DNA of 64,000 nt, taken from Eledone cirrhosa (taxonomy: Eukaryota). This document shows, in pieces, positions 1-64,000 of the stretch. Location of the stretch: positions 378,324,001 through 378,388,000 of the forward strand of contig OZ024742.1 in assembly GCA_964016885.1 (NCBI GenBank), written 5' to 3'. The translations under genes and the position numbers were made by a program. Under the pieces are notes generated by a model. The model worked only from the letters and a program-made list of their open reading frames with translations, did no database searches and was not told the DNA's origin. Within the stretch, counting starts at the first letter, position 1. Each line of letters begins with the position of its first letter.

Positions 1-38
<38 letters not shown>
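1..38. repeat. (TA)n microsatellite
   Basis: Perfect TA run at window start. Confidence 0.95.
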
Positions 39-39
<1 letters not shown>

Positions 40-344
40 TGAAATATATATATCATATTTCATCTTTAGTATAATAAATCACTATAATATATTGAGAAAT
101 GACAGCAAAAACAATTTCAATATATTTCAACAAAGAAAAGCAATGACTTTTAAAATGTTCAATATGAGTTCTGTCAAATAAAACACACACAAATGACTTT
201 TTAAAATGGATTAGTAGCTAATAAGACGCCAATGCAATATTAAGATAATTCCTATTTAAATATTATTTACCTACTTTTATATTCCCTGTTTGTTTTCAGA
301 GATTTCTTCATCTGATTTTCTCAATTCTACACATTATATCAAAA

Positions 345-537
345 GGGCGATGGATTGGCAGTATTGGTAGAGGGTCGGACGCATTGCTTTGCACCAGAGA
401 GTAACGGCCCTTTATGGTCTGAGTTCAAATCCCGCCGAGGTTAACTTTGCCATTCATCCTTACGGGGTCGATAAAATAAGTAATGCACCAGTAATGCACT
501 GGGTAATTGTTGGCTTTGTGCCGAAAGTAGAAACACA
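345..537 (+). mobile_element. tRNA-derived SINE copy
   Basis: A-box-like TGGCAGTATTGG and B-box GAGTTCAAATCC, followed by the body GCC(T/A)TTCATCCTTACGGGGTCGATAAAATAAG. The same sequence recurs 6 more times in the window. Confidence 0.85.
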
Positions 538-663
538 TTATATCAAAAATTAAATTCATCTTAAATTGACAACAGAAACAAACAAAACTATAGAAAACAT
601 AATTGTTAGCGCAGACTATTTCGACATTGGTAACAAAGTTAACATTTTAAATTCAGCTCGTTA

Positions 664-674
664 ATCATCACCAC

Positions 675-731
<57 letters not shown>

Positions 732-761
732 CATCATCATCATCATATATCATCATCATAT

Positions 762-793
<32 letters not shown>

Positions 794-842
794 ATATCAT
801 CTTCATCATATATCATCATCATCATCATCATCATCATCATCG

Positions 843-882
<40 letters not shown>

Positions 883-913
883 ATATCATCTTCATCATAT
901 ATCATCATCATAT

Positions 914-989
<76 letters not shown>

Positions 990-1115
990 GCAGCATCAAT
1001 AGCATCAGCAGCAGCATCAACAGAAGCAGCAATATCAGCAACACCAGCATCATCATCAGCAGCAGCAGCAGTAGCATTAGCATCATCACCAGCAACAGCA
1101 ACAGCAGTAACATTA
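664..1115. repeat. (CAT)n grading into (CAG)/(CAA) compound microsatellite
   Basis: Direct reading; it explains the spurious poly-M/L/D/A ORFs. Confidence 0.95.
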
Positions 1116-1461
1116 GTTTCTTCGAGAGTATTTAGAAAGAAATATTCATATTTTCCTTTCTTAAATATGGTGGATGGGCTGGACAAAACATCGTAACATC
1201 ATTTACTACCCTGCCTTTATGTCCAGAGTTCAAATGCAGCCCTACTTAGTGTTGCCTTTTGAGGGCATAAGCGACAGACAACACGTGTAAAATATATTCA
1301 ACACCAGCCAATATAAAATTGAAACCTTGAAAAGCAATACCGGTTAGTGCAAAACTTAATCAAATAATCACTATTTCAGCAAACTCATCCATATTAAAGA
1401 ACAAATTATAATTTAGTTTCTATGAACTGATTTCCTTTCGTTCTGTACTGTAACTTTGCAT

Positions 1462-3180
1462 AACAGCCCCCACTTATGCCAACCTAGTCATGGGATACCT
1501 GGAAATCACCCTCTACACTAAAGTACTAAACAAATTTGGAAACACTATCCACCTACACATATAAAGGAACTGGAAGCGATATCTAGACGACTGCTTCATC
1601 CTTTGGTACGAAAACATCGAGAAACTTAAAGAATTTCACACCCTTATAAATGGGCTCAACACGAATATTAACTTCACGATGGAATACAGCCATCAACAAC
1701 TCCCCTTCCTCGACATCCTCATTAAGATCCATAACAAAAAAATAGAAACAGACATATACTACAAGCCCACAGACTCCAAGCAATATCTTCCTTTCAACTC
1801 TTGCCACCCTAGACACGTTAAAATTAATATTCCTTACAACTTAGCCAAGAGAATCTGTACTACAGTCTCCAATAAAAACACCTGCTACTTACGGCTACAA
1901 GAACTAAAGGACACACTCATAGGCAGGGACTACCCTGCATCACTAATTTACAATGGAATCCAACGTGCCCTAAAACTCAGTACCCAGGACCTTAGACACC
2001 CTAAAGTAAATCAACCGAAACTAAAAGCTCTTCCATACATCGCCACACCCAACCCCCTCAACAATGAGGCCTTTGACACCATCCTCCAGAACATCCCTGT
2101 GTTGAAAAAGGACCATAGAATGAACCAAATCCTACGAACACACGATATCATAAAGAGCAAAAGACAATCTAAGTCAATGAAAAACATCCTAACACATGCC
2201 AAAGTACTGCCAACCACAACAACGAAACCCACAGTAAAAAAATGCGATAGACCCAACTGTGGCATATGCATCAACCTAATAGAGGGTTCGGAATTCTATT
2301 TCAAAGAAGGACAACGTTTTATAGTAAAACACAATTTCACATGCGCATCAGAAAATCTAATATATGTATTAACTTGCTCAGATTGTCGAGAACAATACAT
2401 AGGCCAGACCAAAAACAACCTCCGCCAACGCATGACTGTCCATAGATCCCAAATTAAAATACGGGAATACAGGAAAATACCACTGAGTGAACACATTGAT
2501 ACCTGTGCCGCCCAAAATCATCCCAACTTCAGAATCTTTCCCCTCTACAAATATAATGCCAGCCACACCCAGCGCATCAGCAAGGAATCTCACTTTATTA
2601 ACAAATACGGACCCCGTCTAAACACTTCTCCCTAAAACGAACCCACAACATACACACGTCAACATACATACCTACATCAGCATACATCTCTATCCACATA
2701 TAAACACAATGACATACGTAAACACACATGTTCTATGGTGCAACACAAATATACACAAATTTGCATACCTTTTGATGTCTATAGATATAAACGTGCCGAC
2801 ACACACACATACATATACGCACACATGCATTGCACACTGATGGGCACATACATATTTGTACACAAGTATTCCAATACGGCAAGGCCTAATGGATTCCCCT
2901 TGCAGTAGTACAATCTGGACACTCACACACACCTTGGTATTATGCCAATACTATCTATCACTTCACACCTTTTATTATTAAGGTTTTTGATGTTCTATTG
3001 AGAGAATCGTTTTTACTGAAAATATCGAATAATATACACCATTTTTACCAGTATCACAAAAATACTAGTCCACACACACACACATTCTCTCCACACACAC
3101 ACACACATATATATATATATACACACACACACACATATATACACACACACATACACACGCGTTCACTAACATACAAAGAG

Positions 3181-3212
<32 letters not shown>

Positions 3213-3462
3213 TTCTCCGTATAAGACAAGAGCTGAAAAATATCTTTTAAAATGTTAAAATATCGCCCACACACGTACAGACACATTCCTACTGACCATC
3301 CCTCTACCACGAATTACTCTGCTACACACACACACACATACTTGTCTTAATAGGCATTTGAACTGTCAACAGGCTGCGGTTCGCACACACATCCCTGCTG
3401 ACCATTATCTCAACAACGAACCTCTTTACTACTACTACACACCCACACACACACATATTTGT
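1462..3462 (+). mobile_element. 5'-truncated Penelope-like retroelement, copy A (RT C-terminus + GIY-YIG + CA-rich 3' region)
   Basis: Collinear with the reverse complement of about 7630-9061 (copy B), starting at AACAGCCCCCACTTATGCC. The shared 3' region ends at ACACATATTTGT. Confidence 0.9.
1463..2635 (+). pseudogene. Penelope-like RT (motifs APTYANL, WKRYLDDCF) / thumb / Cys linker / GIY-YIG endonuclease, with in-frame TAA at 1562-1564
   Basis: ORF 1679-2635 has LPFLDI, YYKPTD, SCHP, KCDRPNCGIC and NLIYVLTC..C...YIGQT...LRQRM..H...E..FI....P.LN. The frame extends upstream to 1463 through one stop (GAA in copy B). Confidence 0.9.
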
Positions 3463-3590
3463 CTTGAACACATTTTTTGAATAAGTATATTTACTGGGTG
3501 ACAAATTGTTTCGGAATCCGAAAGATTAATTTGCACATGGAGTAAATGGTTACCGATCCTAAAATCCTCTTTGATTAGTTGGCTTACTTA

Positions 3591-3636
<46 letters not shown>

Positions 3637-3707
3637 AAGGTTAAACAAGGTTCAATGAATAAATCAAAGAATGAGTTTTACAATAGATTGGAAGCACTCA
3701 ACAAGTA

Positions 3708-4335
3708 AACAGGTTTGTTCAAATATATAGAGAGAGTATTATAGGTATTAATGAAACGATATACATATAATAAATACATAATTACAATCATTATTAGTAA
3801 TGTTATAATTGTAGTTTTACCTCCAGTTCAGTGGAAAGAAACACCAATATTTGTCGACTAGTATGATTTGTGATATTTATACCTAGATATATATATATAT
3901 AAATATATATGTACAAATCTAACTTTCTGAATCCCAAAACATACTCAAAATGAGTAAAATATATAAATGCATGAATGATTTACGGTTAAATTATAACCGG
4001 TAATCTTACAAGTTATATATCCAAATTATATATTTAAAACAAATACAAGTATATAAGGATCCCAATCTAACTTGTATTTGTTTTAAATTTATAATTTGGA
4101 TATATAACTTGTAAGATTTGAGATTCAGAAAGTTAGATTTGTACATTTTTACATTTTTAGATATATTTAGGTATAAATATCACAAATCATACTAGTCGAC
4201 AAATATTGGTCTTTCTTTCCACTGAACTGGAGGTAAAACTACAATTATAACATTACTAATAATGATTGTAATTATGTATTTATTATCACTAATACCTATA
4301 ATACTCTCTCTATATATTTGAACAAATCTGTTTAT
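3708..4335. repeat. Nested long inverted repeat (arms about 3710-3938 / 4115-4333, inner arms about 4003-4050 / 4070-4117)
   Basis: e.g. TTGTAGTTTTACCTCCAGTTCAGTGGAAAGAAA vs TTTCTTTCCACTGAACTGGAGGTAAAACTACAA. Confidence 0.85.
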
Positions 4336-5207
4336 CTAGTATAATAACATGCTCCTAGTTACTTTTATAAGTAATTTGGATACTCAAATGACTCTCTATT
4401 GTTATAATTGTTAGATATTTCCTTAATGTTCTAAATTATATAACGATTATTACTTAATTTAATTTAATTTATTTTAATTAAATTCGTGTTACATTCGGGT
4501 CATTCAAATCCTTAGCTCCTCTTTCTATCATCTTCGTAGATACTTTAGAAGTGTTGTTAGTCTACTATATAAATCTTTTAAAAAACCCTCTAACATTTTA
4601 AACTATATATTTTTTAATATTGGGCACTTTTATGTTCGCAAACAATTCATTATTTTTACTTTTTTCACTTGTTATTTTGTATCTGGTCCTTATCCTTAGG
4701 ACTCATGAAGTTTTGACTTCTATATTTATAGTATATATCTATTAAATGATCCTATTACAATAATTGATCTAAAACATTAAATTTAACAATATTTCCAGTA
4801 ACTTATTTATTGTTTGGTATTATGTCTATTTGAGAGATATCATCTTAGGTCTTTAGACAATATAATCTTTGTGTATTTTTTGTTATAAACGCACATATGT
4901 AATTTAATAATCAGACTTTTTTAAGTTTAATTAGGCCTGTTGATCCTTTAGGCATTCAAATGGTTAATCATAAAATTCTGTAAAAATTACAACTGTAATT
5001 ATTTTCTAAATTATATTAATAATTTAATATTATATAATAAATTTGGTAAAGTTTACCTTCGTGAGGTTGTAAAAACATTATGTTTTCTTTCTCGTGTTTG
5101 TAATTCCTTTAAATTTGATTTCATAAAATTTGTTTTTAGAAATTAAATATGATAGTATATTTTAATATTAATACAGATATTTATTAACTTTTATAACCTA
5201 AAATATT

Positions 5208-5390
5208 ATGATTGGCAGTATCGGTAGAGGGTCAGACGCCATGCTTTCCAGCATAGTTACGTCCCTTTACGATCTGAGTTCAAATCCCGCCGAGGTTGAC
5301 TTTGCCTTTCATCCTTACGGGGTCGATAAAATAAAAGTACCAGTAATGCACTAGGTAATTGCTGGCCTTGTGCCTAAAGTAGAAACAATT
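5208..5390 (+). mobile_element. tRNA-derived SINE copy
   Basis: Same family as 345-537. Confidence 0.85.
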
Positions 5391-5978
5391 ACTCTGAACT
5401 AACTTAAATTAAATGTTTTGAATGTTAACGGTCAACCAGATATGTTTGGATATATATTGTATATATAGATAGTTGTCTAAGGACTTGATATTAACCTTCA
5501 TATGAATAAACACAATTATATTTAAAATTCCGATTGATGAATACTTTTAGATATTTCAATAATTCAATAAATTGAGTTTTTTCTTCCTTTTTCCTAAAGC
5601 TAAGCCCAAATATTGTTTTAATTTAATATCTCCCTATAATATTACATTGTATAAGTTATTCCTCTTTATCTCTCTCTCTGTAATCAACTCTCTTTTGTTT
5701 TCTAGGCTCCTACTAGCAATATTATCCCCTCATATGTTTCTTCCTCTATGCCTTTCTTTTCTTTCCTCCTTCTTCAGTAATTTAAATTATTTGACAGTTA
5801 TATTGCTACCATGTATTTTTAAAACTTTCTCACACGTACCCTCTCTATTGTATGTATTATGTGTTTTTCTCATGTTTTCAATATTAAGGTATATAAATAT
5901 TGGATTTTGTCATATATTACTCACTACCATGACTGAATCTTAACTATCTACTATGTCAGGGTATGTCATGCATCATCT

Positions 5979-6045
5979 TATTTTATCTGATGAGGACGTA
6001 CTGTTGAAGTTAACTCAGTACCTCTGAAATATGTATAATAAAATA
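5979..6045 (+). ncRNA. Type I minimal hammerhead ribozyme motif
   Basis: Stem I TATTTTAT/ATAAAATA, core CTGATGA (5987-5993), stem II containing GTACTG/CAGTAC, GAAA (6026-6029), short stem III ATAtgTAT, cleavage triplet AUA. Confidence 0.7.
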
Positions 6046-6098
6046 TACTTGATCACAAGAATATCTATTTTGTTAATATTTTGAATTAATATATATAT

Positions 6099-6202
6099 AT
6101 ATTTTATTATACATATTTCAGAGGTGCTGAGTTAACTTCAACAGTACGTCCTCATCTGATAAAATAAGATGATGCATGACATACCCTGACATAGTAGATA
6201 GA
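6099..6202 (-). repeat. Inverted copy of the 5946-6046 hammerhead-bearing repeat (core mutated to CAGATGA)
   Basis: Reverse complement of 5946-6046 with few mismatches. Confidence 0.85.
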
Positions 6203-6801
6203 TTTGTATTTATCTCTAGAGTCTAGCTATTGGCCAGTTAATTTTATCGATTTTGGGGGGTTGATTCTATTGACTGATGAATAGCTTTGTTATATTTAAC
6301 CATTCTGTCGAGAGCTTTATTCGATTTCTGATATTTTGCATTTTCGCAATATTATACACAACTGAATTCATTCGCCTAATATAGGTGTTGCCTCCCTTGC
6401 TGAACTCCACGTGGGGTCAGTAATAGTCACACGTATGTATAGCATTGAGCAGAAACCTGTTGACAAAGTGGCTTCCTTGTTCAGTCATCTTACCAGAAGC
6501 CTAACATTATTTATGTAAGCGGACAGTAATTGACTTATGGAGCCGCAGAAACCCAAATACTGGATTTTACCATCTCTCCAGGGGTCCGGGTAAATTTTCA
6601 ATCACATATATTTTTATTTGTTTGACCCGAATTACTTGATCGTTTTTTTTTGGCTGTGCGGATGATTAGTTTAACCACCATCTCAGTGTGTTTGGCCTTT
6701 AACGTATGTTGTAGCTCTGATTCATATGAATTATCGAGCGCTTGCCACACAACTCGGAAGTGTTTTTCGTTAATTCCTGAGCTGAAATTCGATTCTCGGT
6801 A

Positions 6802-6833
<32 letters not shown>

Positions 6834-6838
<5 letters not shown>

Positions 6839-7027
6839 AACCAGTAAGACCCCGACAGCTGAGCTCAAGCCGTTTCGACGGCTAATTCTGGACCAGAATT
6901 AGCCGTCGAAACGGCTTGAGCTCAGCTGTCGGGGTCTTACTGGTTCCTATTACCCACTCTACTACCTCAAGTATTGAGTACTTTGGTGCGTTATAGTCCA
7001 CCTGGTTCCTTACCACATTTCCTTCGT

Positions 7028-7028
<1 letters not shown>
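6834..7028. mobile_element. Short fold-back element in a (TA)n tract: perfect 117-bp palindrome (6834-6950) plus unpaired tail
   Basis: 58-bp arms with a single central A at 6892; flanked on both sides by (TA)n. Confidence 0.75.
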
Positions 7029-7285
<257 letters not shown>

Positions 7286-7402
7286 TAAACGGAATAGAAA
7301 ATGCTGACAAATTGTTCACAGTTGAAAAATCGTTTAATTAGGAATAAAAGAGTATTAGTGATTGTATGGGTTAGTATTCAGTTGTGGTTTTAAGTTTTTA
7401 GG

Positions 7403-7441
7403 TTTTTACCGGTTGCGCATTTCTAAATGCTTTTCAAAAAT
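7403..7441 (-). ncRNA. Variant hammerhead-like motif in 3' pLTR
   Basis: Minus strand ttt-TTGAAAA-GCATT taga AATGC-GCAA-CCGG-TA-aaa has hammerhead topology with a U3/A8 swap and GCAA for GAAA. Copies at 11665-11702(-), 12210-12251(+), 17529-17564(-). Confidence 0.5.
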
Positions 7442-7643
7442 AATTTTGAGATAGAGTGTCTGTGCTGTTTGCTCTGATCTGATTAGTTTTGGGAATTCTA
7501 CCTGTTTTTATGTTAAAAAAGTGGCTCCAGCAAAAATTATTGTGGTCAAAACAATTTTGATTGGTCGGTAGAGGTCATGTGAATAAAAAATTGGTTTTGC
7601 GCCAAGATTGAGAAATGACTCTTTCACAACAAATATGTGTGTG

Positions 7644-7712
<69 letters not shown>

Positions 7713-7781
7713 TAGTAGTAGTAAGGTGTTCGATGTTGTGATAATGGTTAGCAGCGATGTGTGTCAAATGGCTATTAAGAT

Positions 7782-7846
<65 letters not shown>

Positions 7847-8220
7847 GCAGAGTAATTTGTGGTAGCAGGGATGGTCAGTAAGAATGTGTCTGAAAGCAAT
7901 GGGGGGTATTTTAGCATTTCAAAAGATATTTTTCAGCTTTTGTCTTATACGGAAAAGTGCGTGTGTGTGTGTGTGTGTGTGTGTATATAAGTCTCTTTGT
8001 ATGTTGATGTACGCGTGTGTATGTGTGTGTGTATATATATGTGTGTGTGTATGTGTGTGTGTGTTTGTGTGTGGGTGGACCAGTATTTTTTCCCCCTGGT
8101 AAAATGGTGTACATTATTCGATTTTTTCAGTAAAATCGGTTCTCTTAATAGAACATCAAAAATCTTAACAAAAAAAGGTGTGAAATGATATTCACTATAT
8201 ATATATACACACACATATAT

Positions 8221-8258
<38 letters not shown>

Positions 8259-8394
8259 CACATATATGCACATATATTTTTTTGTGTTGCACCATAGAGC
8301 ATGTATGTTTACGTATGTCATTGTGTTTATATGTGGGTAGAGATGTGTGCTGATGTAGGTATGTATGTTGACGTGTGTATGTTGTGGGTTCGTC

Positions 8395-8722
8395 TTAGGG
8401 AGAAGTGTTTAGACGGGGTCCGTATTTGTTAATGAAGTAAGATTCCTTGCTGATGCGCTGGGTGTGGGTGAAATTATCTTTAAATTTGTAGAGGGGAAAG
8501 ATTCTGAAGTTGGGATGATTTTGGGCGGCACAGGTATCAATGTGTTCACTCAGTGGTATTTTCCTGTATTCCCGTATTTTGATTTGGGATCTATGGACAG
8601 TCATGCGTTGGCGGAGGCTGCTTTTGGTCTGGCCTATGTATTGTTCTCGACAACCTGAACAAGTTAATACATATATTAGATTTTCCGATGCACATGTGAA
8701 ATTGTGTTTTACTATAAAACGT
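8395..8722 (-). pseudogene. GIY-YIG endonuclease portion of copy B, separated from RT by an internal deletion
   Basis: MTVHRSQIKIREYRKIPLSEH...ESYFINKYGPRLNTSP is near-identical to the C-terminus of copy A. Confidence 0.88.
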
Positions 8723-10235
8723 ATATTATACGTATATTAAACGTTTTACTATAAAACGTATAGTATATGTCTGTTTCTATTTTTTTGTTATGGATCTTAA
8801 TGAGGATGTCGAGGAAGGGGAGTTGTTGATGGCTGTATTCCATCGTGAAGTTAATATTTGTGTTGAACCCATTTATAAGGGTGTGAAATTCTTTAAGTTT
8901 TTCGATGTTTTTGTGCCAAAGGATGAAGCAGTCATCTAGATATTGCTTCCAGTTCCTTTCAATGTGTAAGTGGAGGGTGTTTCCAAATTTGTTTAGGACT
9001 TTAGTGTAGAGGGTGATTTCCAGGTATCCCATGACTAGGTTGGCATAAGTGGGGGCTGTTTTCGTTCCCATAGCGGTCCCAGATTTCTGCCTGTAGGGTT
9101 TGTTATTGAAAACGAAGTAATTGTTCTCCAAGATAAATTTGACTCCCTCTATCACGAATTCTTTTTTGATGCGTTGTGGGAGTTCATTGTGGAAATTATC
9201 CAGCCAGAATTGGATAGCTTCTATTCCTAGGTTGTGGGGGATGTTGGAGTATAGGTTGACTATATCGAACGTCACTAGTAGGGTTTGTTCAGAAAGTGGC
9301 ATATTAGGGAGGTGATTGAGCATATCTAGGTCGTCCCTTATATAGCTTTTGATGTGCTTGAGGAAGGGTTTGAGAAGGGTATCAATGAAGTTGCTAAGAC
9401 GGTGCGTTTCGCAAGCGGGGCCTGCTATTATAGGTCTTAATTTGAGATCATTGGGTGAGGGGACATTGATGACTATGTCTGTGGCTTCCTTGCATGCCTT
9501 ACTTATTGGTTCGCTTTTATGTACTTTAGGGATACCGTAGAAAAGGCTGGATTTACTTGTGAAGTCTGTGATGAAGCTGAATTCCTTGTTAGTGAGTCCT
9601 TCTTTGTATTGGTTGATTAGAGTTTTTAGGTTTCTCATAATTTTCTGTTGATTGTAGTGTTCAGCCTTTTCGTAGTATGTTTCGTTTTCCAAAGTGGAGA
9701 GCGCTAAGTTGATATAGAATTCTGTCTCCATTAGGACTACTGTACTCCCTTTATCAGCCTCTTTAATTGTAATGGTTCTCTCGGTATTTAATCTATTTAA
9801 TTCTTCCCATTCTTTCTTGTTGAGGTTTGGCTTGTGTTTTTGTCTGTGCAAGTGTTGGTAAGGGAAGTTTGTGATGTGTTCACAGAATTCGTCCAGGATT
9901 TTATTTCTACCTTTTGAAGGGGTGTAATTGCTTCTATTTCTGGCAAATGATTCATCTTCATTGTACTGGTCGAATAGTTGTTCACTAAGTCGTAACTTTC
10001 TACAGAAGTCTGTGATGTCTTCCTTCATTTCATAGTAGTTAGGACGTAGTGGGGTCGGTGTGAATTTAAGACCTTTGGAGAGTAAGTTGATAAGGTTGGG
10101 TGTTGGTTCTGCACTAGTAAGATTGATAATTTTTATTACTATCGGTTTCTCCTCCCTGTCTTGTGTTATTTTGTTTGCCTGTATCTGTGTGCTGTGTCTA
10201 AAAAATGGTTGGGGTAGAGGGGTTGTCTGCTGATG
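8712..10235 (-). CDS. Penelope-like reverse transcriptase (ORF2), truncated after ETDIYY by a deletion
   Basis: Motifs IINLT...LLSKGLKFTPTP (upstream of the first ATG at 10028), IKEADKG, YGIPKVHK, LRPII, TFDIVNLYSNIP, GTAMGT..APTYANL, YLDDCF, LPFLD. Frame is open from 10235. Confidence 0.92.
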   Translation of the reverse strand, partial: HQQTTPLPQPFFRHSTQIQANKITQDREEKPIVIKIINLTSAEPTPNLINLLSKGLKFTPTPLRPNYYEMKEDITDFCRKLRLSEQLFDQYNEDESFARNRSNYTPSKGRNKILDEFCEHITNFPYQHLHRQKHKPNLNKKEWEELNRLNTERTITIKEADKGSTVVLMETEFYINLALSTLENETYYEKAEHYNQQKIMRNLKTLINQYKEGLTNKEFSFITDFTSKSSLFYGIPKVHKSEPISKACKEATDIVINVPSPNDLKLRPIIAGPACETHRLSNFIDTLLKPFLKHIKSYIRDDLDMLNHLPNMPLSEQTLLVTFDIVNLYSNIPHNLGIEAIQFWLDNFHNELPQRIKKEFVIEGVKFILENNYFVFNNKPYRQKSGTAMGTKTAPTYANLVMGYLEITLYTKVLNKFGNTLHLHIERNWKQYLDDCFILWHKNIEKLKEFHTLINGFNTNINFTMEYSHQQLPFLDILIKIHNKKIETDIYYTFYSKTFNIRIIYVL

Positions 10236-11476
10236 TTAAGTGGTCTCCTGTGTTTGTTATATTCCTTGTTGTTGTAAAATGTGGTTCGGGTTGGTGGTTG
10301 TAGATTGAATGGGGTGTTCCTGTACTGCGAGTATGGGTGTGTGTTTCTATGTGCCATGTTGTATTGTGGTGTTATAAGTGGCCTACGTTGTTGGTTGTAT
10401 CGTGTGGTGTGGGTTTGTTGTGTATTGTGGAAGCGAGAGTTGAGAAAATGGTAATTACCTTGCTGTCCCCTTGAAGCGGGGAAGTTGTTACATCTATCAT
10501 GGCGGTGGTATCTTTTCCCTATGTTTGACGATGAGGCATCCGCGTAGTAGTTGTGTGATTTGGTATGGTGTCTCCTTGAAGGGGGAAAGTTGTAAATGTC
10601 ATTCTGGGGGAGATGATTTCTTGGGTTTTTGTTCCTTCTTATGGTAGCGAGGTTGGGAAGTTCATCTTCGGTGTGGTGCTTCCTTCTTCGTTTGTTAGAG
10701 GCTTGGGGGTTTGAGAAGTTGTTGTGCGGTTCAGTTATGGGTTTTCCTATTTTTATGAACGGGTTATTGGAGGTGTAATCCGTTTGAAAAGTCGATTCAT
10801 AGTGTAGGAACCAAGCGGCACTTTTTTCCCAGCGTTGAAGGGATTTCAGTTCTTCTCTGTTGCAGTCCCCTTTCCATAATTTGGAGATCTTCTCTACCTT
10901 GGGGCCTTCAGTTTTGTTGTTGATTTCCAGGAGGATCTCTTCATCGATGGTTTTGATTTTTTCCTCATTTGTCTGGGCCCTCAGTTTAAGAAGTTCAATT
11001 TCTGTCTTCATTTTTTCCAATGCCATTCTTTCCCTAAGGTGTCTTTGAGGTTCGGGTTCATTTGGAATGGACTTTATTTGTAGTTTACGGGGGAGAGTTA
11101 GAGGGGTTGAGTTAAGCCATTTTTCATATATCTCTGCTTTGTTGTGATTTTGTATCATCTTCCAGAATGAGAATTTTCTGTCTCTGAGGGATTTGTTCCA
11201 TTTTCGAATTGTTCGAATTTTCATTTTGTGTGAATCAATCTCACATGGTTCTTCGTTGGTTTTTCCTGGGTTGGTAGTAGTGAACATAGTTTGGATAGTA
11301 TCGCAAAGGTTTTGGAGTTTGTCGCCGATTTCGGAGGGTTTGTATCCGGTGGCGGTTTCCTTATTTGTGGAGTCAAGTTTGTCGACCAGCAAAGATAGGT
11401 TGGTGTTGATTTTCTTGAGTTCCTGTAGGATCTCTTCATTTGAGTTGATGAGGGTTGTATCCGTTTTTGTTGGCAT
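10166..11476 (-). CDS. ORF1 of the Penelope-like element: about 436-aa protein with a predicted coiled-coil N-half and a basic, disordered N/R/H/P-rich C-half
   Basis: Uninterrupted ORF between the 5' pLTR and the RT, first ATG at 11476 (MPTK). Heptad-like segments ILQELKKINTNLSLLVDKL and ALEKMKTEIELLKLRAQTNEEKIKTIDEEI. Confidence 0.8.
   Translation of the reverse strand: MPTKTDTTLINSNEEILQELKKINTNLSLLVDKLDSTNKETATGYKPSEIGDKLQNLCDTIQTMFTTTNPGKTNEEPCEIDSHKMKIRTIRKWNKSLRDRKFSFWKMIQNHNKAEIYEKWLNSTPLTLPRKLQIKSIPNEPEPQRHLRERMALEKMKTEIELLKLRAQTNEEKIKTIDEEILLEINNKTEGPKVEKISKLWKGDCNREELKSLQRWEKSAAWFLHYESTFQTDYTSNNPFIKIGKPITEPHNNFSNPQASNKRRRKHHTEDELPNLATIRRNKNPRNHLPQNDIYNFPPSRRHHTKSHNYYADASSSNIGKRYHRHDRCNNFPASRGQQGNYHFLNSRFHNTQQTHTTRYNQQRRPLITPQYNMAHRNTHPYSQYRNTPFNLQPPTRTTFYNNKEYNKHRRPLNISRQPLYPNHFLDTAHRYRQTK
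10199..10205 (-). promoter_or_regulatory. Putative -1 ribosomal frameshift heptamer U_UUU_UUA linking ORF1 to RT
   Basis: ORF1 codons CAT TTT TTA GAC; the -1 frame continues AGA CAC AGC... without a stop into the RT. Confidence 0.65.
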
Positions 11477-11797
11477 TTTCTGTATCTCGTGTGAGGATAT
11501 GATAGTTAAAAGAATAGAGGTGTAACACACAAGTTATTATATATTGGTAAACGGAATAGAAAATGCTGACAAATTGTTCACAGTTGAAAAATGGTTTAAT
11601 TAGGACTAAAAGAGTATTAGTGATTGTATGGGTTAGTATTCAGTTGTGGTTTTCAGTTTTTAAGTTTTTACCGGTTGCGCATTTCTAAATGCTTTTCAAA
11701 AATAATTTTGAGATAGAGTGTCCGTGCTGTTTGCTCTGATCTGATTAGTTTTGGGAATTCTACCTGTTTTTATGTTAAAAAAGTGGCTCCAATTTGC

Positions 11798-11904
<107 letters not shown>

Positions 11905-12407
11905 TTGTTGTGAAAGAGCCATTTCTCAATCTTGGACGCAAAACCAATTTTTTATTCACATGACCTCTACCGACCAATCAAAATTGTTTTCACCACAATA
12001 ATTTTTGCTGGAGCCACTTTTTTAACATAAAAACAGTCTTGGCGCAAAATCAATTTTTTACATTCACATGACCTCTACCGACCAATCAAAATTGTTTTGA
12101 CCACAAGAATTTTTGCAAATTGGAGCCACTTTTTTAACATAAAAACAGGTAGAATTCCCAAAACTAATCAGATCAGAGCAAACAGCACGGACACTCTATC
12201 TCAAAATCATTTTTGAAAAGCATTCATTTAGAAATGCGCAACCGGTAAAAACTTAAAAACTTAAAACCACAACTGAATACTAACCCATACAATCACTAAT
12301 ACTCTTTTATTCCTAATTAAACCATTTTTCAACTGTGAACAATTTGTCAGCATTTTCTATTCCGTTTACCAATATATAATAACTTGTGTGTTACACCTCT
12401 ATTCTTT

Positions 12408-12450
<43 letters not shown>

Positions 12451-12451
12451 T

Positions 12452-12915
12452 ATATTTATTAAAATAACAGATTAAAGTTTAAGCAAAGAATCGCTGCTTT
12501 CACCCTTAACGGGATCTTCTGAAACTAACAAAGGCAATCTGTAAACGCAGAACTGGATATTTCAAAAAACGTTGCAACCGGAGGAAGACAGGAAGATGAT
12601 ACTTTGGTTCGTGGAAACGTTCGCTTGCAAAGTCCCGTTCTTTGCCAGCGAACGTTTCCACGAACCAAAGTATCATCTTCCTGTCTTCCTCCGGTTGCAA
12701 CGTTTTTTGAAATATCCAGTTCTGCGTTTACAGATTGCCTTTGTTAGTTTCAGAAGATCCCGTTAAGGGTGAAAGCAGCGATTCTTTGCTTAAACTTTAA
12801 TCTGTTATTTTAATAAATATTTGCTCTACGGTTCTTATATATTTGATATATATTTATCCTTATCGAGCCCTCTTTGGATTTTAGTCTTCTAATTTATTAA
12901 TTTATTATTATTACT
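12452..12915. mobile_element. Fold-back element in (TA)n: about 369-bp near-perfect palindrome (12452-12820) plus unpaired tail
   Basis: Arms are reverse complements up to a 7-nt loop TCCCGTT (12633-12639) with one mismatch near the loop; mirror-image ORFs appear on both strands. Confidence 0.8.
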
Positions 12916-12988
12916 ATATATATATATATTATGCTGCCAATACCTTAATGGGACACGGGTATACAATACCTAACTCCTATTAACCTAA

Positions 12989-13059
<71 letters not shown>

Positions 13060-13063
<4 letters not shown>

Positions 13064-14612
13064 TATATTTATTTATTAGCCACAGGGGCACAAAAGAAGG
13101 GGACAAATACAAATAGGGGAAGTTTACATACAATAAAAACGTGTAAAATGTTATCACAGATGGAATTTAAAAAGTTAGTCGATTTTCCCCAATAGAGGGG
13201 ACAGTTTATATGGGTAACACATACCCCCGAAAAAAAATGTGCAACCCTCATCTCCAGGAGTACGAAGAGTTTGTACTCCCTTCCTCTCCTCCTCCTTTTC
13301 CTCAACCTACAGGCTGATATAGAGAGAAGGCCCATTCACTCGGGCCATTCTCGCCACTTTCACCCACCTTTCATAAAACTTGCTGGGGTACAGCACCTCT
13401 CTCTCCATCCTGATTCTTCTACCAAAGTGGTATTTGAAAAAAAGAATCAGTTGTTGGCCGGAGAGAAAGGTGTCTGACCTCAGCCCTTTCAACCTTGTCC
13501 ACCATACAACCTCTTTCGCCATAGCTATCACACAAAGGAAAACCGCCTCTCCTTCGTTTTTGAAGGAGGGTGGCGGTTTGATCATGACAATGGACTCGGT
13601 GGTCAACTGGACTGGTCCCACCCGCGACAATAGTCGTTCTACATAGCCCCACAGGTCAGTGACGCCCGGGTAGTGTATGAATGCGTGCGCGACGGTTTCT
13701 TCGTCTTGCACGCACCTCTGACAGATCTTTTTTGCAGGGTCCCTGCCCGGGCGCCCATGTCTGTAGAGCTTGTCTCGAACTGGTAGAGCTCCTCGGTAGC
13801 ACTGCCAGGCCAGGGACTTTTGGAAGTTGTCCATCGGTCCCGGGCGGAAGGTCCTACCGAACAGACTGGAGTTTAACCGAGCGCGTCGTCGCACTTGTTG
13901 CGGACTAACCCTCTATAGAATGACGAAGTGGAGTCTCCACTGATCGCCGGGTCCGCCTGCCAGAGGGCTGTGAGCGCCTGAGCACATTCGATGTGCTAGT
14001 CGCCCATTTTCCTCGGTCTTTGCTTGACCCAGGACTGCAGCTCGGTCAGCGAGACGAGTCGTGGGAAGGCTCGCCTCACGAACGGGGCCCACACCGGTTG
14101 TCCGGTGAGGAATACGTACAGATGCCGCAGCCTGAGCGCGTGTTTGCGCATCGTCAACCACGGCATCCCCAGCCCTCCGTTAGAAGGGTGTTGGCAGCAG
14201 ATGGATCTTCTCACCAAAGGAGCCCGCCTCTTCCAAAGGAATTGGCGGAGCGCGCGCTCCATTTTGGCGAGCGTTTTGGCTGGACAAGGCACGACGGTCA
14301 AGCGGTAGTAGATGGCGGACGCTATAAAAGTGTTCGCCACCTCCGCTCGACCTTTCAAGGATAGTTTGCACTCGGCCCACTTCTGGGTGAGTGCAAACAC
14401 CTTGGCCGTCACTTCGTTCCAGTTCTTCTCCACCTGGAGGTCCGGACCAAACCAGACCCCGAGCAGCTTTACCGGTCCTTCCGTCCAGCGTCCGACGACG
14501 CTATCGGAAGGCATCGGTCTGCCTCTCCACGATCCGAGTTGCAAACCGATGGACTTGTCCCGGTTCAGCTTCGCTCCTGTGAGACTTTCGTATTCCTTCA
14601 GTAAGGTGCCGA
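13060..14612 (-). mobile_element. 5'-truncated L1/Tx1-clade LINE: RT C-terminus + zinc-knuckle region + 3'UTR (frameshifted)
   Basis: YESLTGAKLNRDKS, VKLLGVWFG, LSLKGRAEVAN, QFLWK, GGLGMP, then WQCYRGALPV and CQRCVQDEETVAHAFIH. 3' end AATAAATAAAA abuts (TA)n and 5' end abuts (GATA)n; GC-rich relative to flanks. Confidence 0.88.
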
Positions 14613-14651
<39 letters not shown>

Positions 14652-14814
14652 CAAATACATGAGTCCCGGGTTTAATCGGGGGCAACCACACTTAGTAAGG
14701 TACTCAATATATTACTAGAGTGTAAATATCACATTTAATAATGGCTTCTACAGGACTAGAAGTGTTTCACTCAGAAGAAATTATCAGACAGTAAGGTGTT
14801 GTTAGAAATCCCTT

Positions 14815-15025
14815 AACTCAATGACTCAGCTGGTTCTGAGAGATACAAGGTTCGATTCTCTGTAGTGACTGCTGTTCACTTCCTTTCCTGCCATTAAATG
14901 TCTTTATCCGACTTTACAAGCTATTTATAGTATCGAAACTGTAGCGATTTCCACAGGTTCACTCAGTGGATGGGACTGTCCGTGTTTCTGGGGTCTTTTT
15001 CCATTGTCTTTGTCCTGTGTTCCTT
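14815..15025 (+). mobile_element. Possible second SINE family (Pol III A/B boxes)
   Basis: TGACTCAGCTGG ... GGTTCGATTC spacing resembles a tRNA-derived head; only one copy in the window. Confidence 0.35.
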
Positions 15026-15139
15026 TCTTCTTCTTCTTCTTCTTCTTCTTCTTCTTCTTCTTCTTCTTCTTCTTCTTCTTCTTCTTCTTCTTCTTCTTCT
15101 TCTTCTTCTTCTTCTTCTTCTTCTTCTTCTTCTTCTTCT

Positions 15140-15183
<44 letters not shown>

Positions 15184-15190
15184 TTCTTCG
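15026..15190. repeat. (TTC)n-(GTC)n compound microsatellite, tail of the adjacent RTE fragment
   Basis: Direct reading. Confidence 0.92.
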
Positions 15191-15625
15191 CCCAACTATT
15201 CCTGCAAGCAAAGTCCTCAAAGACTCCGTCCAGCGGGACTTGTCAGAAGCAACTGTCTCCAACTGATTCAGCCGGATCGCCAAGCGAAACCAGCTAAGCT
15301 CATGGATATGGTCCCAGTATTTTACTTGGGGTGTACCCCTAAGTCTCCTGTCGGTTGGTTTACTATGAAAAATCTGTCCAGCGATTCTTTCCTGAGACAT
15401 TCTAACCACATGCCCATAGTATCGGAGCTGTGATCTCTCAATTCGGAGAAGTAGCAGCTCTTCTTAGAGTAACGCCCTGTTTTCCGAATTACACACTCGA
15501 TCAAGTAACGTTACTCCAACGACCCTTCAGAGAACCCCATTTCGGCCGCTTGTATTCCCGATCGAATTCTTTCGGTCATTACCCAAGATTCATGACCATA
15601 GGTAAGTGTTGGCAGGAATACCGAA
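15190..15625 (-). mobile_element. RTE-clade LINE 3' fragment
   Basis: Minus-strand translations YGHESWVMTERIRSGIQAAEMGF and YGHVVRMSQERIA...RRLRGTP...YWDHI; homologous to 23605-23865. Confidence 0.75.
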
Positions 15626-16479
15626 TTGAAGATAGTGTTCCTCACTTTCTAAAAATTTTCTAAATTTATGCAGTTTTCATGCCGACAGCAACATGTATAT
15701 AATTACGTCAGTAACACAAAGTCAAGAATAGAAATTGTTTTAAATAAAGTTAAAGAGAATTTCTTAATTTATTATTCTTACAAATCAAATATTTTGTCGA
15801 ATATAAAATGAAGGGGAACTATTTATAAATAAATTAGAGCCTGCTTATGTTGGTTTGTTGGTTTGTTTTGGTGAAATTGGAAAATAAAGCATAGTTAGAA
15901 CTTAAATATCTCACACATATTCAAACGTTGAAACAAACACACAGAATACAAACATTACACACACACACATGCACATACACACATGCACATATACACATAC
16001 ACACACGCATAAACACACACACACATAAACACAAACACACATACATACATTATTCACATACACGCACATACGTACATGCATGTATATATATGTATGTAAC
16101 CAGCACCTTTCTCCATACACACACATACACACACACATATATATATATATGATATCATATATATATATATATATATATTGTTATATTTGGGGAGGGTCAT
16201 ATTTGCGTAATATTGCCAGAATTAATAACAGAACACACTCACTGTTTGGTTGGTTTTCGCTTCTCGCTGTCTTTTATATATATATATCTGCGATCTAACT
16301 TACTCGGTCCTCAATGTTGCCATTGACTGACCGGCGGTCAAAAATAATACAGATACAATATAGACAAACACATATATATATAGTTTACATAAATCTTTCG
16401 TTGCACATCTGCAACATCGTCAGTGGTGTTATATTCATTGTTCCTCCTGTTGTGTTGTATGTCTACGCCATTTTTTTTT

Positions 16480-16533
<54 letters not shown>

Positions 16534-16571
16534 ATATATTAACAAATGGAAACTATATTTATAAAACAATA

Positions 16572-16690
16572 TTTATTTTATTATACATATTTAAGGGCCA
16601 CCAAGGCAAATTATAGTGCGTTTTCATCAGATAAAATACAATACAGATTAGTTTTATAAATAAATATTGACATACCCTGAAAAAAGACAA
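16572..16690 (-). repeat. Diverged relative of the 5946-6046 hammerhead-bearing repeat
   Basis: Minus strand TCAGGGTATGTCA...TATTTTATCTGATGA...(T)AAATATGTATAATAAAATA. Confidence 0.6.
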
Positions 16691-17364
16691 CCTTAACGGT
16701 TGGAGCTTCCTGGATAGTGGAGATATTACATTTATTGAGGGTGATAGAAGATTATGAGTGAGTATGCAAATGAGTGTCCGAAAGGTTGAAATAAAATATA
16801 TTTAAATTAAACCGTTGGAAGTGAGAAAAAAGAAAGAGAAAATGAAGAACTGTTTATATATATTTTTTTGCCAGTGGAAAGAGTATAGTGTGATTATATT
16901 TAAGTCAGAGAAAATATTAGTTATAAGGACAAATATAGCGTAAGTGTGTTTACGTGAGAGGAAATAAGAAGAAGCGAAGAAACGAATACAACGGTTTAAT
17001 CTCTCTTCTAATGGTTTAATTTAAATATACTTTATTTCAACCTTGGTTGCCAGGTTGCCCAATGGCAAGTAGGCCCCAGGGGGACCACGGGGACATTGCG
17101 AGAGCCCACAGTAGTATTGCAGGGCCCAATGTATTACTTTAGGGGCCAATGCTTTGCTTTCAAAAAATACCTGAAATCTAAGAGAAAGAATAAAATTAAA
17201 AAAATATAAATAAAACAATTAAGCAAAACATTTGGTCAACCAATTCCCCTAAGAATTACTAGAAACCCAATTATATAATAAAGTACAAATAGCTGGAATC
17301 AGTGGTTGTACATTCTACTGAATTTAAAGCATGTAAACACACATATATAGACACAGACACACAA

Positions 17365-17415
<51 letters not shown>

Positions 17416-17421
<6 letters not shown>

Positions 17422-17690
17422 TAAAAGGAAAAGAAAATGCTGACAAAATGTTCCCAGTGAAAAATAGTTTAATTAGGAATAAGTAAAATTAGTAATAGTA
17501 TTGGTTAGTATTCAGTTTTGGTTTTAAGTTTTACCGGTTGCGCATTTCTAATGCATTTCAGAAATAATTTAAAAACTTAAAACCAAAACTGAATACTAAC
17601 CAATACTATTACTAATTTTTACTTATTCCTAATTAAACTATTTTTCACTGGGAACATTTTGTCAGCATTTTCTTTTCCTTTTACCAATAT
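17416..17690. mobile_element. Solo inverted pLTR pair of a sister Penelope-like subfamily inserted in (TA)n
   Basis: TTGGTAAAAGGAAAAGAAAATGCTGACAAAATG... resembles pLTR 7281; 17571-17690 is the reverse complement of 17416-17532. Confidence 0.85.
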
Positions 17691-17706
17691 ATATATATAT
17701 ATATAG

Positions 17707-17779
<73 letters not shown>

Positions 17780-18214
17780 GTTGTGTATGTGTGTATGTGC
17801 GTGTGTGTGTGCATATTCATATATATATATATTGCTATATATATCGCTATATATACATATTATATATATATCGCTATATATACATTGGTATATACATATA
17901 GATATATACAAATGCATGTATATGTATGTGTGTGTGTACATTATATATGTGTGTTTGTATGCGTGTATCATGAAGCTTGTAAATAATGTTGTGGCAAGTT
18001 CCGTAAGCGATAGAACTTATTTTTTTTATACCTTAAACTCTAATATTCAAAAGAAGCCCCTAATAATTATATTTCCTCATGACCCCTCTTCGGATTTATA
18101 GGGTGTTTGAGTAGCTAAAGTTTATGAAAGGTAACGAACTGAAAGAATAAGTTAACCTGTATAACTAGACAAAAGCCTATCATTATCACCTCCATCAGCA
18201 ATATTGTCAGTATT

Positions 18215-18492
18215 ACAGGCACGTGGGGCTGAGGAGGCCAAACTCTCTAAATACCGGTCGCTTTCCCACAGGTTTGCGGTCGTACCCTTGGCAGTGGAGA
18301 CTTCTGCTGTCCTCGGCCCTAGGGCTACCTCATTACTCACCACCATAGGCGCTGAGCTGGCCAGCCGTAGGTGTGAGCCCCGCGAGTTGGAATGGCTCTT
18401 CCAGCGCGTCTCCCTTGCCGTCCTCCGGGGAAACGCCTTCTCCATTCCGTCCGCCGGGGCTGTGGGGAGGCCACCGATATGATTGACTGACT
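18215..18492 (+). mobile_element. 3' fragment of an RLE-type non-LTR retrotransposon (CRE-like restriction-like endonuclease C-terminus)
   Basis: AEEAKLSKY......F.VVPLAVETSAVLG...LFQRVSLAVLRGNA matches the K..KY / P.A.ET.G / QR.S.A..RGNA pattern; GC-rich island. Confidence 0.75.
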
Positions 18493-18714
18493 TGTCATGT
18501 TATCAGTCAACTGTTGCTGTCGTTAACATCTGACAGTCTGTTAACACGCTTATAGTTAAGACTAATAGCAACAGCAGCAACATCAGTAACAACAGCAGCA
18601 ATAACAGTTACAATAACATCAACAACATTTTCTAAGGACTCAATAATTACGACAATAACATTAACAACAACGATACAACTGTTGTTAACGTTCTCTAACT
18701 AGAACTACAGTAAC

Positions 18715-18930
18715 GGTTTCTGATTGAGACACAAGGCCAACAATTTTCTGGTAGGAGAAAGTCGATTAAATCGACCCGTGTGTATTACTGGTACTTTTTT
18801 TAATGAACGCCGTAAGAATGAAAGGCAAAGCTAACCCCGGCAGAATTTCAACTAGAACGTAAAGGGCCGTAACTATATGCCGCGAAACAGGGTGCCCGAG
18901 GCTCTACCGATTCAGCCAATCTACCGCCCT
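18715..18930 (-). mobile_element. Diverged SINE copy
   Basis: Reverse complement of the SINE body with many substitutions. Confidence 0.75.
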
Positions 18931-18937
18931 TTATAAT

Positions 18938-19125
18938 AATTGTTTCTACTTTTATCACAAGGCCAGCAATTATCCCAGTGTATTACTGGTACTTTATTTT
19001 ATCGACCCTGTAAGGATGAAAGGCAAAGTTAACCTCGACGGGATTTGAACTCAGAATGGCAAGGGCCGTAACTCTATGCGTCAAAGCATGTCGTCCGACT
19101 CTCTACCGATACTGCCAATCCACCT
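18938..19125 (-). mobile_element. SINE copy
   Basis: Reverse complement of the 345-537 family. Confidence 0.85.
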
Positions 19126-19141
19126 TACATTATAATTTTAA

Positions 19142-19312
19142 TATTGGCAGTATCGGTAGAGGATCGGACGCCATGCTTTGACGCATAGAGTTACGGCCCT
19201 TGCCATTCTGAGTTCAAATCCCGCCGAGGTTAACTTTGCCTTTCATCCTTACGGGATCGATAAAATAAAGTACCAGTAATGCACTGGGCTTGTGCCTAAT
19301 GTAGAAACAATT
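19142..19312 (+). mobile_element. SINE copy
   Basis: Same family, head-to-head with 18938-19125. Confidence 0.85.
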
Positions 19313-19321
19313 ATAATTTTA

Positions 19322-19482
19322 ATAATTGTTTCTACTTTAGGCACAAGGCCAGCAATTACCCAGTGCATTACTGGTACTTTATTTTATCGACCTCGTAAAG
19401 ATTTCAACTCAGAACCTAAAGGGCCGTAACTCACTTCCACAAAGTAGCATGTTGTCCGATGCTCTACCGATTCCGCCAATGC
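19322..19482 (-). mobile_element. SINE copy with internal deletion
   Basis: Same family, lacking the GAAAGGCAAAGTTAACCTCGGCG segment. Confidence 0.8.
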
Positions 19483-19968
19483 TCCACTCTAACCACCAAT
19501 ATCAATATAAACAACACGCTTGCTAAAAATAACTCCAGCAGACTTTATCAGTTTTATCGAACAAAAGAAATAACTGTAAATGTTGATAACATTCTTGTGG
19601 AGAAGCTCGTTATCGTTCAACATAGAACAACATATATTAGAAATGTAAAAGTTAGCTAAGACGATAGCCTGCTAATCCAGGGGGAAATTAGAGAGAAAAG
19701 AGGTTATCTGAAGAGAATTAGAGGAAAAAAATAGAATTAATATAGCAAGATTTTTATTAAGTAATTTTCTAGGTCCTATCGTAACCTATAGTAAATATCT
19801 GAATTATATGTTATTACTTACAAATATACCAGAGTAGGTAGAGCTGAGTGTTCTCTTATCTAAAGAATTCAAAACATGTCAAATGGATATTTATATATAT
19901 GTATATATATATATATACACACATATTTATATATTCACATACACACACGCACACACACACATATGTAT

Positions 19969-20041
<73 letters not shown>

Positions 20042-20047
<6 letters not shown>

Positions 20048-20235
20048 GGGAAGTGAGGTTCTATACAAAACAGAGAGAGAGAGAGAGAAAAGATGAAGTT
20101 GGAAATAGCACGGGAGATGTGTTTAAGGGTCTGTTCTTTTCTTTTTTGCTTCGCCAATTTGACGAATCAAAAAAGAAAAACAGACCCTTAAACATATCTC
20201 CCGTGCTATTTCCAACTTCATCTTTTCTCTCTCTC

Positions 20236-20236
<1 letters not shown>
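20042..20236. mobile_element. Fold-back element in (TA)n (arms about 20077-20148 / 20168-20236) plus tail
   Basis: GAAAAGATGAAGTTGGAAATAGCACGGGAGAT vs ATCTCCCGTGCTATTTCCAACTTCATCTTTTC. Confidence 0.7.
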
Positions 20237-20266
<30 letters not shown>

Positions 20267-20543
20267 GTCTGTGTGTGTGTGCGCGCGTGCGTGTGCGTGT
20301 GTGTATGTACGTATGTATATTATAAGACAGTATGTATTTATGAAAGTACGCCGTCTCCAGTAGACGGGTTATTAGCCACCCAACTGATATTTCTGTTATT
20401 TCCATATTTCTAGGTTGTGAATAGTAGCAATATTTAATTTAGTTGCTTGGCAATCATGTAATTAGCTCATGTATTATGAATCTGCATTTCCCTTTTGCTA
20501 AGTAGCTCTTCATTTCGGTAACTTGTAAGACAGAAGTAAACGA

Positions 20544-20583
20544 TTTCTGACGAGTCATTAATGAAAGACGAAACTAGTCGAGG
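20544..20583 (+). ncRNA. Minimal hammerhead ribozyme motif with canonical core
   Basis: CTGACGA-GTC attaatgaaa GAC-GAAA-CTAG-TC: intact core, palindromic stem III, GUC triplet; stem I weak (ttt/gag). Confidence 0.6.
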
Positions 20584-20753
20584 GGATTCATCATGACACA
20601 GTATATGACAAGGATGGCCATTTGAATTACTGGTACAGTCTATCCGACGGGCTGCCAATCAGTTTCCATCTAACTAAATTTACTTACACGGCATCGTCTG
20701 TACGTCGAGGCTGCGGGGTGGCTAGCACGTGGGTCCCTATATGTTCATAATAG

Positions 20754-22617
20754 TGAGAGATGGGAGAGATGGAGGCAGTGACTGTGGGAGTTTGGTTCCT
20801 TTGTGTTCTGACCTGGTGTGTATGAGAGATGGGGAGAGCGGGAGAGGTGGAGGCAGTGACTGTGGGAGTTTGGTTCCTTTGTGTTCTGACCTGGTGTGTA
20901 TGAGAGATGGGGAGAGCGGGAGAGGTGGAGGCAGTGACTGTGGGAGTTTGGTTCCTTTGTGTTCTGACCTGGTGTAAATGAGAGATGGGGAGAGTGGGAG
21001 AGGTGGAGGCAGTGACTGTGGGAGTTTAGTTCCTTTGTGTTCTGACCTGGTGTAAATGAGAGATGGGGAGAGTGGGAGAGGTGGAGGCAGTGACTGTGGG
21101 AGTTTGGTTCCTTTGTGTTCTGACCTGGTGTAAATGAGAGATGGGGAGAGCGGGAGAGGTGGAGGCAGTGACTGTGGGAGTTTGGTTCCTTTGTGTTCTG
21201 ACCTGGTGTGTATGAGAGATGGGGAGAGCGGGAGAGATGGAGGCAGTGACTGTGGGAGTTTGGTTCCTTTGTGTTCTGACCTGGTGTGTATGAGAGATGG
21301 GGAGAGAGGGAGAGATGGAGGCAGTGACTGTGGGAGTTTAGTTCCTTTGTGTTCTGACCTGGTGTGTATGAGAGATGGGGAGAGCGGGAGAGATGGAGGC
21401 AGTGACTGTGGGAGTTTGGTTCCTTTGTGTTCTGACCTGGTGTGTATGAGAGATGGGGAGAGCGGGAGAGATGGAGGCAGTGACTGTGGGAGTTTGGTTC
21501 CTTTGTGTTCTGACCTGGTGTGTATGAGAGATGGGGAGAGAGGGAGAGATGGAGGCAGTGACTGTGGGAGTTTAGTTCCTTTGTGTTCTGACCTGGTGTG
21601 TATGAGAGATGGGGAGAGCGGGAGAGATGGAGGCAGTGACTGTGGGAGTTTGGTTCCTTTGTGTTCTGACCTGGTGTATATGAGAGATGGGGAGAGCGGG
21701 AGAGATGGAGGCAGTGACTGTGGGAGTTTGGTTCCTTTGTGTTCTGACCTGGTGTGTATGAGAGATGGGGAGAGCGGGAGAGGTGGAGGCAGTGACTGTG
21801 GGAGTTTGGTTCCTTTGTGTTCTGACCTGGTGTAAATGAGAGATGGGGAGAGCGGGAGAGATGGAGGCAGTGACTGTGGGAGTTTGGTTCCTTTGTGTTC
21901 TGACCTGGTGTGTATGAGAGATGGGGAGAGCGGGAGAGGTGGAGGCAGTGACTGTGGGAGTTTGGTTCCTTTGTGTTCTGACCTGGTGTGTATGAGAGAT
22001 GGGGAGAGAGGGAGAGATGGAGGCAGTGACTGTGGGAGTTTAGTTCCTTTGTGTTCTGACCTGGTGTGTATGAGAGATGGGGAGAGCGGGAGAGATGGAG
22101 GCAGTGACTGTGGGAGTTTGGTTCCTTTGTGTTCTGACCTGGTGTATATGAGAGATGGGGAGAGCGGGAGAGATGGAGGCAGTGACTGTGGGAGTTTGGT
22201 TCCTTTGTGTTCTGACCTGGTGTGTATGAGAGATGGGGAGAGCGGGAGAGATGGAGGCAGTGACTGTGGGAGTTTAGTTCCTTTGTGTTCTGACCTGGTG
22301 TGTATGAGAGATGGGGAGAGCGGGAGAGATGGAGGCAGTGACTGTGGGAGTTTGGTTCCTTTGTGTTCTGACCTGGTGTATATGAGAGATGGGGAGAGCG
22401 GGAGAGATGGAGGCAGTGACTGTGGGAGTTTGGTTCCTTTGTGTTCTGACCTGGTGTAAATGAGAGATGGGGAGAGTGGGAGAGGTGGAGGCAGTGACTG
22501 TGGGAGTTTGGTTCCTTTGTGTTCTGACCTGGTGTATATGAGAGATGGGGAGAGCGGGAGAGATGGAGGCAGTGACTGTGGGAATTTGGTTCCTTTGTGT
22601 TCTGACCTGGTGTATAT
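20754..22617 (+). repeat. 78-bp minisatellite, about 24 copies, G-rich plus strand
   Basis: Unit ATGAGAGATGGGGAGAGCGGGAGAGATGGAGGCAGTGACTGTGGGAGTTTGGTTCCTTTGTGTTCTGACCTGGTGTGT. Confidence 0.97.
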
Positions 22618-22874
22618 GTATATATTTATTTAGAGCAGCAGATGTTATATAAACCACCACCTCTCCTCCACCATAGCTACTCCATATATACCCGAGACTA
22701 TAGTATGAGTAAATGACACTCGTTCAAGATGCCACAAAGTGGGATCGAAACTGCGACCTTGTGATTGGTAGGCCTTGTCAACGGAAATGATAGACAGGAA
22801 GATATAAAACTTAATTTGTTTGGGGTTATATCCCCTTATTGATTAAACAGAAACTTTGATGTTGACATTTAATG

Positions 22875-22941
22875 TTATTTTTTTTTTTATTTCATTTTAT
22901 TTTATTTTATTTTATTTCATTTTTATTTTTATTTTATTTCA

Positions 22942-22972
<31 letters not shown>

Positions 22973-23004
22973 ATTTTATTTTTATTTTATTTTATTTTAT
23001 TTTT
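22875..23004. repeat. (ATTTT)n / (ATTTTT)n low-complexity tract
   Basis: Direct reading. Confidence 0.9.
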
Positions 23005-23604
23005 GGTGCGAAAAATGGCTGTATGCTGAAACCTTTGGTCAAATACTTTATGAAGAAAAAATCCGCAAGTCTGTAATAAATGTCATCATGGGTTTATATG
23101 TGTAAACATGCACATATGATTTGCTTTTGTTTTTGTGTAAAGGCTGGTTGGTTTCCTTCTCTAATTAGATTCCCACTCTGATGTTTACTCCAACGACATT
23201 TTATATCGGTTAAGTATTACATTACAAATAACACACATTTCCTAACCATTCAAACTGTCACTAGCAATCACATTGATCCTACTCATCATATTCTTTTGAA
23301 ACATTTTGTCTCGTAAACCCTTCGATTGTGCTTTTGATCAACCGCTTATTGGAATGAAAGTCTATGAAAAGCTTGATAAAATTACCTGTAAGGAAGGTCC
23401 CAAACTAAATTTAAAATGACATTTATAGTGACAAATATTCTACTGACCGCAGTTGTAAACTGTGACAAGTTTTCAAAAGGGAAATTATTTTTTCCTTTTT
23501 TTCCTCCAATTTTCTCTGGATGAGTTTTTCCATGTATATTATACAATGTCCGTAGATTTCCTTGGAAATATGGTGAATTTCTTTCCATTTATTTAGATAT
23601 TTTT

Positions 23605-23863
23605 TCTCCGAATTGAGAGATCACAACTCCGATACTATGGGTATGTGGTTAGCATGTCTCAGAAAAAAATCGCTGGACAGATTTTACTGGCAAAAGCAAC
23701 TGGCAGGAGACCCAGGGGCAGACCTCGAGCAAGATAGTTGGATAACATCCATGAGTTTGGCTGGTCTCGTTTGGGGATCCAGCTGGATCAGTTGGAGATG
23801 GTTACTTCTGACAGGACCTGCTGGAAGGAGTGTTTGAGGATTGTGTCACCACAACCCTCTCAG

Positions 23864-23895
<32 letters not shown>

Positions 23896-24002
23896 AGAAG
23901 AAGAAGAAGAAGAAGAAGAAGAAGAAGAAGAAGAAGAAGAAGAAGAAGAAGAAGAAGAAGAAGAAGAAGAAGAAGAAGAAGATGAAGAAGAAGAAGAAGA
24001 AG
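23605..24002 (+). mobile_element. RTE-clade LINE 3' fragment with (GAA)n tail (23864-24002)
   Basis: Homologous to the reverse complement of 15190-15450; encodes LRYYGYVVSMSQ...GRPRARXLDNI. Confidence 0.78.
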
Positions 24003-24234
24003 ATATTCTTGTTGCTGTTGTAGATGTAAAAAGCGGATAGTTGCTGTAAGCCCCACTATCCTAATTATACTTACCCAACTACAGATACAACTGTCAGAAT
24101 ATTGTGTAAACTATGTGTTACTGTAAACATCCCAGTCTATCATAACTATAATAAAGAAACGAGTGCGGGACTGCATCCAGAATATAATTTTTTTTATCCC
24201 GCTTGTAAAGTAAATTGGATTACTTTGAATAAAT

Positions 24235-24422
24235 AATTGATTCTACTTTAGGCACAAGGCCAGCAATTATCCCAGTGTATTACTGGTACTTTATTTTATC
24301 GACACCGTAAGGATGAAAGGCAAAGTTAACCTCGGCGGGATTTGAACTCAGTCCGGAAAGGGACGTAACTGTGCTGCAAGACATAGCGTCCTACCCTCTA
24401 CCAATACTGCCAATCCACCGCA
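24235..24422 (-). mobile_element. SINE copy
   Basis: Reverse complement of the 345-537 family. Confidence 0.85.
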
Positions 24423-24785
24423 TTAATTTGAATAAATAATGAATGAATATTACATAATTTATCTGCTACATTTCGTAGTTTTTGATTAAATACATTTTAT
24501 TGATTATTTAAAGATTCACTTCTTTAAAATTTTCAAATGTAAACACTTCCGGTTAGCGATCGCTTAAGTAAACATTCAGATATTTCCGTCTCTGATTTTC
24601 TCCTAATGCAGATTATATATATCGTCTTTTTTAATGTATCATGGATTACGTTACTGATTACGTAAGACAGTGTAACGCAGTCTTCGTTCAATTTCTGTGT
24701 ATATTGTCAATTACGATTTTATGTGGTGTATCATATCTACATGTATATATACTTCCGTATAATATCAATATACACACTACACAGG

Positions 24786-24824
24786 CTAGCAGAAAAACCA
24801 CCTGAAGGGTGGTTTATCTGCTAG
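24786..24824. other. 17-bp-arm hairpin bounded by CTAG, resembling a Helitron 3' terminus, at the satellite boundary
   Basis: CTAGCAGAAAAACCACC-tgaag-GGTGGTTTATCTGCTAG followed by T. Confidence 0.5.
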
Positions 24825-27800
24825 TTGTATTAATGTTGTGGTCATTTGTAGCTCTATTGTAGCACTGAGCAGTCTATTGTATTAATGTTGTGGTCATTTG
24901 TAGTCTATTGTAGCACTGAGCAGTCTATTGTATTAATGTTGTGGTCATTTGTAGTCTATTGTAGCACTGAGCAGTGTATTGTATTAATGTTGTGGTCATT
25001 TGTAGCTCTATTGTAGCACTGAGTAGTGTATTGTATTAATGTTGTGGTCATTTGTAGTCTATTGTAGCACTGAGCAGTCTATTGTATTAATGTTGTGGTC
25101 ATTTGTAGCTCTATTGTAGCACTGAGCAGTCTATTGTATTAATGTTGTGGTCATTTGTAGCTCTATTGTAGCACTGAGCAGTCTATTGTATTAATGTTGT
25201 GGTCATTTGTAGTCTATTGTAGCACTGAGCAGTCTATTGTATTAATGTTGTGGTCATTTGTAGTCTATTGTAGCACTGAGCAGTGTATTGTATTAATGTT
25301 GTGGTCATTTGTAGCTCTATTGTAGCACTGAGTAGTGTATTGTATTAATGTTGTGGTCATTTGTAGTCTATTGTAGCACTGAGCAGTCTATTGTATTAAT
25401 GTTGTGGTCATTTGTAGCTCTATTGTAGCACTGAGCAGTCTATTGTATTAATGTTGTGGTCATTTGTAGCTCTATTGTAGCACTGAGCAGTCTATTGTAT
25501 TAATGTTGTGGTCATTTGTAGTCTATTGTAGCACTGAGCTGTCTATTGTATTAATGTTGTGGTCATTTGTAGCTCTATAGTAGCACTGAGCAGTCTATTG
25601 TATTAATGTTGTGGTAAATTGTAGTCTATTGTAGCTCTGAGCAGTGTATTGTATTAATATTGTGGTCAGTTGTAGTCTATTGTAGCACTGAGCAGTCTAT
25701 TGTATTAATGTTGTGGTCATTTGTAGTCTATTGTAGCACTGAGCAGTCTATTGTATTAATGTTGTGGTCATTTGTAGCTCTATTGTAGCACTGAGCAGTC
25801 TATTGTATTAATGTTGTGGTCATTTGAAGTCTATTGTAGCACTGAACAGTCTATTGTATTAATGTTGTGGTCATTTGTAGTCTATTGTAGCACTGAGCAG
25901 TCTGTTGTATTAATGTTGTGGTCATTTGTAGATCTATTGTAGCACTGAGCAGTCTATTGTATTAATGTTGTGGTCATTTGTAGTCTATTGTAGCACTGAG
26001 CAGTCTGTTGTATTAATGTTGTGGTCATTTGTAGCTCTATTGTAGCACTGAGCACTCTGGTATTAATGTTGTGGTCATTTGTAGTCTATTGTAGCACTGA
26101 GCAGTCTGTTGTATTAATGTTGTGGTCATTTGTAGCTCTATTGTAGCACTGAGCAGTCTATTGTATTAATGTTGTGGTCATTTGTAGTCTATTGTAGCAC
26201 TGAGCAATCTATTGTATTAATGTTGTGGTCATTTGTAGCTCTATTGTAGCACTGAGCCGTGTATTGTATTAGTGTTGTGGTCATTTGTAGCTCTATTGTA
26301 GCACTGAGCATTCTATTGTATTAATGTTGTGGTCAGTTGTATTCTATTGTAGCACTGAGCAGACTATTGTATTAATGTTGTGGTCATTTGTAGTATATTG
26401 TAGTTCTGAGCAGTCTATTGTATTGATGTTGTGGTCATTTGTAGTCTATTGTAGCACTGAGCAGTCTATTGTATTAATGTTGTGGTCATTTGTAGTCTAT
26501 TGTAGCACTGAGCAGTCTATTGTATTAATGTTGTGGTCATTTGTAGTCTATTGTAGCACTGAGCAGTCTATTGTATTAATGTTGTGGTCATTTGTAGCTC
26601 TATTGTAGCACTGAGTAGTCTATTATATTAATGTTGTGGTCATTTGTAGTCTATTGTAGCACTGAGCAGTCTATTGTATTAGTGTTGTGGTCATTTGTAG
26701 CTCTATTGTAGCACTGAGCAGTATATTGTATTAATGTTGTGGTCAGTTGTAGTCTATTATAGCACTGAGCAGTCTATTGTATTAATGTTGTGGTCATTTG
26801 TAGCTCTATTGTAGCACTGAGCAGTCTATTGTATTAATGTTGTGGTCATTTGTAGCTCTATTGTAGCACTGAGCATTGTATTGTATTAATGTTGTGGTCA
26901 TTTGTAGTCTATTGTAGCACTGAGCAGTCTATTGTATTAATGTTGTGGTCATTTGTAGCTCTATTGTAGCACTGAGCAGTCTATTGTATTAGTGTTGTGG
27001 TCATTTGTAGCTCTATTGTAGCACTGAGCAGTCTATTGTATTAATGTTGTGGTCAGTTGTAGTCTATTGTAGCACTGAGCAGTCTATTGTATTAATGTTG
27101 TGGTCATGTGTAGTCTATTGTAGCACTGAGCAGTCTATTGTATTAGTGTTGTGGTCATTTGTAGCTCTATAGTAGCACTGAGCAGTATATTGTATTAATG
27201 TTGTGGTCAGTTGTAGTCTAATGTAGCACTGAGCAGTCTATTGTATTAATGTTGTGGTCAGTTGTAGTCTATTGTAGCACTGAGCAGTCTATTGTATTAA
27301 TGTTGTCGTCATTTGTAGCTCTATTGTAGCACTGAGCAGTCTATTGTATTAATGTTGTGGTCAGTTGTATTCTATTGTAGCACTGAGCAGACTATTGTAT
27401 TAATGTTGTGGTCATATGTAGTCTATTGTAGCACTGAGCAGTCTATTGTATTAGTGTTGTGGTCATTTGTAGTCTATTGTAGCACTGAGCAGTCTATTGT
27501 ATTAATGCTGTGGTCAGTTATATTCTATTGTAGCACTGAGCAGACTATTGTATTAATGTTGTGGTCATTTGTAGTCTATTGTAGCACTGAGCAGTCTATT
27601 TTATTAATGTTGTGGTCATTTGTATCTCTATTGTAGCACTGAGCATTGTATTGTATTAATGTTGTGGTCATTTGTAGTCTATTGTAGCACTGAGCAGTCT
27701 ATTGTATTAATGTTGTGGTCATTTGTAGTTCTATTGTAGCACTGAGCAGTCTATTGTATTAATGTTGTGGTCATTTATAGTCTATTGTAGCACTGAGCAG

Positions 27801-30800
27801 TCTATTGTATTAATGTGGTGGTCATTTGTAGTCTATTGTAGCACTGAGCAGTGTATTGTATTAATGTTGTGGTCATTTGTAGCTCTATTGTAGCACTGAG
27901 CATTGTATTGTATTAATGTTGTGGTCATTTGTAGTCTATTGTAGCACTGAGCAGTCTATTGTATTAATGTTGTGGTCATTTGTAGTTCTATTGTAGCACT
28001 GAGCAGTCTATTGTCTTAATGTTGTGGTAATTTGTAGTCTATTGTAGCACTGAGCAGTGTATTGTATTAATGTTGTGGTAATTTGTAGTCTATTGTAGCA
28101 CTGAGAAGTGTATTGTATTAATATTGTGGTCATTTGTAGTCTATTGTAGCACTGAGCAGTCTATTGTATTAATGTTGTGGTCATTTGTAGTCTATTGTAG
28201 CACTGAGCAGTCTATTGTATTAATGTTGTGGTCATTTGTAGCTCTATTGTAGCACTGAGCAGTCTATTGTATTAATGTTGTGGTCATTTGTTGTCTATTG
28301 TAGCACTGAGCAGTCTATTGTATTAATGTTGTGGTCATTTGTAGTCTATTGTAGCACTGAGCAGTCTGTTGTATTAATGTTGTGGTCATTTGTAGCTCTA
28401 TTGTAGCACTGAGCAGTCTATTGTATTAATGTTGTGGTCATTTGTAGTCTATTGTAGCACTGAGCAGTCTGTTGTATTAATGTTGTGGTCATTTGTAGCT
28501 TTATTGTAGCACTGAGCACTCTATTGTATTAATGTTGTGGTCATTTGTAGTCTATTGTAGCACTGAGCAGTCTGTTGTATTAATGTTGTGGTCATTTGTA
28601 GCTCTATTGTAGCACTGAGCAGTCTATTGTATTAATGTTGTGGTCATTTGTAGTCTATTGTAGCACTGAGCAGTCTATTGTATTAATGTTGTAGTCATTT
28701 GCAGCTCTATTGTAGCACTGAGCCGTGTATTGTAATAGTGTTGTGGTCATTTGTAGCTCTATTGTAGCACTGAGCAATCTATTGTATTAATGTTGTGGTC
28801 AGTTGTATTCTATTGTAGCACTGAGCATTGTATTGTATTAATGTTGTGGTCATTTGTAGTCTATTGTAGCACTGAGCAGTCTATTGTATTAATGTTGTGG
28901 TCATTTGTAGCTCTATTGTAGCACTGAGCAGTCTATTGTATTAATGTTGTGGTCATTTGTAACTCTATTGTAGCACTGAGCAGTCTATTGTATTAATGTT
29001 GTGGTCATTTGTAGACTATTGTAGCACTGAGCAGTCTATTGTATTAGTGTTGTGGTCATTTGTAGCTCTATAGTAGCACTGAGCAGTCTATTGTATTAAT
29101 GTTGTGGTCAGTTGTAGTCTATTGTAGCACTGAGCATTCTATTGTATTAATGTTGTGGTCATTTGTAGCTCTATTGTAGCACTGAGCAGTCTATTGTATT
29201 AATGTTGTGGTCATTTGTAGTCTATTGTAGCACTGAGCAGTCTATTGTATTAGTGTTGTGGTCATTTGTAGCTCTATAGTAGCACTGAGCAGTCTATTGT
29301 ATTAATGTTGTGGTCATTTGTAGCTCTATTGTAGCACTGAGCATTGTATTGTATTAATGTTGTGGTCATTTGTTGTCTATTGTAGCACTGAGCAGTCTAT
29401 TGTATTAATTTTGTGGTCATTTGTAGTCTATTGTAGAACTGAGCAGTCTATTGTATTAATGTTGTGGTCATTCCTAGTCTATTGTAGCACTGAGCAGTCT
29501 ATTGTATTAATGTTGTGGTCATTTGTAGTCTATTGTAGCACTGAGCAGTCTATTGTATTAATGTTGTGGTCATTTGTAGCTCTATTGTAGCACTGAGCAG
29601 TCTATTGTATTAATGTTGTGGTCATTTGTAGCTCTATTGTAGCACTGAGCATTGTATTGTATTAATGCTGTGGTCATTTGTAATCTATTGTAGCACTGAG
29701 CAGTCTATTGTATTAATGGTGTGGTCATTTGTAGCTCTATTGTAGCACTGAGCAGTCTATTGTATTAATGTTGTGGTCATTTGTAGCTCTATTGTAGCAC
29801 TGAGCAGTCTATTGTATTAATGTTGTGGTCATTTGTAGTCTATTGTAGCACTGAGCAGTCTATTGTATTAGTGTTGTGGTCATTTGTAGCTCTATAGTAG
29901 CACTGAGCAGTCTATTGTATTAATGTTGTGGTCAGTTGTAGTCTATTGTAGCACTGAGCAGTCTATTGCATTAATGTTGTGGTCATTTGTAGCTCTATTG
30001 TAGCACTGAGCAGTCTATTGTATTAATGTTGTGGTCAGTTGTAGTCTATTGTAGCACTGAGCAGTCTATTGTATTAATGTTGTAGTCATTTGTAGCTCTA
30101 TTGTATCACTGAGCAGTCTATTGTATTAATGTTGTGGTCATTTGTAGCTCTATTGTAGCACTGAGCATTGTATTGTATTAATGTTGTTGTCATTTGTAGT
30201 CTATTGTAGCACTGAGCAGTCTATTGTATTAATGTTGTGGTCATTTGTAGCTCTATTGTAGCACTGAGCAGTCTATTGTATTAATGTTGTGGTCATTTGT
30301 AACTCTATTGTAGCACTGAGCAGTCTATTGTATTAATGTTGTGGTCATTTGTAGTCTATTGTAGCACTGAGCAGTCTATTGTATTAGTGTTGTGGTCATT
30401 TGTAGCTCTATAGTAGCACTGAGCAGTCTATTGTATTAATGTTGTGGTCAGTTGTAGTCTATTGTAGCACTGAGCAGTCTATTGTATTAATGTTGTGGTC
30501 ATTTGTAGCTCTATTGTAGCACTGAGCATTGTATTGTATTAATGTTGTGGTCATTTGTAATCTATTGTAGCACTGAGCAATCTATTGTATTAATGCTGTG
30601 GTCAGTTATATTCTATTGTAGCACTGAGCAGACTATTGTATTAATGTTGTGGTCATTTGTAGTCTATTGTAGCACTGAGCAGTCTATTTTATTAATGTTG
30701 TGGTCATTTGTAGCTCTATTGTAGCACTGAGCATTGTATTGTATTAATGTTGTGGTCATTTGTAGTCTATTGTAGCACTGAGCAGTCTATTGTATTAATG

Positions 30801-33800
30801 TTGTGGTCATTTGTAGTTCTATTGTAGCACTGAGCAGTCTATTGTATTAATGTTGTGGTCATTTATAGTCTATTGTAGCACTGAGCAATCTATTGTATTA
30901 ATGTGGTGGTCATTTGTAGTCTATTGTAGCACTGAGCAGTGTATTGTATTAATGTTGTGGTCATTTGTAGCTCTATTGTAGCACTGAGCATTGTATTGTA
31001 TTAATGTTGTGGTCATTTGTAGTCTATTGTAGCACTGAGCAGTCTATTGTATTAATGTTGTGGTCATTTGTAGTTCTATTGTAGCACTGAGCAGTCTATT
31101 GTATTAATGTTGTGGTAATTTGTAGTCTATTGTAGCACTGAGCAGTGTATTGTATTAATGTTGTGGTAATTTGTAGTCTATTGTAGCACTGAGCAGTCTA
31201 TTGTATTAATATTGTGGTCATTTGTAGTCTATTGTAGCACTGAGCAGTCCATTGTATTAATGTTGTGGTCATTTGTAGTCTATTGTAGCACTGAGCAGTC
31301 TATTGTATTAATGTTGTGGTCATTTGTAGCTCTATTGTAGCACTGAGCAGTCTATTGTATTAATGTTGTGGTCATTTGAAGTCTATTGTAGCACTGAGCA
31401 GTCTATTGTATTAATGTTGTGGTCATTTGTAGACTATTGTAGCACTGAGCAGTCTGTTGTATTAATGTTGTGGTCATTTGTAGCTCTATTGTAGCACTGA
31501 GCAGTCTATTGTATTAATGTTGTGGTCATTTGTAGTCTATTGTAGCACTGAGCAGTCTGTTGTATTAATGTTGTGGTCATTTGTAGCTTTATTGTAGCAC
31601 TGAGCACTCTATTGTATTAATGTCGTGGTCATTTGTAGTCTATTGTAGCACTGAGCAGTCTGTTGTATTAATGTTGTGGTCATTTGTAGCTCTATTGTAG
31701 CACTGAGCAGTCTATTGTATTAATGTTGTGGTCATTTGTAGTCTATTGTAGCACTGAGCAGTCTATTGTATTAATGTTGTGGTCATTTGCAGCTCTATTG
31801 TAGCACTGAGCCGTGTATTGTAATAGTGTTGTGGTCATTTGTAGCTCTATTGTAGCACTGAGCAATCTATTGTATTAATGTTGTGGTCAGTTGTATTCTA
31901 TTGTAGCACTGAGCAGACTAATGTATTAATGCTGTGGTCATTTGTAGTCTATTGTAGCACTGAGCAGTCTATTATATTAATGTTGTGGTCATTTGTAGTC
32001 TATTGTAGCACTGAGCAGTCTATTGTATTAGTGTTGTGGTCATTTGTAGCTCTATTGTAGCACTGAGCAGTCTATTGTATTAATGATGTGGTCAGTTGTA
32101 GTCTATTGTAGCACTGAGCAGTCTATTGTATTAATGTTGTGGTCATTTGTAGCTCTATTGTATCACTGAGCAGTCTATTGTATTAATGTTGTGGTCATTT
32201 GTAGCTCTATTGTAGCACTGAGCATTGTATTGTATTAATGTTGTGGTCAGTTGTAGTCTATTGTAGCACTGAGCATTCTATTGTATTAATGTTGTGGTCA
32301 TTTGTAGCTCTATTGTAGCACTGAGCATTCTATTGTATTAATGTTGTGGTCATTTGTAGTCTATTATAGCACTGAGCAGTCTATTGTATTAGTGTTGTGG
32401 TCATTTGTAGCTCTATAGTAGCACTGAGCAGTCTATTGTATTAATGTTGTGGTCATTTGTAGCTCTATTGTAGCACTGAGCATTGTATTGTATTAATGTT
32501 GTGGTCATTTGTAGTCTATCGTAGCACTGAGCAGTCTATTGTATTAATTTTGTGGTCATTTGTAGTCTATTGTAGAACTGAGCAGTCTATTGTATTAATG
32601 TTGTGGTCATTCCTAGTCTATTGTAGCACTGAGCAGTTTATTGTATTAATGTTGTGGTCATTTGTAGTCTATTGTAGCACTGAGCAGTCTATTGTATTAG
32701 TGTTGTGGTCATTTGTAGCTCTATTGTAGCACTGAGCAGTCTATTGTATTAATGTTGTGGTCAGTTGTAGTCTATTGTAGCACTGAGCAGTCTATTGTAT
32801 TAATGTTGTGGTCATTTGTATCTCTATTGTAGCACAGAGCAGTCTATTATATTAATGTTGTGGTCATTTGTAGTCTATTGTAGCACTGAGCAGTCTATTG
32901 TATTTGTGTTGTGGTCATTTGTAGCTCTATTGTAGCACTGAGCAGTCTATTGTATTAATGTTGTGGTCAGTTGTAGTCTATTGTAGCACTGAGCAGTCTA
33001 TTGTATTAATGTTGTGGTCATTTGTAGCTCTATTGTAGCACTGAGCAGTCTATTGTATTAATTTTGTGGTCATTTGTAGTCTATTGTAGCACTGAGCAGT
33101 CTATTGTATTAATGTTGTGGTCATTTGTAGCTCTATTGTAGCACTGAGCAGTCTATTGTATTAAAGTTGTGGTCATTTGTAGCTCTATTGTAGCACTGAG
33201 CAGTCTATTGTATTAATGTTGTGGTCATTTGTAGTCTATTGTAGCACTGAGCAGTCTATTGTATTAGTGTTGTGGTCATTTGTAGCTCTATAGTAGCACT
33301 GAGCAGTCTATTGTATTAATGTTGTGGTCAGTTGTAGTCTATTGTAGCACTGAGCAGTCTATTGTATTAATGTTGTGGTCATTTGTAGCTCTATTGTAGC
33401 ACTGAGCAGTCTATTGTATTAATGTTGTGGTCAGTTGTAGTCTATTGTAGCACTGAGCAGTCTATTGTATTAATGTTGTAGTCAATTGTAGCTCTATTGT
33501 ATCACTGAGCAGTCTATTGTATTAATGTTGTGGTCATTTGTAGCTCTATTGTAGCACTGAGCATTGTATTGTATTAATGTTGTGGTCATTTGCAGTCTAT
33601 TGTAGCACTGAGCAGTCTATTGTATTAATGTTGTGGTCATTTGTAGCTCTATTGTAGCACTGAGCAGTCTATTGTATTAATGTTGTGGTCATTTGTAACT
33701 CTATTGTAGCACTGAGCAGTCTATTGTATTAATGTTGTGGTCATTTGTAGTCTATTGTAGCACTGAGCAGTCTATTGTATTAGTGTTGTGGTCATTTGTA

Positions 33801-36800
33801 GCTCTATAGTAGCACTGAGCAGTCTATTGTATTAATGTTGTGGTCAGTTGTAGTCTATTGTAGCACTGAGCAGTCTATTGTATTAATGTTGTGGTCATTT
33901 GTAGCTCTATTGTAGCACTGAGCATTGTATTGTATTAATTTTGTGGTCATTTGTAATCTATTGTAGCACTGAGCAGTCTATTGTATTAATGTTGTGGTCA
34001 TTTGTAGCTCTATTGTAGCACTGAGCAGTCTATTGTATTAATGTTGTGGTCATTTGTAGCTCTATTGTAGCACTGAGCAGTCTATTGTATTAGTGTTGTG
34101 GTCATTTGTAGCCCTATAGTAGCACTGAGCAGTCTATTGTATTAATGTTGTGGTCAGTTGTAGTCTATTTAAGCACTGAGCAGTCTATTGTATTAATGTT
34201 GTGGTCATTTGTAGCTCTATTGTAGCACTGAGCAGTCTATTATATTAATGTTGTGGTCAGTTGTAGTCTATTGTAGCACTGAGCAGTCTATTGTATTAAT
34301 GTTGTGGTCATTTGTAGCTCTATTGTATCACTGAGAAGTCTATTGTATTAATGTTGTGGTCATTTGTAGCTCTATTGTAGCACTGAGCATTGTATTGTAT
34401 TAATGTCGTGGTCATTTGTAGTCTATTGTAGCACTGAGCAGTCTATTGTATTAATGTTGTGGTCATTTGTAGCTCTATTGTAGCACTGAGCAGTCTATTG
34501 TATTAATGTTGTGGTCATTTGTAACTCTATTGTAGCACTGAGCAGTCTATTGTATTAATGTTGTGGTCATTTGTAGTCTATTGTAGCACTGAGCAGTCTA
34601 TTGTATTAGTGTTGTGGTCATTTGTAGTCTATTGTAGCACTGAGCAGTCTATTGTATTAGTGTTGTGGTCATTTGTAGCTCTATAGTAGCACTGAGCAGT
34701 CTATTGTATTAATGTTGTGGTCATTTGTAGCTCTATTGTAGCACTGAGCAGTCTATTGTATTAATGTTGTGGTCATTTGTAGTCTATTGTAGCACTGAGC
34801 AGTCTATTGTATTAGTGTTGTGGTCATTTGTAGCTCTATAGTAGCACTGAGCAGTCTATTGTATTAATGTTGTGGTCATTTGTAGCTCTATTGTAGCACT
34901 GAGCATTGTATTGTATTAATGTTGTGGTCATTTGTTGTCTATTGTAGCACTGAGCAGTCTATTGTATTAATTTTGTGGTCATTTGTAGTCTATTGTAGAA
35001 CTGAGCAGTCTATTGTATTAATGTTGTGGTCATTCCTAGTCTATTGTAGCACTGAGCAGTCTATTGTATTAATGTTGTGGTCATTTGTAGCTCTATTGTA
35101 GCACTGAGCATTGTATAGTATTAATGTTGTGGTCATTTGTAGTCTATTGTAGCAATGAGCAGTCTATTGTATTAATGTTGTGGTCATTTGTAGCTCTATT
35201 GTTGCACTGAGCAGTCTATTGTATTAATGTTGTGGTCATTTGTAGTCTATTGTAGCACTGAGCAGTCTATTGTATTAATGTTGTGGTCATTTGTAGCTCT
35301 ATTGTAGCACTGAGCAGTCTATTATATTAATGTTGTGGTCATTTGTAGTCTATTGTAGCACTGAGCAGTCTATTGTATTAGTGTTGTGGTCATTTGTAGC
35401 TCTATTGTAGCACTGAGCAGTCTATTGTATTAATGTTGTGGTCAGTTGTAGTCTTTTGTAGCACTGAGCAGTCTATTGTATTAATGTTGTGGTCATTTGT
35501 AGCTCTATTGTAGCACTGAGCAGTCTATTGTATTAATGTTGTGGTCATTTGTAGCTCTATTGTAGCACTGAGCAGTCTATTGTATTAATGTTGTGGTCAT
35601 TTGTAGCTCTATTGTAGCACTGAGCAGTCTATTGTATTAATGTTGTGTTCATTTGTAGTCTATTGTAGCACTGAGCAGTCTATTGTATTAGTGTTGTGGT
35701 CATTTGTAGCTCTATAGTAGCACTGAGCAGTCTATTGTATTAATGTTGTGGTCAGTTGTAGTCTATTGTAGCACTGAGCAGTATATTGTATTAATGTTGT
35801 GGTCATTTGTAGCTCTATTGTAGCACTGAACAGTCTATTGTATTAATGTTGTGGTCAGTTGTAGTCTATTGTAGCACTGAGCAGTCTATTGTATTAATGT
35901 TGTAGTCATTTGTAGCTCTATTGTATCACTGAGCAGTCTATTGTATTAATGTTGTGGTCATTTGTAGCTCTATTGTAGCACTGAGCATTGTATTGTATTA
36001 ATGTTGTGGTCATTTGTAGTCTATTGTAGCACTGAGCAGTCTATTGTATTAATGTTGTGGTCATTTGTAGCTCTATTGTAGCACTGAGCAGTCTATTGTA
36101 TTAATGTTGTGGTCATTTGTAACTCTATTGTAGCACTGAGCAGTCTATTGTATTAATGTTGTGGTCATTTGTAGTCTATTGTAGCACTGAGCAGTCTATT
36201 GTATTAATGCTGTGGTCATTTGTAGCTCTATTGTAGCACTGAGCATTGTATTGTATTAATGTTGTGGTCATTTGTAATCTATTGTAGCACTGAGCAGTCT
36301 ATTGTATTAATGTTGTGGTCATTTGTAGCTCTATTGTAGCACTGAGCAGTCTATTGTATTAATGTTGTGGTCATTTGTAGCTCTATTGTAGCACTGAGCA
36401 GTCTATTGTATTAGTGTTGTGGTCATTTGTAGCTCTATAGTAGCACTGAGCAGTCTATTGTATTAATGTTGTGGTCAGTTGTAGTCTATTGTAGCACTGA
36501 GCAGTCTATTGTATTAATGTTGTGGTCATTTGTAGCTCTATTGTATCACTGAGCAGTCTATTGTATTAATGTTGTGGTCATTTGTAGCTCTATTGTAGCA
36601 CTGAGCATTGTATTGTATTAATGTTGTGGTCATTTGTAGTCTATTGTAGCACTGAGCAGTCTATTGTATTAATGTTGTGGTCATTTGTAGCTCTATTGTA
36701 GCACTGAGCAGTCTATTGTATTAATGTTGTGGTCATTTGTAACTCTATTGTAGCACTGAGCAGTCTATTGTATTAATGTTGTGGTCATTTGTAGTCTATT

Positions 36801-39800
36801 GTAACACTGAGCAGTCTATTGTATTAGTGTTGTGGTCATTTGTAGTCTATTGTAGCACTGAGCAGTCTATTGTATTAGTGTTGTGGTCATTTGTAGCTCT
36901 ATAGTAGCACTGAGCAGTCTATTGTATTAATGTTGTGGTCATTTGTAGCTCTATTGTAGCACTGAGCAGTCTATTGTATTAATGTTGTGGTCATTTGTAG
37001 TCTATTGTAGCACTGAGCAGTCTATTGTATTAGTGTTGTGGTCATTTGTAGCTCTATAGTAGCACTGAGCAGTCTATTGTATTAATGTTGTGGTCATTTA
37101 TAGCTCTATTGTAGCACTGAGCATTGTATTGTATTAATGTTGTGGTCATTTGTTGTCTATTGTAGCACTGAGCAGTCTATTGTATTAATTTTGTGGTCAT
37201 TTGTAGTCTATTGTAATACTGAGCAGTCTATTGTATTAATGTTGTGGTCATTTGTAGTCTATTGTAGCACTGAGCAGTCTATTTTATTAATGTTGTGGTC
37301 ATTTGTAGTCTATTGTAGCACTGAGCATTGTATTGTATTAATGTTGTGGTCATTTGTAGTCTATTGTAGCACTGCGCAGTCTATTGTATTAATGTTGTGG
37401 TCATTTGTAGCTCTATTGTAGCACTGAGCAGTCTATTGTATTAATGTTGTGGTCATTTGTAGTCTATTGTAGCACTGAGCAGTCTATTGTATTAATGGTG
37501 TGGTCATTTGTAGTCTATTGTAGCACTGAGCAGTGTATTGTATTAATGTTGTGGTCATTTGTAGCTCTATTGTAGCACTGAGTAGTGTATTGTATTAATG
37601 TTGTGTTCATTTGTAGTCTATTGTAGCACTGACCAGTCTATTGTATTAATGTTGTGGTCATTTGTAGCTCTATTGTAGCACTGAGCAGTCTATTGTATTA
37701 ATGTTGTGGTCATTTGTAGCTCTATTGTAGCACTGAGCAGTCTATTGTATTAATGTTGTGGTCATTTGTAGTCTATTGTAGCACTGAGCTGTCTATTGTA
37801 TTAATGTTGTGGTCATTTGTAGCTCTATAGTAGCAATGAGCAGTCTATTGTATTAATGTTGTGGTCATTTGTAGTCTATTGTAGCACTGAGCAGTGTATT
37901 GTATTAATGTTGTGGTCATTTGTAGTCTATTGTAGCACTGAGCAGTCTATTGTATTAATGTTGTGGTCATTTGTAGTCTATTGTAGCACTGAGCAGTCTA
38001 TTGTATTAATGTTGTGGTCATTTGTAGCTCTATTGTAGCACTGAGCAATCTATTGTATTAATGTTGTAGTCATTTGAAGTCTATTGTAGCACTGAGTAGT
38101 CTATTGTATTAATGTTGTGGTCATTTGTAGTCTATTGTAGCACTGTGCCGTGTATTGTATTAGTGTTGTGGTCATTTGTAGCTCTATTGTAGCACTGAGC
38201 AGTCTATTGTATTAATGTTGTGGTCAGTTGTATTCTATTGTAGCACTGAGCAGATTATTGTATTAATGTTGTGGTCATTTGTAGTATATTGTAGTTCTGA
38301 GCAGTCTATTGTATTGATGTTGTGGTCATTTGTAGTCTATTGTAGCACTGAGCAGTCTATTGTATTAATGTTGTGGTCATTTGTAGTCTATTGTAGCACT
38401 GAGCAGTCTATTGTATTAATGTTGTGGTCATTTGTAGTCTATTGTAGCACTGAGCAGTCTATTGTATTAATGTTGTGGTCATTTGTAGCTCTATTGTAGC
38501 ACTGAGCAGTCTATTATATTAATGTTGTGGTCATTTGTAGTCTATTGTAGCACTGAGCAGTCTATTGTATTAGTGTTGTGGTCATTTGTCGCTCTATTGT
38601 AGCACTGAGCAGTCTATTGTATTAATGTTGTGGTCAGTTGTAGTCTATTGTAGCACTGAGCAGTCTATTGTATTAATGTTGTGGTCATCTGTAGCTCTAT
38701 TGTAGCACTGAGCAGTCTATTGTATTAATGTTGTGGTCATTTGTAGCTCTATTGTAGCACTGAGCATTGTATTGTATTAATGTTGTGGTCATTTGTAGTC
38801 TATTGTAGCACTGAGCAGTCTATTGTATTAATGTTGTGGTCATTTGTAGCTCTATTGTAGCAATGAGCAGGCTATTGTATTAATGTTGTGGTCATTTGTA
38901 GCTCTATTGTAGTACTGAGCAGTCTATTGTATTAATGTTGTGGTGATGTGTAGTCTATTGTAGCACTGAGCAGTCTATTGTATTAGTGTTGTGGTCATTT
39001 GTAGCTCTATAGTAGCACTGAGCAGTCTATTGTATTAATGTTGTGGTCAGTTGTATTCTATTGTAGCACTGAGCAGACTATTGTATTAATGTTCTGGTCA
39101 TTTGTAGTATATTGTAGTTCTGAGCAGTCTATTGTATTGATGTTGTGGTCATTTGTAGTCTATTGTAGCACTGAGCAGTCTATTGTATTAATGTTGTGGT
39201 CATTTGTAGTCTATTGTATTAATGTTGTGGTCATTTGTAGTCTATTGTAGCATTGAGCAGTCTATTGTATTAATGTTGTGGTCATTTGTAGCTCTATTGT
39301 AGCACTGAGCAGTCTATTATATTAATGTTGTGGTCATTTGTAGTCTATTGTAGCACTGAACAGTCTATTGTATTAGTGTTGTGGTCATTTGTAGCTCTAT
39401 TGTAGCACTGAGCAGTCTATTGTATTAATGTTGTGGTCAGTTGTAGTCTATTGTAGCACTGAGCAGTCTATTGTATTAATGTTGTGGTCATTTGTAGCTC
39501 TATTGTAGCACTGAGCAGTCTATTGTATTAATGTTGTGGTCATTTGTAGCTCTATTGTAGCACTTAGCATTGTATTGTATTAATGTTGTGGTCATTTGTA
39601 GTCTATTGTAGCACTGAGCAGTCTATTGTATTAATGTTGTGGTCATTTGTAGCTCTATTGTAGCACTGAGCAGTCTATTGTATTAATGTTGTGGTCATTT
39701 GTAACTCTATTGTAGCACTGAGCAGTCTATTGTATTAATGTTGTGGTCATTTGTAGTCTATTGTAGCACTGAGCAGTCTATTGTATTAGTGTTGTGGTCA

Positions 39801-42800
39801 TTTGTAGCTCTATAGTAGCACTGAGCAGTCTATTGTATTAATGTTGTGGTCATTTGTAGCTCTATTGTAGCACTGAGCAGTCTATTGTATTAATGTTGTG
39901 GTCATTTGTAGTCTATTGTAGCACTGAGCAGTCTATTGTATTAGTGTTGTGGTCATTTGTAGCTCTATAGTAGCACTGAGCAGTCTATTGTATTAATGTT
40001 GTGGTCATTTGTAGCTCTATTGTAGCACTGAGCATTGTATTGTATTAATGTTGTGGTCATTTGTTGTCTATTGTAGCACTGAGCAGTCTATTGTATTAGT
40101 GTTGTGGTCATTTGTAGCTCTATAGTAGCACTGAGCAGTCTATTGTATTAATGTTGTGGTCATTTGTAGCTCTATTGTAGCACTGAGCAGTCTATTGTAT
40201 TAATGTTGTGGTCATTTGTAGTCTATTGTAGCACTGAGCAGTCTATTGTATTAGTGTTGTGGTCATTTGTAGCTCTATAGTAGCACTGAGCAGTCTATTG
40301 TATTAATGTTGTGGTCATTTGTAGCTCTATTGTAGCACTGAGCATTGTATTGTATTAATGTTGTGGTCATTTGTTGTCTATTGTAGCACTGAGCAGTCTA
40401 TTGTATTAATTTTGTGGTCATTTGTAGTCTATTGTAGAACTGAGCAGTCTATTGTATTAATGTTGTGGTCATTCCTAGTCTATTGTAGCACTGAGCAGTC
40501 TATTGTATTAATGTTGTGGTCATTTGTAGCTCTATTGTAGCACTGAGCATTGTATAGTATTAATGTTGTGGTCATTTGTAGTCTATTGTAGCAATGAGCA
40601 GTCTATTGTATTAATGTTGTGGTCATTTGTAGCTCTATTGTTGCACTGAGCAGTCTATTGTATTAATGTTGTGGTCATTTGTAGTCTATTGTAGCACTGA
40701 GCAGTCTATTGTATTAATGTTGTGGTCATTTGTAGCTCTATTGTAGCACTGAGCAGTCTATTATATTAATGTTGTGGTCATTTGTAGTCTATTGTAGCAC
40801 TGAGCAGTCTATTGTATTAGTGTTGTGGTCATTTGTAGCTCTATTGTAGCACTGAGCAGTCTATTGTATTAATGTTGTGGTCAGTTGTAGTCTTTTGTAG
40901 CACTGAGCAGTCTATTGTATTAATGTTGTGGTCATTTGTAGCTCTATTGTAGCACTGAGCAGTCTATTGTATTAATGTTGTGGTCATTTGTAGCTCTATT
41001 GTAGCACTGAGCAGTCTATTGTATTAATGTTGTGGTCATTTGTAGCTCTATTGTAGCACTGAGCAGTCTATTGTATTAATGTTGTGGTCATTTGTAGTCT
41101 ATTGTAGCACTGAGCAGTCTATTGTATTAGTGTTGTGGTCATTTGTAGCTCTATAGTAGCACTGAGCAGTCTATTGTATTAATGTTGTGGTCAGTTGTAG
41201 TCTATTGTAGCACTGAGCAGTATATTGTATTAATGTTGTGGTCATTTGTAGCTCTATTGTAGCACTGAACAGTCTATTGTATTAATGTTGTGGTCAGTTG
41301 TAGTCTATTGTAGCACTGAGCAGTCTATTGTATTAATGTTGTAGTCATTTGTAGCTCTATTGTATCACTGAGCAGTCTATTGTATTAATGTTGTGGTCAT
41401 TTGTAGCTCTATTGTAGCACTGAGCATTGTATTGTATTAATGTTGTGGTCATTTGTAGTCTATTGTAGCACTGAGCAGTCTATTGTATTAATGTTGTGGT
41501 CATTTGTAGCTCTATTGTAGCACTGAGCAGTCTATTGTATTAATGTTGTGGTCATTTGTAACTCTATTGTAGCACTGAGCAGTCTATTGTATTAATGTTG
41601 TGGTCATTTGTAGTCTATTGTAGCACTGAGCAGTCTATTGTATTAATGCTGTGGTCATTTGTAGCTCTATTGTAGCACTGAGCATTGTATTGTATTAATG
41701 TTGTGGTCATTTGTAATCTATTGTAGCACTGAGCAGTCTATTGTATTAATGTTGTGGTCATTTGTAGCTCTATTGTAGCACTGAGCAGTCTATTGTATTA
41801 ATGTTGTGGTCATTTGTAGCTCTATTGTAGCACTGAGCAGTCTATTGTATTAGTGTTGTGGTCATTTGTAGCTCTATAGTAGCACTGAGCAGTCTATTGT
41901 ATTAATGTTGTGGTCAGTTGTAGTCTATTGTAGCACTGAGCAGTCTATTGTATTAATGTTGTGGTCATTTGTAGCTCTATTGTATCACTGAGCAGTCTAT
42001 TGTATTAATGTTGTGGTCATTTGTAGCTCTATTGTAGCACTGAGCATTGTATTGTATTAATGTTGTGGTCATTTGTAGTCTATTGTAGCACTGAGCAGTC
42101 TATTGTATTAATGTTGTGGTCATTTGTAGCTCTTTTGTAGCACTGAGCAGTCTATTGTATTAATGTTGTGGTCATTTGTAACTCTATTGTAGCACTGAGC
42201 AGTCTATTGTATTAATGTTGTGGTCATTTGTAGTCTATTGTAACACTGAGCAGTCTATTGTATTAGTGTTGTGGTCATTTGTAGTCTATTGTAGCACTGA
42301 GCAGTCTATTGTATTAGTGTTGTGGTCATTTGTAGCTCTATAGTAGCACTGAGCAGTCTATTGTATTAATGTTGTGGTCATTTGTAGCTCTATTGTAGCA
42401 CTGAGCAGTCTATTGTATTAATGTTGTGGTCATTTGTAGTCTATTGTAGCACTGAGCAGTCTATTGTATTAGTGTTGTGGTCATTTGTAGCTCTATAGTA
42501 GCACTGAGCAGTCTATTGTATTAATGTTGTGGTCATTTATAGCTCTATTGTAGCACTGAGCATTGTATTGTATTAATGTTGTGGTCATTTGTTGTCTATT
42601 GTAGCACTGAGCAGTCTATTGTATTAATTTTGTGGTCATTTGTAGTCTATTGTAATACTGAGCAGTCTATTGTATTAATGTTGTGGTCATTTGTAGTCTA
42701 TTGTAGCACTGAGCAGTCTATTTTATTAATGTTGTGGTCATTTGTAGTCTATTGTAGCACTGAGCATTGTATTGTATTAATGTTGTGGTCATTTGTAGTC

Positions 42801-45800
42801 TATTGTAGCACTGCGCAGTCTATTGTATTAATGTTGTGGTCATTTGTAGCTCTATTGTAGCACTGAGCAGTCTATTGTATTAATGTTGTGGTCATTTGTA
42901 GTCTATTGTAGCACTGAGCAGTCTATTGTATTAATGGTGTGGTCATTTGTAGTCTATTGTAGCACTGAGCAGTGTATTGTATTAATGTTGTGGTCATTTG
43001 TAGCTCTATTGTAGCACTGAGCAGTCTATTGTATTAGTGTTGTGGTCATTTGTAGTCTATTGTAGCACTGAGCAGTCTATTGTATTAGTGTTGTGGTCAT
43101 TTGTAGCTCTATAGTAGCACTGAGCAGTCTATTGTATTAATGTTGTGGTCATTTGTAGCTCTATTGTAGCACTGAGCAATCTATTGTATTAATGTTGTAG
43201 TCATTTGAAGTCTATTGTAGCACTGAGTAGTCTATTGTATTAATGTTGTGGTCATTTGTAGTCTATTGTAGCACTGTGCCGTGTATTGTATTAGTGTTGT
43301 GGTCATTTGTAGCTCTATTGTAGCACTGAGCAGTCTATTGTATTAATGTTGTGGTCAGTTGTATTCTATTGTAGCACTGAGCAGATTATTGTATTAATGT
43401 TGTGGTCATTTGTAGTATATTGTAGTTCTGAGCAGTCTATTGTATTGATGTTGTGGTCATTTGTAGTCTATTGTAGCACTGAGCAGTCTATTGTATTAAT
43501 GTTGTGGTCATTTGTAGTCTATTGTAGCACTGAGCAGTCTATTGTATTAATGTTGTGGTCATTTGTAGTCTATTGTAGCACTGAGCAGTCTATTGTATTA
43601 GTGTTGTGGTCATTTGTAGCTCTATAGTAGCACTGAGCAGTCTATTGTATTAATTTTGTGGTCATTTGTAGCTCTATTGTAGCACTGAGCATTGTATTGT
43701 ATTAATGTTGTGGTCATTTGTTGTCTATTGTAGCACTGAGCAGTCTATTGTATTAGTGTTGTGGTCATTTGTAGCTCTATAGTAGCACTGAGCAGTCTAT
43801 TGTATTAATGTTGTGGTCATTTGTAGCTCTATTGTAGCACTGAGCAGTCTATTGTATTAATGTTGTGGTCATTTGTAGTCTATTGTAGCACTGAGCAGTC
43901 TATTGTATTAGTGTTGTGGTCATTTGTAGCTCTATAGTAGCACTGAGCAGTCTATTGTATTAATGTTGTGGTCATTTGTAGCTCTATTGTAGCACTGAGC
44001 ATTGTATTGTATTAATGTTGTGGTCATTTGTTGTCTATTGTAGCACTGAGCAGTCTATTGTATTAATTTTGTGGTCATTTGTAGTCTATTGTAGAACTGA
44101 GCAGTCTATTGTATTAATGTTGTGGTCATTCCTAGTCTATTGTAGCACTGAGCAGTCTATTGTATTAATGTTGTGGTCATTTGTAGCTCTATTGTAGCAC
44201 TGAGCATTGTATAGTATTAATGTTGTGGTCATTTGTAGTCTATTGTAGCAATGAGCAGTCTATTGTATTAATGTTGTGGTCATTTGTAGCTCTATTGTTG
44301 CACTGAGCAGTCTATTGTATTAATGTTGTGGTCATTTGTAGTCTATTGTAGCACTGAGCAGTCTATTGTATTAATGTTGTGGTCATTTGTAGCTCTATTG
44401 TAGCACTGAGCAGTCTATTATATTAATGTTGTGGTCATTTGTAGTCTATTGTAGCACTGAGCAGTCTATTGTATTAGTGTTGTGGTCATTTGTAGCTCTA
44501 TTGTAGCACTGAGCAGTCTATTGTATTAATGTTGTGGTCAGTTGTAGTCTTTTGTAGCACTGAGCAGTCTATTGTATTAATGTTGTGGTCATTTGTAGCT
44601 CTATTGTAGCACTGAGCAGTCTATTGTATTAATGTTGTGGTCATTTGTAGCTCTATTGTAGCACTGAGCAGTCTATTGTATTAATGTTGTGGTCATTTGT
44701 AGCTCTATTGTAGCACTGAGCAGTCTATTGTATTAATGTTGTGGTCATTTGTAGTCTATTGTAGCACTGAGCAGTCTATTGTATTAGTGTTGTGGTCATT
44801 TGTAGCTCTATAGTAGCACTGAGCAGTCTATTGTATTAATGTTGTGGTCAGTTGTAGTCTATTGTAGCACTGAGCAGTATATTGTATTAATGTTGTGGTC
44901 ATTTGTAGCTCTATTGTAGCACTGAACAGTCTATTGTATTAATGTTGTGGTCAGTTGTAGTCTATTGTAGCACTGAGCAGTCTATTGTATTAATGTTGTA
45001 GTCATTTGTAGCTCTATTGTATCACTGAGCAGTCTATTGTATTAATGTTGTGGTCATTTGTAGCTCTATTGTAGCACTGAGCATTGTATTGTATTAATGT
45101 TGTGGTCATTTGTAGTCTATTGTAGCACTGAGCAGTCTATTGTATTAATGTTGTGGTCATTTGTAGCTCTATTGTAGCACTGAGCAGTCTATTGTATTAA
45201 TGTTGTGGTCATTTGTAACTCTATTGTAGCACTGAGCAGTCTATTGTATTAATGTTGTGGTCATTTGTAGTCTATTGTAGCACTGAGCAGTCTATTGTAT
45301 TAATGCTGTGGTCATTTGTAGCTCTATTGTAGCACTGAGCATTGTATTGTATTAATGTTGTGGTCATTTGTAATCTATTGTAGCACTGAGCAGTCTATTG
45401 TATTAATGTTGTGGTCATTTGTAGCTCTATTGTAGCACTGAGCAGTCTATTGTATTAATGTTGTGGTCATTTGTAGCTCTATTGTAGCACTGAGCAGTCT
45501 ATTGTATTAGTGTTGTGGTCATTTGTAGCTCTATAGTAGCACTGAGCAGTCTATTGTATTAATGTTGTGGTCAGTTGTAGTCTATTGTAGCACTGAGCAG
45601 TCTATTGTATTAATGTTGTGGTCATTTGTAGCTCTATTGTATCACTGAGCAGTCTATTGTATTAATGTTGTGGTCATTTGTAGCTCTATTGTAGCACTGA
45701 GCATTGTATTGTATTAATGTTGTGGTCATTTGTAGTCTATTGTAGCACTGAGCAGTCTATTGTATTAATGTTGTGGTCATTTGTAGCTCTATTGTAGCAC

Positions 45801-48800
45801 TGAGCAGTCTATTGTATTAATGTTGTGGTCATTTGTAACTCTATTGTAGCACTGAGCAGTCTATTGTATTAATGTTGTGGTCATTTGTAGTCTATTGTAA
45901 CACTGAGCAGTCTATTGTATTAGTGTTGTGGTCATTTGTAGTCTATTGTAGCACTGAGCAGTCTATTGTATTAGTGTTGTGGTCATTTGTAGCTCTATAG
46001 TAGCACTGAGCAGTCTATTGTATTAATGTTGTGGTCATTTGTAGCTCTATTGTAGCACTGAGCAGTCTATTGTATTAATGTTGTGGTCATTTGTAGTCTA
46101 TTGTAGCACTGAGCAGTCTATTGTATTAGTGTTGTGGTCATTTGTAGCTCTATAGTAGCACTGAGCAGTCTATTGTATTAATGTTGTGGTCATTTATAGC
46201 TCTATTGTAGCACTGAGCATTGTATTGTATTAATGTTGTGGTCATTTGTTGTCTATTGTAGCACTGAGCAGTCTATTGTATTAATTTTGTGGTCATTTGT
46301 AGTCTATTGTAATACTGAGCAGTCTATTGTATTAATGTTGTGGTCATTTGTAGTCTATTGTAGCACTGAGCAGTCTATTTTATTAATGTTGTGGTCATTT
46401 GTAGTCTATTGTAGCACTGAGCATTGTATTGTATTAATGTTGTGGTCATTTGTAGTCTATTGTAGCACTGCGCAGTCTATTGTATTAATGTTGTGGTCAT
46501 TTGTAGCTCTATTGTAGCACTGAGCAGTCTATTGTATTAATGTTGTGGTCATTTGTAGTCTATTGTAGCACTGAGCAGTCTATTGTATTAATGGTGTGGT
46601 CATTTGTAGTCTATTGTAGCACTGAGCAGTGTATTGTATTAATGTTGTGGTCATTTGTAGCTCTATTGTAGCACTGAGTAGTGTATTGTATTAATGTTGT
46701 GTTCATTTGTAGTCTATTGTAGCACTGACCAGTCTATTGTATTAATGTTGTGGTCATTTGTAGCTCTATTGTAGCACTGAGCAGTCTATTGTATTAATGT
46801 TGTGGTCATTTGTAGCTCTATTGTAGCACTGAGCAGTCTATTGTATTAATGTTGTGGTCATTTGTAGTCTATTGTAGCACTGAGCTGTCTATTGTATTAA
46901 TGTTGTGGTCATTTGTAGCTCTATAGTAGCAATGAGCAGTCTATTGTATTAATGTTGTGGTCATTTGTAGTCTATTGTAGCACTGAGCAGTGTATTGTAT
47001 TAATGTTGTGGTCATTTGTAGTCTATTGTAGCACTGAGCAGTCTATTGTATTAATGTTGTGGTCATTTGTAGTCTATTGTAGCACTGAGCAGTCTATTGT
47101 ATTAATGTTGTGGTCATTTGTAGCTCTATTGTAGCACTGAGCAATCTATTGTATTAATGTTGTAGTCATTTGAAGTCTATTGTAGCACTGAGTAGTCTAT
47201 TGTATTAATGTTGTGGTCATTTGTAGTCTATTGTAGCACTGTGCCGTGTATTGTATTAGTGTTGTGGTCATTTGTAGCTCTATTGTAGCACTGAGCAGTC
47301 TATTGTATTAATGTTGTGGTCAGTTGTATTCTATTGTAGCACTGAGCAGATTATTGTATTAATGTTGTGGTCATTTGTAGTATATTGTAGTTCTGAGCAG
47401 TCTATTGTATTGATGTTGTGGTCATTTGTAGTCTATTGTAGCACTGAGCAGTCTATTGTATTAATGTTGTGGTCATTTGTAGTCTATTGTAGCACTGAGC
47501 AGTCTATTGTATTAATTATTGTGGTCATTTGTAGTCTATTGTAGCACTGAGCAGTCTATTGTATTAATGTTGTGGTCATTTGTAGCTCTATTGTAGCACT
47601 GAGCAGTCTATTATATTAATGTTGTGGTCATTTGTAGTCTATTGTAGCACTGAGCAGTCTATTGTATTAGTGTTGTGGTCATTTGTCGCTCTATTGTAGC
47701 ACTGAGCAGTCTATTGTATTAATGTTGTGGTCAGTTGTAGTCTATTGTAGCACTGAGCAGTCTATTGTATTAATGTTGTGGTCATCTGTAGCTCTATTGT
47801 AGCACTGAGCAGTCTATTGTATTAATGTTGTGGTCATTTGTAGCTCTATTGTAGCACTGAGCATTGTATTGTATTAATGTTGTGGTCATTTGTAGTCTAT
47901 TGTAGCACTGAGCAGTCTATTGTATTAATGTTGTGGTCATTTGTAGCTCTATTGTAGCAATGAGCAGGCTATTGTATTAATGTTGTGGTCATTTGTAGCT
48001 CTATTGTAGTACTGAGCAGTCTATTGTATTAATGTTGTGGTGATGTGTAGTCTATTGTAGCACTGAGCAGTCTATTGTATTAGTGTTGTGGTCATTTGTA
48101 GCTCTATAGTAGCACTGAGCAGTCTATTGTATTAATGTTGTGGTCAGTTGTATTCTATTGTAGCACTGAGCAGACTATTGTATTAATGTTCTGGTCATTT
48201 GTAGTATATTGTAGTTCTGAGCAGTCTATTGTATTGATGTTGTGGTCATTTGTAGTCTATTGTAGCACTGAGCAGTCTATTGTATTAATGTTGTGGTCAT
48301 TTGTAGTCTATTGTATTAATGTTGTGGTCATTTGTAGTCTATTGTAGCATTGAGCAGTCTATTGTATTAATGTTGTGGTCATTTGTAGCTCTATTGTAGC
48401 ACTGAGCAGTCTATTATATTAATGTTGTGGTCATTTGTAGTCTATTGTAGCACTGAACAGTCTATTGTATTAGTGTTGTGGTCATTTGTAGCTCTATTGT
48501 AGCACTGAGCAGTCTATTGTATTAATGTTGTGGTCAGTTGTAGTCTATTGTAGCACTGAGCAGTCTATTGTATTAATGTTGTGGTCATTTGTAGCTCTAT
48601 TGTAGCACTGAGCAGTCTATTGTATTAATGTTGTGGTCATTTGTAGCTCTATTGTAGCACTTAGCATTGTATTGTATTAATGTTGTGGTCATTTGTAGTC
48701 TATTGTAGCACTGAGCAGTCTATTGTATTAATGTTGTGGTCATTTGTAGCTCTATTGTAGCACTGAGCAGTCTATTGTATTAATGTTGTGGTCATTTGTA

Positions 48801-51800
48801 ACTCTATTGTAGCACTGAGCAGTCTATTGTATTAATGTTGTGGTCATTTGTAGTCTATTGTAGCACTGAGCAGTCTATTGTATTAGTGTTGTGGTCATTT
48901 GTAGCTCTATAGTAGCACTGAGCAGTCTATTGTATTAATGTTGTGGTCATTTGTAGCTCTATTGTAGCACTGAGCAGTCTATTGTATTAATGTTGTGGTC
49001 ATTTGTAGTCTATTGTAGCACTGAGCAGTCTATTGTATTAGTGTTGTGGTCATTTGTAGCTCTATAGTAGCACTGAGCAGTCTATTGTATTAATGTTGTG
49101 GTCATTTGTAGCTCTATTGTAGCACTGAGCATTGTATTGTATTAATGTTGTGGTCATTTGTTGTCTATTGTAGCACTGAGCAGTCTATTGTATTAGTGTT
49201 GTGGTCATTTGTAGCTCTATAGTAGCACTGAGCAGTCTATTGTATTAATGTTGTGGTCATTTGTAGCTCTATTGTAGCACTGAGCAGTCTATTGTATTAA
49301 TGTTGTGGTCATTTGTAGTCTATTGTAGCACTGAGCAGTCTATTGTATTAGTGTTGTGGTCATTTGTAGCTCTATAGTAGCACTGAGCAGTCTATTGTAT
49401 TAATGTTGTGGTCATTTGTAGCTCTATTGTAGCACTGAGCATTGTATTGTATTAATGTTGTGGTCATTTGTTGTCTATTGTAGCACTGAGCAGTCTATTG
49501 TATTAATTTTGTGGTCATTTGTAGTCTATTGTAGAACTGAGCAGTCTATTGTATTAATGTTGTGGTCATTCCTAGTCTATTGTAGCACTGAGCAGTCTAT
49601 TGTATTAATGTTGTGGTCATTTGTAGCTCTATTGTAGCACTGAGCATTGTATAGTATTAATGTTGTGGTCATTTGTAGTCTATTGTAGCAATGAGCAGTC
49701 TATTGTATTAATGTTGTGGTCATTTGTAGCTCTATTGTTGCACTGAGCAGTCTATTGTATTAATGTTGTGGTCATTTGTAGTCTATTGTAGCACTGAGCA
49801 GTCTATTGTATTAATGTTGTGGTCATTTGTAGCTCTATTGTAGCACTGAGCAGTCTATTATATTAATGTTGTGGTCATTTGTAGTCTATTGTAGCACTGA
49901 GCAGTCTATTGTATTAGTGTTGTGGTCATTTGTAGCTCTATTGTAGCACTGAGCAGTCTATTGTATTAATGTTGTGGTCAGTTGTAGTCTTTTGTAGCAC
50001 TGAGCAGTCTATTGTATTAATGTTGTGGTCATTTGTAGCTCTATTGTAGCACTGAGCAGTCTATTGTATTAATGTTGTGGTCATTTGTAGCTCTATTGTA
50101 GCACTGAGCAGTCTATTGTATTAATGTTGTGGTCATTTGTAGCTCTATTGTAGCACTGAGCAGTCTATTGTATTAATGTTGTGGTCATTTGTAGTCTATT
50201 GTAGCACTGAGCAGTCTATTGTATTAGTGTTGTGGTCATTTGTAGCTCTATAGTAGCACTGAGCAGTCTATTGTATTAATGTTGTGGTCAGTTGTAGTCT
50301 ATTGTAGCACTGAGCAGTATATTGTATTAATGTTGTGGTCATTTGTAGCTCTATTGTAGCACTGAACAGTCTATTGTATTAATGTTGTGGTCAGTTGTAG
50401 TCTATTGTAGCACTGAGCAGTCTATTGTATTAATGTTGTAGTCATTTGTAGCTCTATTGTATCACTGAGCAGTCTATTGTATTAATGTTGTGGTCATTTG
50501 TAGCTCTATTGTAGCACTGAGCATTGTATTGTATTAATGTTGTGGTCATTTGTAGTCTATTGTAGCACTGAGCAGTCTATTGTATTAATGTTGTGGTCAT
50601 TTGTAGCTCTATTGTAGCACTGAGCAGTCTATTGTATTAATGTTGTGGTCATTTGTAACTCTATTGTAGCACTGAGCAGTCTATTGTATTAATGTTGTGG
50701 TCATTTGTAGTCTATTGTAGCACTGAGCAGTCTATTGTATTAATGCTGTGGTCATTTGTAGCTCTATTGTAGCACTGAGCATTGTATTGTATTAATGTTG
50801 TGGTCATTTGTAATCTATTGTAGCACTGAGCAGTCTATTGTATTAATGTTGTGGTCATTTGTAGCTCTATTGTAGCACTGAGCAGTCTATTGTATTAATG
50901 TTGTGGTCATTTGTAGCTCTATTGTAGCACTGAGCAGTCTATTGTATTAGTGTTGTGGTCATTTGTAGCTCTATAGTAGCACTGAGCAGTCTATTGTATT
51001 AATGTTGTGGTCAGTTGTAGTCTATTGTAGCACTGAGCAGTCTATTGTATTAATGTTGTGGTCATTTGTAGCTCTATTGTATCACTGAGCAGTCTATTGT
51101 ATTAATGTTGTGGTCATTTGTAGCTCTATTGTAGCACTGAGCATTGTATTGTATTAATGTTGTGGTCATTTGTAGTCTATTGTAGCACTGAGCAGTCTAT
51201 TGTATTAATGTTGTGGTCATTTGTAGCTCTTTTGTAGCACTGAGCAGTCTATTGTATTAATGTTGTGGTCATTTGTAACTCTATTGTAGCACTGAGCAGT
51301 CTATTGTATTAATGTTGTGGTCATTTGTAGTCTATTGTAACACTGAGCAGTCTATTGTATTAGTGTTGTGGTCATTTGTAGTCTATTGTAGCACTGAGCA
51401 GTCTATTGTATTAGTGTTGTGGTCATTTGTAGCTCTATAGTAGCACTGAGCAGTCTATTGTATTAATGTTGTGGTCATTTGTAGCTCTATTGTAGCACTG
51501 AGCAGTCTATTGTATTAATGTTGTGGTCATTTGTAGTCTATTGTAGCACTGAGCAGTCTATTGTATTAGTGTTGTGGTCATTTGTAGCTCTATAGTAGCA
51601 CTGAGCAGTCTATTGTATTAATGTTGTGGTCATTTATAGCTCTATTGTAGCACTGAGCATTGTATTGTATTAATGTTGTGGTCATTTGTTGTCTATTGTA
51701 GCACTGAGCAGTCTATTGTATTAATTTTGTGGTCATTTGTAGTCTATTGTAATACTGAGCAGTCTATTGTATTAATGTTGTGGTCATTTGTAGTCTATTG

Positions 51801-54800
51801 TAGCACTGAGCAGTCTATTTTATTAATGTTGTGGTCATTTGTAGTCTATTGTAGCACTGAGCATTGTATTGTATTAATGTTGTGGTCATTTGTAGTCTAT
51901 TGTAGCACTGCGCAGTCTATTGTATTAATGTTGTGGTCATTTGTAGCTCTATTGTAGCACTGAGCAGTCTATTGTATTAATGTTGTGGTCATTTGTAGTC
52001 TATTGTAGCACTGAGCAGTCTATTGTATTAATGGTGTGGTCATTTGTAGTCTATTGTAGCACTGAGCAGTGTATTGTATTAATGTTGTGGTCATTTGTAG
52101 CTCTATTGTAGCACTGAGCAGTCTATTGTATTAGTGTTGTGGTCATTTGTAGTCTATTGTAGCACTGAGCAGTCTATTGTATTAGTGTTGTGGTCATTTG
52201 TAGCTCTATAGTAGCACTGAGCAGTCTATTGTATTAATGTTGTGGTCATTTGTAGCTCTATTGTAGCACTGAGCAATCTATTGTATTAATGTTGTAGTCA
52301 TTTGAAGTCTATTGTAGCACTGAGTAGTCTATTGTATTAATGTTGTGGTCATTTGTAGTCTATTGTAGCACTGTGCCGTGTATTGTATTAGTGTTGTGGT
52401 CATTTGTAGCTCTATTGTAGCACTGAGCAGTCTATTGTATTAATGTTGTGGTCAGTTGTATTCTATTGTAGCACTGAGCAGATTATTGTATTAATGTTGT
52501 GGTCATTTGTAGTATATTGTAGTTCTGAGCAGTCTATTGTATTGATGTTGTGGTCATTTGTAGTCTATTGTAGCACTGAGCAGTCTATTGTATTAATGTT
52601 GTGGTCATTTGTAGTCTATTGTAGCACTGAGCAGTCTATTGTATTAATGTTGTGGTCATTTGTAGTCTATTGTAGCACTGAGCAGTCTATTGTATTAATG
52701 TTGTGGTCATTTGTAGCTCTATTGTAGCACTGAGCAGTCTATTATATTAATGTTGTGGTCATTTGTAGTCTATTGTAGCACTGAGCAGTCTATTGTATTA
52801 GTGTTGTGGTCATTTGTCGCTCTATTGTAGCACTGAGCAGTCTATTGTATTAATGTTGTGGTCAGTTGTAGTCTATTGTAGCACTGAGCAGTCTATTGTA
52901 TTAATGTTGTGGTCATCTGTAGCTCTATTGTAGCACTGAGCAGTCTATTGTATTAATGTTGTGGTCATTTGTAGCTCTATTGTAGCACTGAGCATTGTAT
53001 TGTATTAATGTTGTGGTCATTTGTAGTCTATTGTAGCACTGAGCAGTCTATTGTATTAATGTTGTGGTCATTTGTAGCTCTATTGTAGCAATGAGCAGGC
53101 TATTGTATTAATGTTGTGGTCATTTGTAGCTCTATTGTAGTACTGAGCAGTCTATTGTATTAATGTTGTGGTGATGTGTAGTCTATTGTAGCACTGAGCA
53201 GTCTATTGTATTAGTGTTGTGGTCATTTGTAGCTCTATAGTAGCACTGAGCAGTCTATTGTATTAATGTTGTGGTCAGTTGTATTCTATTGTAGCACTGA
53301 GCAGACTATTGTATTAATGTTGTGGTCATTTGTAGTATATTGTAGTTCTGAGCAGTCTATTGTATTGATGTTGTGGTCATTTGTAGTCTATTGTAGCACT
53401 GAGCAGTCTATTGTATTAATGTTGTGGTCATTTGTAGTCTATTGTATTAATGTTGTGGTCATTTGTAGTCTATTGTAGCATTGAGCAGTCTATTGTATTA
53501 ATGTTGTGGTCATTTGTAGCTCTATTGTAGCACTGAGCAGTCTATTATATTAATGTTGTGGTCATTTGTAGTCTATTGTAGCACTGAACAGTCTATTGTA
53601 TTAGTGTTGTGGTCATTTGTAGCTCTATTGTAGCACTGAGCAGTCTATTGTATTAATGTTGTGGTCAGTTGTAGTCTATTGTAGCACTGAGCAGTCTATT
53701 GTATTAATGTTGTGGTCATTTGTAGCTCTATTGTAGCACTGAGCAGTCTATTGTATTAATGTTGTGGTCATTTGTAGCTCTATTGTAGCACTTAGCATTG
53801 TATTGTATTAATGTTGTGGTCATTTGTAGTCTATTGTAGCACTGAGCAGTCTATTGTATTAATGTTGTGGTCATTTGTAGCTCTATTGTAGCACTGAGCA
53901 GTCTATTGTATTAATGTTGTGGTCATTTGTAACTCTATTGTAGCACTGAGCAGTCTATTGTATTAATGTTGTGGTCATTTGTAGTCTATTGTAGCACTGA
54001 GCAGTCTATTGTATTAGTGTTGTGGTCATTTGTAGCTCTATAGTAGCACTGAGCAGTCTATTGTATTAATGTTGTGGTCATTTGTAGCTCTATTGTAGCA
54101 CTGAGCAGTCTATTGTATTAATGTTGTGGTCATTTGTAGTCTATTGTAGCACTGAGCAGTCTATTGTATTAGTGTTGTGGTCATTTGTAGCTCTATAGTA
54201 GCACTGAGCAGTCTATTGTATTAATGTTGTGGTCATTTGTAGCTCTATTGTAGCACTGAGCATTGTATTGTATTAATGTTGTGGTCATTTGTTGTCTATT
54301 GTAGCACTGAGCAGTCTATTGTATTAAATTTGTGGTCATTTGTAGTCTATTGTAGAACTCAGCAGTCTATTGTATTAATGTTGTGGTCATTCCTAGTCTA
54401 TTGTAGCACTGAGCAGTCTATTGTATTAATGTTGTGGTCATTTGTAGCTCTATTGTAGCACTGAGCATTGTATGGTATTAATGTTGTGGTCATTTGTAGT
54501 CTATTGTAGCACTGAGCAGTCTATTGTATTAATGTTGTGGTCATTTGTAGCTCTATTGTAGCACTGAGCAGTCTATTGTATTAGTGTTGTGGTCATTTGT
54601 AGCTCTATAGTAGCACTGAGCAGTCTATTGTATTAATGTTGTGGTCAGTTGTAGTCTATTGTAGCACTGAGCAGTCTATTGTATTAATGTTGTGGTCATT
54701 TGTAGCTCTATTGTAGCACTGAGCAGTCTATTGTATTAATGTTGTGGTCATTTGTAACTCTATTGTAGCACTGAGCAGTCTATTGTATTAATGTTGTGGT

Positions 54801-57800
54801 CATTTGTAGTCTATTGTAGCACTGAGCAGTCTATTGTATTAGTGTTGTGGTCATTTGTAGTCTATTGTAGCACTGAGCAGTCTATTGTATTAGTGTTGTG
54901 GTCATTTGTAGCTCTATAGTAGCACTGAGCAGTCTATTGTATTAATGTTGTGGTCATTTGTAGCTCTATTGTAGCACTGAGCAGTCTATTGTATTAATGT
55001 TGTGGTCATTTGTAGTCTATTGTAGCACTGAGCAGTCTATTGTATTAGTGTTGTGGTCATTTGTAGCTCTATAGTAGCACTGAGCAGTCTATTGTATTAA
55101 TGTTGTGGTCATTTGTAGCTCTATTGTAGCACTGAGCATTGTATTGTATTAATGTTGTGGTCATTTGTTGTCTATTGTAGCACTGAGCAGTCTATTGTAT
55201 TAATTTTGTGGTCATTTGTAGTCTATTGTAATACTGAGCAGTCTATTGTATTAATGTTGTGGTCATTTGTAGTCTATTGTAGCACTGAGCAGTCTATTTT
55301 ATTAATGTTGTGGTCATTTGTAGTCTATTGTAGCACTGAGCATTGTATTGTATTAATGTTGTGGTCATTTGTAGTCTATTGTAGCACTGCGCAGTCTATT
55401 GTATTAATGTTGTGGTCATTTGTAGCTCTATTGTAGCACTGAGCAGTCTATTGTATTAATGTTGTGGTCATTTGTAGTCTATTGTAGCACTGAGCAGTCT
55501 ATTGTATTAATGTTGTGGTCATTTGTAGTCTATTGTAGCACTGAGCAGTGTATTGTATTAATGTTGTGGTCATTTGTAGCTCTATTGTAGAACTGAGTAG
55601 TGTATTGTATTAATGTTGTGTTCATTTGTAGTCTATTGTAGCACTGACCAGTCTATTGTATTAATGTTGTGGTCATTTGTAGCTCTACTGTAGCACTGAG
55701 CAGTCTATTGTATTAATGTTGTGGTCATTTGTAGCTCTATTGTAGCACTGAGCAGTCTATTGTATTAATGTTGTGGTCATTTGTAGTCTATTGTAGCACT
55801 GAGCTGTCTATTGTATTAATGTTGTGGTCATTTGTAGCTCTATAGTAGCAATGAGCAGTCTATTGTATTAATGTTGTGGTCATTTGTAGTCTATTGTAGC
55901 ACTGAGCAGTCTATTGTATTAATGGTGTGGTCATTTGTAGTCTATTGTAGCACTGAGCAGTGTATTGTATTAATGTTGTGGTCATTTGTAGCTCTATTGT
56001 AGCACTGAGCAGTCTATTGTATTAGTGTTGTGGTCATTTGTAGTCTATTGTAGCACTGAGCAGTCTATTGTATTAGTGTTGTGGTCATTTGTAGCTCTAT
56101 AGTAGCACTGAGCAGTCTATTGTATTAATGTTGTGGTCATTTGTAGCTCTATTGTAGCACTGAGCAATCTATTGTATTAATGTTGTAGTCATTTGAAGTC
56201 TATTGTAGCACTGAGTAGTCTATTGTATTAATGTTGTGGTCATTTGTAGTCTATTGTAGCACTGTGCCGTGTATTGTATTAGTGTTGTGGTCATTTGTAG
56301 CTCTATTGTAGCACTGAGCAGTCTATTGTATTAATGTTGTGGTCAGTTGTATTCTATTGTAGCACTGAGCAGATTATTGTATTAATGTTGTGGTCATTTG
56401 TAGTATATTGTAGTTCTGAGCAGTCTATTGTATTGATGTTGTGGTCATTTGTAGTCTATTGTAGCACTGAGCAGTCTATTGTATTAATGTTGTGGTCATT
56501 TGTAGTCTATTGTAGCACTGAGCAGTCTATTGTATTAATGTTGTGGTCATTTGTAGTCTATTGTAGCACTGAGCAGTCTATTGTATTAATGTTGTGGTCA
56601 TTTGTAGCTCTATTGTAGCACTGAGCAGTCTATTATATTAATGTTGTGGTCATTTGTAGTCTATTGTAGCACTGAGCAGTCTATTGTATTAGTGTTGTGG
56701 TCATTTGTCGCTCTATTGTAGCACTGAGCAGTCTATTGTATTAATGTTGTGGTCAGTTGTAGTCTATTGTAGCACTGAGCAGTCTATTGTATTAATGTTG
56801 TGGTCATCTGTAGCTCTATTGTAGCACTGAGCAGTCTATTGTATTAATGTTGTGGTCATTTGTAGCTCTATTGTAGCACTGAGCATTGTATTGTATTAAT
56901 GTTGTGGTCATTTGTAGTCTATTGTAGCACTGAGCAGTCTATTGTATTAATGTTGTGGTCATTTGTAGCTCTATTGTAGCAATGAGCAGGCTATTGTATT
57001 AATGTTGTGGTCATTTGTAGCTCTATTGTAGTACTGAGCAGTCTATTGTATTAATGTTGTGGTGATGTGTAGTCTATTGTAGCACTGAGCAGTCTATTGT
57101 ATTAGTGTTGTGGTCATTTGTAGCTCTATAGTAGCACTGAGCAGTCTATTGTATTAATGTTGTGGTCAGTTGTATTCTATTGTAGCACTGAGCAGACTAT
57201 TGTATTAATGTTGTGGTCATTTGTAGTATATTGTAGTTCTGAGCAGTCTATTGTATTGATGTTGTGGTCATTTGTAGTCTATTGTAGCACTGAGCAGTCT
57301 ATTGTATTAATGTTGTGGTCATTTGTAGTCTATTGTATTAATGTTGTGGTCATTTGTAGTCTATTGTAGCATTGAGCAGTCTATTGTATTAATGTTGTGG
57401 TCATTTGTAGCTCTATTGTAGCACTGAGCAGTCTATTATATTAATGTTGTGGTCATTTGTAGTCTATTGTAGCACTGAACAGTCTATTGTATTAGTGTTG
57501 TGGTCATTTGTAGCTCTATTGTAGCACTGAGCAGTCTATTGTATTAATGTTGTGGTCAGTTGTAGTCTATTGTAGCACTGAGCAGTCTATTGTATTAATG
57601 TTGTGGTCATTTGTAGCTCTATTGTAGCACTGAGCAGTCTATTGTATTAATGTTGTGGTCATTTGTAGCTCTATTGTAGCACTTAGCATTGTATTGTATT
57701 AATGTTGTGGTCATTTGTAGTCTATTGTAGCACTGAGCAGTCTATTGTATTAATGTTGTGGTCATTTGTAGCTCTATTGTAGCACTGAGCAGTCTATTGT

Positions 57801-60800
57801 ATTAATGTTGTGGTCATTTGTAACTCTATTGTAGCACTGAGCAGTCTATTGTATTAATGTTGTGGTCATTTGTAGTCTATTGTAGCACTGAGCAGTCTAT
57901 TGTATTAGTGTTGTGGTCATTTGTAGCTCTATAGTAGCACTGAGCAGTCTATTGTATTAATGTTGTGGTCATTTGTAGCTCTATTGTAGCACTGAGCAGT
58001 CTATTGTATTAATGTTGTGGTCATTTGTAGTCTATTGTAGCACTGAGCAGTCTATTGTATTAGTGTTGTGGTCATTTGTAGCTCTATAGTAGCACTGAGC
58101 AGTCTATTGTATTAATGTTGTGGTCATGTGTAGCTCTATTGTAGCACTGAGCATTGTATTGTATTAATGTTGTGGTCATTTGTTGTCTATTGTAGCACTG
58201 AGCAGTCTATTGTATTAAATTTGTGGTCATTTGTAGTCTATTGTAGAACTCAGCAGTCTATTGTATTAATGTTGTGGTCATTCCTAGTCTATTGTAGCAC
58301 TGAGCAGTCTATTGTATTAATGTTGTGGTCATTTGTAGCTCTATTGTAGCACTGAGCATTGTATGGTATTAATGTTGTGGTCATTTGTAGTCTATTGTAG
58401 CACTGAGCAGTCTATTGTATTAATGTTGTGGTCATTTGTAGCTCTATTGTAGCACTGAGCAGTCTATTGTATTAGTGTTGTGGTCATTTGTAGCTCTATA
58501 GTAGCACTGAGCAGTCTATTGTATTAATGTTGTGGTCAGTTGTAGTCTATTGTAGCACTGAGCAGTCTATTGTATTAATGTTGTGGTCATTTGTAGCTCT
58601 ATTGTAGCACTGAGCAGTCTATTGTATTAATGTTGTGGTCATTTGTAACTCTATTGTAGCACTGAGCAGTCTATTGTATTAATGTTGTGGTCATTTGTAG
58701 TCTATTGTAGCACTGAGCAGTCTATTGTATCAGTGTTGTGGTCATTTGTAGTCTATTGTAGCACTGAGCAGTCTATTGTATTAGTGTTGTGGTCATTTGT
58801 AGCTCTATAGTAGCACTGAGCAGTCTATTGTATTAATGTTGTGGTCATTTGTAGCTCTATTGTAGCACTGAGCAGTCTATTGTATTAATGTTGTGGTCAT
58901 TTGTAGTCTATTGTAGCACTGAGCAGTCTATTGTATTAGTGTTGTGGTCATTTGTAGCTCTATAGTAGCACTGAGCAGTCTATTGTATTAATGTTGTGGT
59001 CATTTGTAGCTCTATTGTAGCACTGAGCATTGTATTGTATTAATGTTGTGGTCATTTGTTGTCTATTGTAGCACTGAGCAGTCTATTGTATTAATTTTGT
59101 GGTCATTTGTAGTCTATTGTAATACTGAGCAGTCTATTGTATTAATGTTGTGGTCATTTGTAGTCTATTGTAGCACTGAGCAGTCTATTTTATTAATGTT
59201 GTGGTCATTTGTAGTCTATTGTAGCACTGAGCATTGTATTGTATTAATGTTGTGGTCATTTGTAGTCTATTGTAGCACTGCGCAGTCTATTGTATTAATG
59301 TTGTGGTCATTTGTAGCTCTATTGTAGCACTGAGCAGTCTATTGTATTAATGTTGTGGTCATTTGTAGTCTATTGTAGCACTGAGCAGTCTATTGTATTA
59401 ATGTTGTGGTCATTTGTAGTCTATTGTAGCACTGAGCAGTGTATTGTATTAATGTTGTGGTCATTTGTAGCTCTATTGTAGAACTGAGTAGTGTATTGTA
59501 TTAATGTTGTGTTCATTTGTAGTCTATTGTAGCACTGACCAGTCTATTGTATTAATGTTGTGGTCATTTGTAGCTCTACTGTAGCACTGAGCAGTCTATT
59601 GTATTAATGTTGTGGTCATTTGTAGCTCTATTGTAGCACTGAGCAGTCTATTGTATTAATGTTGTGGTCATTTGTAGTCTATTGTAGCACTGAGCTGTCT
59701 ATTGTATTAATGTTGTGGTCATTTGTAGCTCTATAGTAGCAATGAGCAGTCTATTGTATTAATGTTGTGGTAATTTGTAGTCTACTGTAGCACTGAGCAG
59801 TGTATTGTATTAATGTTGTGGTCATTTGTAGTCTATTGTAGCACTGAGCAGTCTATTGTATTAATGTTGTGGTCATTTGTAGTCTATTGTAGCACTGAGC
59901 AGTCTATTGTATTAATGTTGTGGTCATTTGTAGCTCTATTGTAGCACTGAGCAATCTATTGTATTAATGTTGTGGTCATTTGAAGTCTATTGTAGCACTG
60001 AGTAGTCTATTGTATTAATGTTGTGGTCATTTGTAGTCTATTGTAGCACTGTGCCGTGTATTGTATTAGTGTTGTGGTCATTTGTAGCTCTATTGTAGCA
60101 CTGAGCAGTCTATTGTATTAATGTTGTGGTCAGTTGTATTCTATTGTAGCACTGAGCAGATTATTGTATTAATGTTGTGGTCATTTGTAGTATATTGTAG
60201 TTCTGAGCAGTCTATTGTATTGATGTTGTGGTCATTTGTAGTCTATTGTAGCACTGAGCAGTCTATTGTATTAATGTTGTGGTCATTTGTAGTCTATTGT
60301 AGCACTGAGCAGTCTATTGTATTAATGTTGTGGTCATTTGTAGTCTATTGTAGCACTGAGCAGTCTATTGTATTAATGTTGTGGTCATTTGTAGCGCTAT
60401 TGTAGCACTGAGCAGTCTATTATATTAATGTTGTGGTCATTTGTAGTCTATTGTAGCACTGAGCAGTCTATTGTATTAGTGTTGTGGTCATTTGTCGCTC
60501 TATTGTAGCACTGAGCAGTCTATTGTATTAATGTTGTGGTCAGTTGTAGTCTATTGTAGCACTGAGCAGTCTATTGTATTAACGTTGTGGTCATTTGTAG
60601 CTCTATTGTAGCACTGAGCAGTCTATTGTATTAATGTTGTGGTCATTTGTAGCTCTATTGTAGCACTGAGCATTGTATTGTATTAATGTTGTGGTCATTT
60701 GTAGTCTATTGTAGCACTGAGCAGTCTATTGTATTAATGTTGTGGTCATTTGTAGCTCTATTGTAGCACTGAGCAGGCTATTGTATTAATGTTGTGGTCA

Positions 60801-63800
60801 TTTGTAGCTCTATTGTAGTACTGAGCAGTCTATTGTATTAATGTTGTGGTGATTTGTAGTCTATTGTAGCACTGAGCAGTCTATTGTAATAGTGTTGTGG
60901 TCATTTGTAGCTCTATAGTAGCACTGAGCAGTCTATTGTATTAATGTTGTGGTCAGTTGTATTCTATTGTAGCACTGAGCAGACTATTGTATTAATGTTG
61001 TGGTCATTTGTAGTATATTGTAGTTCTGAGCAGTCTATTGTATTGATGTTGTGGTCATTTGTAGTCTATTGTAGCACTGAGCAGTCTATTGTATTAATGT
61101 TGTGGTCATTTGTAGCTCTATTGTAGCACTGAGCAGTCTATTGTATTAATGTTGTGGTCATTTGTAGCTCTATTGTAGCACTTAGCATTGTATTGTATTA
61201 ATGTTGTGGTCATTTGTAGTCTATTGTAGCACTGAGCAGTCTATTTTATTAATGTTGTGGTCATTTGTAGCTCTATTGTAGCACTGAGCAGTCTATTGTA
61301 TTAATGTTGTGGTCATTTGTAACTCTATTGTAGCACTGAGCAGTCTATTGTATTAATGTTGTGGTCATTTGTAGTCTATTGTAGCACTGAGCAGTCTATT
61401 GTATTAGTGTTGTGGTCATTTGTAGCTCTATAGTAGCACTGAGCAGTCTATTGTATTAATGTTGTGGTCATTTGTAGCTCTATTGTAGCACTGAGCAGTC
61501 TATTGTATTAATGTTGTGGTCATTTGTAGTCTATTGTAGCACTGAGCAGTCTATTGTATTAGTGTTGTGGGCATTTGTAGCTCTATAGTAGCACTGAGCA
61601 GTCTATTGTATTAATGTTGTGGTCATTTGTAGCTCTATTGTAGCACTGAGCATTGTATTGTATTAATGTTGTGGTCATTTGTTGTCTATTGTAGCACTGA
61701 GCAGTCTATTGTATTAATTTTGTGGTCATTTGTAGTCTATTGTAGAACTCAGCAGTCTATTGTATTAATGTTGTGGTCATTCCTAGTCTATTGTAGCACT
61801 GAGCAGTCTATTGTATTAATGTTGTGGTCATTTGTAGCTCTATTGTAGCACTGAGCATTGTATGGTATTAATGTTGTGGTCATTTGTAGTCTATTGTAGC
61901 ACTGAGCAGTCTATTGTATTAATGTTGTGGTCATTTGTAGCTCTATTGTAGCACTGAGCAGTCTATTGTATTAGTGTTGTGGTCATTTGTAGCTCTATAG
62001 TAGCACTGAGCAGTCTATTGTATTAATGTTGTGGTCAGTTGTAGTCTATTGTAGCACTGAGCAGTCTATTGTATTAATGTTGTGGTCATTTGTAGCTCTA
62101 TTGTAGCACTGAGCAGTCTATTATATTAATGTTGTGGTCATTTGTAGTCTATTGTAGCACTGAGCAGTCTATTGTATTAGTGTTGTGGTCATTTGTCGCT
62201 CTATTGTAGCACTGAGCAGTCTATTGTATTAATGTTGTGGTCAGTTGTAGTCTATTGTAGCACTGAGCAGTCTATTGTATTAATGTTGTGGTCATTTGTA
62301 GCTCTATTGTAGCACTGAGCAGTATATTGTATTAATGTTGTGGTCATTTGTAGCTCTATTGTAGCACTGAGCAGTCTATTGTATTAATGTTGTGGTCAGT
62401 TGTAGTCTATTGTAGCACTGAGCAGTCTATTGTATTAATGTTGTGGTCATTTGTAGCTCTATTGTAGCACTGAGCAGTCTATTGTATTAATGTTGTGGTC
62501 ATTTGTAGCTCTATTGTAGCACTGAGCATTGTATTGTATTAATGTTGTGGTCATTTGTAGTCTATTGTAGCACTGAGCAGTCTATTGTATTAATGTTGTG
62601 GTCATTTGTAGCTCTATTGTAGCACTGAGCAGTCTATTGTATTAATGTTGTGGTCATTTGTAACTCTATTGTAGCACTGAGCAGTCTATTGTATTAATGT
62701 TGTGGTCATGTGTAGTCTATTGTAGCACTGAGCAGTCTATTGTATTAGTGTTGTGGTCATTTGTAGCTCTATAGTAGCACTGAGCAGTCTATTGTATTAA
62801 TGTTGTGGTCATTTGTAGCTCTATTGTAGCACTGAGCATTGTATTGTATTAATGTTGTGGTCATTTGTTGTCTATTGTAGCACTGAGCAGTCTATTGTAT
62901 TAATTTTGTGGTCATTTGTAGTCTATTGTAGAACTGAGCAGTCTATTGTATTAATGTTGTGGTCATTCCTAGTCTATTGTAGCACTGAGCAGTCTATTGT
63001 ATTAATGTTGTGGTCATTTGTAGCTCTATTGTAGCACTGAGCATTGTATAGTATTAATGTTGTGGTCATTTGTAGTCTATTGTAGCAATGAGCAGTCTAT
63101 TGTATTAATGTTGTGGTCATTTGTAGCTCTATTGTTGCACTGAGCAGTCTATTGTATTAATGTTGTGGTCAGTTGTAGTCTATTGTAGCACTGAGCAGTC
63201 TATTGTATTAATGTTGTGGTCATTTGTAGCTCTATTGTAGCACTGAGCAGTCTATTGTATTAATGTTGTGGTCATTTGTAGTCTATTGTAGCACTGAGCA
63301 GTCTATTGTATTAGTGTTGTGGTCATTTGTAGCTCTATAGTAGCACTGAGCAGTCTATTGTATTAATGTTGTGGTCATTTGTAGCTCTATTGTAGCACTG
63401 AGCATTGTATTGTATTAATGTTGTGGTCATTTGTTGTCTATTGTAGCACTGAGCAGTCTATTGTATTAATTTTGTGGTCATTTGTAGTCTATTGTAGAAC
63501 TGAGCAGTCTATTGTATTAATGTTGTGGTCATTCCTAGTCTATTGTAGCACTGAGCAGTCTATTGTATTAATGTTGTGGTCATTTGTAGTCTATAGTAGC
63601 ACTGAGCAGTCTATTGTATTAATGTTGTGGTCATTTGTAGCTCTATTGTAGCACTGAGCAGTCTATTATATTAATGTTGTGGTCATTTGTAGTCTATTGT
63701 AGCACTGAGCAGTCTATTGTATTAGTGTTGTGGCCATTTGTAGCTCTATTGTAGCACTGAGCAGTCTATTGTATTAATGTTGTGGTCAGTTGTAGTCTAT

Positions 63801-64000
63801 TGTAGCACTGAGCAGTCTATTGTATTAATGTTGTTGTCATTTGTAGCTCTATTGTAGCACTGAGCAGTCTATTGTATTAATGTTGTGGTCATTTGTTGCT
63901 CTGTTGTAGCACTGAGCATTGTATTGTATTAATGTTGTGGTCATTTGTAATCTATTGTAGCACTGAGCAGTCTATTGTATTAATGTTGTGGTCATTTGTA
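24825..64000 (+). repeat. Satellite DNA array, 51/52-bp monomers (roughly 760 copies), runs off the window end
   Basis: Unit TTGTATTAATGTTGTGGTCATTTGTAG(C)TCTATTGTAGCACTGAGCAGTCTA; no insertion or inversion noticed. Confidence 0.99.

Follow-up and report, generated by a model that had tools for sequence, protein, structure and literature searches.

How does an element that keeps its reverse transcriptase (RT) behind a separate, overlapping upstream frame come to make the enzyme, when the conserved N-terminal motif of the RT lies 5' of the first in-frame ATG? The question is raised by a Penelope-like element (PLE) in contig OZ024742.1 of Eledone cirrhosa, lying in a stretch of 64,000 nucleotides that was analysed whole and is called the window here. 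Its features are the following.

10166..11476, minus strand: ORF1, 436 aa, from the ATG at 11476 to the stop TAA at 10168-10166.
10236..10238, minus strand: TAA closing the -1 (RT) frame upstream, 10 codons before the slippery site.
10199..10205, minus strand: slippery heptamer U_UUU_UUA, Phe-Leu in the ORF1 frame and Phe-Phe in the RT frame.
10166..10198, minus strand: unstructured spacer of 30 nt, or 10 codons, followed by the ORF1 stop TAA; the proposed roadblock position.
10050..10130, minus strand: PLE N-terminal motif IINLT...KGLKFTPTP, 5' of the first in-frame ATG (10028).
8761..10235, minus strand: RT part of ORF2 in the -1 frame, with an RVT_1 match.
8723..8760, minus strand: 38-nt filler in place of 552 nt for thumb, linker and CxxxxCxxC finger.
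8395..8722, minus strand: GIY-YIG endonuclease (EN) with CCHH-type residues, a Pfam match.
7279..8394, minus strand: microsatellite-rich 3' UTR and 3' pseudo-LTR, with a (TA)n run at the end.
11541..11791, minus strand: direct 5' pseudo-LTR, a copy of the 3' end, 98% identical to the 3' end of the intact copy L053.
11821..12414, plus strand: the 3' end of the element (pseudo-LTR and short tail) copied in inverted orientation, head-to-head with the element.
1462..3248, plus strand: second copy of the same family, 5'-truncated, ~95% identical.

The ORF1 codons at the site read CAT TTT TTA GAC on the minus strand, with the heptamer in X_XXY_YYZ phase. In this the first-pass annotation was correct, as it was in opening the -1 frame after the TAA 10 codons 5' of the heptamer and in placing the first ATG of that frame 3' of the N-terminal motif, which begins at 10130. 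Pfam matches are RVT_1 for the -1 frame (E 8e-8) and GIY-YIG (PF01541; E 3e-7) for the frame 8736-8395. The ORF1-RT-EN fusion layout proposed by the same annotation fits intact natural copies of the family, which have a 784-codon RT-EN frame, but not for the window copy, where the RT thumb, linker and Zn finger (552 nt) are deleted at 8760-8723. Since 38 nt stand there instead, RT and EN do not form one frame; the window copy is dead, inactivated by this deletion. The copy at 1462..3248 on the plus strand retains the thumb, linker and EN missing from the main copy.

The RT is of PLE type, with a GxKF motif at its N-terminus (KGLKFTPTP) and a DKG motif (EADKG) in ORF2, and in intact copies the C-terminal GIY-YIG endonuclease with its CCHH-type residues is in frame with it. 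Pseudo-LTRs and tandem or inverted 5' copies are present, as in other endonuclease-bearing PLEs. A CX2-5CxxC finger between RT and EN reads CDRPNCGIC, with the next Cys about 25 aa on; compared by eye, this finger and the long spacer to the GIY Cys are like the Neptune rows and unlike the Nematis and Poseidon rows of PMC8557442 (Fig. S2). The 3' ends enter (TA)n in the window, in L052, in L053 and in loose ends at 11538, in keeping with the Neptune insertion bias towards microsatellites and (TA)n. The endonuclease-bearing PLE of the first-pass annotation is, more exactly and by this finger pattern, a Neptune-type retrotransposon.

The N-terminal half of ORF1 is helical, with a predicted pLDDT of about 90 across aa 81-230, and its tail is disordered and rich in Asn, Gln, Arg and His. 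ORF1 gave no match in Pfam or the Atlas and none at E 0.001 or better in the PDB or among viral folds; among viral contigs no relatives of the RT were found. Relatives of ORF1 form 1,263 clusters at 50% identity, and all of the 150 best are 553 aa or shorter. Phe-Leu occurs within the last 45 aa of 76 out of 97 full-length relatives, compared with 12 of 194 control windows. Two database proteins, P0058 and P0051, have ORF1 and RT in one frame.

A frame offset in a homopolymer may be nothing but decay, a single ORF split by mutation or by an error of assembly; homopolymers are error-prone, and the window copy is broken downstream. The copies in the genome speak otherwise. They are mostly of the six-T form (341 copies, against 5 with seven T and 9 one base shorter), and hundreds of copies, 99% identical and intact in both frames, share the offset. 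Three families in this genome, A (that of the window element), B and C, share 56-58% identity in ORF2. In family C the exact T6 is found in 94 and T7 in none of the first 100 listed of 192 matches, and in family B the site is present in 18 of the 19 distinct places in which the junction was found.

The foreign set comprised 119 loci, 45 of them with the N-motif region. At 16 of these loci (38-55% RT identity) a homologous ORF1 is followed by an RT-GIY-YIG frame of Neptune type, with U_UUU_UU(A/G) in phase at the junction; they are all 15 loci that have at least 40% RT identity and the junction, plus L088 (38%), and amount to about 13 families. A quick tree of foreign loci only, from which L082, L083, L084 and L096 were omitted for their short alignments, unites the site-bearing loci in one branch (SH-aLRT 98); outside this clade, on a long branch, L157 carries the site as well. 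Of the relatives with no more than 36% RT identity and sufficient flank, most show a single long frame. In L068, L073, L074, L085 and L088 a stop immediately 5' of TTT TTT opens the RT frame. L095 is without the heptamer and has U_UUU_CGA and an in-frame ATG instead. L091, L093 and L108 have T6A inside one long ORF each, where it was discounted as a coding by-product.

Heptamer and offset are kept in three genome families and in 16 foreign loci from other assemblies, as the first-pass reading would have it. Decay or assembly error, shared in this way by hundreds of intact copies, two further families and the foreign loci, is refuted and retains practically no probability. Programmed -1 ribosomal frameshifting at U_UUU_UUA very probably joins ORF1 to the RT-endonuclease. 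A ribosome slipping back one base at the heptamer would produce an ORF1-RT-EN fusion of about 1,200 aa, while most ribosomes would likely terminate 10 codons past it and release ORF1p. The latter would be abundant, in excess over RT, and could serve as an RNA-binding protein or RNP scaffold.

Against a background of 5 in-phase T6(A/G) in 16,102 codons, a chance level of ~0.7% per overlap, the site occurs once in each of 17 out of 17 overlaps. Outside the site the element prefers TTC (TTT is 23% of Phe) and CTN (TTR is 17% of Leu), and 3 of 39 Phe-Leu pairs away from the site use T_TTT_TTR. These figures bear on the proposal that RT-EN has its own start, an AUG or near-cognate codon reached by reinitiation, leaky scanning or a shorter transcript, the heptamer just encoding a needed Phe-Leu/Phe-Phe. 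Candidate starts exist: in family C an in-frame ATG lies 11 codons past the site, L096 likewise has an in-frame ATG, family B has a GTG, several relatives have NTG-G codons, six other loci have a Met within the N-motif, and P0003-P0008 are called with a start just before PKIINL. Family A, however, has no ATG before the N-motif, 15 of the 16 foreign loci have none from the site to IINL, and a constraint on the protein only predicts T_TTT_TTR at ~8% as against the 17/17 observed. An independent start is a most improbable substitute for the frameshift; it may be a second route in some families. Stop-start coupling of the AUGA type at the ORF1 stop is absent from the DNA loci.

Of the 17 sites, 12 read TTTTTTAG, which resembles a splice acceptor too, and a spliced mRNA might then link ORF1 or a leader to the RT frame. 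An AG after the T run is also seen in families B and C, and spliceosomal introns occur in PLEs (PMC8557442, Fig. 1 legend). Against this, the in-phase heptamer is without the AG in 5 of the 17 sites, a consensus donor in the right phase is absent from the window ORF1 and from 7 of 11 scanned foreign loci, and the remaining scanned loci share no donor position. An acceptor leaves unexplained both the Phe-Leu in ORF1 phase and the 10-codon stop spacing described below; we regard splicing as very unlikely. In three contig sets of unknown kind, two contigs cross the site unspliced, and no joint falls there among the 15 of 19 joints listed; the contigs may be DNA and are hence uninformative on splicing.

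Slippage of RNA polymerase or RT could instead add a U, minority 7-U transcripts then encoding an in-frame fusion. The 5 T7 copies exist, HIV is reported to show RT slippage at U6A (PMC5737442), and family C has a very unstable C-run nearby, whose length differs in 52 of the first 100 listed copies (hand count). Yet T7 is rarer than T5 (5 against 9) and was absent from those 100 family C copies, although T7 would be enriched if fusion RNAs were copied in cis. By hand count the variants of the C-run divide evenly among the three frames (17 fused, 14 unchanged and 21 other), and the fused copies form no single lineage; an in-frame master lineage was rejected on the same ground. Slippage moreover needs neither the codon phase nor the stop spacing, and we give it hardly any weight.

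What might stimulate frameshifting at this site? As the first-pass annotation remarked, no structure was found 3' of the heptamer in the window element (z -0.2 for the fold of 139 nt), and the stable hairpin or pseudoknot 5-9 nt downstream of a canonical -1 signal is absent from it. This extends to the clade, where no conserved local 5' or 3' RNA stimulator was found: among the 17 sites and 3 outsiders a clear hairpin next to the site is seen in L096 alone (z -4.0), with L072 borderline, a crude pseudoknot scan was positive in 2 of 14, and an Rfam search returned microsatellite-driven matches only. The Z base is G (U_UUU_UUG) in 3 of the 17 sites. In eukaryotic -1 sites it is stated never to be G, and U6A alone yields merely ~0.1% frameshifting in HIV-1 (PMC3561942); the three sites thus fall outside the stated eukaryotic rule.

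The ORF1 stop follows the heptamer by 10 codons in the window element. Among 81 ORF1 relatives, counted as protein sequences without DNA context, 26 have their stop at exactly 10 residues past Phe-Leu (null 3.5%) and a single one has it closer than 10 (null 56%). The 10-residue spacing is spread over the tree (12 changes) among proteins with a median domain identity of 32% and unrelated tails. This stop-spacing pattern is a new finding of the present analysis. The other 55 relatives are without it; the distance is 20 residues in family B, 19 in family C and 1 in L074. A peak at 20-22 may have no other source than the ORF2 codons for K-I-I-N. A Trp at +11 in place of the stop was seen in 3 of 54 and rejected as a general feature.

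The minimal gap between collided ribosomes is ten intervening codons, and disomes accumulate at stops (10.1101/2023.02.01.526718). Ten codons being this very spacing, a terminating ribosome may act as a roadblock. A ribosome terminating at the ORF1 stop could conceivably cause the pause at the slippery site, a tentative proposal: the ribosome behind it would be parked with UUA in the A site, and slow decoding of UUA or UUG (CGA in a subclass) would help. A hungry-UUA route to frameshifting in HIV-1 (PMC6547452) is a precedent for the latter, and in the Semliki Forest complex U_UUU_UUA supports shifting with no compact structure on its 3' side (PMC2569925). Its extension to the whole clade, a structure-free -1 frameshift stimulated by the ribosome, with the ORF1 stop 10 codons or multiples thereof past U_UUU_UUR, is equally speculative. 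If the collision reading is true, RT output would track ribosome load and termination speed.

HIV-1 gag-pol has the identical U_UUU_UUA, likewise with FL/FF and then Arg, and requires a downstream stem-loop, which the window element is without (PMC3561942, PMC6547452). Its structural protein exceeds the enzyme, as we infer for the window element; unlike in HIV-1, ORF1 shows no Gag fold, zinc knuckle or protease. Closer in some respects is alphavirus 6K/TF of the Semliki Forest complex, whose conserved U_UUU_UUA was, as here, found by phylogenetic conservation and which shifts efficiently, the first 14 nt being important (PMC2569925). It is viral with a short transframe product, and the accessible part of that report gives no fixed stop spacing. 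In SARS-CoV-2 the effect of a nearby 0-frame stop is ascribed to pseudoknot refolding, and lower ribosome load helps (PMC8168617), whereas the terminating ribosome proposed here would be an obstacle and high load would help. We found no literature report of a terminating or collided ribosome itself programming -1 frameshifting. The 10-codon stop distance suits a test of whether it can, and the clade offers a large natural series of U_UUU_UUR sites without conserved RNA structure.

Canonical endonuclease-bearing PLEs are described with a single ORF (PMC8557442); here two overlapping frames are found in 341 copies and in relatives. The picture is thereby revised by a widespread clade with an unnamed ORF1 family and a gag-pol-like switch, overlooked by gene callers or merged into host gene models. 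A frameshifted ORF1 is already mentioned for some PLEs (PMC8557442, Fig. 1 legend). In such two-ORF PLEs, going by their description, a coiled or helical ORF1 lies upstream of RT and is joined to it by a frameshift, as here. Elements of the window clade encode a GIY-YIG endonuclease and are interspersed, and no pseudoknot was seen to be conserved among them; the CxxC-GIY-YIG pattern is present in 11 of the 16 foreign loci and partial in one, and no telomeric repeat pairs were found in the 16. Athena/Terminon and Coprina, which we take to be the PLEs with a frameshifted ORF1, are by contrast endonuclease-less and telomeric, with a pseudoknot. From the Neptune clade the element differs in its separate conserved ORF1, overlapping the RT frame at the slippery site, and in the absence of a hammerhead core: the repeats of its family showed no CUGANGA core and no Rfam hammerhead match. 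Core-like hammerhead candidate strings adjoin the ORFs of many foreign relatives.

The element in the window is a Neptune-type, endonuclease-bearing (EN+) Penelope-like element (PLE) with the following features:

11476 to 10168-10166, minus strand: ORF1 from ATG to TAA, 436 aa, overlapping the -1 frame
10238-10236, minus strand: TAA after which the -1 frame opens
10205-10199, minus strand: slippery heptamer TTTTTTA, in X_XXY_YYZ phase
10028, minus strand: first in-frame ATG of the -1 frame, 3' of IINLT...KGLKFTPTP
-1 frame, minus strand: matches RVT_1
8736-8395, minus strand: frame matching GIY-YIG
8760-8723, minus strand: 38 nt substituting for 552 nt

The phase of the heptamer and the opening of the -1 frame, from which the first-pass annotation had proposed a gag-pol-like fusion of ORF1 to the reverse transcriptase (RT), are both seen in the sequence. 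As also stated there, the RT frame contains no ATG until 10028, yet the conserved N-motif is encoded 5' of it. The copy itself is dead because of the 552-nt replacement. It ends in (TA)n and is flanked by pseudo-LTRs, one direct and one inverted.

The 3.0-Gb assembly contains 341 exact occurrences of a 33-mer with six T; the same flanks enclose seven T in 5 copies and a one-base-shorter run in 9, so that six T is the prevailing state. Polymerase slippage as the source of the fusion is weakened, since copies with seven T are rarer than those with five. Many copies of this family carry an intact 784-codon RT-CxxxxCxxC-GIY-YIG frame (ORF2). When 20 stretches with a long RT frame were selected, an intact 455-codon ORF1 frame was also present in six of them. 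Two further families of the same genome, B (409/775 codons) and C (427/777), were found by a search with a distant ORF1 and share 56-58% identity with the main family in ORF2 and 35-47% in ORF1. U_UUU_UUA is in phase at 18 of the 19 distinct family B places with the junction found (one more place is unmatched) and in 94 of the first 100 of 192 family C copies, none of these 100 having seven T. A C-run 40 nt 3' of the family C site is unstable, its length differing in about half of the copies with the six T fixed (seen also in locus L213, 1696-1783). Counted by hand in the first 100, 48 have the common length; of the remainder, 17 are fused, 14 unchanged and 21 other. Fused frames of 1,140-1,180 codons occur in some family C copies, and no fused lineage was found in this family.

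The RT N-motif region is present in 45 of the 119 foreign loci. TTTTTT(A/G) is in phase in all 15 with at least 40% RT identity and the junction in hand, and in L088 (38%); it is absent from L095 (38%) and from L163 (39%), which is degraded, while L071 and L109 end before the site position and are outside this count. Heptamer and frame offset are thus conserved in these 16 loci, which represent about 13 families, as in families B and C. Each overlap contains exactly one in-phase heptamer (background, 5 in phase per 16,102 codons), and tblastn places an ORF1 homologue directly upstream in 11 of the 16, the other five being cut short or broken there. The site-bearing loci and L095 form one branch in a quick tree (SH-aLRT 98; four loci with short alignments left out), and most more distant relatives have a single frame of ~1,000 codons. 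Linker and EN of the main element agree by eye with the Neptune rows of Fig. S2 of PMC8557442. The clade is most likely a two-ORF branch of Neptune-type elements, defined by the frameshift site.

Some of the RT homologues are gene models from Mytilus and Saccostrea. Among the database proteins, P0051 has ERFFR before the N-motif, and RFL closes the ORF1-like part of P0089. In P0022, P0051, P0089 and P0015 the annotation places the element type inside host genes, including a model of a Toll-like receptor, or in a protein from a bacterial MAG, likely through mis-joined gene models and host contamination. Outside the clade, L150 (3808-6800) and L157 (3828-6811) hold tandem two-frame PLEs with telomere-like repeat pairs and in-phase G_GGU_UUU and U_UUU_UUA, respectively; an endonuclease motif was looked for in both and not found. 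Hammerhead-core-like strings lie beside the ORFs in L069 (57/215 and 3756/3914), L070 (4101), L072 (2937), L073 (3277), L076 (3049) and L096 (3206); they were not confirmed by Rfam and are absent from the main family.

The site is real and conserved and, judged from the sequences, programmed -1 frameshifting is its most likely reading and a highly probable one. Codon bias of the main element opposes the heptamer, TTT making up 23% of its Phe codons and TTR 17% of its Leu codons; T_TTT_TTR occurs in 3 of 39 other Phe-Leu pairs, and in five loci an RT-frame stop lies immediately 5' of TTT TTT. An independent start of the RT frame at a codon of its own is an unlikely alternative: 15 of 16 foreign loci have no ATG from the site to IINL, although an in-frame ATG exists in family C, a GTG in family B, and a Met within the N-motif of six loci. 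Splicing of ORF1 to the RT frame is weakened because AG is missing at 5 of 17 sites and no phase-matched consensus donor is found in ORF1 of the main element or in 7 of 11 foreign loci.

For ribosomal frameshifting, the seventh base of the heptamer is A at 14 sites, G at 3 and C at none; hence the A-site codon is always UUR (Leu). A Phe-Arg ending, 9-11 residues before the stop, replaces Phe-Leu in L095 (713-755, U_UUU_CGA), where one tRNA might slip at an Arg codon that is decoded slowly, and in a group of ORF1 relatives (P0110, P0121, P0129, P0142, P0153, P0170, P0184, P0256). These A-site codons, UUR or CGA, fit slippage in the P site while a codon is being read slowly, resembling that shown for HIV-1 under scarce Leu-tRNA (excerpt of PMC6547452). 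U6A alone is weak in HIV-1, ~0.1%, and Z is stated not to be G (excerpt of PMC3561942); therefore, something more is needed at these sites. The initial impression of no obvious stimulatory hairpin held, as folding of the 139 nt that follow the heptamer is no more stable than that of shuffled sequence (z -0.2) and among relatives only L096 has a clear adjacent one. Likewise, in the Semliki Forest complex shifting is efficient without compact structure (excerpt of PMC2569925), and no conserved stimulator RNA was found here. On the 5' side, the 17 sites show a bias to R-A-Y-G-A at positions -5 to -1; NAU, encoding Asp, His, Asn or Tyr, directly precedes the Phe codon at 15 of 17, against an A frequency of 43% at that codon position in ORF1 tails.

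A profile of ORF1 matches 1,263 clusters (50% identity), and none of the 150 best hits exceeds 553 aa. Phe-Leu lies within the last 45 aa in 76 of 97 proteins of at least 330 aa, compared with 12 of 194 control windows. From 107 proteins of at least 300 aa, 24 without Phe-Leu near the end and 2 with two were removed; in the remaining 81, the stop falls exactly 10 residues past Phe-Leu in 26 and sooner in one, where a null keeping the RT frame open gives 3.5% at exactly 10 and 56% below. Among all 150 hits, 102 have Phe-Leu, 30 at 10 residues and 3 below. The 10-residue class is scattered on the tree (12 changes; median domain identity 32%, tails unrelated), yet clustered more than shuffles, and so kinship contributes to it. 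The same spacing (30 nt) is present in the main element and in the DNA of L070, L076/L085, L079/L084 and L096. A second peak at 20-22 residues (14/51, post hoc) could stem from the codons for K-I-I-N in ORF2.

Ten intervening codons are the minimal gap of collided ribosomes, and disomes build up at stops (excerpt of 10.1101/2023.02.01.526718). A ribosome terminating at the ORF1 stop could hence hold a trailing one on the slippery site. We regard collision-driven stimulation as a testable, rather speculative lead; the simple 10-codon form is missing from two thirds of the ORF1s as well as from families B and C and from L074, and a peptide-length need, decay control or an unseen RNA signal could also account for the 10-codon floor. 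No stop-spaced stimulator was found in the portions of two disome/frameshifting papers compared.

Canonical EN+ PLEs are termed single-ORF in PMC8557442, yet according to its Fig. 1 legend a frameshift with pseudoknot can set ORF1 apart, and an optional ORF1 may be drawn there for Neptune. A full-text literature search found no described slippery site in an EN+ PLE; Repbase and older PLE surveys may bear on novelty. The clade meant by that legend we take to be Athena/Coprina. Excerpts of PMC6431247, PMC3846280, 10.64898/2026.07.22.740005, PMC5009743, PMC3849965, PMC5408684 and 10.1101/2024.03.12.584696 contained no EN+ frameshift.

For ORF1p, a bundle of helices is predicted over aa 81-230 (pLDDT ~90), together with a basic tail that is disordered. 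Searches matched it to no known family or fold; position and composition lead us to infer an RNP scaffold. At 11473-11760 of the window, contig depth of the pseudo-LTR end is ~30x that of the ORF body, suggesting numerous solo or non-autonomous derivatives; short head-to-head remnants of this end lie in (TA)n at 17415-17690. Fragments at 13307-14691 (minus strand) may come from a different non-LTR retrotransposon, looking like the C-terminal portion of its ORF2. A 78-nt minisatellite (23.8 copies, 97% matched) occupies 20762-22618, and the remainder of the window is taken up by a 39-kb tandem satellite at 24825-64000, with a 51/52-nt unit repeated ~758 times and a higher-order period of 103 nt.
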